64,000 bases of DNA from Cenococcum geophilum (GCA_050273025.1 CP158635.1:8308001-8372000), one strand, 5' to 3'; shown: positions 1 to 64,000, counted from the first letter of the stretch. Program-made: numbers and translations. Notes: a model not told the origin generated them from the sequence alone.

Positions 1-1480
1 ATTCATGTACTAGTTTAGCAGCTTTAAGAAACTCACAGTCTTTGCTATTAGTAAAGTGTTTTTCTTTACAATTGCTGCAAAGAGGGGTAGTATACTCGCA
101 AGGTCTACCTATTATATTGCAAATAGGACAGGAGTGGTCTTTAGATAGATATGCCGCTGCACAAAATCGACAGGCCTTGGTAGAGCATCTATCTCCTATA
201 TAGCCAAATTTTTGGCAACTTGTACACTGTGTAGTAGGAGAGACTTTTAGGTATTTAACTACCTTAGCAGCTACCCCTACAATTAGGATTTCCTTCTGCT
301 TAAGAATTTCCTGTTTTTTCTCCTCGTTTTCTATAGCAAAAACTATAGAGCCAAACCTAGTTTGTGGATCATATCTCTTTTCCCTAAAAGAGATCCATCT
401 AGGTTATCCCTGTATCTTAATAGGATTAAAGGTCTCTATTTCTTCCTTTAGAAGTTTAGAGCCTCCTTCTCCTAGGAAGGGGGGGATAGGGACGCTATGA
501 GCTACTATTTAAGCCCAGGGCTCTAGTTTTTGTTCTCTTTTAAAGGAGAAGCAGCTAGACCAGACTTCTTTATATTTAACTAGAAAATCTGCATTGTATT
601 CCTCCGTTGTTATAAGGAAAATATTCTGCTTTTCTCTAGTTCTAGCTATAGAAGCTATAACTAGCTTCTCTATTTGCAATTTGGACATAAATCGTTAATT
701 AATTATATTTCGTATAGAGAAGATATCTAAAGGCTGGTCCTTTTGGTCTATAACTAGGACTAATTTTCTTTCTTATAGCTGCTTCTTTTTCTCTCTAGTA
801 GAGGTAGGGCTTGTAGAACTAGTAGTGCTACTAGTTACCTTACTAATAGGGGGAATTGAGGAGGTAGGGGGTAAAGAAGAAGAAGAAGAGGTAGTAGAGG
901 AAGGAGGAGACGACGATAAAGAGGAGTAAGTAGAAGAAGAGAGGCCCTTCTTTAACTTTTCTGCATAGGTTTTAGGGGCTACCTCCTTGCGGAGGGCTCT
1001 TACTTCTTCTACTAGTCCTTTTAGGATATTTGTCTCTTGTTTTTCCTTTTCTGTTTCTTTTATAGAAGGATTTTCTCCTACTATAATTCTTTATACGTCG
1101 TCCTTAATATATTTAACTTGCTCCTTACTTTCTCCTTCTAGCCTTAGATAGGCCTAGGTTAGGTTTTCTAGGGCCTTTTATAGGAATTGTTTTAAAGAAG
1201 GAGGGGGGAAATATAAACTAGCCCTAGAGGACCTCATTTTTACTAGGTTTCTTTTTGGATTGTAGCTATCTTTTTCAGGAGACGATAGGGGGTGGTTTCT
1301 TTTTCTTTGGTTCCTTGTATAAGCTGGGGACGGCTTATCTACTTCTTCTACTTCTTTATCTTTCCTAGATGGGCATGGGGAAGATGGAGAAGAACAAGTA
1401 GAAGAGGTAGATAAGAATTCATCATCGCTTATCTCTATAGGAGGCTTGATTTTAGGCTTAGTAGCCTTTACCTTTGGCAT
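1..1480 (-). pseudogene. LINE ORF1 (gag-like nucleic-acid-binding protein), RIP-inactivated
   Basis: Starts MPKVKATKPK. The C-terminus reads QCTSCQKFGYIGDRC..CRFCAAAYLSKDHSC..CSNCKEKHFTNSKDC. Internal TAA/TAG stops. Confidence 0.85.
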
Positions 1481-1487
1481 TTCATGT

Positions 1488-1522
1488 CTTATAGCTTATA
1501 GCTTATAGCTTATAGCTTATAG
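1488..1522. repeat. (CTTATAG)5 tandem heptamer just upstream of the LINE ORF1 start
   Basis: Five perfect copies read directly. Confidence 0.9.
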
Positions 1523-4500
1523 GGGGGGGTTTCTAGTTTTTGCAGTAGATAATAACCTCCTTAGGTCTCTTATCTCCTAGCACAGAGGTGAAAAACTAGG
1601 TAAAAAGCCTTCCTAGTTTTTACTATCCTTCTATATCCTTTTTCCTTACTAACTCTACTAGAGAGCTTCTAGGGAAATTAGACTAAAAGGTAGTAGAAAA
1701 ACTGGGTAAAAAGACTATAGTAGTTATTTTCTTCTCTATTAGAAGTAGAAAAAACTACTAGAAAAAAAGGACTTGTTAGGCTTTTACTAGCAGAAAAGCC
1801 CGAAAAGGCAATCCTTCTCTTACTAAGGAAAATCTAACTAAAGGAGATATAGAAAAGTACCTACACCCCCTATTTTATTAGGCTTTTACTTTTTATAGAA
1901 GAAAAACCTAGGAAAAGTCTATGTTTTGATATTTTAGTATTCCTACCCCTGCCTCGCTTACAAGCTAGGACCACCCTTAAGAGAATTTTCTCTTGGGTAA
2001 AAAGGGGGTAAAAAGGCAAATAAATCCGCCTCTAGCTTGTTAGGCAGTAGGAATTAGGTCTTAAGAGTCTGAAAATCGATTGTTTTTGATAGGAAGATGG
2101 GTATGCGTAAGTTTTGAAGTGCGGCGCCACCTTTTGGTAGGGTTGCATATTATATCGACCCCTATAAATAGACCCTTAGTAATTAAGGAGCTTTCTTCTT
2201 ATATAGCTAAAAGGACTACTATGCTAAGGACTACTAGATAAAGGCAAAAGTAGGTAAGGTTTTATTAATTTAGAAGGATAGTATAGAGTTAAAAAAAAGA
2301 GGAACCCTAAAAAAAGACTCCTCTCTATAGTTAAAAGGGATTAATATATTATATATTAATCTAGGTCAGCTAGTTCGTAGAAGAAGCTATACTATTTCTT
2401 ATACTTTATTCCGTAATAAATAATAAGTTTTAACATCTACTTTAACTAACTCTAGAGTAAATACCTTTACTTTAATAGATACCTAGTACGCTATAGAGCT
2501 AGCTAGCTTGTTAAATACGCCCCTTAAAGAACTACCTAAACTAATTCCTATTCACGGGTATAATGGACGGATAGGGCCACCTATTATAACTATCCTATAA
2601 ATTTACCTCCGTTTTAATAAATAAAGGTAGTATAACGTCCCCTTCCTTATTACGGACCTTAAAAGCTATAATATAATCTTAGAAAGAAAATAGCTATCCT
2701 ATTTAGGCTTATAACTAAATATACGAAATAAACATCTTATTTAGCCCAAAACTCTATCCCTAACCCCTTTTTTATATAAAAAAAATTAGTATTATAATGG
2801 AGAACCTTATATAGCCCTAAATAAATACTATTTACTAGGCCGATACTATGCGTAGGGACTAGGCCTTTAAGAAAAATATACGGCGTAATTAGTAGCGGAT
2901 CTATATACTATACCGCCTCTAGACTCCCTATACCCCGCTACTCGTACTAGAAACCTAAAAAGTTAATAATAACCTAGCTAAGCCCTTAATGGGAAACTTA
3001 GGTCCTATATAGCTGTAAAGAAAAGCAAATAATACTAGACATTATACTAAACTAATAGACTAGAAAGATAACTTATGGAAAATAGAATATAAGCTAAGGA
3101 AGATTATAAATCTTATACTGTAAAATATAGCCTAATAAATGCCTATAAGGAAACCTACGGACCTCCCACTAGTTAATATCTGCTATATTAGCGCTGTAGG
3201 ATTTTACTAGAACTTAGTCTAACCTAATACCGTTATCTTTACCACTAGCTTATATAAAATTAATTAAATAATTAAGGAAAAGAAAAGCAAACTTAGCGAA
3301 TAGGAAGGTGAGCTTATAAATAAGGAGCTAGTAGAATAGAAATTACCTTATTAATACTAGAAGTTTAAGGATATATTTTCTAAGACAGTGTCTAATAGAC
3401 TCCCACCTTATTAACTATACAACTATAAGATTAAGATTAAGTTAGATAAGGAAAATACCCTTAGCTTTAGCCCCCGTTACTAGCAGTTTACTACCAAATT
3501 ATAGGCCATAAAGTAGTACTTTATTAATAACCTAAATAAGGGTTTTATTAAGCCTAGCTAAGCCCTTTTTAACTCGTTTATTCTCTTTACTAAAAAGCTA
3601 AATAGAGAACTCCATTTTTATATTAATAATAATATAACCCGCAAGGACCGCTATCCACTACCCCTACTTAATAAAACACTAGCCTAAATAAGTAAAGCCA
3701 AGGTGTTTATAAAGCTTAATATCCACTAGGCCTTCTACCAAATTAGAATAAACCCTAGCTTTAAGGATTTTATTATATTTCGGACTTGTTATAGAACGTA
3801 TAAATATAAGGTACTTTTTTTAAACTAACTAACGGACTAGCTACGTACCAGCGGTATATAAATAATGTACTCTTTAACTACCTTAATAACTTCTATATGG
3901 CATACCTAGATAATATTATAATCTACCTTAAGAATAAGCTAAAATATAAGGAATACTCTATAAAGTCCTCTAACGGCTCTATAAGGCTAGCTATTAGGCT
4001 AATATTAAACGTATAAAGCACCTAGGATTTATTATTAGTATAAATAGAATTAAGACTAACCTAGAGAAAACGGCCGTAATTACCTAGTAGGCATCCCTAC
4101 GGACCGTAAAGGGGATATAATTATTCCTAGGTTTCTATAACTTCTACTAATGCTTTATTAAGAACTATAGCAAGATTACTAGACTCCTTAACCGCCTTAC
4201 CTAAAAAGACTAGCTAGAGAATAGTACCCTATTACCTACTATTTAAAGACTATAGTAGATATTAAACTAAACTACCCAATTTATAATAAGGAAATATTAG
4301 CTATTCTCTTTAGCTTTCGGCGTTAGCAAGTATAGCTAAAAGTGACCACTAAACCTATCGAGGTAGTTTTAAATTACTAGGCCTTAGAATATTTTATAAT
4401 AATAAAGGCTCTAATAGCCTGGCAGGCGTAATAGGCAAATATCCTATCTTAGTTTAACTTTTTAATTATATATAGGCTAGGTACCATAAACCGTACGGAC

Positions 4501-4978
4501 GCCCTTATAAGGCGTAGATAGGACCTAAATAACTAGGTACATCAGGAAATTTTTTTTCGGGCTCGTTGTTGCAGTTTGCGGCAATTTGCGGCAAACTGTA
4601 CGGTCGCGGCAGTCGTATATGGTCTTGTGCGGTTTGCGCATTTTGCGGCAAACTGCACAGAGCCTGCGTATTTTATAGCAACTTGCAGCAAACTGCACAG
4701 AGCCTGCGCATTTTACAGCAACTCGCAGCAAACGCGCAGAGCCTGTATATTTTACACGTTTTGTATATTTTATATATTTTATATATTTTACACATTTTGC
4801 ATATTTTATACATTTTATATTTTACATATTTTATATTCCTATATAACTATATAAAATGTAGAGCTATTTATTAAGCAATTAAGATAAGGGGGATACTCTT
4901 TACAAAGGCTCCAAATCATTAATTGGCGGTATTCCTGACGATCTGCTGGCTGTATACCGATTTCCTAACTAGGCCTAG

Positions 4979-5049
4979 TGCCTGCCTGCCTGCCTGCCTA
5001 CCTGTCTGTCTGTCTGTCTGTCTGCCTGTCTGCCTGTCTGCCTGCCTGC

Positions 5050-5083
<34 letters not shown>

Positions 5084-5245
5084 GTCTGTACCTGCCTATG
5101 CCTACTGTCTGTGCCTACCTGTCTGTGCCTACTGTCTGTGCCTACCTGTCTGTACCTACCTGTCTGTGCTACCTGTCTATGCCTACCTGTCTATACCTAC
5201 CGTCTGTGCCTCCTGTCTGTGCTACCGTCTATGCCTACCTGTCTG
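4979..5245. repeat. CTGT/CTGC microsatellite grading into CTGTCTGTGCCTAC-type repeats
   Basis: Read directly; it produces the spurious ORFs 4923-5393 and 4978-5304. Confidence 0.9.
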
Positions 5246-5659
5246 TAATTTGGGGGAAAGGTCGGCCCGATCGAAGGCTCCGCCTGATTCGATTGATCGA
5301 TTGATCATATTAATTCGAATCGTTCTCTACGGCCGTTCGCTGGCTGTATATTCGAACGGTGGTCGTCTGGGGTGCCTACCTAGGAGGCCTTGATTCGATT
5401 CGGCGACGGGCCGATATTAAAGCTCTGGTTCAATTCGATCGATCGGTTGATTGAATCGTTCGTGGCGTTCGCTGGATGGTCGTTCAAACGGTGGTCGTCT
5501 GGTTCTGGCGACGGTCGTCTGCTAGCTGTCGTTCTGGTGTCTCCCTAGGTAGGGAGGATATAAGGAAGGGTAGAAAATAAGGTGGCTACCTAGGTGTATA
5601 TAAGGGGTATCTTGGCAGAGGCACGTGTAGAGGCTATCGGGAATATAGCGGGGACCCGA

Positions 5660-6305
5660 TGCAGAGCTTCGTGTAGAGCCTCCGTACGCAGAGCTTCGCG
5701 CAAAGCCTCGTGCAGAGCCTCTGTACGTAGAGCTTCGTGTAGAGCCCTATGCAGAGCTTCGTGTAGAGCCTTGTGTAGAGCCTCGTGCAAAGCTTCGTGT
5801 AGAGCTTCGTGCAGAGCTTCGTACAGAGCCTCGCATAGAGCCTCTGTACGCAGAGCTTTATGTAGAGCCTTGTGTAAAGCCTCGCGCAAAGCTTTGTGTA
5901 GAGCTTCGTGCAGGGCTTTGTGTAGAGCTTCGTGCAGAGCTTCGTGCAGAGCTTCGTACAGAGCTTCGTGCAGAGCTTCGTACAGAGCTTCGTGTAGAGC
6001 CTCGTGCAGAGCCTCTGTACGCAGACCTTCGTGTAGAGCCTCGTGTAGAGCCTCGTGCAAAGCTTCGTGTAGAGCTTTGTGTAGAGCTTCGTGTAGAGCT
6101 TCGTGTAGAGCTTCGTGTAGAGCTTCGTGTAGAGCTTCGTGTAGAGCTTCGTGTAGAGCTTCGTGTAGAGCTTCGTGTAGAGCTTTGTGTAGAGCTTTGT
6201 GTAGAGCTTTGTGTAGAGCTTCGTGTAGAGCTTCGTGTAGAGCTTTGTGTAGAGCTTTGTGTAGAGCTTCGTGCAGAGCCTTAGTAGAGCTTTGTGCGGA
6301 GCTTT
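5660..6305. repeat. 12-bp minisatellite, consensus G(C/T)AGAGCTTCGT, about 50 units
   Basis: Read directly; most variants are C/T transitions. Confidence 0.95.
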
Positions 6306-6904
6306 GTGGTATTTTTATTGCAGCCAAAAATTAGGGTCTGCTTAAGTCGCGATTTTAGCAATTTTAGCAATTTGCAGCAACTTGCACAGGCTACTTGCGT
6401 ATTTGCAGCAATTTGCACAGGCTACTTGCGTATTTATAGTAAATTGCTGCAAATTGCCGCAAATTGCCAAAATTGCGACTTACGCAGGTTTTGCAGACCC
6501 CGATTTTCGCTTGCGACAACGTGCCCAAAAAAAAATTTCCTGATGTAGCTATAAAGATCTTATTATAGACTTAAATGCTTCTATAACTAGAATATTTTAA
6601 CCCCTAAATATAGATATAACTAAGTACGGACTCTCTAGACGCTAAGATATATCCTATTAACTCTATAAAACTTAACCTTATTAATAAACTGCTATCCCTT
6701 TATGTGGCAAAAGAGACTTTTTATATTGGGCGCTTTGGGCGCTCTTGCCTGGGTTAGCATGCTGCAGGCACCCTCGCTAGCGTGATTTTATTAGCAAGCC
6801 TCACCAAAACGCGTTAACATTGCGATGCCGATAAAATACTGCAGAAGGCCACCACGAAAAACATCAATTTTTTTTTTATTGAGGAAGTTGGGCAAAAAGC
6901 CGTA

Positions 6905-7330
6905 ATGTGTAACGTCATAACTGTAGGTTTTTGCCCTTTCTTTATTAACTAGGTACTAATTATATAGGAAAACCCTCTATTAGAGTCCTCCCTTAAATTA
7001 CCACCTATTCGCTTTATACGCGTTCTTAACGTTAATAAGGATAAACCAGTAAAGGACCAGCTTAAGATTATAAGGAAGGACGTGCTATATACATTAAATA
7101 AGGTGTATTAAGTGCTATAAGTGGTTAAACAGTTTAATTAGCGGTTATTTAATATAGAGGATAGATTAAAGGCCGTAGAGGAGGGCTTAAAGGAGGCTAA
7201 AAAGGACGCTGCAGTAAAGGCTTAATTAGCTTTAGAGTCTTAATATTAAAGAAAATAGAGGGCTTAAAACAGTTACCTAGTCGTCGCCTACTAAATAAAA
7301 ATTGTTAAAGCACTAAAGGCATAGAGGAAG
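6905..7330 (+). pseudogene. Small second gene inside the piggyBac-like element, predicted coiled coil
   Basis: ATG at 6905, putative intron GTAGGT..CTAAT..TAG (~6923-6967), then an ORF broken only by RIP-type stops (RLFNIEDRLKAVEEGLKEAKKDAAVKA). Confidence 0.5.
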
Positions 7331-7359
7331 TCTACAGGCCTTATATTTATATACTATTT

Positions 7360-8834
7360 ACCTAATCTTTATTATAAGCTTCTTTCCCTCCTTCCATCTA
7401 CACATCTACTTCTGTAATAAAGTTAAACGGTAGCCTTTCCTTCCTTTTATTAGCTCTTTTATGCACCTCCAGATAGTCCTTTAAGTTTAATTAAGCTGTA
7501 CTAGCTGCAGTAATTCTAAGTTATTAAAGCACCTAGAGCAATAGAATATTCGTAAAGTAGTTATCTAAAAATAGGTAAAATCGGCAAGCCTAAAAAGGAA
7601 GCTATTAGGTAAGGTAGAGGACGCACTTAAAGGTCTTTAAGAGGACAATATCTTAATAGTCTGTTTAAGTAGGAAGTCTAAAAAAGTAGCCGGGTAAGGT
7701 AAATATAAAGCTATAGCAATACCTATATTAATAAAGGCTTAATATCTTAAAGCCCTTAGGTACTAGCTTACTAGGCGATTTAATTTTAGCTATAGATTAT
7801 TTAGTAAACCTCACTATTACCTTATTAAAGCTAACTATAGATCTAAGTATAATGTACTTTCTAAACGCTTTACCTAAGGGAGTTATTAACAACTTAACCT
7901 TCTTAAAAACCTAACGTTTAACGCCCTCTAGTGGAGGTAATAAGACATAAAAGAAACACTTAAGTTGCTCCTATCTTTTTTGGCCTATAAATAAGCTAAT
8001 TAAGTATTTAGGATATTTACGATCTATAGCCTAAAGCTCCCGTACCTAGGTAACTTTAAGGACACCTATATAGATAATAAGTCCTACCTAAATTATTAAT
8101 TCGCTATTAAAGGTCTCCTTCTACGTCTATAATTATTTACCGATATATTGTCCTAATTAGTAATATCCGCTAGCTTTTTAAGACGTAGTATATAGGTTTA
8201 TATTAACTACGAGCTTCTTAAATACACTAATACTAAAGAATAGTAGAAATACTCGAATTAGTAGGTCCTATCTAGATCTACACCTACTAGACTCTATACT
8301 AATTTAATCTACTAGTATATAGTAAGCAAAGCGCTTACTACCCTTATTTTAGTCAAAAAGGTCGTTAGATTTAATGCCTATATTACTGCTAATAGGCTTA
8401 CTAGCATGCCAAGCGGCGAATATTAACTTATCTAGAAGGTTAACAACTTTAAGATCTAGTTTAAAAATAGTAGTTATAGGCTCCTATAAGGTTGAAACGG
8501 TAGGAAGGCCTATTCTTATAATTTCTTTAGCTAATAGCTCTAGTAGTTTAGTCTGATCTACCTTATCTACCTTATCCTCAGTAGTCTCGCTATAGGCCTT
8601 AAAAACGGCTCCTAATTTATCCTTAATATCCTCCATCTGGCTACTTGGCGCAGCCTCCTTAGTATTTTTAGTCAGCACTACTACCTACTGTGTAGCTACC
8701 GACAAGCTATCGTATGTATGCTGCGTCGCTTAAAAGGATTGTAAATATAACTCCTAGGCTTAAGGTGCTTTTGGGGGCTTTAGAGGCCTTAGAGGCTTTG
8801 GGGCTAAAGACGTATAACATTTTTTAGGCAGCAT
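7360..8834 (-). pseudogene. piggyBac-family transposase (DDE_Tnp_1_7-like), RIP-inactivated and truncated
   Basis: Translation contains SFNKVIVRFTK*SIAKIKSPSKLVPKGFKILSL and FYLFLDNYFTNILLL*VL**LRITAASTA. These match the piggyBac motifs DE.M..F.GR....P.KP...GFK and DNYFT..L..L...GI.A.GT.R. Confidence 0.85.
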
Positions 8835-9876
8835 AAGGACAGTATTTTACTGACAATTTAATAATTAAATAGACGGTAACAAAACTGAAGCTTTTTGGTT
8901 AAACTACACTAGATTTTATTGGCTTCCTGGCTACGTCGCTGCTGTTTACCGCAATATCTAAGCGTTAGTGAGGCGCTAGCACCCTTACTACTAGGCAACC
9001 GCATTAACCAGAGGCTTTAACACTAAGCTCTATATAGTATAGAGCCTCTAGATTGGCTTATGAGGCGTGCATATACGAAAAGTCCAAGAAAACTTGCTAT
9101 ATGAAGGGATAGGTAAACCGTACAGCCGCTTCTCTATAAGAGTACTATAAAAGATAGAGGATATTACTAGCCCATAGTCCCTTAAAAAAGGACTACTTAA
9201 GCACTATAAATGGCTAGCGGTAGTAAAGGAATGGAACTTATAGACTTAGCTTGTCGCCAAAGCATATACCTAAGTCTCTATAGCCTACCCTAGAAAGAAT
9301 AAGACCTATAAGATTATTAGTAAATAATACTACTAGCCTAAAATAGTTATAGATATTAGCCGTTACGTATAGAACTATAATAACTGCTATAGGTCTATAA
9401 TTTTATAAGATAAGACCCCGGGATTATTAAAACCTCTTTTAATACTAGAACGCCCTTAGCAGTATATCTCTATAGACTTCTATAAACTACCTCTAAACTA
9501 TAATAAGTATAATATAGTTATAATTCTAGTTAACTACTTTAGTAAGCGCCTATTCTTAATCCCCTATTATAAAAATATTAATACTAAAGAGGCGGCCTAA
9601 CTGTATATCTATTACGTCTATTAAACTTATAGATTACTAGATACTATCGTATCTAATTATAGGCTATAGTTTATATCGGCCTTTTAAAGCAAGTTTACCT
9701 AGATCTTAGGTATTAGGCTAAAGCTTTTTATAGTATACCACTCCTAAATAAACGGTTAGATAGAGATTATAAATTAATACTTAGACTAGAGACTTTAGCC
9801 CTTTATTAACTACTTTTAGGATAACTAGGCTAAACTGCTACCCTTAATAGACTATACCTAAGCAACCTTACCCAAT

Positions 9877-10919
9877 TTTTATTATTTTTTTTTTTATATC
9901 TATTATATTATACTACGTGCAATACTGCGCATGCAGCCTCTAGGCTATAGCGCTATAGTTCTATATACATAAATCCTTTCTAGGCAGCTTAATATATACT
10001 AGTAGCTAAGTGGACACTCTAGCCCGTTTTTAAAATGCTAGGGGAGCTCTAGTGACTGGTTTTTTTTTGTTTTGGTATTTTGCTTACTATAGTCTAGTTT
10101 ATACTAAGAAAAGGAAATCCTAGCTCTTTTATCTATTTCTGCTATATTCTGCCGTTTCTAGAGTAAAAAAAGCGCTCTAAAAGATAGATTTTAATTTTAA
10201 TAAAATAGTTTTATATATAAGAATAAGAGAAACCTAATAGCTTACTAGCTTGGAAGCAGCTACCAATTACCCCCATACGACTTTTTTTGGAATTCTATAC
10301 CCTATTTCTTCTCCTTGCTTAAAAAAAGGGTAGGGAATTAGTAATTAGTAGGTACTCTCCCCAAAAGTAATCTACTAATGGTATTTTATAAGGGCGAACC
10401 TCGTTATATAAACCCACTCCCATAGGAAAATTTTCATGAGGTTGTCTGTATAGGGTATAAATACCAATTCGCCCATACACCTTATATTTTACGTGCTAAA
10501 GTAACACGGGCCGGTCCCTTTCCCCCTACTATAGCTACCCTTGGTACATCTGCGGTACGCCTATAGTGCGGTATTGTGTGGTATATTGTGGTAGTAGTAG
10601 TAGTGGTGGTTGTGGTAGAGGTCGTCTGTAGCGCGGGCTGCAGACTAGTTGTGGTAGAGGTCGTCTACAGCGCGATGGCTGCAGACTAGCTGTGGTAGAG
10701 GTCGTCTACAGCGCGATGGCTGTAGACTGGTAGAGGTCGTCTGCGGTGGCGTCTGCGGTGCATCTGCGGCGCCCTTACCGTGCGGTGGATTGGCTGTCTG
10801 CAGTAGACTAGCTGTAGGGAGGGCTGTCTGTAGTAGACTAGTTGTAGGGAAGGCTATCTGCAGTAGACTGGTTGCAGTAGAATGGTTAGTTGCGGTAGTA
10901 ACGCGTCGCGGTAACGCGT
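9877..10919 (-). mobile_element. Non-coding poly(A)-tailed retroposon (SINE-like or non-autonomous LINE derivative), about 1.04 kb
   Basis: T-rich tail at 9877-9895. Imperfect 14-bp TSD CAACCTTACCCAAT (9863-76) / CAACCTTACTCTAT (10920-33). The Gypsy integrase frame resumes after it. GC-rich 5' head with ~30- and ~41-bp tandem repeats. Confidence 0.8.
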
Positions 10920-11678
10920 CAACCTTACTCTATAACTCTATAGGATTTATCCCTATCTAACTAGAAATAGGCTACTTGCCCTATATAAGCTTTAACTAAG
11001 ATAGACTAGAAGGACCCTAAACTATACGCGAAAAACTATCTTATAAGGAAGCCTAGTAGTATATTAAGCGCTTAAAAGAAGCTTAAACGGTAGCCTATAT
11101 AAACCTAGAGAGGGTCTAAAAATTAATAAATAGTAGGTAAATAAGCATAGACGCGAGCCTAACTTTACTATAGGCAATATAGTCTATGTTATAATAAGGA
11201 CTAGAAGATAGAACGGCCTAGCTATAAGCTAAACTATTAAATAGTAAGACCGTATAAGGTTCTTAAGAAGATTAATAACTTATATAAAGTAAAGCTCCCA
11301 GATTTAATAAAGGCTTACCCTATTTTTTCTGCCGGATAAGCTATAAAAGGCTATAGACGACCTATTACCTAGATAAAAGAATAAACCTCCCCTACTAATT
11401 TAAGTTAATGGCAATAATAAATAGGAAGTTAAAGAAATTCTAGCCTATAAACTTATAAGGGAAACGCTAAAGTATCGTATTGGCTAGAAAGGATATAACT
11501 TAGATCCTACTTAGTACCCTATATAGAACTTTATAGGTAGTCCCTATAAGCTTTAAAAGTTCTATAGCCGTTACTCTAATAAACTTAGACCGCTAAAATA
11601 CTTAGATAAATAGATAAAATGCTAGTATAATAATGATAAAAAGCTACCAGAAGAGCATAAAGATAAAAACGTCCTATA

Positions 11679-11871
11679 TATAACGGCTCAAACCATTACA
11701 TAAATGCCTTAACGGAGGCTTAAACAAATACTTCAAAGGTGAAGCGAACGAATGCTGTATTATAAAGATATTAAGCTAAGGAGCAAGAGAAGGTGGTAAG
11801 GCCACGTCTATATACATATGCCAAGTCTTAAGCGATCCCCTAACTAGGTGACGCGCTCCAGCGCCGTCACA
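11679..11871. mobile_element. Solo LTR (193 bp)
   Basis: TATAACGGC (RIP of TG-) ... GCCGTCACA termini; 5-bp TSD CTATA on both sides. Confidence 0.85.
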
Positions 11872-11931
11872 CTATAGGTATAATATAGACTATAAAGCCT
11901 AAGGGCAGGCTTTTATAGAGGGGGGGGGTAA

Positions 11932-12132
11932 TATTATAGTACTGGCAAATTGCCATAGATTGCCGTAGATTGCGGTTACGTGGCGTAAAGATCGTATAAA
12001 ACATCGAGCGGCGCTACTCTTCTCCTCCTTTCCTCTCTCTAGCTTTGGATCCTCGTTTATAGACAATCCAATCGTACAGGCTTGCGCGTCCCTCTTGCCG
12101 TGCTCGTGCCTCGATTGACTAAGTCGCTAACA
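11932..12132 (+). repeat. 3' LTR of Gypsy-1
   Basis: Follows the PPT GAGGGGGGGGG; termini TATTATAG...GCTAACA. Confidence 0.8.
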
Positions 12133-12784
12133 CTAAATATACTTAACTCTCTTTTGGTATATAAGTTTTTAACCTAAAGACACTATCTTTTAAATTAATT
12201 TTAAACTTATTTTTATTATTACTAGGAAATCTAGTGGCTAGTAATTATTAGGTAGATCTATTTAAATTAGAATATATTCTAAATATGTTATAAACACATT
12301 ATAACTAGTTACCTATAATGGTTGGTTCTGTTTTAGAGCTAGGAGGTAAGTTGTGTGGTGGGATGAGCGATTTGGGCTCGGTTGACCACGTAATCTTATA
12401 TTTTCAGCTGAGGCTGCCCCGTGCAGGGATTGTGCATTAGCGCTTATGGTAGACCCACCCTTTAGCGTTGTAAGACCGACCTGCATCCAGGGAATCTGAA
12501 ACTTAAAATCTTTAGGTGAAGGCTTCCAATTCAGGGAAATGCGATGACAGTACAGGATGTTGTAGCACTAATATGACTCAAGTCCCTCCTCCCTTCTTAG
12601 ACTCAATTCATAGGATAGAAGGATTTAGAAATCGTCAGTGCATTAAAATTTTGACAAGTTTTCGCACGATAGGCCTCTGCATACGCAATCCAACTACACG
12701 ACAGGCCGCAACCTCACGATTAAGCTTAGACTATATAAGCCAACTCGGCATTATATTTCCAACGTCTCTCTCCTTATCAAGAAT

Positions 12785-14738
12785 ATGGCACCAGACCTAA
12801 ACTCTCCTGCCTCAAACGGGCGCTGGGATTACTCCAAACCCGGTTCCTCCGGTTACGGCATCCCCAACATTATCTACAATGTAACCATTCATACATATCA
12901 TCATATCTCCCGAAATGCTACTGAAATATCCTTAAGGATCCGTCGTCCCGCCCTCTACGCGTCATAACAATCGCTGCTGGGTTATCCGGCATCCTAATGG
13001 CCTATCAGATCCAGAAATACTGTGAAAACATCAGGCATGTCATCTAAGAAGAACGCGGACAGAGGGGGCACATAACTTGAGAACCGGTATCCGGGCTACG
13101 CATGCGACATCCCAAGTCACGCATACACGTACAACTTCGTGCTGAATCCGGACTGGCTTCTTTTCCTACCCGCCCGACATCCACGCGTCCTGAGCAAGGC
13201 CATCGACACGTTCGAGCTACGCAAGTGTATGACGTTCAAATCCTATTGGCTGGAAGACACCAGGAAATGGAAGGTGAAGCTGCGCCAACAGGGCCCGGGA
13301 CAGGAGCAGCCGCACGAGTTTGAGGAGGAGTGCAATTTGCTGCTCTACGCTACTAGAATCCTGAACAATTTCAAGTGGCCGGACATTCAGGGCTTGCATG
13401 ATTTCAAAGGCAGGATTGTGCATACAGGGTACTGGCCGAAGGACTACCAGAAAGAGCAGTGAAAAACTGATAGAGTGGCTGTGATAGGCTCTGGCGCGTC
13501 TTCAATCCAAACTGTGCCGAATATGCAGCTTTATGTAAAGCGTATGGATGTGTTCGTGCGGACGGCGTCTGGTTCATTCAGATTGCGAATGGTTTTGGCG
13601 CTAATAAGGAGTATACCGAAGAAGATCGTAACGCTTTCTGCAATGACCCCAAGGTTCCGGCCCCACATACTAGCGATGTCGAGGGTCGGGTGAATGGCAT
13701 ATGGGGAGTATTTTATTCAGGATCGGAAATGCGGCATGCAGAAGTTGTGGGGCGAGAGAATGGCCGGGTTTCTGAAGGATGAGCGGTTGGTGAAAGGATT
13801 TACGCTAAAATGGGAAGTTGGCTGTAAGTATCTTGAACTGCCGTGAATGTCGCACGGTGTAGGGCTAATAAAGATCCCGGGCCGACACGTCACTCCAGGA
13901 GACCCGTACATGGAAGCGACCCAGAAGGAAAACGTCGATGTTCACTTTACGCAGGTCGAGCGGATTACGGAGGAAGGTGTGGTAGGCGGAGATGGTATTG
14001 AGCGTAAGGTGGACACTATCATCTGCGCAACTGGCTTCGATGTCACTTATAAGCGGTAAAAATGGTGTAAACTTGTATGTGCCTGAAAAATATCTTGGCC
14101 TTGGTGCCGAACTTTATTATGTTTGTTGGACCAACATGGTATATTCCCCCAGCGAGAGTTGTAACTCTGAGTAATCTGGCTAACAGTTTGGTAGGCCCGT
14201 GGAGAATGGCACCGTGACAGGCCCCTTGTTATTAGTCTCGGAGTACGCGGTCCGGGTTATTAAGATGCAGGAAGACAACATAAAGGGCTGGGTCCCAAAA
14301 CAGGATATTGTGGACAATTTCAATGAGCACGCCCAAGAGTGGATTAAGCACACCGTTTGGAACGAGGATAGCCGGTCCCGGTATAAAAACAACGATATTG
14401 GCAAGGTCAGTGGTTTGTTCACAGAAATACACCGACATATCACTCTTAGCCGTACGGCCCGGCTCTTCGCTTCATTATAGTACGAATCCAACCTCCTCAA
14501 AGCTCGCATTAAAACACTAACCAGTTTCGCAGCCGACATTATAGCGCAACCCCGCTACGAAGACTTTGAAATCAAATATGAGCACAAGAACCCATGGGTA
14601 GACCTTAGCATGGGCTATACATTAGCTGACAGTGTTCCCGATTCAGACGTCACGCCATATCTCCAGCTTGAGAAGATTAATCTGAAATGGTTTGGAGTAG
14701 TGGGAGCCCCCAAAGGTAGCTGCAAAGGTGGAAGATGA
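12785..14738 (+). pseudogene. Baeyer-Villiger-type flavin monooxygenase (StcW/MoxY-like) pseudogene
   Basis: First Rossmann motif degraded (ITIAAGLSG), NRYPGYACDIPSHAY, BVMO fingerprint [34 protein letters not shown]. Several introns. In-frame stops (e.g. TGA at 13460), frameshifts and apparent deletions. Confidence 0.9.
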
Positions 14739-15328
14739 GAGGAGTCAGAAAGAGAAGGCAGCGACTTCTGGGGAAGTGAGATCTTCTTGATGACTTGCAT
14801 TGAAGTCGACAACTGGCCAAACCAAGCGAGCCATGTAGGGATAACTTCCTACTTAATTTTAACTAAACTCACTTCTTACGCTTTTATCCGGTGGTAATTT
14901 ACTGCAGCCTATTTGGCGGTATTCCAGATTTGGCGCTGGCTAGACATTCCTAGCATGCCTATGCCAATCTTGCTTATTTCATTAGCGTATTTTAACGACT
15001 ATAAACTGTAAAAAGACCCCACTGAGAAGCTCGAGAGGCAGACAGGCGAAGATGTCTATAGGCGAAGTAGTTGATTCAGTAGCGAGCACAACTAGGGTCA
15101 GTTTTTGATGAGAATTTTAGGCAGATTTTGAAACAATCTATGTAGAGTTGGTGTCTCTAGTGGGTCAGTGAAATAAGGCTACGGTTTCCTGTCTGGGATA
15201 GTACATGTGACAGAATTAGAGTCGCATGGTGGAGAGAGTCGGGATGAACAAGAAACTCCTAGGGATACCAGGAACGAGCAAGGTTCCCAAAGGTTTTAGC
15301 TGATCCATATAATATTAAGCGCTAGATC

Positions 15329-16703
15329 CTAATAATCTAATGAGTTTCTAATTGCATCGTAGACTCCTATTTCCCGCTGTTAGCAACGACCACGAATTCT
15401 AATGCCAAAATGCTCGACTTACTAGCAACATCTGGGATAATAAATTTCTCATAAACCAACCCAGTATGTGTCGCCCATCCAGCAACCCTCTTAACTGGAG
15501 CAGACAACCTCAAAAACGCTTGTTCTTGAATTGTCGCTGCAACTTCAGCGCCCACACCAGCATTCATCATACTTTCATGCACGACAATCGCCCGGCCAGT
15601 CCTCTTCACACTCTCCAGTACTGTAGCTCTATCCCACGGGTATATCGTCCTTAAATCAATTAACTCAACGCTACATCCAAAATCCTTCTCGGCGGCCTCA
15701 ATGGCAGCTTGGCATGTGTATAGAGGTGTGCCGTAAGACACGATTGTGAGGTCAGAGCCTGGCTTCAGGATTTCCGCTTTGTCGAGAGGGAGAGTGTAGC
15801 TCTCAATGGGTACTTGCTCTACAGCGGCGCGGTAGAGGATTTTGGGTTCCATGAAGATGACCGGGTCATTGCTGGCAACCGCAGCGAGAAGGAGGCCTTT
15901 GGCTTGTACAGGAGAGCGTGGGATTACAACTCTGAGGCCCGGGACGTGCGTAAATAGAACTTCGGGTGATTGTGAGTGGTAGCTACAGGCAAGGAGTGGA
16001 AGGTTAGCATAGTTGGCTGAATTGTGCCATGAGATTCGCCAGACATTTGCCCTTGTGGATGAGATCAAGAGATTAGGACGTACAGCGCGCCGTGTCCGAC
16101 CACTCCCGCTGGCATCCTGACGACAATCCCTCCGCAGTCCATTCCTGTGTCTCCAGTCCTATATCGAACCTTCGAACACTCGTTTATTAGCTGGTCAAAG
16201 GCGGGATATACGTAGTCGGCGAATTGTATTTCGGCAATCGGCCTCATCCCCTCCGATGCTGCCCCAATTGCGAATCCCACAAGCCCTTGTTCTGATAGTG
16301 GAGTGTTGAAGACACGCTCATTACCGAAGTCTTGAGCTAGGCCCGTTGTACAGCGGAAGACACCTCCGAATTGCACGTCCTCGCCGAAGACGAGAACCCT
16401 CTCATCCGTTTGTAGAGCATGCCGCATAGCCTCATTAACAGCTTGGAAGAGGTTTATTCGCTTTGTTTTGGTTTGGCGGACATATTGAGGGAACTCAGGG
16501 TTTGCGAGACATGATTGTGAGGTATGATTAAGGAGAGGGGTCGTAGAATAGTCGACAGAACCGTTAAGGCGAGCTGCTGTAGGCCCGCTTGAATATGTTC
16601 TAAGCTGGCTCGATCTGTAAGGGCCAGGAGCGTGAGGCGCTTGTCGAGGGTGAAGCCTAAGAAAGCGTGATAACGCTCGCATTGTAGGGGGTTTCGCAAC
16701 CAT
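15329..16703 (-). CDS. BCKDHB: Branched-chain alpha-keto acid (2-oxoisovalerate) dehydrogenase E1 beta subunit, mitochondrial; exons 16703-16084, 15982-15423, 15366-15329 (405 aa)
   Basis: Motifs [53 protein letters not shown]. Two GT-AG introns keep the frame. Ends [12 protein letters not shown]. Arg/Ser-rich N-terminus resembles a mitochondrial presequence. Confidence 0.96.
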
Positions 16704-17127
16704 GATTACGGGTAAGAAAACTGGAGCATCGGAGGGAAATATTATCAGCAGTGAGACACGAACATCATAAGAATGAAGCAGGGGAGAATAGTATGGGAGA
16801 CAGTGTTGGTGTTTAATCTTGGTCGTCGGCAGAGTTACACCCGGCTAGAGTCGGTGTTTCCCCAGGTTTCGGGGATTAACTTTGTGTCCCGGCTCGCGAG
16901 GCTTCGACTTTAGAAACACGTACAGTCAAATCTCTTTAATACGATACCGTTTGTTCGGCCGAACGTATCGTAATACCAATAGTATTGTTATATCAAGAGT
17001 CACGTGTAGGCGAATAAGTAGGAAAACGGGGATTTAATACCTGTTGGTAGGGGGGGGGGTACGTGGACATCCACAGGAGCTTCCTGAGATCACGTGGTTG
17101 CTTTCGCCTGTTGTATATTTTCTTTAT

Positions 17128-17907
17128 CTCAGGTGCCTCAGCCTCGAGTAGAGCTTTTGAGCAGAGCTTTTGAGCAGAGCTTTTGAGCAGAGCTCCGTGC
17201 AGAGCCTTAAGTAGAGCTTTGAGCAGAGCGTCGTGCAGAGCTTCGAGCAGAGCGTCGTGCAGAGCTTCGAGCAGAGCTTCGATAGAGCTTTAAGTGGAGC
17301 GTCATGCAGAGCTTCGAGTAGAGCTTTAAGCAGAGCTTCGAACAGAGCTTCGAGCGGAGCAGAGCTTTAAGTAGAGAGCTTCCCTATATAGACCTTGTAT
17401 TTAGGCTTGTTTTTAAAGGCCTTGTAAACGGCTTTGTATAGAGCTTTAAGCAGAGCTTATATAGGCGTTCGTGCAGGCGTTCGTGCAGGTTTATAGGGAC
17501 GTTTGTAGGGACGTTTGTAGGGACGTTTATAGGGGTATTAGGGGCACGGCTGGGCTCTATTGCGAATGCAATATATAGAGTAGGAGATAAGCTTTCAAAT
17601 CGAGGTATTGGCGAGCTGAGAAGCCCTGTATTAGGGGTCGAAGTACGACGTTAAAGGCGATACAACTGTCGTCCACCAGTGAGGCTGTACAGCCCTTACA
17701 AAACGCGCCCATAATCTCTTAGACCCTCGGAGAGAAATCCACCTCGGCGCTCTATAATTGGCTGCTAAAGCTAGCGCAAGCACTAACGCCTGCGGCGTAC
17801 ATTAGCTGCGGCGCCAGTCGCTAATTGGCTTAGATGTGGCGGTGCCAGCCGCTTATTGGCTCAGGAGGTAAGGTGGATTTTCTCTCCGAGGGTCTGAGTC
17901 AACTGAG
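17128..17907. mobile_element. Non-autonomous TIR element (MITE-like, 780 bp), probably piggyBac-related
   Basis: Imperfect TIRs CTCAGGTGCCTCAG-CC-TCGAG and (rc) CTCAGTTGACTCAGACCCTCGGAG, flanked TAT| and |ATA. Contains a GCAGAGCTTCGA 12-mer array (17148-17380) and an internal inverted repeat (17721-17744 / 17871-17895). Its right end is homologous to 21645-21950. Confidence 0.6.
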
Positions 17908-18642
17908 ATAATATATTCTCATCCTTCGTGACTGCTCCACCTTATGGAGTCCTCACACACCATACACCTGCATCCCCGTGTGACAATACCTAAAAAGGCT
18001 TAAGATGTCTACCTTACGGGCTAAATAAGGCTCTTTCCCATATAAATTCTCTACTAGTACTTGACGATATTATCAAAAGTCAGATTATTGTAACATTGTG
18101 CTGAAAAAGGCTTGATCAAGGGGTGTAGATCGTAATGTAGAGGATATCGTTATATACCCCATATCGTATCAAGGAGGTTTGACTGTACCCTTTCACCGTA
18201 ATAAAGCAAAACCATCGGTTCTCCAGTAGGCAAGGTAGTCATTATTATTATTATTAGGCCACTGCTAGTTATACACCCCCTAAATGATACGCATACGCCC
18301 CCCAATTGATACACGCACACCCCCCACCTAAACAGGCTTAGATTCTTCCTCTTTACACGTGTGTCCGCGCGCAACTGTCGCGCGCCCATTGTAAGGGATA
18401 TTATTAGGGGGGTTTCGATGGTTCGATATAGAACTCTGGTACGGATGAAACTAGAGCTCTAGTGCTTACATCTGACGTCAAGTGGCTCCTATGCCGTTTT
18501 GTCAAATAGGGGTTTCGATACAACGCGAACCGATATGGACCTTCCTCACCAAACGCGTTCCGTAACACTACGATCGTGATTATTGAATATGGACGCGCTT
18601 GAGCGCCAAGCGTACTTCGCTGCCGTAGCTTGGCTACTCTAA

Positions 18643-19773
18643 ATGATGAACAGCAATGCCTTAGCAATTGCAACCGCTATACTTAACGACGACGATCCGG
18701 TGTGGCCTTGGAAGCCCTATAAGCGATTCGGCCCTATCTATAAGCTTATTGACGTCTGGAAGTTAGAGGAAGAAGGAGGACTTAGTAACTACTATTTTAA
18801 GTTCTTTACTTGCTTTTCTAAAGATGAGGTTAGAGAGCTTGCTTAAGCGATTAACCCTCTTATAAAGTTTAATATTAATAAGCGTTTTGGCTGGCTAAAC
18901 GCCTCTATAAGCTCGCCAGAAGAATCTCTACTCGTCTTTCTCTAGCGCTGCGCCTATCCTTTGTCCCTTGGCCATATAATCGTGTTCTTTAGATATAGCC
19001 GACTATAGCTGTCGCGTGTTTAAAACGGTGTTCTGTAAGATATATAGAAGAAGTAGGGGATAATAATTGAGCTCGATAAGCAGATAGTAACACCTAAAAG
19101 GATTAAGGAGTATATAACGTCGATAGGCAGCTCGCTAGGCGACGAATTGATCTTTAGCTTTATCGACGGTATAGAAGTTTATATTTGCCGCCCTAGTAAG
19201 AAAGATTAGCAACCTTTCTATAGCGGCTATTATAAACAGCACTTACTTAGGTATATGGCGATTATCCTCCCAAATAGCTTATTTGGCGCGATCTTTATAG
19301 GCCTACCTTCCACTAGTAGTAACGCTATACTTTATATCTGGATTGGCCTTGGCGCGAAGTTAAAGGACTTACTAAGCTATTTACTAGATAGCGAAGCTTA
19401 ATTTGTTTATAGCGACGCTGCTTTTAGTTTGTAAGACTATATTCTAGGACTATATAAAAAAGCTAGAAATAAAACACTAACTCTAAGTTAGCGTGCTCTT
19501 AATTAGTAGCTATCTATAAAGAGGATTATAGTAGAGTACGGATTTAGCGGCGTTAAGAATACCTTTAAGCTGCTTACCTATAGTTAAGTACTTATAGTTG
19601 GATTATGCCCGGTTGGCTTATATATACTAATTATAGCCTTTTTATAGAACTATCGGACGTGTTTACAGAGGGGTAATTAGATTTTAAAGATATTTAGTCT
19701 ATTACCGCCCTTATTAGAGGTATATATAGCTAGTAGTAGTAATAGTAATAATAAGGAAGAGGTTAACGGGTAG
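18643..19773 (+). pseudogene. Harbinger-type transposase (DDE_Tnp_4-like), RIP-inactivated
   Basis: Motifs SFIDGIEVYICRP..QPFYSGYYKQH, FVYSDAAF, KRIIVEYGF and NYRTCLQRGN; stops are TAA/TAG. Confidence 0.9.
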
Positions 19774-19879
19774 TTAAAATAAGCTTAATTTTGTTCTTTA
19801 GTAAATAGCGGGAATTTAAGTAAAATTTGTATATATATACACCTATATTTCCCTTCTATTCTCCTCTAAATAGAGAATA

Positions 19880-21308
19880 CTAACGTTATATATTATGGGC
19901 TTTACCTTCTTCCTACTCCCTCTCTTCTTCCTTCGCTTCTCTACCTACTAAACTACGTAGTATAGTTAATACCTCGCCCTAATACTTGTCCTGCTTCTTT
20001 TCTATAGCTATAAAGCGTTTACTAGTCTTATTCCTTATCTAATTAATAATTTTATAAAGTTCCGTATAAGTAACTGCTTTAGCCGTTAAGGCAGTAGTAG
20101 AGGTACGGGGCTCCCTTATAGTAGCCGTAAGCTCCTTTACTAAATCTAGTATAGTCGTAGTAAGATTATCCATAGACTATAGTATAATTAAAGCGTGCTG
20201 GTGTCCTTTTTAACTGCTATAAGAAGAAATAGAGCCCCTTTTACTACCGTTATTTTCTATAGTTTTACTAACTCCTAGAGTTAAGGCAGTATCTATATTG
20301 TTATTAAGAACAGCTTTACTAGCACGCCGCTTACGGCTAAGACTCCTTATAAGATTTGCCCTCGTTATAAGGGCGCGAAGAAACTTTAGGGAAGATTTAA
20401 AAGAATAATATAAATTCTATCTAAATCTAAGGGTATATAGCTTTTACTAAGAACAAAACGTTATATAAAGAAGAGAAAGGGAATAACAAGAGAATCGTAT
20501 AATTAAATAGTTAGGGGCTTAGTGGTCGATGCGTGTGCATATATACACGCGGTCTTTAACGGACTTTGGTAGAATTTAATTGATCTAGTAGAATTTAGCA
20601 GAAGTTGATTAAGCTAGCAGAATTCGGCAGAATTTGGTTAAAGCGTTAGAATTTATCTGTCGCGTGTTTTACCGAGACATTCCTACTATAACTAGGCTAG
20701 TCCCGTTACACTCATTACCTCCTTTATAGCTACCTATTATTGCGCTTATTATATCCTCTCTAATAGAGCTAAGGTAATATTAATTCTTTTAATAAGGATA
20801 TTAATGTGGCTATAATAATCGCTATAGTAAATCTCTTAACTAGAAGTATTGTCTTTATCTATTTCTTACTTTCGTTTAGCAATCTCTCTATTAAAAAAGC
20901 TTTTAATAAAGTTCCAGTTGTGCTTTAGCCCTTCTTCCTCTACTTGCTTCCTTATAAGAGTCTTCTAAAAAGCATCTTTGCTATAACGCTAGAGCTTAGT
21001 TTAATAAATATTAGTAATAAGCAGAACCAGTGCTTTCTTTTTAGCCTTCTTTATACAGTTCCTCCTTATCCTACCTATATTATCCTTACTGCCGCTTAAC
21101 ACTAGAGAATTAGGACGTAATAGGCGAGGCCTTAACTAGTTACTTAGTTCGCCCTCTATACAAGTTTTGTTCCAAATAGCCTTATTAATAGTTTACTATA
21201 TAAAATTAGGTAGTTATAAAGACTGGTTTAGCGTTTGCGATATTATACTGTAAGCACGGCGTGGTTGCTCTGTTAGATTAACGGTATCTTAAATATCGCG
21301 TATGGCAT
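19880..21308 (-). pseudogene. Second ORF of the Harbinger-group element (expected Myb/SANT-like partner), disrupted
   Basis: Degenerate convergent ORF starting at ATG 21308, split by the solo LTR. The function is inferred from family architecture, not from a clear motif. Confidence 0.5.
20366..20710 (-). mobile_element. Solo LTR (345 bp) related to the Gypsy-C LTR
   Basis: TSD CTCGT/CTCAT; the reverse complement aligns with the LTR at 56611-56880. Confidence 0.88.
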
Positions 21309-21631
21309 TAAAAGGCATAGTGGTAAAGGCAATTTGTGGAAAATATAAGGTTAATCGCTGTAGTTAATCACACGTACTAGAGGCTTGAAATTTCGATAAT
21401 AATTTAACTCGAACGTTTTAATATTTGCTAAGCCTTAACTCTAGTACGTAAGGTATCTAACTATATACTGCTAGTACGTGTCGATCGCCTTGATACGAGT
21501 TGCTTCCGTCCATACCAGAGTTCCATATCGGACTATCAAAACCCCCCTATTGTGGTCACCTCGGGGTTGCCTTTAGGACGCCCCTCGGATAGTCGCCGGT
21601 CACGTGCCGGAGGCACGTGCCCGTAGTTTAT

Positions 21632-22500
21632 CATCTTCTTAGAAATCAGACCCCCGGGGAAAAATTGCGCCACTCCTAAGCCAATTAGGTTACTTTACCC
21701 TAGTCCTATAGATTCCTGCAAACTCCTAGACCAATTAGATTGCACTGAGAGGAATTTCTCCCTAAGGGTCTAAGAGCTTATAGGCGCCCTTTATATAAAA
21801 ACTTAATGTTTCTTAATAGGCGACAGCTCTTCTATTATAACGCGATATCTTAACCCTTTTATAATGTCTAGTTATTATAAAAATACTATAAAGTAGAAGC
21901 CCTTTAATTTCTCTATCTATTGCATTAAATAATAACGTTATCCCTTAACCTGTTAATTATAGTATAACGTTATTAATAAGGCTGCGGCCAATAAGAGACT
22001 CTAATTCCTTCCTCTATAATAAAAACTACAGCAATATAAAGATATTTAAATTGCTTATAAATAGCTATCTACACTTAGTCCTTAGAGTTAAGCTTTATTA
22101 GATACTCCTTTTAATACTATAAGCTTATATAGAATGGAATCCTATAATAAGAACACCTATACTTTATCCTTGGCGGCCTTAAACGGCGCTTCTAGCCACG
22201 ACTATCCTCTATTGCCTTTATTATAGTGTTAATAGACAGGTCTATAAGTGCTTTTTAAGCCCCTTAGTATTATAATAAAGCCTTATAGTAGGAACTACGG
22301 TAGACTTATTAATAGGCTAGGTATATAGGTAAATAAGAAGTTAACAATATAATAATAACTAGTGGAGTGGTTACTTAATAGATTAACTCTAATTATATTC
22401 TAAGATTTATTAAAGAAGAGAACTATTTAAGTAGGGACTGTAGTCCTTTAAGTATTTAATACTGCGCCTAAGAAATATACTAAGTACGCTAGTACGTTAG
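21632..22500 (-). mobile_element. 3' remnant of a second piggyBac-like element
   Basis: The minus frame reads KALIDLSIN..KRRLRPPRIKYRCSYYRIPFYISL*Y*KEY. De-RIPped this gives YRCSHCGIPFCVSSRCWKEH, the piggyBac C-terminal Cys-rich domain. Terminal inverted repeat at 21646-21666 / 21752-21772. Ends approximate. Confidence 0.65.
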
Positions 22501-22820
22501 TATATTAGTATATTCCACGTTCCTATATTCCTATATTCCTATATTTTAAACTTATAATATAACTAGCTATATAACTTAGCTACCCCTTATTTTATAGCTT
22601 AATTAATTCTAGTACCTCTTATACTATCTTAACTAACCTATTTATATCTCTTTTTAGTAGTTATACTACTACTAATATAAGGTCCGTAATACTATCCCCT
22701 TCCTCTTTATCTTCGTTCTTAAAGATTTCCCTTATTTTTAAGTTGTTTATTAAAGGTATAGCATTCCCGTTTTTAATTCAGTGACCTTTATTATTTTTAA
22801 TACCTCTTATTAGATTCTTT

Positions 22821-23480
22821 ATGTCTAATTATTATAATTAGCTAGTAACTATTATTTTTTTACTAGGTAAAGTTATACCGTCCTATTCTTATTATAAGAA
22901 AAGGAAGTTAGTATATATTATAATTACAGCTCTATCTAGTTGCTAACCTTCCTTTTATACTAAGTATACGCGAGTAAATATATAATCGTCCTATAATATT
23001 TAATCTATCTTTAACGCTAAGTATACGCGTTTTATTAATCTTTAAAGTTTCTAACTTTCTTATCTAATCTATTATAGAGTCCCGTGTTTAATTTAAGGCA
23101 TTCTACCTTAAGGATAAACTTGCTACTACTCTTATTAAGGTATAGAAGCTTCGCAATAATAAGGAGCGGATTTATACTAAAGAGCGAAAAGTGTTTAAGG
23201 CTTAATAGACTACTTACGCTCGTTTAGTCCATTTTAAAAAGGGTTATAAAAAGGTACGCTCTAAGGAGTAGCGTCTTACTAAGTAAGGTCTCCGTAAGCT
23301 TAAGGCTAAAGAGGCTTAAAAGAATTCTAATTATAAAGAGGCAGAAACAGTTTATACGCTAGTAGTAGATCTCTTAGATAATCCGGCTTATCTATTACCT
23401 TTAATTAATCCCTTTATTTTTAGCTCCTTCTTAATACTACCTAACCTATTCTCTCCTAATACTCCTATACCTTTCCTATA
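22821..23480 (+). pseudogene. Antisense accessory gene of Gypsy-A: Zn(II)2Cys6-like cluster plus coiled coil, one putative intron
   Basis: ATG at 22821. Six TAT codons (RIP products of TGT) are spaced C-x2-C-x6-C-x13-C-x2-C-x8-C. Putative intron ~23023-23077, then a charged helical segment. The 3' end is approximate. Confidence 0.7.
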
Positions 23481-26400
23481 GTATTCTTTAGGTTTTATAG
23501 TAGCTCCTAGGTAGCCTTATTATAGCCTATCTACTTTACTTTATACTATATTTTATTGTTAATATCCTTATAATTTACAACCTTTAAAACCTACTATTTG
23601 TCTTTCTTTTATCCTCTATATATATCTACTTCGTTAATTAATAGCTCTGCGTCTCTATATGCTAGCTTTAGTATTATAATATGCTATATAAGGTAGATTT
23701 TTATCTTTACTAGTAAGTTAAGTCTATATATAACTTCTAAAATCTTAGCTATAATTTTAAATAGTCCTAGTCTAATATAGTCTAACTTCTTACTTAGCTA
23801 TCAACTTGTGAAATTTTTATATAATAACTATACTTTATCCCCCTCTTTTAGATCTAGTCCCTTAGATCTCTTAATATTATAGTACTTTTTTTTATTTTTT
23901 TAAATATTATTTTTATTATAAAATAAAGGTCCTTATAAAGATTTATTAGAGTTTCTATTTTTTCTTTTACTATTCTACTTATTTTTTTGCTTATTATAGT
24001 AATAATAATATTTTAGGCTTATATCTATAATTTACCTAAAATAGTAATACCTCTATACCTTCTTGTGGTGTTATATTATATATAAACTATATAACTAGTA
24101 ATAATAATACCTAATTATTCTATACGTAATTAATACAATATTTTAGATACTATTCTAGCGTCTAATTTAATCTTTCTATTTATCTATCTGTTTGTAAATA
24201 ATATATAGTAGAAGTTACTACTCTAACTCCTTATTTCGCTAAAAAATACTTCCGAAAATACTACTATAAATATTAAATCTCTATATAATATAATCTTACT
24301 TAGTACTCTATATCTTACAAAAACTCCTTTAATATAGATTCTAGCGATATCTTCCGCTAAGATTTCTTCTGTATATGCTATAAAGTAGCCCTATTTAGTT
24401 AACTTATCTACTATTATAATGGTTATATTATGCTCTTATTTAGTAATAAGATCTTTTAACTTTAGCAACTTTATAATAAAGTCCTATAATATAACTTCCT
24501 ATAGTCTTTCTAGTATCTTAATAGGCTATAGCTTTCCGTACGGCTTATACCTTATTAGCTTATTTCTTTGGTAATCTAAATATTCCTTTATAACTTTTTA
24601 TACTAAGCTCTAAATTCTATAAATTCTAAACTTCTCTTAAAGTCTTAACACTAAGCCTATAGCTCCATTATGTTCTTACGTTATTCCCCTATAGAAGTCT
24701 TTAATAAATTCTTCGATTATTCTCCTTAGGATATATATATTCGTTCTCTACTCGTACTAGTCTATTTCTAAGTATTTAGACTACGCCTCTTAAATCCTTT
24801 TTATCTAATTACTTTCCGGTAGCTTATATTTTTTAAATTACTATAATCTTAGAATAATTATACCTAATTAATCTATTACTATCCCTACGTAGTATTGCTC
24901 CTAATAGTTTCTTATTATTTTATAGTTTAGCCTTTTTACTAAGCGCGTTTACTCTTATATTCTCTATTCCCTTAGTATACTAAATCTTAAAATAGTATTC
25001 TATAAGTATTTATACCTATCTAACCTATCTATAATTAAGTTCTTTTATTATTAGGAACCTATTAGGTTTTTATAATCCGTCTTAACTATAAATAGTTTCT
25101 CTATACCTTATAAGAATACTCTCTATTTTTAAATACCATAACTATACCTAATAACTCCTTATTATAGATGTTATAGTTTAGTTCCAGTAGTATTATTTTT
25201 TAACTATAGTATACTACTAGATGCTATATATTCCTATACTTCTATAGTTAACATACCCCTAGTATAAAGTTTAATATATTTATTTCTATAACTATCTCTA
25301 ATTCTAGTTAATAGATTTTAAAGATTAGTTCCTAGGTAAATAACTCTTTAAGTTCTCTAAATAGTTTCTTTTATTTACTTCCCTATTCTTATAGTTCCTT
25401 TTTTTTATAAGCCTTATAAACGGCTTAATATTCTTTAACTACTATGCTATAAACCTTCTATAGTAGTTACAACCCCCTAAAAATAACCTTAACTATATTA
25501 TATTCTCTAGTTCTTATTAACTTACTATAGCTTTTGTCGGGAATAAGGCAAGCGGTCGTCACGTGACGCCGCGGCACTAGCGTAGCGAGGAGTCTTAAGC
25601 TCCTCGCCCTCCCTTATTCTAATTAAGAAGCTTTATTAACTAACATTACTATAACCTACTTAAGTAGTCATTATTGGTGAGTCACCCTATATAACTAATA
25701 CTAATTAGTGGTTAAATATACAGTTAACTATAGAGCAGCTAGGTTTTTAAATAGAAGAGATAGTCTTGTATAGGGGTGCTATATACGCTTATATGGAATG
25801 GATCCCGGCAATACTATACTACCTTAAACTTACGGAAAACTAGTAATAGAAGTGTCACTAAGTACTAGGAGATACTAAGTTGCGTCTATTACGTAGAACA
25901 ACTGCGTTTATAAAGATTTGGTTAAGTACTTTAGGTCAGAAGTGTTACTAAACCTAGGGTCCTAAGTTAACGTCTAAAACGCGTTAAACAACCTTTATTT
26001 CCTTATTCTTTTATTAAAAACGCGTTAAAAACAACTATCTTAATACCTTTAGTGTACCTCCGCAGACTATAGGATTACGATTACTACCTAATTACACGTT
26101 AAATAACCTTTAATAACAGCTATTATGGCGTTAACCTACCTGAAGAAGTACGAGGACGATATTAACCCAGAGATATAAAATACTGATATAACTAGCCTTA
26201 AAGATGTTAACTAGTAAAACTTAAACGGATTCTTATTATACCGTATAGTATACTATAAAGATAGTGAATATAACAACACTATGCTATGGTACTGCGTAAG
26301 GGAAGACTTTATTAGATAGATAAAGGGAATATAAACCCCTATAAAGAAGGATATTATATAAGACTTCTATAACTTCTTATAGAAGTATAGAGTCTTTATA

Positions 26401-26541
26401 TCTATAGATGGGGGTACTATTAGAGACAATATTTAGGAGTAGGTTATTAACGTAAAAAAAGAGCACGAGTAGACTCTATAAGAGATTAAGCACTAACTAC
26501 GCACTATAAGGAAGCTTAACTTACAATAGAATCTAAGTAAT

Positions 26542-29500
26542 TGTCACGGGATACCCCCGTAACACCTTGCATACGTTTACCTATTTCCACTAACTCAGCA
26601 ATTAGGGACTAACCGCGAAATGGCAATCTGACGGCAATCTAATAGCAATCTAACGGCAATCTACGGCATTCTGCTATATTCTGCTAAGTTCCACTAAATT
26701 CTACTAAGTTCTGCCAGGACCACGACCTAAACCCTATTCTGCCTATATACGTATTAACTAAGTAACTAAGTTAATAATATATACCCTTTCTTCCCGTTTT
26801 CCTACCTTCTTTCCTTACGTAATGTCTTAACCTCCTTATACAGTTTATATATATAGCTTAATAATATCTACCTTGCTATATATTATTGTTGCTTATACTT
26901 ACTCCGTAATACTATATTGCGTTAACTACCTATATTACTATTAATATGTAAAACAAATCTAAGGCCCCTATAACGGCCGCCGGTATTATATCCGCACTCT
27001 AAGAATAATTAGTAGGGATATAGAAGTCTTTTATAGACGCCCTTAAATAAAACTAAGCTATTTTAAACTAATAATAAGCTAAATAAGAAGCATAATACTA
27101 GCAATTAATTAAGGACCTCTAAGAAGAAGTCCGCGCCCTTAAGATGCCCACGCTAGGACCTTAAGACTAAATACTATCTCTAGAGATAAACACGTAGAAC
27201 GCGAGCCCTAAACCTATAGTAGCTACTTACCTTAAGCCAACCACTATACTAAAACGATTTAAACGATTACTAGATTCCCTAGTATTTACTAGTAAATAAT
27301 AAAAGCTCTAATTATTTCTAAGCTAGCTTAAAAATAAGCTAACTGGTAACGCTAACCGTTACCTAACTAACTCTATTACGCCTTAAGTTAACTAGGAGGA
27401 GATATAGCTAACTTTATTAAACTACTTTAGCCAAACTTAGTGTAAAGCCTAGTTATACTTCTTAAAGCCATATATAGTAACCTAAACTATTAAGCTACTA
27501 CTTAAAGAAAGATAAACTATATAACTTAAGGAACAAAAAGTTTCCTAGTATACTTCTCCGAATTTAACCGTTACGTAAAGGAAATAGGCTAGAATAACTC
27601 CGCACTAATTAATAGCCTTATTAAATCCCTAAGCCCTAAACTAAAAACCTCCCTAATAGGCGTAGACCTACTAGGAGCCCTTAATGCCTGCGTAAATATT
27701 ATTAATAAATAATATAATAATATACTACGCCTAATACCGAAGCCTGCTCTATAATATAATATAACAACCCTATAAACGTCTACTAAGTTATTGTTTTAGC
27801 CTAAGCACCCTAACGCTATAGATATTAACACTAGAACCTTAGGGTATACCCTTCTAGGGTCCTCTAAACGAGAATAACGTATTAAGCTAGGCCTCTACTT
27901 TAAATATAAAAGTAGCTTTTACCTCTCTAACTACTGCTCTATCCTTATACCTAAATACGAATTATAAATAGCTAATACTAGCAGCCGTTTACCGCATTAA
28001 TCTTCTAGTTACCGTCCCTAATCTTTACCTAGTTCCAGCCCTATATCTAGTAAGCACTATTTATAAAGACGAAGCTATAGTTAATATCCTATAAGAACCT
28101 TACCCTAATTGCCTCTAAAAGGAAGGTCCTAGAGCTAAGTTGCTCTCTAGAACGGCTCTACTATAGGATCTTATTAAACGCATTTAACGTTATAAACTCC
28201 GACTCTTAAGACCGTAGTATAACTATTAACTGCCATCTTTAGTAGAATAGTTAATAGGCTAACGCTTAAATCCTAATTAACACAGGAGCTAGCGGCATAG
28301 GATTTATTAATAAGATCTTTATATAAAATAATAGTTTTACCCTAACCCCCCTTAACTGGCATATTAACGTATTTGGATTTAATAGTAAATATACCGTCTT
28401 AGGCCGTATTACCTATGTAGTATTCCTAAGACTCTAATACCTAAACTATAAAGAATTAATTAAACTTTTTGTTACTACCTTAGGTCACTTAGTAATCCTT
28501 AAATAACCCTAAATAAAGCTATATAAGGTAACTATCGATTAAGACAACCTTAAGCTTTTATTTACCGCCTTCCGTTACAAGTAGAAGTACCTTACTACTT
28601 ACTATTTAGGCCCAGAACTAAAATCTAAAAAATCTACTATAATCTACTAGTCTAAAATTTCTATAACTAACCACCCTATACCCGAGGAATCTACCAGATT
28701 CCACCAACCTAGGAATTCCACTGAATTCCACTAATATAAGATTTCCACTAATGCCCACTTTATGCCTAAGAATTCCACTAACATCCACTAAGGATTTAAA
28801 AACTCCACTAAATTCTATAAGTTATTACTAAGCACTACACCGCCCCAAGCTAAGTAAAAGCTTAAGCTTTATATACGAAAATACTAAAAGGACTAGTATT
28901 CTACTATAAAAAGGATTCTTAAAGAACCTAAACCCAAATCTAATACTAACTCCGTACTTAATACCGAACCTAAACCTAAATAAGAAACTATAGACAATCC
29001 GAGTAAGCTTAGTACCCTAGATATCCGCATAATTGGAGCTACCCCGCTAGCGCAACTTGCTAAGAAACCTAAGTATACAATCTTCGCTATTATAATGGCC
29101 GATATTAAGAAGGCCTTAGTACTAAAGAAGTATACTAACCTTGCCACGAAGGTACTAATAGAGTATTATTATTGCCTAGATATATTCTTATAAAAGGAAG
29201 CTAATAAGCTACTAGAATACTAACTATATGACTATAAGATTATACTTAAAGAAGGAAAGCAGCTTAGATTTAGACCCTTATATAGAATGTCCTAAAATAA
29301 ACTCTAAGTACTATAAAAGTATTTAGACGAGAACCTAAGTAAAGGATTTATTAGAGCAAGCTCATCGCCTATGGCCGCACTAGTGATCTTTGTTAAGAAA
29401 CCCAGCGGCGGTCTACGCTTCTGTATAGACTACTAAGCTCTTAACACTATTACCGTTAAGAACTAATATCCAATCCCGTTAATATAAGAGACCTAAACTA

Positions 29501-32500
29501 ATTAAGTAAGGCTCGTTACTATACAAAGCTTAATATTGTCTCTATATTTAACTGTCTCTATATTATAAAAGGGGATAAATAGCTTACTACATTTCGTACC
29601 CGATATAGACTATTTAAATACTTAGTAACACCCTTTAGCCTCGCAAACGCTCTAAGCTTATTTTAACATTATATAAATAATACCCTGCGCCCCTACCTAG
29701 ATATCTTCTATACTGCTTATATTAATAACATCCTAATATATAGTAATAACTTAACTAAATATCGGAAATACGTTAACCTTATTTTATAAGCCCTACACGG
29801 AGCTAGTCTATAATTAGATATAGATAAATGCGAGTTTTATAAAACGGAAGTCCTATATTTTAGATTTCTTATTTCTATAAACGGTATACGAATGGACTTA
29901 AAGAAAGTTAAAGTAATTATAAACTGGTAAGAACCTGAAAATGTTAAGGACGTAAGAGCCTTTATAGGATTTGCTAATTTCTACTAATAATTTATTAATA
30001 ACTTCTCCGCCCTAGTTTTACCCCTTATAGCTCTAACCTAAAAGAATAAAGTCTTTATCTTTAATAAGGAATATAAAAAGGCCTTTACCTATCTAAAGGT
30101 TATGTTTACTACTGCGCTTATACTTTAATACTTTAACCTAAACCAAATAAGTGTTATAGAAGCCAACTTATCTAACTACGTTACTAAAGGCATCCTATCT
30201 TAATATAATAAGGATAAAGTATTGCACCCTATAGTATACTTCTTAAAATAACTAAGTCTAGCTAAATATAACTACAAGATCTACAATAAGGAATTATCAG
30301 CTATTATTAGATATTTTAAATAATAGTAACCTAAACTAGAAGGCGCTAGATTTCTAATTAAGGTCCTTAGCGATTATAAGAACCTATAGTACTCTACGAC
30401 CACAAAACAGCTAAGTTATTATTAGGCCCGCTAGTTAGAATATCTATCTTATTTCCGATTTTTAATTATATACCGCCTAAGCGTCTAAGGCTAGAAGCCT
30501 AATGCCCTAACCTAATGCTTGTAAAACGCGCCAGCCCTAAAAGAAGCGTACTCTTACCGAAATTAGACCCTACTTCGCCCTAAACTATTTAACCCTCTTA
30601 CTAAAGATCTTACGGTATACGTCCTTAAAATAATAAATCGATTAATTAAATAGATTATAGTTAATAAATACCTAAATAACGAGTTTATCTAAGAGATGCT
30701 TAAGCTAATATAAGATAGTATTAGACGCTTTAAAAAGATTTCTTTAAGTAAATATAAAGCCCGCGGAAACCGCTTATATTACTAGAACTATCTAATTATC
30801 CCTAATTATAATAAGCTTAAGCTTAAACTCCTTAAACATATATATAATTTACCTATCGCCAGCTACCTAGGCTAAGGAAAGTGTTATGCGATACGCTACC
30901 TATACCGTAGGTATAGGCTAGAGAGCTTATAAGGCATTCCAACCGGCAGCCCGTTCAGTCGCGAGATACTACTACTACCTTTTTGGTGGTTTGTATGGTT
31001 AAGTGGGTTGGGCTTAGGCATAATAATGTGTCTCGCGACTACCTAGAGGTTAGTGTTCGATCTAGTATAGGGTTGAATGTTTACGAGTACGGGACAGCCT
31101 AAGCGACTGCACTCTCTGCAGTCAGTGCGGGGTTATCGCACGTGCTTGCTGAAGGTCACCTTATGGAAAGCTTAATACGCTAGCTAGGGTGCTAGCGGGG
31201 ACGCCTCGCGATTGCAGCTAGGGTGCTGCGGGCAGCTTGTATGCTGCGTGGCCAAGACCACCTGGCGAAAGGCCAGCCATTTATCGCAGTCCAGGCGCCT
31301 GAGGACATGCGCCCTAGGAGGGGGTGCAGTTGTCATGCGATGCGCTACCTATACCTGCGGTATAGGCTGGAGAGCTTATAAGGTATTCCAACCGGCAGCC
31401 TGTCCAGTCGCGAGACACTGCTGCTACCTTTTTGGTGGTTTGTATGGTTAAGTGGGTTAGGCTTAGGCATAACAGAAAGACCCTAAAACTACTTTAACGG
31501 GAGTATTATTGGCTAAACATATATAATATAACACGAAGGTACGTCTCTAGCTGCCACACCTACTAATGAGCTAAAGCCTCGCATAAGACGTATAACGGTC
31601 TTTTAAAGCCGCTACCTGTTCCGGACTAAAGATAAAAGGATATCTTAATTAACTTTATTATTAACCTACTTAAGAGTAGAGGCTATATAAGCATTATAAT
31701 AGTTATAAACCAACTATCTAAAATAAGATATTTAATCGCCTGCCCTAATATATTAATGCCTGCTATTACCTAACTATTTTTAGATTATATATAGAAACTC
31801 TACGGACTCCCTAAAACGATTATCTCTAATAAAGGCAGCTAGTTTGTCTTAGCATTCTAGAAAGAACTAACTACTTAACTCTATATTAAAGCACTATTGT
31901 TTACTATATATTATCTAGAAATAGATAGCTAAATAAAATACGTAAATGCTATAATAGAATAGTATATTCGGATATATACGTTATATTTATAGGATAACTA
32001 GATTAACTGGCTTATATTCGCTAAGTTTACTATAAATAACTCCGTCTTAGAAACTATAAAAGTCTCCCTATTCCTAGCTAATTATGGCTAGTACCTACAA
32101 ATAGGGTTTAAACCCTTTAGTAATGTTCCTTACCCTACTTATTACGCTTTATAAGTCGCAGAAGCAAATAAATTCGTAAAGAAGATAGAGGAACTATAAT
32201 AGTTTCTTACTAATAAGATAATATAGGCTTAATCTATCTATAAAGCCGCAGCGAATAAGAAATAAACCCTAGCACCGGCCTACTAAATTAGTAATTTCGT
32301 CTGGCTAGATATAAGAAATCTAAATACAAAATAACTAACTAAGAAACTTAATTAGAAGAACGCTGGCCCTTATAAGGTTAAAAAGGTTATCTTTCCTTAG
32401 GCCTACTAACTGAAGCTCCCTAATACAGTTAAAATCCACCCCGTATTCTATACGTTAGTCCTTTACCCTACCACCCCTATATTAGACGCCCTGCCTAAAC

Positions 32501-33103
32501 AGATATAAAACCCTCCCCTACTAGTTAAAGTAGATAGTAAGAACGAGTACTTTATTAAAAGAATTAATAATATTAAGTATAATAAACGGAAACGCTAATA
32601 TATATATCTTATGAAATAGAGAGGTTTTACTAAGTCCTTATAGGAACCTATTAACTTTATAGGACTTATATAAGCTGCAGAAGACTTTTATAAACTCTAC
32701 CTAGAACTACTATAGCCCTATCTCGCAGAAGCTTAAGTTTAAAGGGGGGGTACTATTATAGGACACCCCCGTAATACCTTACACACATCTACTTATTTCT
32801 ACCAACTTAGCAATTAGGGACTAACCGTGAAATAGTAATCTAACGGCAATCTAATAGCAATCTAACGGTAATCTACGGCATTCTGCTATATTCTACTAAG
32901 TTCTGCTAGGACTATAACCTAAACCCTATTCTGCCTATATATATATTAACTAAGCAACCAAGTTAACAATATATACCCTTTCTTCCCGTTTTCCTACCTT
33001 CTTTCCTTATATAACGTCTTAACCTCCTTATACAGTTCATATACATAGCTTAATAATATCTACCTTGCTATATATTATCGTCGCTTATATTCACTCCGTA
33101 ATA
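26542..33103 (+). mobile_element. Gypsy-B, full-length chromovirus
   Basis: LTRs at 26542-26911 and 32754-33103, [25 protein letters not shown] ~29390, integrase, chromodomain ~32545-32700, PPT AAAGGGGGGG. Confidence 0.95.
30882..31474 (+). mobile_element. TRIM (terminal-repeat retrotransposon in miniature), 593 bp
   Basis: 144-bp direct repeats at 30882-31025 and 31331-31474 (TG..CA), TSD GAAAG, PPT AGGAGGGGG, 305-bp non-coding interior. Confidence 0.93.
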
Positions 33104-34224
33104 GTAATACACCTCTAAAGATAAACCTACCTTCGCCTTTAACCCCTCTATATCTAATTTAACCCGTAACTTTAATATCGGATATTATACCCTAACGAGA
33201 GCAGGTATAGGATCCTATTGCTTTATAATTTAATAACTTTCGGACTCCACCGACCAGACTTATATCCCTACTATAGCCTATAATATAACTCCTACCTCCT
33301 CTATCTTAATCTTAAATTAGAGGTAGTTTAAAATTACTTATAGAGCTTACGAAGCTCTATTTAGATTAGGAGAAGAAGTTTAGCGGGGAATTATACAATA
33401 TTCTTAATTTAAAACTATATATCTTTTATAACTATTGCTAGAAGGTAGAAATAGAGTCTAATTAATACCACAACGCTTATTCCGTTATACTTAAGGGCCA
33501 AGCTAATACCTTCTATTATAATTATTTGGTAGGAAAAGGATATAATTTTAACCGCATAATATATAAGTTAAAATGCTACTTTAAAATAGAAGAGAATAAG
33601 TAGCAGTATATATTAGAATAGAGAGAGACTACCTTTCTAAGGATTATTGCTATAAACCTAGGTATCCCTTAGCTTAATTACCTTTAAAAGCTTTTTAATT
33701 AACTTTAAATAATTTAGCGTGATTTATCTAAATTATATTAAGAGAACTTTAGCCTATATAATCAAGTTATTAGCGTATACTAAGGCGTTAAAGAATGCAA
33801 CCTTACTCTTTTTAATCCTGTAAACACTTATAAAGGCGTATATACTTAATTAAGATCTTCTATTAGCACCGCTCTACGCTTTTAAAAAGTATAGCAATTA
33901 AACGCCTAACTTTAACCTACTTTAATTAACCCGCCCGACTAATATAATTATAACTAGACTAATTAAATATATAGTGGCCGTAGTAGGTAATACGGTAGAG
34001 AGTATAATTAATAACTATAAGGTAAAGGTAGAGGTCCTTATAGAGGTTTATTTCGAAGTAATTACTAAAAGAAGTGCTATATTTGTAAGAAACTAAATTA
34101 CTAGTTAACTAGGCATTCTCTTAATAAATAAAAGGAGGTATATAATAAGTTTCGCCAAAGTATAAGAAACGTTAGAAATTATAAGGTTATTACGGCCTAC
34201 TTTTAAAGCTTCCTAGTTTAATAT

Positions 34225-35892
34225 TGTCGGAATATATAGACAGGAATATATAGATAGAGGTTACGTGGTCATGTCTCTGATTAGTCATCCTTACGGTGAC
34301 TTATTAGCCCCCTACTTAGGCACTGCGATCCTTACGATCCTCTGCTTTCTATACCTATTAAACAACAAATAAATCCATTAGTTAATAGGCCAATTAAGTA
34401 CACTTAGGTAATACCGACATTAATTAATAGTTAACCTCACTGGTTGGCTATAGAGCAATAAGGTTCACTACCGCCCTAATAGCTTTAATTAAAAGCAGCA
34501 CTCTAATATCTAGTAGTAAAACTAGCACTTAGCAGCTTCGGCAGCACCTAATTCTAGCTAGCTTAGAATATATATAAATACGCAACGTATAAGACATTCT
34601 ATAGCACGCAAATTAATACCTAGTACGACCTCTTTACTAAGTATTAGTACCCCTAGCTTATTAACAGCACCTAATACCTAACCGCCCTTAGGCAGTACCC
34701 TATTAGCAGCTACCTTAGCAGCTACCTTAGCAGCACTTATGCAGTATACCAGCTTATATAGTATCCAGCGTTATAGTAACCTAATAGCCTTACGCAGTAC
34801 CCAATACCTAATAGCTTTACGTAGTAACCTAGTGTAATAATATAACTTAGCAGCAAACTAATATCTAGTACGCGTTTTAGTATATAAATTAATACCTAAT
34901 AGCCTTATATAGTACTCTAGCGTTATAGCAACCTAGTAGCGTTAGTAGCACCCAATACCTAATAACCTAGCAGCGTTAGCAGCATCCTATAACCTAGCAG
35001 CATTAGCAGTACCCCCTATAACCCTAATACCGTCTACCGCCTTCCTTACAGATCTACTACGTTAAAAATTATATTAATAGCACGCCCCTAAACGCCAGCG
35101 TGCCCCCTTCCCTCCTATGGCCTTTATAAGCCATGAATACTACATTAATAGAGTCTATATATTAGTGGCTTTATATATAAAGAAAGAACTGCTAGTATTA
35201 GAATATATAAATAAAGGTTATATAGTTATATAAGAATTTGTGCCGATACGCCTACAAATATAACCCCGTTACTGGCATTATACTACTACCTAAATAACCT
35301 TATCGCTAGTACCGTACTACTACCTACACAGATAATAATCGTGCCAATATACATACAATATATTAACCAACTGATTGCGCTAATACGCCTGCAATCTACT
35401 AACCAAATAATTGTGCCTATACGCCTACGATCTACCAACCGACCAATAGATAAGCTCTATGTTTAACCACTATCACTACCCAACGCTTATACCGTACTGC
35501 TATTATAATAGACTCTTACTGCCCTGCCTGTAGCTAACTGACTTCTACTGCTCTACCTGCGGTAATATAATTAACAACTGCTGCTCCGCCTGCAGTACTA
35601 CTATTACCTTATACTGCCTTCCACCTCTAGCTAAACCGACACCTTGCTGCCTTACTGCCTTCCTATAACGCTATAAGCATAAAGAAAGAACTGCTAGTGT
35701 TAGAATATATGGACAGGAATATATGGACAGAGGTTACGTAGTTACGTCTCTAATTAGTCATCCTTACGGTGACTTATTAGCCCCCTACTTAGGCACTGCA
35801 ATCCTTACGATCCTCTACTTTCTATACCTATTAGACAACGAATAAATCTATTAGTTAATAGGCCAATTAAGTACACTTAGGTGATACCGACA
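34225..35892 (+). mobile_element. Non-autonomous LTR element, copy 1 (1668 bp), with Copia-type cis signals
   Basis: 195-bp LTRs at 34225-34419 and 35698-35892, TSD AATAT, low-complexity interior with no pol, PPT AAAGAAAGAACTGCTAG. Confidence 0.92.
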
Positions 35893-38800
35893 AATATAAA
35901 GGCGTAAAAGATCTTAAGGGTAAGGTTAATAAGGCTAAACAGCTCCTTATAGATATAGAAATTAAGGACTACTTACCTAACCAATACTTTACTAAGTATA
36001 GTAAGGTAGATAGTATATAAACCGTCGCTATTCTTAATAACTAATCTACGCTCCATTTTATTATAAAGTTAAATATCTTTAATAAGCTAAAGAAGAGCTT
36101 TGCGTTCTCCTTTAATAATAAATACTTAGTGAATATCTTTTATAGTATTATACCAGATACTAGAGCCGCAGAAGTATCTATAGTAGGAGAACCTTAAGTT
36201 TAAGCCCTTTAGCAGCTTAATAACTCTATTTAAATTAACTATTTAACGGCAGGCTAATATACGATTTGTTTTAGCAAGGGTACTATAATCTCTCTTAGCA
36301 TAATTAGGGTTTAAACCCCCTTAGGGTGCATTACTTTCCACATTATTCCTATAAATACTCCATTTCTATTTTGTATTAGAGATATAAATAAATTAGGTAT
36401 TAAGCTTAACAACCTTAAGAATATACTTATATAGGGAGATAGTCGGGTACCTATTGTACGTAAGTAGGGTTACCCTTAGTTACTCCTTTATTAACTAAAA
36501 AAGAGTATTACTTAAAGCCACCTAACTAAGTCAGAGTTACGTTAACTATACTATCATTTTAGCTATCTATCTGTTTATTAATTGCTTAGGGTTCTTTACT
36601 AAATAGGCTATAAAGTTAAGGTTAAGGTAATTAAGCATCTTATAAAGTACTACTATTACTACTAAATAAACTAAAAGTCCCCTAGCCGATTTAAGTTCAC
36701 CCTTAAAGATAACTATAACTTTAACTTCTATATTATTGTTAACGTTATATATTTTAGCGGCAAGCTAGTACTCTAAGTTATTAACTTTTTAACCTCCTTT
36801 TAAGCCGCACGTTTTTTAAAGGATATATTAGCTAGAAATGTATAGAATACCCTATAATTATACTAGATTAATATCTACCTAGAACCCTCTAATTAAATTG
36901 TCTATAATATAGAAAAGAACTTCTTATCTATAGAGTTTTAATAATAGATAAAAGCAATGGTAATTAAGGTTAAGGAAGTCCCTATTAAGGCATATAATAG
37001 TATTAAAAAAGTAGAGCGATATTACGCGCTATTACGCCGCGTATATAAGATTATCTCTTTAAAACTAGAGAATACTAGTAAAGAACTTACCTTATAAATA
37101 GCTGTTAAAGCTATTAATAATTCCGCTAGCCTAGATAAACTTATACCTATATTACTAGTCTTTAGCGCCTACCTTTAAATAACTAATAATTCTTTACTAT
37201 CTCCCTCTATTATATAATAAGCTAAGGCTATTTATAAGGTAACGAAGGAGGTGCGATATCTCTATACTATACGCTAGGTTAACAACGCACTAGGAATAAG
37301 AAATAGCCTAAACACCTTAACTACACTTAATCTGCTACTTTAGTCTAAGGTATATATATAGTATAAAAAGGGAGAATAGTTAGGCCTATATTAACTTATT
37401 ATAATTAATAGTTAAACTTATACTATTTAGATGCCTTACAGACCCACTTAATTCCGTTTAATATTATTAAGCCTTACTATAAAGATAATAGTTCTAAGCC
37501 TTTATAGGATGCCCTAAAAGAGGCCCTAAAGGAGAACTATAATTAACGTGCTTTAGAAGGCGACTATAATTCTAATATAATTATAGTAAATACGCCGCAA
37601 CTATAACGCGTTAGAGGTTATCTAAAGGAATTATAAAATTACTAATATCTTATTAATTTTAAAGAGCAATTTATTGCCGCTATTAAAAATAGAGTTAAGT
37701 TATTAATGGCCTTTATAATAACTAAAGAAAAGGATAACTTTAAACTTACAAAATAGCTTTAAAAGGAAGGTTGTATTATAACTTTAAAAGCTCCTTTCTA
37801 AGTATCTAATAAGTAAGAAATTAATAGTCTTATTATAAGAGAAGTCTTTAAATTTAAGAAGTATAACCCTATTAAGTTTAATAGAGTTCGCATCTTTAAG
37901 TTAAGAATAGTTAATAAGATTAAAGGTAAAGCTACTAATGCCCCATTTAAGAAATTAAGGCTTATTATTTAAGGCTATAATAATAATAGTAAGGAGGTAA
38001 TTCTTATATAATTTTCTATAATTTAACGAGCTAGTCAGTAAGTTATTATTAAGCTAGCTCCCTCCTTAATAAAGAACGGAATAGTGGTTTATTTATAAGA
38101 TATTACTTAGGCCTATACCTAATTAGAGACGTACCTTTAGCGCTTAATACTAGTATACCTTTTAAAGTAAATTTGCTACCAATATCCCAAAGATATAATT
38201 ATGGTTATACTTAAGCTATTATATAGAATTGTAGAGGTAAGAACTTATTAGTAAACTACCTATAGTAAGCACTATAAAGAGAAGCTCTTAATAACTACTT
38301 TTATATTTAATTTATACTTCCTTATTATAATTATAAAAACCCTATTTAGGATTGTTGGTATATAAACTAATAATATAATTATCTTAGGAGACGACTAATT
38401 CTTAGCTCTTAAAGAAGATAAGCTAATAAAGGTAAATTTTATAGCAAAGCTAAAGGAAAAGCTTAATTTAATAACACTATTACTTTTTAATAAATGCATC
38501 CTCTCCCTAAATAAGGATTCTATTACTTTACGCTAGAAGGGTTAAGGTAAGAAGATTAATATTATTAACACTAATTCTCTAAAGCAAGGATATGTGGAGT
38601 AACGCGCTTATAAAGCTTATATTGCTTCTATCTGTTAACCTAAGGCTTTATTTAATCTCTCTATTGCCACCTAATATTAGAAATTAGCTAAGGATGACGT
38701 TCTTGCCCTAAATAAGCGTTTTTCCTAGTAAATAAACTATCTTAATTAGGGACTACTCTACGTGCCTATTAATCTTCCTACCACTAAGCTCTTTATATTT

Positions 38801-40421
38801 ATTAATAGATTATTTATAAATAATAAAGATTTTAGCTCCTAGTTAGGATATAAGATTATTATTACAAATAAATCTACTAGAGAGAATAACTTTATAATCT
38901 ATAGTAATCTTATCTATTAGAGCTTAACTAAGAGTAAGCGCGTTACCTAAAGCGTTTTAGTATTAGAGATATATGGAATAGTTAGTAGAGTTAATATAGC
39001 AATTGCAATTAGAACTACCCTAAAGATAATTATAGATTAACTCAAACTTCCTATTATCTCTATAGTTATATACACCGACTTATATTCCCTCTATAAGTGT
39101 TTAGTTAAGCTTAGTACTATAAAGGAGAAGTGCCTTATAATTAATATTATGGTACTTTAGCAATCCTATAAACGGCAAGAACTCTTTAAGATTTAATAAA
39201 TTAATGGCTAAGATAACCTAGTAGATGTAATAATAAAGGCAAACCTAAATAAGGCTTTAGAAATATTTATTAATATAAATACTCTACGTATACGGGTTAA
39301 AGGTTAGGTTAAAAGAGAGTAGGAGTATAATAATCTATAGACCCTAATTCTAACTAGCTAATTAGGATTTTCTATTCTTAGGATAAAAAATTGCTATTAG
39401 CTCGCTTATAACTAGCGCCTTTGCGGCCCTAATATAATATATACCTATAACTCTAAGTAAGAAAGTACTACGTGCTAAGAGGCGAATTTTAGGACAGTGA
39501 GGCTTATATTATAATAGCAATAGTAGGTAAGAAGGATTAATATTTATTACGCTAATTAAGTAGTATTTATATATAGATAGCAACTATAAAAGAAGAGTTG
39601 CTAGTGTCGGGAATAAGGCAAGCGGTTATTACGTGACGCCGCGGCACTAGCGTGGCGAGGAGTCTTAAGCTCCTCGCCCTTCCTCATTCTAATTAAGAAG
39701 CTTTATTAACCAACATCACTGTAACCTACTTAAGTAGTCGTTATTAGTGAGTTACCCTATATAACCAACAGCTTTAATTTTCTTTAGGTCTATACTAATA
39801 TAACCTAGTTTAATAATAAATTTAATAAAGTCCGTCTTTTTAGTAAAGAACTTGTATTTCTTAATTACTACTAACATCTATTCTTCTTATAGTCTCGTTA
39901 AAACCTATTTAATATATTCCCTATATTCTTCCTTAGTTATTAAGTAGATAATATTATTATTAAGTTATACTATAATAAACTTATTAAGGTGTTCTTCTAA
40001 TACGCTATTAATTTATTTCTAAAACGTTACTAGTGCGTTTATAAGTCCGAATTATATAACTAATGGCTTATATAGTCTTTCCTGTAATCTAAAGGCTAGC
40101 TTTTATTTATTACCTTCCTTAATTCTAATCTAATATTACGCCCATTTTAGATCTATCTTTATAAAGATTTACGCGTTACCTATCTAATTCTAAATTTCGC
40201 TAATTAATGGTAAAGGATACCTATTCTTCCTAGTAATGCTATTTAACTATTTATAGTTAATATATAGCCTAAGCTTTCCGTTCTTCTTTAGTATAAATAA
40301 TATTAGATATCCTACTAATAACTATAATAGTTTAATATATCCCTTTTATAGGTTTTCCTAGATAAACTCTTTAAGTGCTCTTAACTCTTCTTTAGTTAGC
40401 TTATAAATTAGAAAAAGCTTT

Positions 40422-42088
40422 TGTTAGAATATATAGACAGGAATATATAGATAGAGGTTACGTGGTTACGTCTCTAATTAGTCATCCTTATGGTGACTTA
40501 TTAGCCCCCTACTTAGGCACTACAATCCTTACAATCCTCTGCTTTCTATACCTATTAGATAATAAATAAATCCATTAGTTAATAGGCTAATTAAGTGCAC
40601 TTAGGTAATACCGATATTAATTAATAGTTAACCTTACTGGTTGGCTATAGAGTAATAAGGTTTACTACCGCCCTAGCAGCTTTAATTAAAAGTAGTACTC
40701 TAGTACCTAGTAGTAAAACTAGTACCTAGTAGCTCCGGCAGTACCTAATTCTAGCTAGCTTAGAATATATATAAATACGTAATATATAAGACATTTTATA
40801 GCACGTAAATTAATACCTAGTACGACCTCTTTACTAAGTACTAGTACCCCTAGCTTATTAACAGCACCTAACACCTAACCGCCCTTAGGTAGTACTCTAT
40901 TAGTAGCTACCTTAGCAGCTACCTTAGTAGCACTTATATAGTATACTAGCTTATATAGCATCTAGCGTCATAGCAACCTAATAGCCTCGCGTAGTACCTA
41001 ATACCTAATAGCTTTACGTAGTAACCTAGTGTAATAATATAACTTAGCAGCAAACTAATATCTAGTACACATTTTAGCATATAAATTAATATCTAATAGC
41101 CTTATATAGTACTCCAGCGTTATAGTAACCTAGTAGCGTTAGTAGCACCTAATACCCAATAACCTAGCAGCGTTAGCAGCATCCCACAACCTAGCAGCAT
41201 TAGCAGTACCCCCTATAACCCCAACACCGTCTACTACCTTCCTTGCAGATCTACTACGTCGAAAATCACATTAATAGCACGCCCCTAAACGCTAGCGTGC
41301 CCCCTTTCCTCCTATGGCCTTTATAAGCCACAAATACCACATTAATAAAGTCTATATATTAGTGGTTTTATATATAAAGAAAGAACTACTAGTGTTAGAA
41401 TGTATAGATAAAGGTTACGTAGTTATATAAGAATTTATACCAATACGCCTACAAATACAACTCCGTTGCTGGCATTATACTACCACCCAAACAACCCTGT
41501 TACTAGTACCGTACTACTACCTATATAGACAATAATCGTGCCAATATGCATACAATATATTAACTAACTAATTGCGCTAATACGCCTGCGATCTACTAAC
41601 TAAATAATTATGCTTATACGCCTGCGATCTACTAACCGACTAATAAACGAGCCCTATATTTAACCACTATTACTACCCAACGCTTATACCGTACTGCTAT
41701 TATAATAGACTCTTACTGCCCTGCCTACAGCTAACTGACTTCTACTACTCTACCTGCAGTAATATAATTAACAACTACTGCTCCGCCTATAGTACTACTA
41801 TTACCTTATACTACCTTCTACCTCTAGCTAAACTAATACCTTACTGCCTTACTGCCTTCCTATAACGCTATAAGCATAAAGAAAGAACTGCTAGTGCTAG
41901 AATATATGGACAGGAATATATAGACAGAGGTTACGTGGTTATATCTCTAATTAGTTATCCTTACGGTGACTTATTAGCCCCCTACTTAGGCACTGCAATC
42001 CTTACGATCCTCTACTTTCTATACCTATTAGATAAGAATTAATTTAACAGTTAATAGGCCATATAAGTGCACTTAGGTAATACCAACA
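40422..42088 (+). mobile_element. Non-autonomous LTR element, copy 2 (1667 bp)
   Basis: Colinear with 34225-35892; TSD GCTTT; inserted in Gypsy-A pol. Confidence 0.92.
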
Positions 42089-42621
42089 GCTTTAAACTTA
42101 TTCCTAGTTCTAATTCTATTTTATTATCCTATGCTATATACTTTAACAGCTTTTTACTTTCTAAGCTTTATAACTTTTTACTATACTTATAGTATCTTTT
42201 TAGTATATAGGATAACCCTTACTCGATTTCCTTATATATTGCTCTAACTTAGTACTATACCAACTTAGTTACTATACGCCTCTTATATCGTTAAGTATCT
42301 CTAATATTAACTTATTCTATAATCTAATTAATCTTTAGATTATATTCCTATAACTAAGGTATACCTAATACTACCTTATCCTGTCCTAATAGTAGGATAT
42401 TAAAAGACATTTTAATATATCTCCCTTTAATAGTTATTTAAATTCGTCCTATTTTAAGATTAATAATACCTCCTTTATAGGCTATTAAATTTCCTAAAAT
42501 TGTAACTAATAAATAAGGGTGCTTCTTCTATCTATAAGGTAGTCCTATACGCTTTACTACTACTAGTAAAATATAGTTCCTTATTACTCTACTATCTATT
42601 AGTACTTTAAACTATTAATCT

Positions 42622-43700
42622 TACGGCTATAGGTTTTTAAGACTTTTGCTTTAGCGATATAATATCTATAAAAGCATCCTTATACTAGTCTTTAATAAGG
42701 ATAATTATATATCCGGTAATATTATTACATTAGGCGGCCTATCCAAATCGCTGTAGTATTATATTTAAGCTTTTATTGGGATAATAACCGTATATAATAG
42801 AACGGAAAATATTTAGAATATCTATACTATAGGCTAGGGCGCCTAACGTAATAAAAATGCGGATAGGTAAGTCTTCTATATAGAAATTTTAATACTCCAT
42901 ACTCTTATTATATTTGGATAATATTACTTCCCTCTATCTACCTAATTTGGCCGTAACTTTATTACTACTAAGATAGCGATATAGGAGGATAGGGTAGCGT
43001 ATTTTGCTAGTAATCTAGCTTTATTTATTATAATTAATAGTAATATTTTCTTATAGGTATTTACTTAGGAAAAGGAGGATTAAATACTTAATAAGAATAT
43101 AATATTATTAGCCCTATTAATTAAGTATATAGAAAAACAAAAGAGAGTAAAGACTAATATAGAGAAACGGGCGGTATTTCTAGATATATTATACGAGCTT
43201 GTAAATAAAGCTACTAGATATCTATATAATATTCTACTTAAGCTATATAAGGAGATAAGTCTATTATTTAAATGTCTACGCTATTACTCTAATTACGATA
43301 ATTTATTATAGGCTTATAAGGAGTATAATATTATTATACTATATACTAGGAATATTGCAAAGAGTAAGTACTTAAAGGATCTATTTATAAGTATTAAGAA
43401 GTGGATTAAGGAATAGCTTAATATAATATATTAGGATATAGTTTAGAGTCCAATTTCTAGTTATATTATATCTAATAATTAAACCCGCATACTCTATATC
43501 TAACTTTCACTAACTTATAAGGGCCTTAAGCGGATATTGCCTAAATGGGATTATAGCTTCCTAGGAGATAAAGTAGACTCGCTTATCCACTTTATTTATA
43601 AGAAGGATACGTAATACTTTAGTACTAATGTCTTATAGGCTGCGTTGTAATCTAGTAGACGTATTACTATATCTAGAAGCTCGTTATAGATGCCGTTACT
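42622..43700 (+). pseudogene. RIP-mutated ORF remnant of unknown family (about 360 codons, one frameshift near 43300)
   Basis: One frame is interrupted only by TAA/TAG (e.g. AFIGIITVYNRTENI*NIYTIG*GA*R, LKRILPKWDYSFLGDKVDSLIHF). No TE motif recognised. Confidence 0.55.
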
Positions 43701-45872
43701 ATTCCTATATAAATAATTAAATATATAAATACGACTCTTAACTATATTTTATCTAAAAATAGATAGTTAAACTAAAATTGCGAACATAATTATAAAATAA
43801 TACTTATAACTATACTGCTCCTACCTATAAGACAATTAGGAAAAGTAGCTACCCTTAGCTAAGTTTATTGCAAATAATATAATAAATAAATTAATAGGTA
43901 TAACACCGTTCCATACAACCTACGGATAAAACCCTTAACTTAGATTTAAACTATAACTCGAAATTAACACGATAGGACCTATAATTAAGAAGATTTAGTT
44001 AATTAATATATATAACTTTACTAATTAAATAAAGCAGCTAATAGAACTATTATAAAACAAGTTAATATACGCTTAAATGGTATAGGAATAGTATATAAAT
44101 AAAGGATAAGCTCCTAGATAGGACTTTAAGAAAGATAATATAGTTTACCTAAATATATAAAACCTAAAGACTTAACGGCCCTTAAAGAAACTTAATTAGA
44201 AGTTTACGGGCCTATACTAAATTAAAAGGAAACTAAGCCCGTACGCCTATAACCTTAAACTACTAACTAAGATAAAAATACACCTAACGTTTTATATAAG
44301 CCTACTATAGCGTTTAAAAGGTAAACCTATAACTCGTAAAGTGCCGCCTATTAGTTACATAAGGGGATATCACGTAGCTACGGTTCGTAGATAGTATAAT
44401 AATTGTTCTGTTTTCTTCTTAAAGAAAGGGGTGAGGAACTTAAGGTTCCTTACCACGCTAGTGCCGCGGCGGCACGTGATGGCAACTTGCTATATATGAC
44501 GGCAATATACCTTATATAGTGACCATTTGCCTTTATTCCTAACACTAGCAACTCTTCTTTTATAGTTGCCATCTATATACTTATACCGCTTAACTAGCGG
44601 AATAAAAATTAATCCTCCTTACTTACTATTGCCATTATAATATAAGTCTCGCTATCCCAAAATTTACCTCTTAGCACGTAGTGCTTTCTTGCTTATAAGT
44701 TATAGGTAGGTATCTTGTTAGTAGGGCCGCTAAGGCGCTAGCGGTAAGCGAGCTAATAGCGATTTTCTATCCCGGGGATAGAAAATCTTAATTAGCTAGT
44801 TTAAGTTAGGGTCTGCAGAATCTAACTAATTAGACAACTTTAACCACCGGTCAAAGTTCCTAGACATTTTAAAACCTTATATAACTAAGAAATTTCTAAG
44901 GACTCCCTTTTAACCTAACCTTTAACTTATATATATAGAGTATTCGTGTTAATAAACGTCTCTAGTGCCTTATTTAGGTTCGCCTTCGTTATTATATCTA
45001 CTAGGTTATCTTAGCTATTAATCTATTAAATCTTAAAGAGTTCTTAACGCTTGTAGGATTACTAAAGTGCCATAATATTAATTATAAGGCGCTTCTCCTT
45101 TGTGGTACTAAGCTTAACTAAATACTTATAAAGGGAAAATAAATCGGTGTATATAATTATAGGGATAATAGGAAGTTCGAGTTAATCTATAATTATCTTT
45201 AGGGTAGTTCTAATTGCAATTGCCATATTAACTCCGCTAACTATTCTATATATCTCTAACGCTAAAACACTTTAGGTAATACGCTTGCTCTTAGTTAAGC
45301 TCTAATAAATAAGATTACCATAGATTATAAAGTTATTCTCTTTAGTAAATTCGTTTGCGATAATAATCTTATATCCTAACTAGGAGCTAAAATCTTTATT
45401 ATTTATAAACAATCTATTAACAAATATAAAGAGCTTAGTAGTAGGAAGATTAATAGGTACGTAGAGTAGTCCCCAATTAAGATAGTTTATTTACTAGGAA
45501 AGACGTTTATTTAGGGCAAGAACGTCATCCTTAGTTAGTTTCTAGTGTTAGGCGGCAATAGAGAGATTAAATAAAGCCTTAGGTTGATAGATAGAAGCAA
45601 TATAAGCTCCGCGAGCGCGTTACTCTACATATCCTTGCTTTAGGGAATTAGTATTAATAACGTTAATCTTCTTACCTTAACCCTTCTGGCGTAAAGTAAT
45701 GGAATCCTTATTTAGGGAGAGAATACATCTATTAAAGAGTAATAGTGTTATTAAATTAAGCTTTTCTTTTAGCTTTACTATAAGATTTACCTTTACTAGC
45801 TTATCCTCTTTAAGAGCTAAGAATTAGTCGTCTCCTAAAATAATTATATTATTAGTTTATATACCAACAATT

Positions 45873-48800
45873 ATAAGAAACGTCGAAGATTAACAGAACT
45901 GGAGCTCTTGCTACACCTGGCCTAAAAAGACCAAAACCAACCAAAAGAACCCTGAAAAACACCTAGAGAATCCCCCTAAGATACATGCATCGCAGGGGAG
46001 GCACACATCGAACAACGGTGGCTCGCACTCGCGCGCGACCGCTAGAACTACGCCTAGCAATAGCCCTCCATAACAAAGATAGGCGAATACTATACTATAA
46101 AGCAGAAATACCTCTATTAAGAAGGCATCTAATAAAATATAAAGCCTATTAGACGCATCTAGTATCTAAAATTATGGGGGAGTAACCATTAGCTATAACG
46201 AACTAATACAGCTAGTAGAATGGCTCCGCTAGTCCAGCAAACCTTAGGCGCCCCTCCAGTAAACCCTTAATTAAATCCTCCAACGGCTAAGCAAAATTAA
46301 AAATAAGTATAACCCCCCCTTACCGGCGAACCGCACCTAGGCCGCTATAGCTGCGCTTTTACAGCATAGGGAACCTACCCCCCTTAAGTTAATAACTAGG
46401 CATATAATTATAATATAACCAAATATAGAACAAGTAGAGGGGCTTAGGGGATAATTAGAAATAGAAGTCCTTATAGAGATACGTAAAGAGGTCTATAATG
46501 CTGTTATAGTCTAATACCTTAAGAGCGGAGACATTAGAGTTACCCTAAAGGACTAATAGGCAAAGGAACGAGCCGTAAGGGCAGGGGATAGGCTAGGAGA
46601 ATGTATTGGTATAAAAGTACTCCGCGAGGATTACCCAGTCAAAGTCCTAGTGGTTCCTATAAGCCTTAGGGTAGAAAAGGGACGCTAGGCGGACAACACA
46701 GCAATTATATAGGAGATAGTAAGATAAACGGAACGCCTTATACTAGGACTTGAAATTACCTAAATCTAATAGCTTTAACAGGAAAATGCAAACTAAGCAT
46801 ATAATAAGAATAATAAGAGGACACGAGGGTCGCTAAAGACTTACTAGGGAGACGCTGGATAAATGTATAGCTCCCTTATCGTCAGCACACATATACCAGA
46901 AATGCAAAAACTCCTTATTTAAAAAGGAATAATTATAAATGGCCTTATATACAATATAAGGCTCTATAACTACAGACTACGCCTAGAATAATACTATTGC
47001 TATATATAATAGGGATACACCTAATCTATATACGCAGCACAGGTGTGCTGCGGCTACTATATAGGCCCCTATAATATAAAACATTGCTTAAATTAAGACT
47101 AAATAAAATGCGCGAACTGCTACCGAAGCATATATAAGGCGTAGGAGAGAGAAGACTACATTAAATACAGGAGACGGAAGGCAAGGGCTTAACAGCTACG
47201 GGAATAACTGCACGCTAGGTTATATAAATAGAAATAATAGGCGATAAGCTAGGGGGACATAGGTGCTTTTCTAGCGTTTCCTACCTTTAATACTAGAGGG
47301 CTAGGCCAGCCATCCTAAGCCTTAACGGGCTAGAAGTAACGCTGCGTAACATTACCAGACCGATTAGGGATATAAGGGTCATAGGGAATATAAGGGAGAG
47401 GACGCCCCGTAGGAAGACCCCTATAGATAGTAACAGCAGGCTTAAGACTAGAACAATTAAGAATTAGACTTAATACGGCAAATATAACATTTATAGCTGA
47501 CCCATAAAGGGTATATAGCCGACTAGTAAGAATAGGGGAAGAACCGGTAATAATAACAGATTTAGATATAAAAGCGCTAACAGAAATATAAGACACGGGA
47601 ATAGAAAGCTCTATATAAAATAAGTAGTAACTAGGGTGTAGATATAAGAGATAGAAGCTCCAAATATCCTAGAGAAAGTGGAAATAGAAGAAGTAAGGAA
47701 TAAAGGAGAGTTAAAGGACCCTTGCCGGGGGTCCGCTACCTATCTATTATATAGTATAACTACGGCAACACAAACCACCGCCTCGCAAGGCCCCTACTAG
47801 ATAGTCTAGACCTAGAGAAACACTATATCCTTGCTATACAAGAGCCGTATTATAATACCTTTATATAATTAATATACTGCCCCTAAGGATTCCAGCTCTT
47901 ATACGAACTAAAAGCAGCTATATATGTGTGCTTTATAATTAGTAAGGCTATCAGCCTGTCCTTATAGTTATAGCAGGCAGTTAACCTAGATATTATAGTT
48001 ATAATAATCTAAACATATAGGGGACCGGTATAAATTATTAATGTGTATAACCCTAGGGTCGAAGGGGTCCTATAAATAGAGAATATTATATTAGTAATAA
48101 GCTTACTGGAAACCGAAGGTATAGAGTTTATCCTATTAGGAGACATAAACCTCCACTACCCGCGGTAAGGGGGTATCTATATTACTATAGACTAATAGTT
48201 AGAGTGCCTACTAAGAGCTATGGATATCTAGGGCCTTAAGCTAGCCACCCCCCTAGGAGCAATTATATGGTAATAAGGCACCGCTAGAAGTATAATTGAC
48301 CTCACATTTATAGACGAAGGCCTATACTAGAGACTTAAAAGGTACAACTTTAAAGAAGAATAGGTACTTACCCTAGACCATATCCCTATCTAGATATAGC
48401 TAGACCTAGATACTAAAGCGTAACTAAATAGAAAAAGATACGTAATAAGGAAGCTTAAGATAAACAGTTTCCTTAATGTAGTTAAATAATAACTCTAAGA
48501 CCTAGAAGAAATCCACCTAATACCAAACGAGTAAGGCCTATTAACTACCCCTAAGGAAATTGACCGAAGACTAGAAAGGATCTAGGTAGCGATTAAAAAT
48601 AGGCTAGAAGAGCACTACCCGATCTTAAAACCAGGCCCCTATACGCGACACGTATGGTCTACATAATACGCAGTTCTAGTTGCCAGCTAATAATAAGTAA
48701 GAAGGAAATATATAAGTAGCTATGACCCTAAAGACGAGAGATAATATAAAGACATAAGAAACTAGCTAAAGAATACCCTAAAAAAAGAAGTAAGGAATAA

Positions 48801-51447
48801 CTGGAGACGGTTTATAAATGAGTATACTTTTAACCCGAGCCTCCCCTATAATAAGGGCCTTTAGGATATAGCAAAATAGGCAAAGAAAAAGGTAGGGCGC
48901 CTAGTAGAAGACCTATACCTACTACCCCTATAAAGAGTAGGAGAATTATAGGCCACAAATAACAATGATAAGAAGGCAAAGATCCTTATAGAAAGGTTCT
49001 TCCCCTAACTGGCTCTAGTAGACCTTAGTAATATTACAGGCGAAACACCGGTGACTTGCCTGTGGGTTAACAGCGACATAATAACAGAGGAAATGGCTAG
49101 AACCATTAGCCGCCTTTTAAATAATACAGCACTAGGACCAGATGGGATTCCAAATAAGGCCCTAAAAACCTGTGGGCCACTTATAGCACCTTGGCTTGCA
49201 GATATAGCCAGAGCATGCTTTGCTATAGGCTACTACCCGCAACTCGGAAGATCTATAACAACAGTTATTCTACGAAAAGAAGGTAAAGCAGATTACTTAA
49301 TCCTAGGAAGCTACCGCCCTATTGCCTTAGAAAACACCCTTAGTAAGATCTTAGAAAGGGTAATAGCGGAACGTATAGCAGACACGGTAGAGGAATACGC
49401 CCTACTACCATAAAGCTAAATAGGGGCAAGAAAGAACCGCTTAACACTATCAGCACTTATACTACTCGCTGCCACCATTAAATCTGCATAGGCGATGTGA
49501 AAGGACTTTATAGTATTAATGCTTAGCCTAGACATTAGTGGTGCCTATAACAATATACCCTACAAGCGTCTTCTGCATATCCTTAGGGTAAAGGGCTTCT
49601 TAGAATAGATTATATAATTTGTCTAAGGGTTTATAGGCCAGAAAGAAATATTACTGGTCTTTAGCGGATACCAGAGCCCCCCTATTGTAATTACAACAGG
49701 AATACTACAAGGATTACCCCTCTTGCCTATACTCTTCCTTTTCTTTATAAGCAACCTACTTAACTCCTTTAAGGAAGGGGCGACCTAAGGGATAGGCTTT
49801 ATTAACGACACAAACCTAATCACATACGGGCTAACAGCCGCAGAGAACTGCAGAATACTAGAGAAAGCCTATAATACTTATATAGAGTGGGCAAAACATT
49901 ATAGAGTCTAATTCTTACTAGAGAAATACCAGCTAATCTATTTTATAAGAAAATGCAACTAATCTGCAGATCTCTAGCATATAATTCGCATTTAAGGCTT
50001 TAGGGGTTAACTAGTTTAGGGCCTAAGGGTATTAGGAGTATAGGTAGATAGCAAGCTCCGGTGGAGCGCATATGCGGCGTAAGCGGCCCGTAAAGGCCAA
50101 GCATAGTTTATCGCTTTATCCAGGATTGTTAATTCTATATAGGGTCTATACTTCTAGAGGTCACACCTACTATATATAGCAGTCGTCCGGCCAACTATAA
50201 TATATAGATCCAGTATCTGGGCCATTGGAGAAACTAAAAAGGGCCCCCTAAAATCACTCCTTAAACTACTTTAAAAGGTCTAAACAGCCTACCTCTAGAG
50301 TATTATAGGCGGGTATAAGCGAACGGCTACAGCACTGCTTAAGAAGGAATCCAATATTCCCCCCTTATAGTTACATATTAAAGCCGCTACAATATAAAGA
50401 ACGTAAAATAAACGTAACTCTAATATTATAAAGTATATTAAAACACGCCTAAGTAAACTATAGAGGGACCCTAGGGTGCTCTATAGGAGAATAAACCAAT
50501 AACCCTAAAGTAGGGAAGAGATATTAGAGAAACAGGTAAAGAAAGTAAAAAAAGAATAGTGCCGCTTTAGGGCCCAGGCCTATATAGAGGAGGAAGGGAG
50601 ACGCGTAAGAGGTTAGTAAAGACAACAGTAAGATAGAGAAAGGAGCTAAAGTAGAATACGCAAGAATGCCGGGAAACTATCTACCGCAATATAATACTAG
50701 TTAGACTAACGCTAGAGAGGTAAATAGGAGTTAAAGGTATAGAGGCTGACTTAGGCAAGACAAACCTAAGCTATAGCATAGTTAACGCCATGGGGGGTAA
50801 ATACCTAAGGGCTCCAAGAAGGCCTAACAAAGGCAGAAAATATAATAGTAACACTCTTAAGAACAGGAATAATAGGACTAAAAGATTAGCTTTACTAGGT
50901 AGGTGTCCCAGTAGGTAGCCTAAGATGTAAATATAGCTAGCTAAGATAGACACCAAAACATATAATACTGCTATGCCCCCTACGCACTAATTAAGAAACA
51001 ATGCTCTTAGCAGCTGGCATAGAGAACTATAATACACTACTCTTAATATAAAAAGGCCTCAAGGCGGTTACCTAGTGGCTTATTAGTTAAAATGTGCTAA
51101 ATTAGTTCCGGGTTGCAAGGGAAATAGTAATAGAAGGCAAGGGGGCAAGCAGTAGGTGCCCCCTAGTAACTCTACAGTAGTAGAGTAAAAGTTTGTGATA
51201 CTAGCGCGTCCGTAGGCTTGTTACGGCAGCAGTGGTTCCTAAGAAGGTCAAACAGTAAGGTAGTAGAGCACCATAGGCGACTCGTAGGCGCTAAGCAGGC
51301 GAGTCCCAAAAGGCGGGGAGATAGATCACGGGGTTTTCTCATTTTTCTTAAATAGAGTTTTCTCCCCACATGTAAATAAGGAGTAGTCCGCGTGGGCCCA
51401 GTAGGGATCCGAATCGGACGTTAAGCAATGAATTATTATTATTATTA
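45873..51447 (+). mobile_element. Apparently full-length Tad1-like LINE (about 5.6 kb) with (ATT)n tail
   Basis: 16-bp TSD TTATATACCAACAATT (45857-72 / 51448-63). ORF1 with degenerate knuckles ~46990-47160; ORF2 with APE and RT. Confidence 0.95.
47740..51130 (+). pseudogene. LINE ORF2 (APE endonuclease + reverse transcriptase), RIP-inactivated
   Basis: Motifs II*YNYG, ILAIQEPY, LLGDINLHYP, ALGPDGIPN, GSYRPIALENTLSKILE, LDISGAYN, GILQGLPLLPILF and GFIND(D)T. Confidence 0.9.
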
Positions 51448-54400
51448 TTATATACCAACAATTCTAAATAGGGTTCCCGTGGTTATAATAAGGAAGCAGG
51501 AATTAAATATAGAAGTAGTTATTAAAAGCTTCTCTTTATAGTGCTTACTATAGGTAGCCTACTAGTAAGTTCCTACCTCTATAATTCTATATAATAGCTT
51601 AAGTATAACTATAATTATATCTTTAGAATACTAGTGGCAAATTTACTCTAGAAGATATGCTAGTATTAAGCGCTAAAGGGGCATCTTTAATTAAGTATAG
51701 GCTTAAGTAATATCTTATAAATAAACCGCTATTCTATTCTTTATTAAGGAGGGAGCTAATATAACAATAACTTACTAACTAGCTCGTTAAATTATAAAAG
51801 ATTATATAAGAATTATCTCTTTGCTATTATTATTATACCCTTAGATAATAAGCCTTAATTCCTTAAATAGGGCGTTAGTAGCCTTGCCCTTAATCTTATT
51901 AACTATCCTTAACTTAAAGATGTAAACTTTATTAAACTTAGTAGGGTCATACTTCTTAAATTTAAAGACTCCTCTTATAATAAGACCGTCGATCTTCTAC
52001 TTGTTAAATACTTAAAAAGGAGCTTCTAGGGTTATAATACAACCTTTCTTTTAGAGCTATTTTATAAGCTTAAAGTTAGCCTTCTCTTTAGCTATTATAA
52101 AGGCCATTAATAACTTAACTCTATTCTTAATGGCGGCAATAAATTGTTCTTTAAAATTAATAAAATATTAGTAATTCCGTAATCCCTTCGGGCGACCTCT
52201 ACCGCGTTATAGTTATAGCGCATTTACTACAATTATATTAGGATTATAGTTGCCTTCTAGAGTATATTAATTATAATTCTCTTTTAGGGCATCTTTTAGG
52301 GCATCCTGTAAAGGCTTAGAATTATTATCTTTATAGTAAGGCTTAATAACAGTTAAACGGAATTAAGTGGGTCTATAAGGCATCTAAATAGTATAAGTTT
52401 AACTATTAATTATAATAAGTTAGTGTGGGCCTAACCATCCTCCCCTTTTACGCTATACGCGTACTTTAGACTAAAGTAGCAGATTAAGCGTAGTTAAGGT
52501 ATTTAGGCCATTTTTTATTACTAGTGCGTTATTAACCTAGCGTATAGCGTAGAGACGTTACACCTCCTTTATTACCTTACGAATAGCCTTAGCTTATTAT
52601 ATAATAGAGGGAGATAGTAAAAAATTGTTAGTTATTTAAGGGTAGGCGCTAAAGACTAGTAATATAGGTACGAGTTTATCTAGGCTAGCGAAATTATTAA
52701 TAGCTTTAACAGCTATTTATAAGGTAAGTTCTTTACTAGCATCCTTTAGTTCTAAAGAGATAATCTTATATACGCGGCGTAATAGTATATAATATTATTC
52801 TACTTTTCTAATACTATTATATACCTTAACGGGGACTTCCTTAACCTTAATTGCTATTACCTTTATCTATTATTAAAACTCTATAAATAAGAAGTTCTTT
52901 TCTATATTATGGACAATTTAATTAGGGGGTCCTAAATAGACATTAATCTAGTATAACTAAAGGGTATCCTATATGTTTCTAGCTAATATATTTTTTTAAG
53001 AAACGCGCGGCTTAGAAAAAGGTTAAGAAGTTAATAACTTAGAGTACTAGCTTGCCGCTAAGATATATAACATTAATAATAATACAGAAGTTAAAGTTAT
53101 AGTTATTTTTAAGGGTAAACTTAAATTAGCCAGGGGACTTCTAGTTTATTTAGTAGTAATAGTAATACTTTATAAGATGCTTAATTGCCTTAATTTTAAC
53201 TTTATAGCCTACTTGCTAAAGAACCCTAAGTAATTAATAAACGGATAGGTGGCTAAAATGACGGTATAGTTGGCGTAACTCTAACTTAGTTAAGTAGTTT
53301 TAAGTAATACTCTTTTCTAGTTAATAAAGGAGCAACTAGGGGTAACCCTACTTGCGTATAACGGGCACCTAATTATCTCCTTAGATAAATATATTCTTAA
53401 GGTTATTAAGCTTAATGCCTAATTTATTTATATCTCTAATATAAAATAGAAACGGGGTATTTATAAGAATAACATAAAAACTAATATACCCTAAGGGGGT
53501 TTAAACCCTAATTGTGCTAAGAGAGATTATAGTACCTTTGCTAAAACAAATTATATACTAGCCTACCGTTAAATAGTTAATCTAAATAAAGCTATTAAGC
53601 TACTAAAGGGCTTAAACTTAAGGTTCTCCTACTATAGATACTCCTACGGCTCTAGTATCCGGCATAATACTATAGAAGACGTTCGCCGAGTATCTGTCGT
53701 TAAAGGAAAACGCGGAACTCTCCTTTAGCTTATTAAAGATGTCTAATTTCGTAATAGAATAGAGTGTAAATTAGTCATTAAGAATAGCGACAATTTATAT
53801 ACCATTTACCTTACTATACTCAGTAAAGTATTAGTTAGGTAAGTAGTCCTCAATTTCCATATCTATAAGGAGCTATTCGGTCTTATTAACCTCACCCTTA
53901 AGATCTTCTACGCCTTTATATTAAACCAGGAAGCTTTAGAAGTAGGCTATAGTAACCTTATAATTTCTAACATTTCTTATACTCTAACAGAACTTATTAT
54001 ATACCTCCTTTCGCTTATTAAGGGAGTGTTTAGTTAACTAGCAATTTGGCTTCTTATAAACATAGCACTTCTTTTAGTAATTACTTCGAAATAAACCTCT
54101 ATAAGGACCTCTATAATTACCTTATAGTTAACATTAATTATACCCTCTTTTATATTCCCTACTACGGCCACTATATATTTAATCAGTCTAGTTATAATTA
54201 TATTAGTTAGGAATACTTAGTTAGGCAGGGTTTTCGGTATAGAACTGTTAAGGTTCTTATATTCGCATTATAGTACCTATAGTAGAGCGTAGTTCGGTAT
54301 ATACTCCTTTAAATATATGTATAAGTTTATATAGCGCCAAATTATACTTAGGAACGCTATAGCATACTAAGATAACCTGGTCCCTTAGGCTGTTCTTATT

Positions 54401-56880
54401 TTAGTAGGTTTTAGTAAGGCCACGTTAGATTTTCTAGAGTTTATTAAAGAGTAGTTAAAGGCACTCTAAATGAGTCTTTATTGGGTTAGAAGCAATAACT
54501 CTTTAAAATATAGTCTCCCGCTATTTAGACATATAAAGCTAGCGATTCTTATTAGTCTTAAAGTGGGCTCTAGTAAGCTAAAGCATTATATTAAAGCTAT
54601 AGTTTTTACCCGTAATATGGTTGTAATAGAATATTACCGCCTATCCCTTTAACATAATAGAGAAAGCGTAATAGTACTAGTAGCATTAAATTTTAACCTT
54701 ATTGCAACAGTTATAAAAGACCTATAGTTTTACTCCAAGTATATTATATAGTTCTCCCCTAAACTTCTTCTCTTTGTCTAAATATACCTTTATTAGATTT
54801 ATAACTTCTTATAATAAAGGCTTACCAGTTAACTAAAGTAGAGGAGGTAGAGGCGGAGCAACTCTAAGTAGGAGGGCACCTCTAGGTAAGAGAGTAGCTC
54901 TAGGTAGGGGGTTAGCGTTCTAGGGGTTTTAATATAAATTAAAGTTGCCTTCCAAAGAATATAGGTTATTTTTAGGTTTCTATAGTTAACGTATAATCTT
55001 AGCTTCCGTCCATATTAGTTCTTCTATACTAGTAATAACGGCCTAAATATTACTAGTAATTGGGTTACTGTTCTTAATAATATATACCCTATTCCTATAG
55101 AGGAAGTCTTAAAAATCCTAAATAATATTAACGTTGCCAAGTGCCTAGGTATCAGCGGTCTATCCTATAAAATCCTCCCTAAAATACTCCTATAGTTATA
55201 AGTTGGCGTAGTATCTATTTTAGTAGAATACAATATAGTATAGGAGAAAGCCGTTAACTTATTTTGCGGTATAAGTTATTATATTAAAGGCGAATTTATC
55301 CCAATTTTCATTAATAAGTTTCGCGTGCTTAGCTACCCCTAGTAGTAAAGAGTCTTTCCAGTTATTTAAAGTAGGCGTAGCCATGTTTTCGGAGGGAGGG
55401 AAGTGTTATTAGTATAGGGATTGTCGTTTAGTACGCGTTCGTAATATATATTTATCATTTAGTACGCGTTTGTCGTTTAGTACGCGTTTAGATATATATT
55501 TACGATTATAGGGCTTAGGACCAGTTCTAGCCTTAAATCGCGAAGACTTATAAAGCGTATTGTTCTACATAATAGACGCAAGAATCCGTAATCTTAAAAA
55601 GGCTTAGAACTAGTTCTAGCCTTTAAATCCTTAGATTTATAGAAGAGTTCTATTTAAGGTTTAGGACCAGTTTTAACCTTAAAAGATAGCTTCCTCTAGC
55701 ACGAGTAGCACTGGTACAGTAGCTTGTCTCTTCTTAGTGGAATACCTTACTATTCTATAGTATAATAGTAAAGTTAACCACTAATCAGTGTTGGTTACAT
55801 AAGGGGATATTACATAACTACGGTTCGTAAATAGTATAATAATTGTTCTGTTTTCTTCTTAAAGAAAGGGGTGAGGAACTTAAGGTTCCTCACTACACTA
55901 GTGCCGCGGCGGCACGTGATGGCAACTTGCTATACGTGACGGCAATATACCTTATATAGTAACCATTTACCTTTATTCCCGACACCGCCACTACCTCCTA
56001 TAATTATTAATAATAGTAATAGTTCTTACTTTATTAACTTAATTAATAATATATAATAGAAAATATAATTTAAATAATTTAAACTTCTTATTAAATAGAA
56101 AGAATATAAAATATAAACCTAAGAAATCTATGAATAGATTAAGGCTAATATACCTTCCCTAGTAAAAGAATTCTATAAGGACTATCCTTTACGGCCTACT
56201 TTAGCTAGATAGACGCGATATAATGGCAAATAATTACTACCTAATACGAATATATAAAATATAATAGCAGAAAGCTCGAAATTAAAAAGAACTTAAAATA
56301 TATTATAACGTTTATAATATAATTACGTAATACGTAAGATGTTAAGGAACTTTAACTAGCGGTTAAAGTTATCTAATTAGTTAAGAATTGCTTTACTAAG
56401 ACCCTCTGCAAAGATATTAGTTTTACTTACCGCCTTAACTAAGCTAATAGCGATTTTCTATCTTAGGGATAGAAAATCCTAATTAGTCCATTTAATAATA
56501 GAACTAGTAAAACTCTATACCACTACCCGCCGTAAGGATATAAACGCGATAAATAATAAGTCTTAACTAAAATTAAATTATTTTAGACCTTTAGCTAAAG
56601 GGCGGGATACTATAATAGGACTAGCCTAGTTATACTAGAAACGTCTTTCTATTAAGTTCTATTAGATTAATTAAATTTTACTAAAGTCTATTAAAACCGC
56701 ATGCGTATATACGTATATATTGACTACTAAGACCCCTAACTATTTAATTATAAAATTCTCTTATTATTCCTTTCTCTTCTTTACATAACGTCTTGTTCTC
56801 TATAAGAGCTATACCCCTAGATTTAGATAGAATATATTTATTCCTTTAAATCTACTCTAAAGCCTCTTCGATCCCTCACA

Positions 56881-57175
56881 AATCTACTACTAAAAAGTTA
56901 TAAAAAAACCAACTCTCTGTAACCTATAGCGATTTTAATTATTTATATAGTAAGTAGGAGTATACCCTAGCTAAGTTCTAGCGTTTTTGGGTTAAAGAGT
57001 CTTAAATACTTAATACTTAACTAGCTGCGTACGCTTAGTTATCCCGTATTAAGAAGGTTTATAAAAAGGTCTGTTTAAAGGAATTTTGTTTAGCTAAGTA
57101 GGGTCTTTATAAACTTAAATAAAAGAAGGCTAAAAAGGGTTTTAATCTATTAGAAAGAGAAATAACTTTAAATAG
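56881..57175 (+). mobile_element. Fragment of a Gypsy-A-related element (antisense accessory ORF region); target of Gypsy-C and Copia-3
   Basis: Reads AAYA*LSRIKKVYKKVCLKEFCLAK*GLYKLK, aligning with TTYARLVHFKKGYKKVRSKE*RLTK*GLRKLK at 23209-23305. Confidence 0.7.
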
Positions 57176-60100
57176 TGTCGGGAATAAGGCAAGTTGCCAT
57201 TATATATCGCCGCGGCACTAGCGTGGCAAGGAGCCTTAAGTTCCTCGCCCTTCCTTATTCTAATTAATAAGCTTTATTAACCAACATCACTATAACCTAC
57301 TCGAGTAGTCGTTATTAGTAAGTCACCCTATGTAACCAACACTAATTAGTAGTTAAATATATAGTCAACTATAGAGCAGCTAGGTTTTTATATAAAAGAG
57401 ATAGTCTTATATAGGGGTGCTATATGCGCTTATATGGAATAGATCCCGGCGATACTGTACTACCTTAAACTTGCGGAAAACTAGTAATAGAAGTGTTACT
57501 AAGTACTAGGAGATACTAAGTTGCGTCTATTATATAAAATAACCGCGTTTATAAAGATTTGGTTAAATACTTTAGGTTAGAAGTGTTACTAAACCTAGGG
57601 TCCTAAGTTAATGTCTAAAATGCGTTAAACGACGTCCAAAACACGTTAAACAACATCTTAAATTGCCTACCTCTTAATAGTAAACCTATAAGATCCTATA
57701 AAACCGAAAATCCTACCTACCTTTAACGTACGACACCCCGTTAATTCTATACCTACTATAGCGTTAACCTACCTAAAGAAGTATAAGGAAGATATTAACC
57801 TAAAGATATAGAATAAAGCTATAATTAACCTTATAAACGCTAATAAACAAGACTTAAATGAATTTTTATTATACCGTATAGTATATTATAAGGATAGTAA
57901 ATATAATAATACCGCGCTATAGGAATATATAAAGGAGGACTTTATTAGATAGATAAAGGAAATATAGGCCCCTATAAATAAGGATATTATATAAGACTTC
58001 CATAACTTCCTTTAGGAGAATAGAGTATTTATCCCTAAGGATGGGGGTACTATTAGAAACAATATTTAGGAGTAGGTTATTAACGTAAAAGAAGAGCATA
58101 AATAGACTTTATAAGAGATTAAGCACTAACTACGTATTATAAGGAAGCTTAACTTATAATAGAACCTAAGTAATATACCTCTAAAGATAAACCTACCTCC
58201 GCCTTTAACTCCTCTGTATCTAATTTAACCTATAACCTTAATATTAGATACTATACCCTAATAAGAGTAGGCATAGGATCCTATTGCTTTACAATTTAAC
58301 GACCTTTAGACTCTACTAACTAGACCTACGTCCCTACTGCAGCCTATAATATAACCCCTACCTCTTCCATCTTAATCTTAAATTAGAGGCAGTTTAAAAT
58401 TGCTTATAGAGCTTACAAAGCTCTATTTAAATTAGGAAAAGAAGTTTGGCGGGGAATTATATAATATTCTTAATTCGAAACTACGTATCTTTTATAACTA
58501 TTGCTAAAAGGTAAGAATAAAGTCTAATTAATACCATAACGCCTATTCTGTTATGCTTAAGGGCCAAGCTAGTACCTTCTATTATAATCGTTTAGTAGGA
58601 AAAGGATATAATTTTAACCGTATAATATATAAGTTAAGATACCACTTTAAAATAGAAGAGAATAAGTAGTAGTATATATTAGAATGGAGAGAGACTACCT
58701 TTTTAAGGATTATTACTATAAACCTAAGTATCCCTCGGCTTAATTGTCTTTAAAAGCTCTTTAATTAACTTTAAATAATTTAATGTAGTTTATCTAAATT
58801 ATATTAAGAGGACTTTAGCCTATGTAATTAAGTCATTAGCGTATACCGAGGTATTAAAGAATATAACCTTGCTCTCTTTAATCCTATAAATACTTATAAA
58901 GGAGTATATGCTTAATTAAGATCTTTTATTAGCACCGCTCTACGCTTTTAAGAAGTATAGTAATTTAACGCCTAACTCTAACCTACTTTAATTAACCCGC
59001 CTAACTAATATAATTATAATTAGACTAATCGAATATATAGTAGCCGGGGTAGGTAATATAGCAGAGGGTATAATTAACAACTATAAGGTAAAGGTAGAGG
59101 TCCTCGTGGAGATTTATTTTAAAGTAATTGCTAAAAAAAGTGCTACGTTTATAAGAAACCGAATTACTAGTTAACTAGGCATTCTCTTAATAAGTAAAAG
59201 GAGGTATATAATAAGTTTTACTAGAGTATAAAAAACGTTAGAAATTATAAGGTTACTATGACCTACTTTTAAAGCTTCCTAGTTTAATATAAAGGCGTAG
59301 AAGATCTTAAGGGTAAGGTTAATAAGGCTAAATAGCTCCTTATAGATATAGAAATTAAGGAGTACTTACCTAACCAATACTTTACTAAGTATGGTAAGGT
59401 AGATAGTATATAAACCATTACTATTCTTAATAACTAATCTACGCTCTATTTTACTATAAAGTTAAATATCTTTAATAAGCCAAGGGAGAGTTTTACGTTC
59501 TCCTTTAATAACAGATACTCGGCGAATATCTTTTATAGTATTATACCAGATACTAGAGCCATAGGAGTATCTATAGTAGGAGAACCTTAAGTTTAAGCCC
59601 TTTAGCAGCTTAATAGCTCTATTTAGATTAACTATTTAACGGCAGGCTAATATATAATTTGTTTTAGTAAGGATACTATAATTTCTCTTAGCATAATTAG
59701 GGTCTAAACCCCCTTAGGGCATATTACCTTTTACGTTATTCCTACAAATACCCTATTTCTATTTTGCATTAAAGATATAAATAAATTAGGCATTAAGCTT
59801 AATAACCTTAAGGATATACTTATTTAGGGAGATAATCGGGTGCCTATTATACGCAAGTAGGGTTACCCTTAGTTGCTCTTTTATTAACTAGAAAAGAGTA
59901 TTACTTAGAGCTACCTAACTAAGTTAGAGTTACGTTAACTACACTATTATTTTGGCCACCTATCCATTTATTAATTGCTTAGGGTTCTTTAGTAAGTAGG
60001 CCGTAAAGTTAAGGTTAAGGCAATTAAGCATCTTATAAAGTACTACTATTACTACTAAATAAACTAGAAGTCCCCTAGCCGATTTAAGTTCACCCTTAAA

Positions 60101-60978
60101 GATAACTATAACTTTAACTTCTATATTATCGTTAACGTTATATATCTTAGCGGCAAGCTAGTACTCTAAGTTATTAACTTCTTAACCTCCTTCTAAGCTG
60201 TATAATTCTTAAAGGATATATTAGCTAAGAATGCATAAAATACCCTTTAATTATGCTAGATCGATATCTACCTAGGACCCCCTAATTAAATTGTCTATAA
60301 TATAGGAAAGAACTTCTTATCTATAGAGTTTTAATAATAGATAAAGGTAATAGTAATTAAGGTTAAGGAAGTCCCTATTAAGGCATATAATAGTATTAGA
60401 AAAGTAGAGCGATATTATATACTATTACGCCGCGTATATAAGATTATCTCTTTAAAACTAGAGAACGCTAGCGAAAAACTTACCTTATAAATAGCTGTTA
60501 AAGCCATTAATAATTCCGCTAGCCCGGATAGACTTATACCTATATTACTAGTCTTTAGCGCCTACCCTTAAATAACTAATAATTCTTTATCGTCTCCCTT
60601 TATTATATAATAAGCTGAGGCTATTTATAAGGCAATAAAGGAGGTATAATGTCTCTACGCTATACGCTAGGTTAATAACGTACTAGGAATAAGAAATGGT
60701 CTAAATACCTTAACTACGCTTAATTTACTACTCTAGTTTAAGGTACGCGTATAGCGTAAAAAGGGAGAATAGTTAGGCCTATATTAACTTATTATAATTA
60801 ATAGTTAGACTTATACTATTTAAATACCTTATAAACCCACTTAATTCCGTTTAACTATTATTAAGCCTTACTATAAGGATAGCAGCTCTAAGCCTTTATA
60901 GGATGCTATAGAAAATGCCCTAAAGGAGAGCTATAATTAATGTGCTTTAGAAGGTAACCACAATTTTAATATAATTGT
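57176..60978 (+). mobile_element. Copia-3 (Copia-1 family), 5' LTR to integrase, interrupted by Gypsy-D
   Basis: 166-bp LTR at 57176-57341. Colinear with Copia-1, with empty sites where Copia-1 carries insertions (GTAAT ~58170, AATAT ~59286). Confidence 0.93.
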
Positions 60979-63900
60979 TATAACGGAATCCCCCGGGAGG
61001 TACATATCCGATAAGACGGTAGGAGGTTTTATCTATATCCCATCTATATTCCAGAAGACATAGTTAGATAGGTTAGGGGTAAAAGGTTTTACTAGCGTCT
61101 TAGAAGGAATATATAGGAAGCTGGTTCCCCTCTAGAGAAGAACTAGCAATTAGTCTCTAAATAGAAGTGGTTAAAAGCATTTGTCCTTTAATACGTAAAA
61201 CTTATTCTACCTTTAACTTACCTTTAACTTACCTTCTACTTACCAGTAATACTGTTAATTAGATAATTATACGTTCTAGTTAAGCTAGCCTCTTATAATT
61301 CTAATCGCTTACAATCCGTTAGGAATATACGGCTATTAATTAATAATAACGGACTATACTCCTATACCCCACGAAGCAACGCCCTTACCGTAAGAGGCTT
61401 AAAGAGTCTCCCTAGAGGAGCGCATTCCCTCTTCCTATAAAGAAGCCACGGCTAGTCCGTCTAACCTTGCGAGACCCTTAGAAATAATTACCACTAGGGA
61501 GTTATCGGAGCGGTCGCTATACGAGACCCTATAAAAAATAAAGGAGTTGGAGATATAATTAAGATAAGTATATTAAGACTACTAAGAACAATTATAAGGA
61601 CAATTAGAGGAAGTATAGACACCCTAGACACAAAGCGGACTTAAAGGGGTAACGCCACACTATGCTATAACATTAGAAAAACCTAAATTCCGCATAAAGG
61701 AACCTAATAAGTACTATAGTAATAGTCTTCGGAACTATAATCGTTTTATCTAATAATATAAAACTAAGTTTTGGCTAGATCCGAAACGTTACTCTAATAA
61801 GTATAATTAGACACTAATTACTTCTACCTTCCTGCGTGGCACCGTTAAGAGTTTATAGACACGCTATAAGAAGAAACTTACTACACCCCTTAAATTTAGC
61901 AAACTTAGGACCTGGTTAGTTAATTAGGTCTAAAACCCTACTAATTAAGGAATAGACTATAACTAGCGATACTATAACGCTAAACAGCGGGATAGTTAGA
62001 CTGTGGTCCAGTTTATAAACTACTTAGAAGAATTAGAAGACAATATACCCTACTTAGATCTATAGGATAACGCTATATAACTTCACCAGCTACTCGCTAA
62101 GCTACGACCTAAGATTTAATAGGCCATATAAAAGAAGGGCGAAATTCCTACCTCTTAAAAAAAGCTTATCTCTAAAGCTACTTAGATTAAGAGTGCTAAA
62201 AGAGACTATCTAGGCAAGTAAAAGGAACAAGACACTAATAATAAAGAGCATAGGACTAGACCTAGCTTTAATAATAGGGGTAGATTTCGACCTAACCGCT
62301 CTATAGAAGGACAACATAAGTAGGCCTCACAGCCCTAGAGCAATGCTAATTAACCCTAAAATAATAATAGGCAAAGACCTAATCCGTAGGAGGGGAACCG
62401 GGAGACATATACCTATTATAACTGCGGTAAGAAGGGCTATATAAGCCGCTTCTACCGGCAAAAAAAGTAAGAGTTAGCCTAATTGGGAAAAGAGATAGCC
62501 TAGTAAATCTTTACTCCCTTATACTAGGCCAGTAAGAGAAAAAGGGAGTAAACTACCGCATAGTTATTCCTGTCTCTATTTAAGTTAATAATAAATAGGT
62601 AACGTAAAACTGCCTTATAGATAGCAGCGCAAGTATAGGGTTTATTTCTTAATTACTAGTAAAAAAATTAGATTTGGACCTTAGCGGCTTATAAGTATGC
62701 ACTATTTAAAGCATTAGAGGCCACTAAATTCCATACTATAGGGAATAGGCTTTTTCTATAGCTAGCTAGGACCGCAATAGTCTATAAGACACGCAGAAGA
62801 TGCGCTTCTATACTATAGAAATTAAGGGGTACAACTTTATTTTAGGATACCTATGGCTTTACCAAGTTAATCCGGATATTAATTAGCCTTTAGCCTTATA
62901 TTAACATTAGAAGTCTTAACCACGTATTATAATTAAAGATTAAGAGACTTTCTTAAACTATATATAAGAAGAAGGGTGGGTATATACTATATATACCACT
63001 CTTAACACTAAGAACGGGGATATAGGATATTTATTTTTAAATATCCGGCTATACACAGTCAAGGAACTAGAGATTTTATAGGAATATACAGACTTAGAGG
63101 ATATTTCTAGTAAAGAGGCTACATAAACCTTACCTAACCCTATATTAGTTAAGCACGAGATAGACATAGGGGATAAATAACCTCCTTTTAGACTACTGTA
63201 TAACCTATTAAAAAATAAGCTGGCGGTACTATGTTAATATATAGTAGACAATCTTTAGAGAGGATAGATTTAGCCCTCTATAAGCCTAGTAGGGGCACTA
63301 ATTATATTTATACCTAAGAAGGACGGAACCCTTTACCTCTATATTAACTATTAGGCGCTAAATAAGATTACTATAAAGAATTGCTACCTATTACCCTTAA
63401 TAGGGGAGCTTATTAACAGGCTATTAAGCGCAAAGATATTCATAAAATTAGATCTAAAAGATATATACTATCGAATCCGGATTAAAGCCGGCGATAAGTG
63501 GAAAACGGCGTTCTAAATATAGTATAGCCACTTTAAGTACCTAGTGATGCCATTTGGGCTTACTAACGCACCAGTGATATTTTAGGCCTATATTAATAAG
63601 GCATTATTAGGCCTATTAGACACAATATATATAGTCTACCTTAATAATATTATAGTCTACTCTAATAACTATAAAGTATATACGTACTATATATAAATAG
63701 TACTAGAAAGACTATAGGAATATAAGCTCTATATAACCCTAAAAAAGTACATATTCTATACTACTAGTATTAATTTTTTGGGCTTTATTATTAGTGTTAA
63801 TGGAGTATTAATAGAGAAAAGTCGGGTGGACGCTATTAGGGAATAGCCCTACTTTACGACATTTAGAGAAGTATAGGTTTTCTTAGGCACGGCGAACTTC

Positions 63901-64000
63901 TACTAAACATTTATTGTTTATTACTTATAAGTAATACTCCTAATTACCAATCTACTAAAAGGATCCAAGAATAGTAAGAAGTTAGAACCCTTTATATTTA
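60979..64000 (+). mobile_element. Gypsy-D, 5' LTR, gag and PR-RT, running off the right edge
   Basis: LTR starts TATAACGG at 60979 (end ~61251 uncertain), gag knuckle YYNCGKKGYISRFY ~62415, protease LIDSSA ~62615, RT YLNNIIVY ~63637. Confidence 0.9.
62485..62552 (+). promoter_or_regulatory. -1 ribosomal frameshift signal (G GGA AAA plus H-type pseudoknot) at the gag-pol junction
   Basis: Slippery heptamer in the gag frame, 6-nt spacer, stem 1 GCCTAGTA/TACTAGGC, stem 2 TTTACTCCCT/AGGGAGTAAA. The protease lies in the -1 frame. Confidence 0.85.

Follow-up and report, generated by a model that had tools for sequence, protein, structure and literature searches.

The chromovirus copy that lies in the 64,000-nucleotide stretch of Cenococcum geophilum DNA analysed here (the window) raises the question of whether a fungal retrotransposon can carry, on the strand opposite to pol, a regulatory gene of its own and, if so, what kind of protein this gene encodes. 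A preliminary description of the same DNA had placed an antisense, intron-containing gene of Zn(II)2Cys6-like appearance between the chromodomain and the polypurine tract (PPT) of the element. A comparison with related copies and less-mutated relatives established that the antisense gene is real and contains an intron, and that positions 22800-23481 of the plus strand hold an accessory gene that is genuine in its Ty3/gypsy chromovirus family but has been killed by RIP in this copy. The nature and the role of its product are more difficult to define, and the assignment of the protein to the GAL4 type, which had also been proposed, stays a hypothesis.

The window consists of AT-rich fungal DNA of the RIP type, with a GC content of 25-30% over most of the 19-64 kb region and a TpA/ApT ratio of 1.77 in the stretch that contains the antisense gene. 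Pfam searches identified the pol domains of a Ty3/gypsy element on the minus strand (Table 1), and the least-mutated related copy (L002) contains, in the same frames, an aspartic protease, RVT_1, RNase H, SH3 and a chromodomain. The match of the chromodomain in L002 (24.0 bits, E 3.8e-5) is just below the cut-off of 25.1, and the domain was undetectable by Pfam in the window copy itself. In the chromodomain frame of L002, the first stop is located directly after ...KVQEY. The pol stop of the window (TAG at 23458-23456 on the minus strand) is likewise found right after the chromodomain, and a stop at this position (CTA or TTA on the plus strand) is present in all of the 62 copies that were aligned. 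A full element was found at another locus (L008), where the two LTRs (2500-2927 and 10382-10809) both map to 22264/22271-22695 of the window. The element in the window has been split by nested insertions into the segments 22264-25534, 39770-40421 and 42090-42622, and its 5' part is absent.

In the RIP-corrected consensus of 77 LTR copies, the unit GTACGTCR occurs four times in tandem, with CCCACGT repeats after it, at the equivalent of window positions 22485-22512; these repeats, which were picked up in a scan run without a control, may be candidate protein-binding sites. The same consensus contains eight CGG and 11 CCG triplets, including a CGG-N13-CGG arrangement within the four GTACGTCR repeats, according to an equally exploratory scan without a control. 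Other features of the window include a match to DDE_Tnp_4, a transposase of the Harbinger/PIF type, in the read-through translation of approximately 19162-19650 on the plus strand (E 4.7e-12), and ~120-bp tandem repeats at 5660-6308 and 17140-17488. The latter two arrays lie in GC-richer DNA, are 70-77% related to each other and yield, in read-through translation, a low-complexity A/E/L/R/S repeat.

Table 1. Features of the chromovirus 3' region and of its antisense gene (coordinates of the window; TGY counts refer to the 62 aligned copies)
Feature	Coordinates	Strand	Description
3' LTR of the chromovirus	22271-22694	-	~428 bp; TG..CA ends in the 77-copy consensus
Polypurine tract (PPT), adjoining the 3' LTR	22695-22714	-	purine run directly upstream of the LTR start
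Antisense gene	22800-23481	+	~208 codons, two exons; between pol stop and PPT
Exon 1	22800-23022	+	leader of 25 residues with a second Met following at 22875; motif of six Cys; last base begins the split Trp codon
Six former Cys codons	22884-22994	+	TAT at 22884, 22893, 22914, 22956, 22965 and 22992
Cys site 1	22884	+	TGY kept in 3/62; others TAT
Cys site 2	22893	+	TGY kept in 3/62; others TAT, one GAT
Cys site 3	22914	+	TGY kept in 2/62; others TAY
Cys site 4	22956	+	TGY kept in 0/62; TAT 47, TAC 12
Cys site 5	22965	+	TGY kept in 22/62; others TAT
Cys site 6	22992	+	TGY kept in 11/62; others mostly TAY
Intron	23023-23077	+	55 nt; GT donor, mutated to AT in the window; CTAAT as branch-like site; AG acceptor; frame +1
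Exon 2	23078-23481	+	long, charged helix of predicted coiled-coil type; tail rich in Pro and hydrophobic residues; ends with TAG at 23479-23481
Tail-to-tail overlap	23456-23481		26 nt; last 8 codons of the antisense gene with the end of pol
Chromodomain, pol C-terminus	23459-23600 (approximate limits)	-	mapped from L002 by constant offset
Integrase C-terminal SH3 (Tf2-1-like)	23668-23842	-	PF24626; E 0.0033 in the window, E 5.8e-6 in L002
RNase H domain of reverse transcriptase (RT_RNaseH_2)	25124-25376	-	PF17919; E 1.2e-8

The plus-strand frame with codon starts divisible by 3 reads, from 22875 onwards, IPSYSYYKKRKLVYIIITALSSC*PSFYTKYTRVNI*SSYNI, and the six TAT codons reported previously are indeed located there with the spacing C-x2-C-x6-C-x13-C-x2-C-x8-C. 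The count of six is correct for the motif sites; the stretch as a whole holds seven TAT codons. The additional codon, at 22890, had already been interpreted as a mutated Arg codon, in agreement with its states in the 62 copies (CGT in 8, TGT in 8, CAT in 5 and TAT in 33). The sole real TGC codon of the stretch (22941) is also a mutated Arg codon (CGC in 17, TGC in 10 and TAC in 30 of the 62 copies). When all six frames of the window were searched with a loose pattern, [YC]x2[YC]x6[YC]x5-13[YC]x2[YC]x6-8[YC], four matches were obtained at three independent places, and 200 simulated windows of matched composition yielded a mean of 1.51 matches, with at least one match in 78% of them. Taken alone, the TAT pattern is no more than the chance expectation, and we judge it to be real because of the related copies and the less-mutated relatives, not because of the bare pattern. 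The matches at 35495 and 41692 were rejected as candidates; both fall in a low-complexity, CTG-rich stretch that is present twice, and represent no gene. This stretch is carried by a 1.67-kb unit with 198-bp terminal direct repeats, of which two copies with 91% identity are present (34224-35900 and 40421-42096), the second one being located inside the chromovirus.

A protein search with the frame 23077-23478 detected 25 metagenome ORFs with 65-83% identity. A scan of metagenome contigs identified 228 related stretches, from which 78 loci were retained, and the 62 copies spanning 22760-23560 were aligned; self-BLAST revealed no second full copy of 22821-23480 within the window. All 62 aligned copies are RIP-mutated, with a GC content of 27-39%. 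Five of the six sites vary among these copies between TAY and TGY only, a few isolated codons excepted, unlike the Arg-derived codons at 22890, 22941 and 23028, each of which shows a four-way mixture of CGN, TGN, CAN and TAN. Because of this difference, the five sites are considered to behave as Cys codons that were hit by G-to-A changes. Site 4 is Cys in none of the 62 close copies, and its assignment rests on five of eight more distant relatives.

These relatives were obtained in several steps. An exhaustive search with an exon-2 profile (alignment A2) yielded 105 hits, all of which are unannotated and 39-161 aa in length, with no long annotated homologue among them; two follow-up searches then yielded relatives with little RIP. 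In the eight less-mutated relatives, Cys is present at sites 1 to 6 in 8, 7, 6, 5, 8 and 5 sequences, respectively, and the remaining residues are all Tyr, which occurs at the six sites only as the expected product of RIP. The spacing 2-6-13-2-8 is shared by the window and all eight relatives. All six Cys residues are present in P0132 and P0138. P0132 reads MPSCSRCAKEGLVCVAIAAPAGRQPSSCAECTRANMRSFCDV, a natural sequence that the de-RIPped reading of the preliminary description had anticipated nearly letter for letter, and P0138 (239 aa) reads CSRCAEKKLVCIAIAAPSGRQPSSCVECTKSNMRSSC, continuing to the C-terminus. The preliminary description had also named Tyr or His in place of Cys in less-mutated copies as an observation that would speak against its reading; Cys is present in them, and His or Arg was never found. 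Judged from these sequences, all six positions are ancestral Cys residues.

Two derivatives of the gene were also encountered. The metagenome relative P0108 contains the leader and the first Cys half (MPSCSRC...) followed by the helix, and is a deletion derivative without the second tri-Cys half. In the window itself, a second copy of exon 2 was found at 56892-57173 on the plus strand (hmmsearch i-E 3.2e-19, profile positions 8-93). This copy is truncated and divergent, contains eight stops and ends at 57173, where another repeat starts; it points to a second chromovirus family in the window that also had the gene.

The gene was present within the interval 22821-23480 given in the preliminary description, but this interval was too short, and the ATG at 22821 lies within the N-terminal leader. 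The start codon at 22800 is ATG in 15 of the 62 copies and ATA in the window, and the leader and motif of exon 1 are matched by P0132 and P0139-P0143. The intron-like segment (23023-23077) and the long charged helix that follows it in the next frame (23080-23478) are both present as described before. The intron is 55 nt long in 57 of the 62 copies, and the stop of exon 2 is TAG in 55. The donor is located within a TGT codon, which survives in three of the 62 copies (the sequence TGTACGC survives in one), and nearly all copies have AT.

At the predicted junction, T/GT...AG/GG, splicing would join T and GG into a codon for Trp. P0026, P0084, P0132 and P0138 read ...SDAEW/SRVQS... straight over the junction, with the predicted Trp residue. 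The intron is kept in four other sequences: P0139 and P0140 have Cys followed by intron-coded residues, and translation in the exon-2 frame continues through the intron in P0031 and P0130, the latter on a 120-kb contig. The four intronless sequences are found on contigs of 0.9-1.4 kb, which could be either RNA or DNA; contigs of this kind would fit transcripts, and the splice junction appears to be in use. P0144 reads AEC-TFH-VRS instead of AEW-SRV at the exon junction and thus corresponds to neither the spliced nor the intron-retaining form; this could reflect an alternative junction or a partly deleted intron. In the window copy, the loss of the start codon and of the donor GT is accompanied by 12 in-frame stops (four in exon 1 and eight in exon 2). 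This copy has been killed by RIP and can make no protein.

The ancestral product of ~208 residues consists of a short basic leader, the six-Cys module, a helix of ~100 residues and an acidic/hydrophobic, Pro-rich tail. The AF2 models of P0138 (17 sequences) and P0132 (29 sequences) contain a helix at residues 98-200 and 58-151, respectively, with pLDDT values of >90, and the Cys module, modelled without zinc, reached values of only 49-72 in both. The predicted helix begins ~7 residues after the sixth Cys. In the best heptad register, the hydrophobic fraction at positions a and d is 0.59 versus 0.39 overall, which is a modest signal. The part best conserved in the relatives is the motif KVREKVRSKE-x-RLVEQGL near the end of the helix, which appears as KGYKKVRSKE*RLTK*GL in the window. 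A Foldseek search with the model gave no match, and VIA-align detected generic long coiled coils only, at a Z score of ~7.7 that is within the common range of this tool and in rows that cover helix residues 52-152 alone.

The spacing of GAL4-type clusters is C-x2-C-x6-C-x5-12-C-x2-C-x6-8-C, the range that the preliminary description had quoted as well. In the window and in all eight relatives, the central loop comprises 13 residues, one above this range. Scores against PF00172 (Zn_clus) were below the cut-off of 21 bits, the best being 14.5 (P0141), 13.6 (P0132) and 13.5 (P0142), and nothing was obtained for P0138 at E up to 1. Only profile positions 18-38 are aligned, the first C-x2-C-x6-C of the protein falling on the second half of the profile. 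Zn_clus is the sole recurring Pfam family (five of 14 members at E up to 10, best E 0.04), and the Pfam search of the window copy gave nothing for the plus-strand gene at E up to 0.01. Among PDB sequences, the best match of P0132 is the zinc cluster of PPR1 (1pyi), with an E of 0.56 that is not significant; the profile built from the domain detected no zinc-cluster structure in PDB at E up to 10, and its only match was a myosin/GCN4 coiled coil (E 0.64). The ESM Atlas returned 30 Ascomycota clusters of ~200 aa with scores of 0.90-0.91, which we regard as a lead only, as we do the automatic name of the top cluster, 'Zn(2)-C6 fungal-type domain-containing protein'. With the N-terminal part alone, the scores in the Atlas were 0.85 or less and no Zn_clus family was found.

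The earlier assignment to the GAL4-type Zn2Cys6 family is therefore kept as a hypothesis only: the PF00172 match is below the threshold and confined to one tri-Cys half, the loop is one residue above the textbook range, and the fold model of the module is of low confidence. Because the PF00172 match is sub-threshold and partial, and because the search of PDB with the domain profile yielded no zinc cluster, we do not classify the protein among the Gal4-type factors, although it is built like one. Minimal Gal4-type factors contain a Cys module, a long helix and an acidic tail in that order. Similar to these factors, the antisense protein has six Cys residues, arranged as two C-x2-C-x6/8-C halves ahead of a long helix and a tail of acidic/hydrophobic character, and it matches PF00172 and PPR1 weakly and locally. 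It differs from them in its sub-cut-off scores, its loop of 13 residues, its size of ~208 aa, the lack of a middle homology region and its location on a transposon.

We estimate the probability that the protein binds zinc, forms a dimer and regulates its own element by binding DNA at roughly 40%. According to this reading, zinc would be bound by the six Cys residues, two ions being the most likely number, in a Gal4-like binuclear or a two-knuckle arrangement, and the long helix would pair two chains. The protein would enter the nucleus and act as a sequence-specific regulator of the element that encodes it. The antisense transcript would begin in or beside the 3' LTR; in P0138, the open frame extends upstream through the complement of the PPT into LTR sequence. 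Such a system would be similar to the antisense bZIP gene HBZ of HTLV-1 and to the extra antisense ORFs of plant Gypsy elements. Lying antisense to the genomic RNA, the intron would escape removal before reverse transcription, and it would therefore be inherited by new copies.

A serious possibility besides the regulator reading is that the gene belongs to the element and its product contains another small zinc module (a relative of DUF3716 or two zinc knuckles, for example) with protein or RNA as its partner, so that the protein would be a structural or adaptor factor. The sub-threshold and partial nature of the Zn_clus match speaks for this explanation, as does the scarcity of basic residues between the second and third Cys in P0132 (CSRCAKEGLVC). 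P0140 matches DUF3716 (PF12511) over its full length (profile positions 3-59 of 59), with 15.4 bits against a cut-off of 22. In addition, the named Atlas clusters nearest to the N-terminal part include one of DUF3716 (score 0.75, a lead only), and DUF3716 genes are present on a class II transposon of Zymoseptoria tritici, as stated in the accessible text of PMC8232023. However, DUF3716 is matched by only one of the 14 members and below the cut-off, Zn_clus alone recurs among the Pfam families, and the order of the Cys module, the long helix and the acidic tail is that of minimal Gal4-type factors.

We consider it improbable that the gene is a mere passenger, that is, a captured host gene fragment that has no role for the element or serves the host only. 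In favour of a passenger, the functions considered for the gene are hypothetical, and the Atlas contains many Ascomycota clusters of ~200 aa with similar features that may or may not lie in retroelements. Nevertheless, the gene occupies the same position in 62 of the 62 aligned copies. Subfamilies of 39, 13 (including the window), six and two sequences and three singletons were distinguished among these copies, so that at least seven subfamilies or singletons share the gene, and it is also found in more distant relatives with flanks that match the PPT and the LTR. The overlap between the end of the gene and the pol stop and a coding-type periodicity of the substitutions likewise argue against a passenger.

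This periodicity was revealed by tallying transversion-polymorphic sites per codon position, transversions being used because RIP makes only transitions. The numbers of such sites at positions 1, 2 and 3 are 15, 11 and 25 in exon 1, 12, 11 and 21 in the leader, and 47, 46 and 70 in exon 2, compared with 9, 11 and 5 in the intron and 17, 13 and 10 in an adjacent pol stretch read in an arbitrary phase. In the pooled coding parts, 74, 68 and 116 of 200 sites each are polymorphic (chi-square ~16), and the conserved C-terminal half of exon 2 taken alone shows no excess at position 3 (24, 27 and 30). The excess of transversions at the third position indicates coding constraint. After RIP correction, two plus-strand frames are open and the other (minus-strand) frames are not. 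The lengths of exon 2 in the subfamilies (378, 399 and 420 nt) differ by in-frame steps of 21 nt, corresponding to one heptad.

These features also bear on the idea that the antisense RNA is what matters, through double-stranded RNA or small RNAs, and that the open frame is incidental. Antisense transcription of retrotransposons has been proposed as a regulator in plants (accessible text of PMC7264820), and Boty-type elements of Botrytis give small RNAs (accessible text of PMC8365987). We assign this explanation a low probability, however, in view of the third-position transversion excess, the in-frame length changes, the conservation of the Cys residues and of the motif near the C-terminal end of the helix, and the conserved stop codon. 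That there is no gene at all, and that the TAT pattern is a chance outcome of AT-rich, RIP-mutated DNA, is hardly credible: about 1.5 loose-pattern matches are expected per window and the CTG-rich repeat fits the pattern by chance, but natural relatives with six Cys residues and a spliced junction, together with the other comparative evidence, have already refuted this explanation.

The regulator reading can be extended to a broader proposal, which we regard as rather unlikely in its full form. A widespread lineage of ascomycete chromoviruses might consist of 'complex' retroelements that encode their own Gal4-like dimeric zinc-cluster transactivator on a spliced antisense transcript with its start at the 3' LTR; this protein would bind the repeats of the cognate LTR for activation or anti-silencing, and the many unannotated ~200-aa Ascomycota hypothetical proteins of the Atlas would be products of this gene. 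If this is true, the protein would be a fungal counterpart of retroviral Tax and HBZ. HBZ is the antisense bZIP gene of HTLV-1; it is located on the minus strand near the 3' LTR, has a spliced form and encodes a small nuclear regulator with a coiled coil. By analogy, both are retroelement genes encoded on the strand opposite to the genomic RNA beside the 3' LTR, both have a spliced form, and the product of the present gene, like HBZ, would be a small regulator. HBZ differs from it in belonging to an animal retrovirus and in having a basic leucine zipper rather than a Cys module, and there is no homology between the two.

These results also have a more general meaning. RIP can mask cysteine-rich genes as runs of TAT codons, and such genes can be recovered by multi-copy comparison. 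Furthermore, if the protein binds its own LTR, fungal retrotransposons would carry their own transcription factor, which would bear on their escape from silencing.

Among fungal transposons, a small Cys-containing domain of unknown function encoded by an accessory gene has been described in Zymoseptoria tritici, where REP9-1 and REP9-2 are DUF3716 (PF12511) genes on a class II transposon (accessible text of PMC8232023). P0140 gives a full-length but sub-threshold match to this domain; the Zymoseptoria genes differ from the present gene in residing on a DNA transposon and not on a retrotransposon, and the DUF3716 match is limited to the single sub-cut-off member mentioned above. No description of a fungal retrotransposon with an antisense gene of zinc-cluster-like type came up in our literature searches. 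The word 'antisense' is absent from the accessible text of PMC3248453, and in that of PMC2864245 a figure legend only labels an 'additional ORF with unknown function'.

The layout of the antisense gene itself is already published, both for plants and for fungi. Plant Gypsy elements contain antisense ORFs between pol and the 3' LTR, namely GENE23 of maize Grande and those of rice RIRE2, Silene Retand and Phaseolus PvRetro13; according to the accessible text of PMC7264820, most copies of a family retain these ORFs, certain of the encoded proteins are nuclear, and their function is unknown. They resemble the present gene in position and orientation. They differ in their plant hosts, in belonging to non-chromovirus lineages and in having no clear similarity to known proteins, and a zinc-cluster-like module is not mentioned in the accessible text of that article (PMC7264820).

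The closest layout is that of brtn, the additional antisense gene of Boty-like elements (Zhao 2011, Virology 417:248, as cited in the accessible texts of PMC8365987, PMC7264820 and PMC4227169). In both cases, a chromodomain-bearing fungal Gypsy element carries an additional gene that lies between pol and the 3' LTR and is read from the other strand, as seen in the window with pol on the minus strand and the plus-strand gene between the pol stop and the LTR (Table 1). This likeness is one of published position and orientation, and brtn may or may not share the six Cys residues, the intron and the helix of the present gene. Antisense extra genes of LTR retrotransposons are thus known in plants and in Boty of Botrytis, none of them with a known function; the family described here adds to these systems a concrete, testable protein with a six-Cys module, a long helix and an acidic tail, of which P0132 and P0138 are natural intact relatives.
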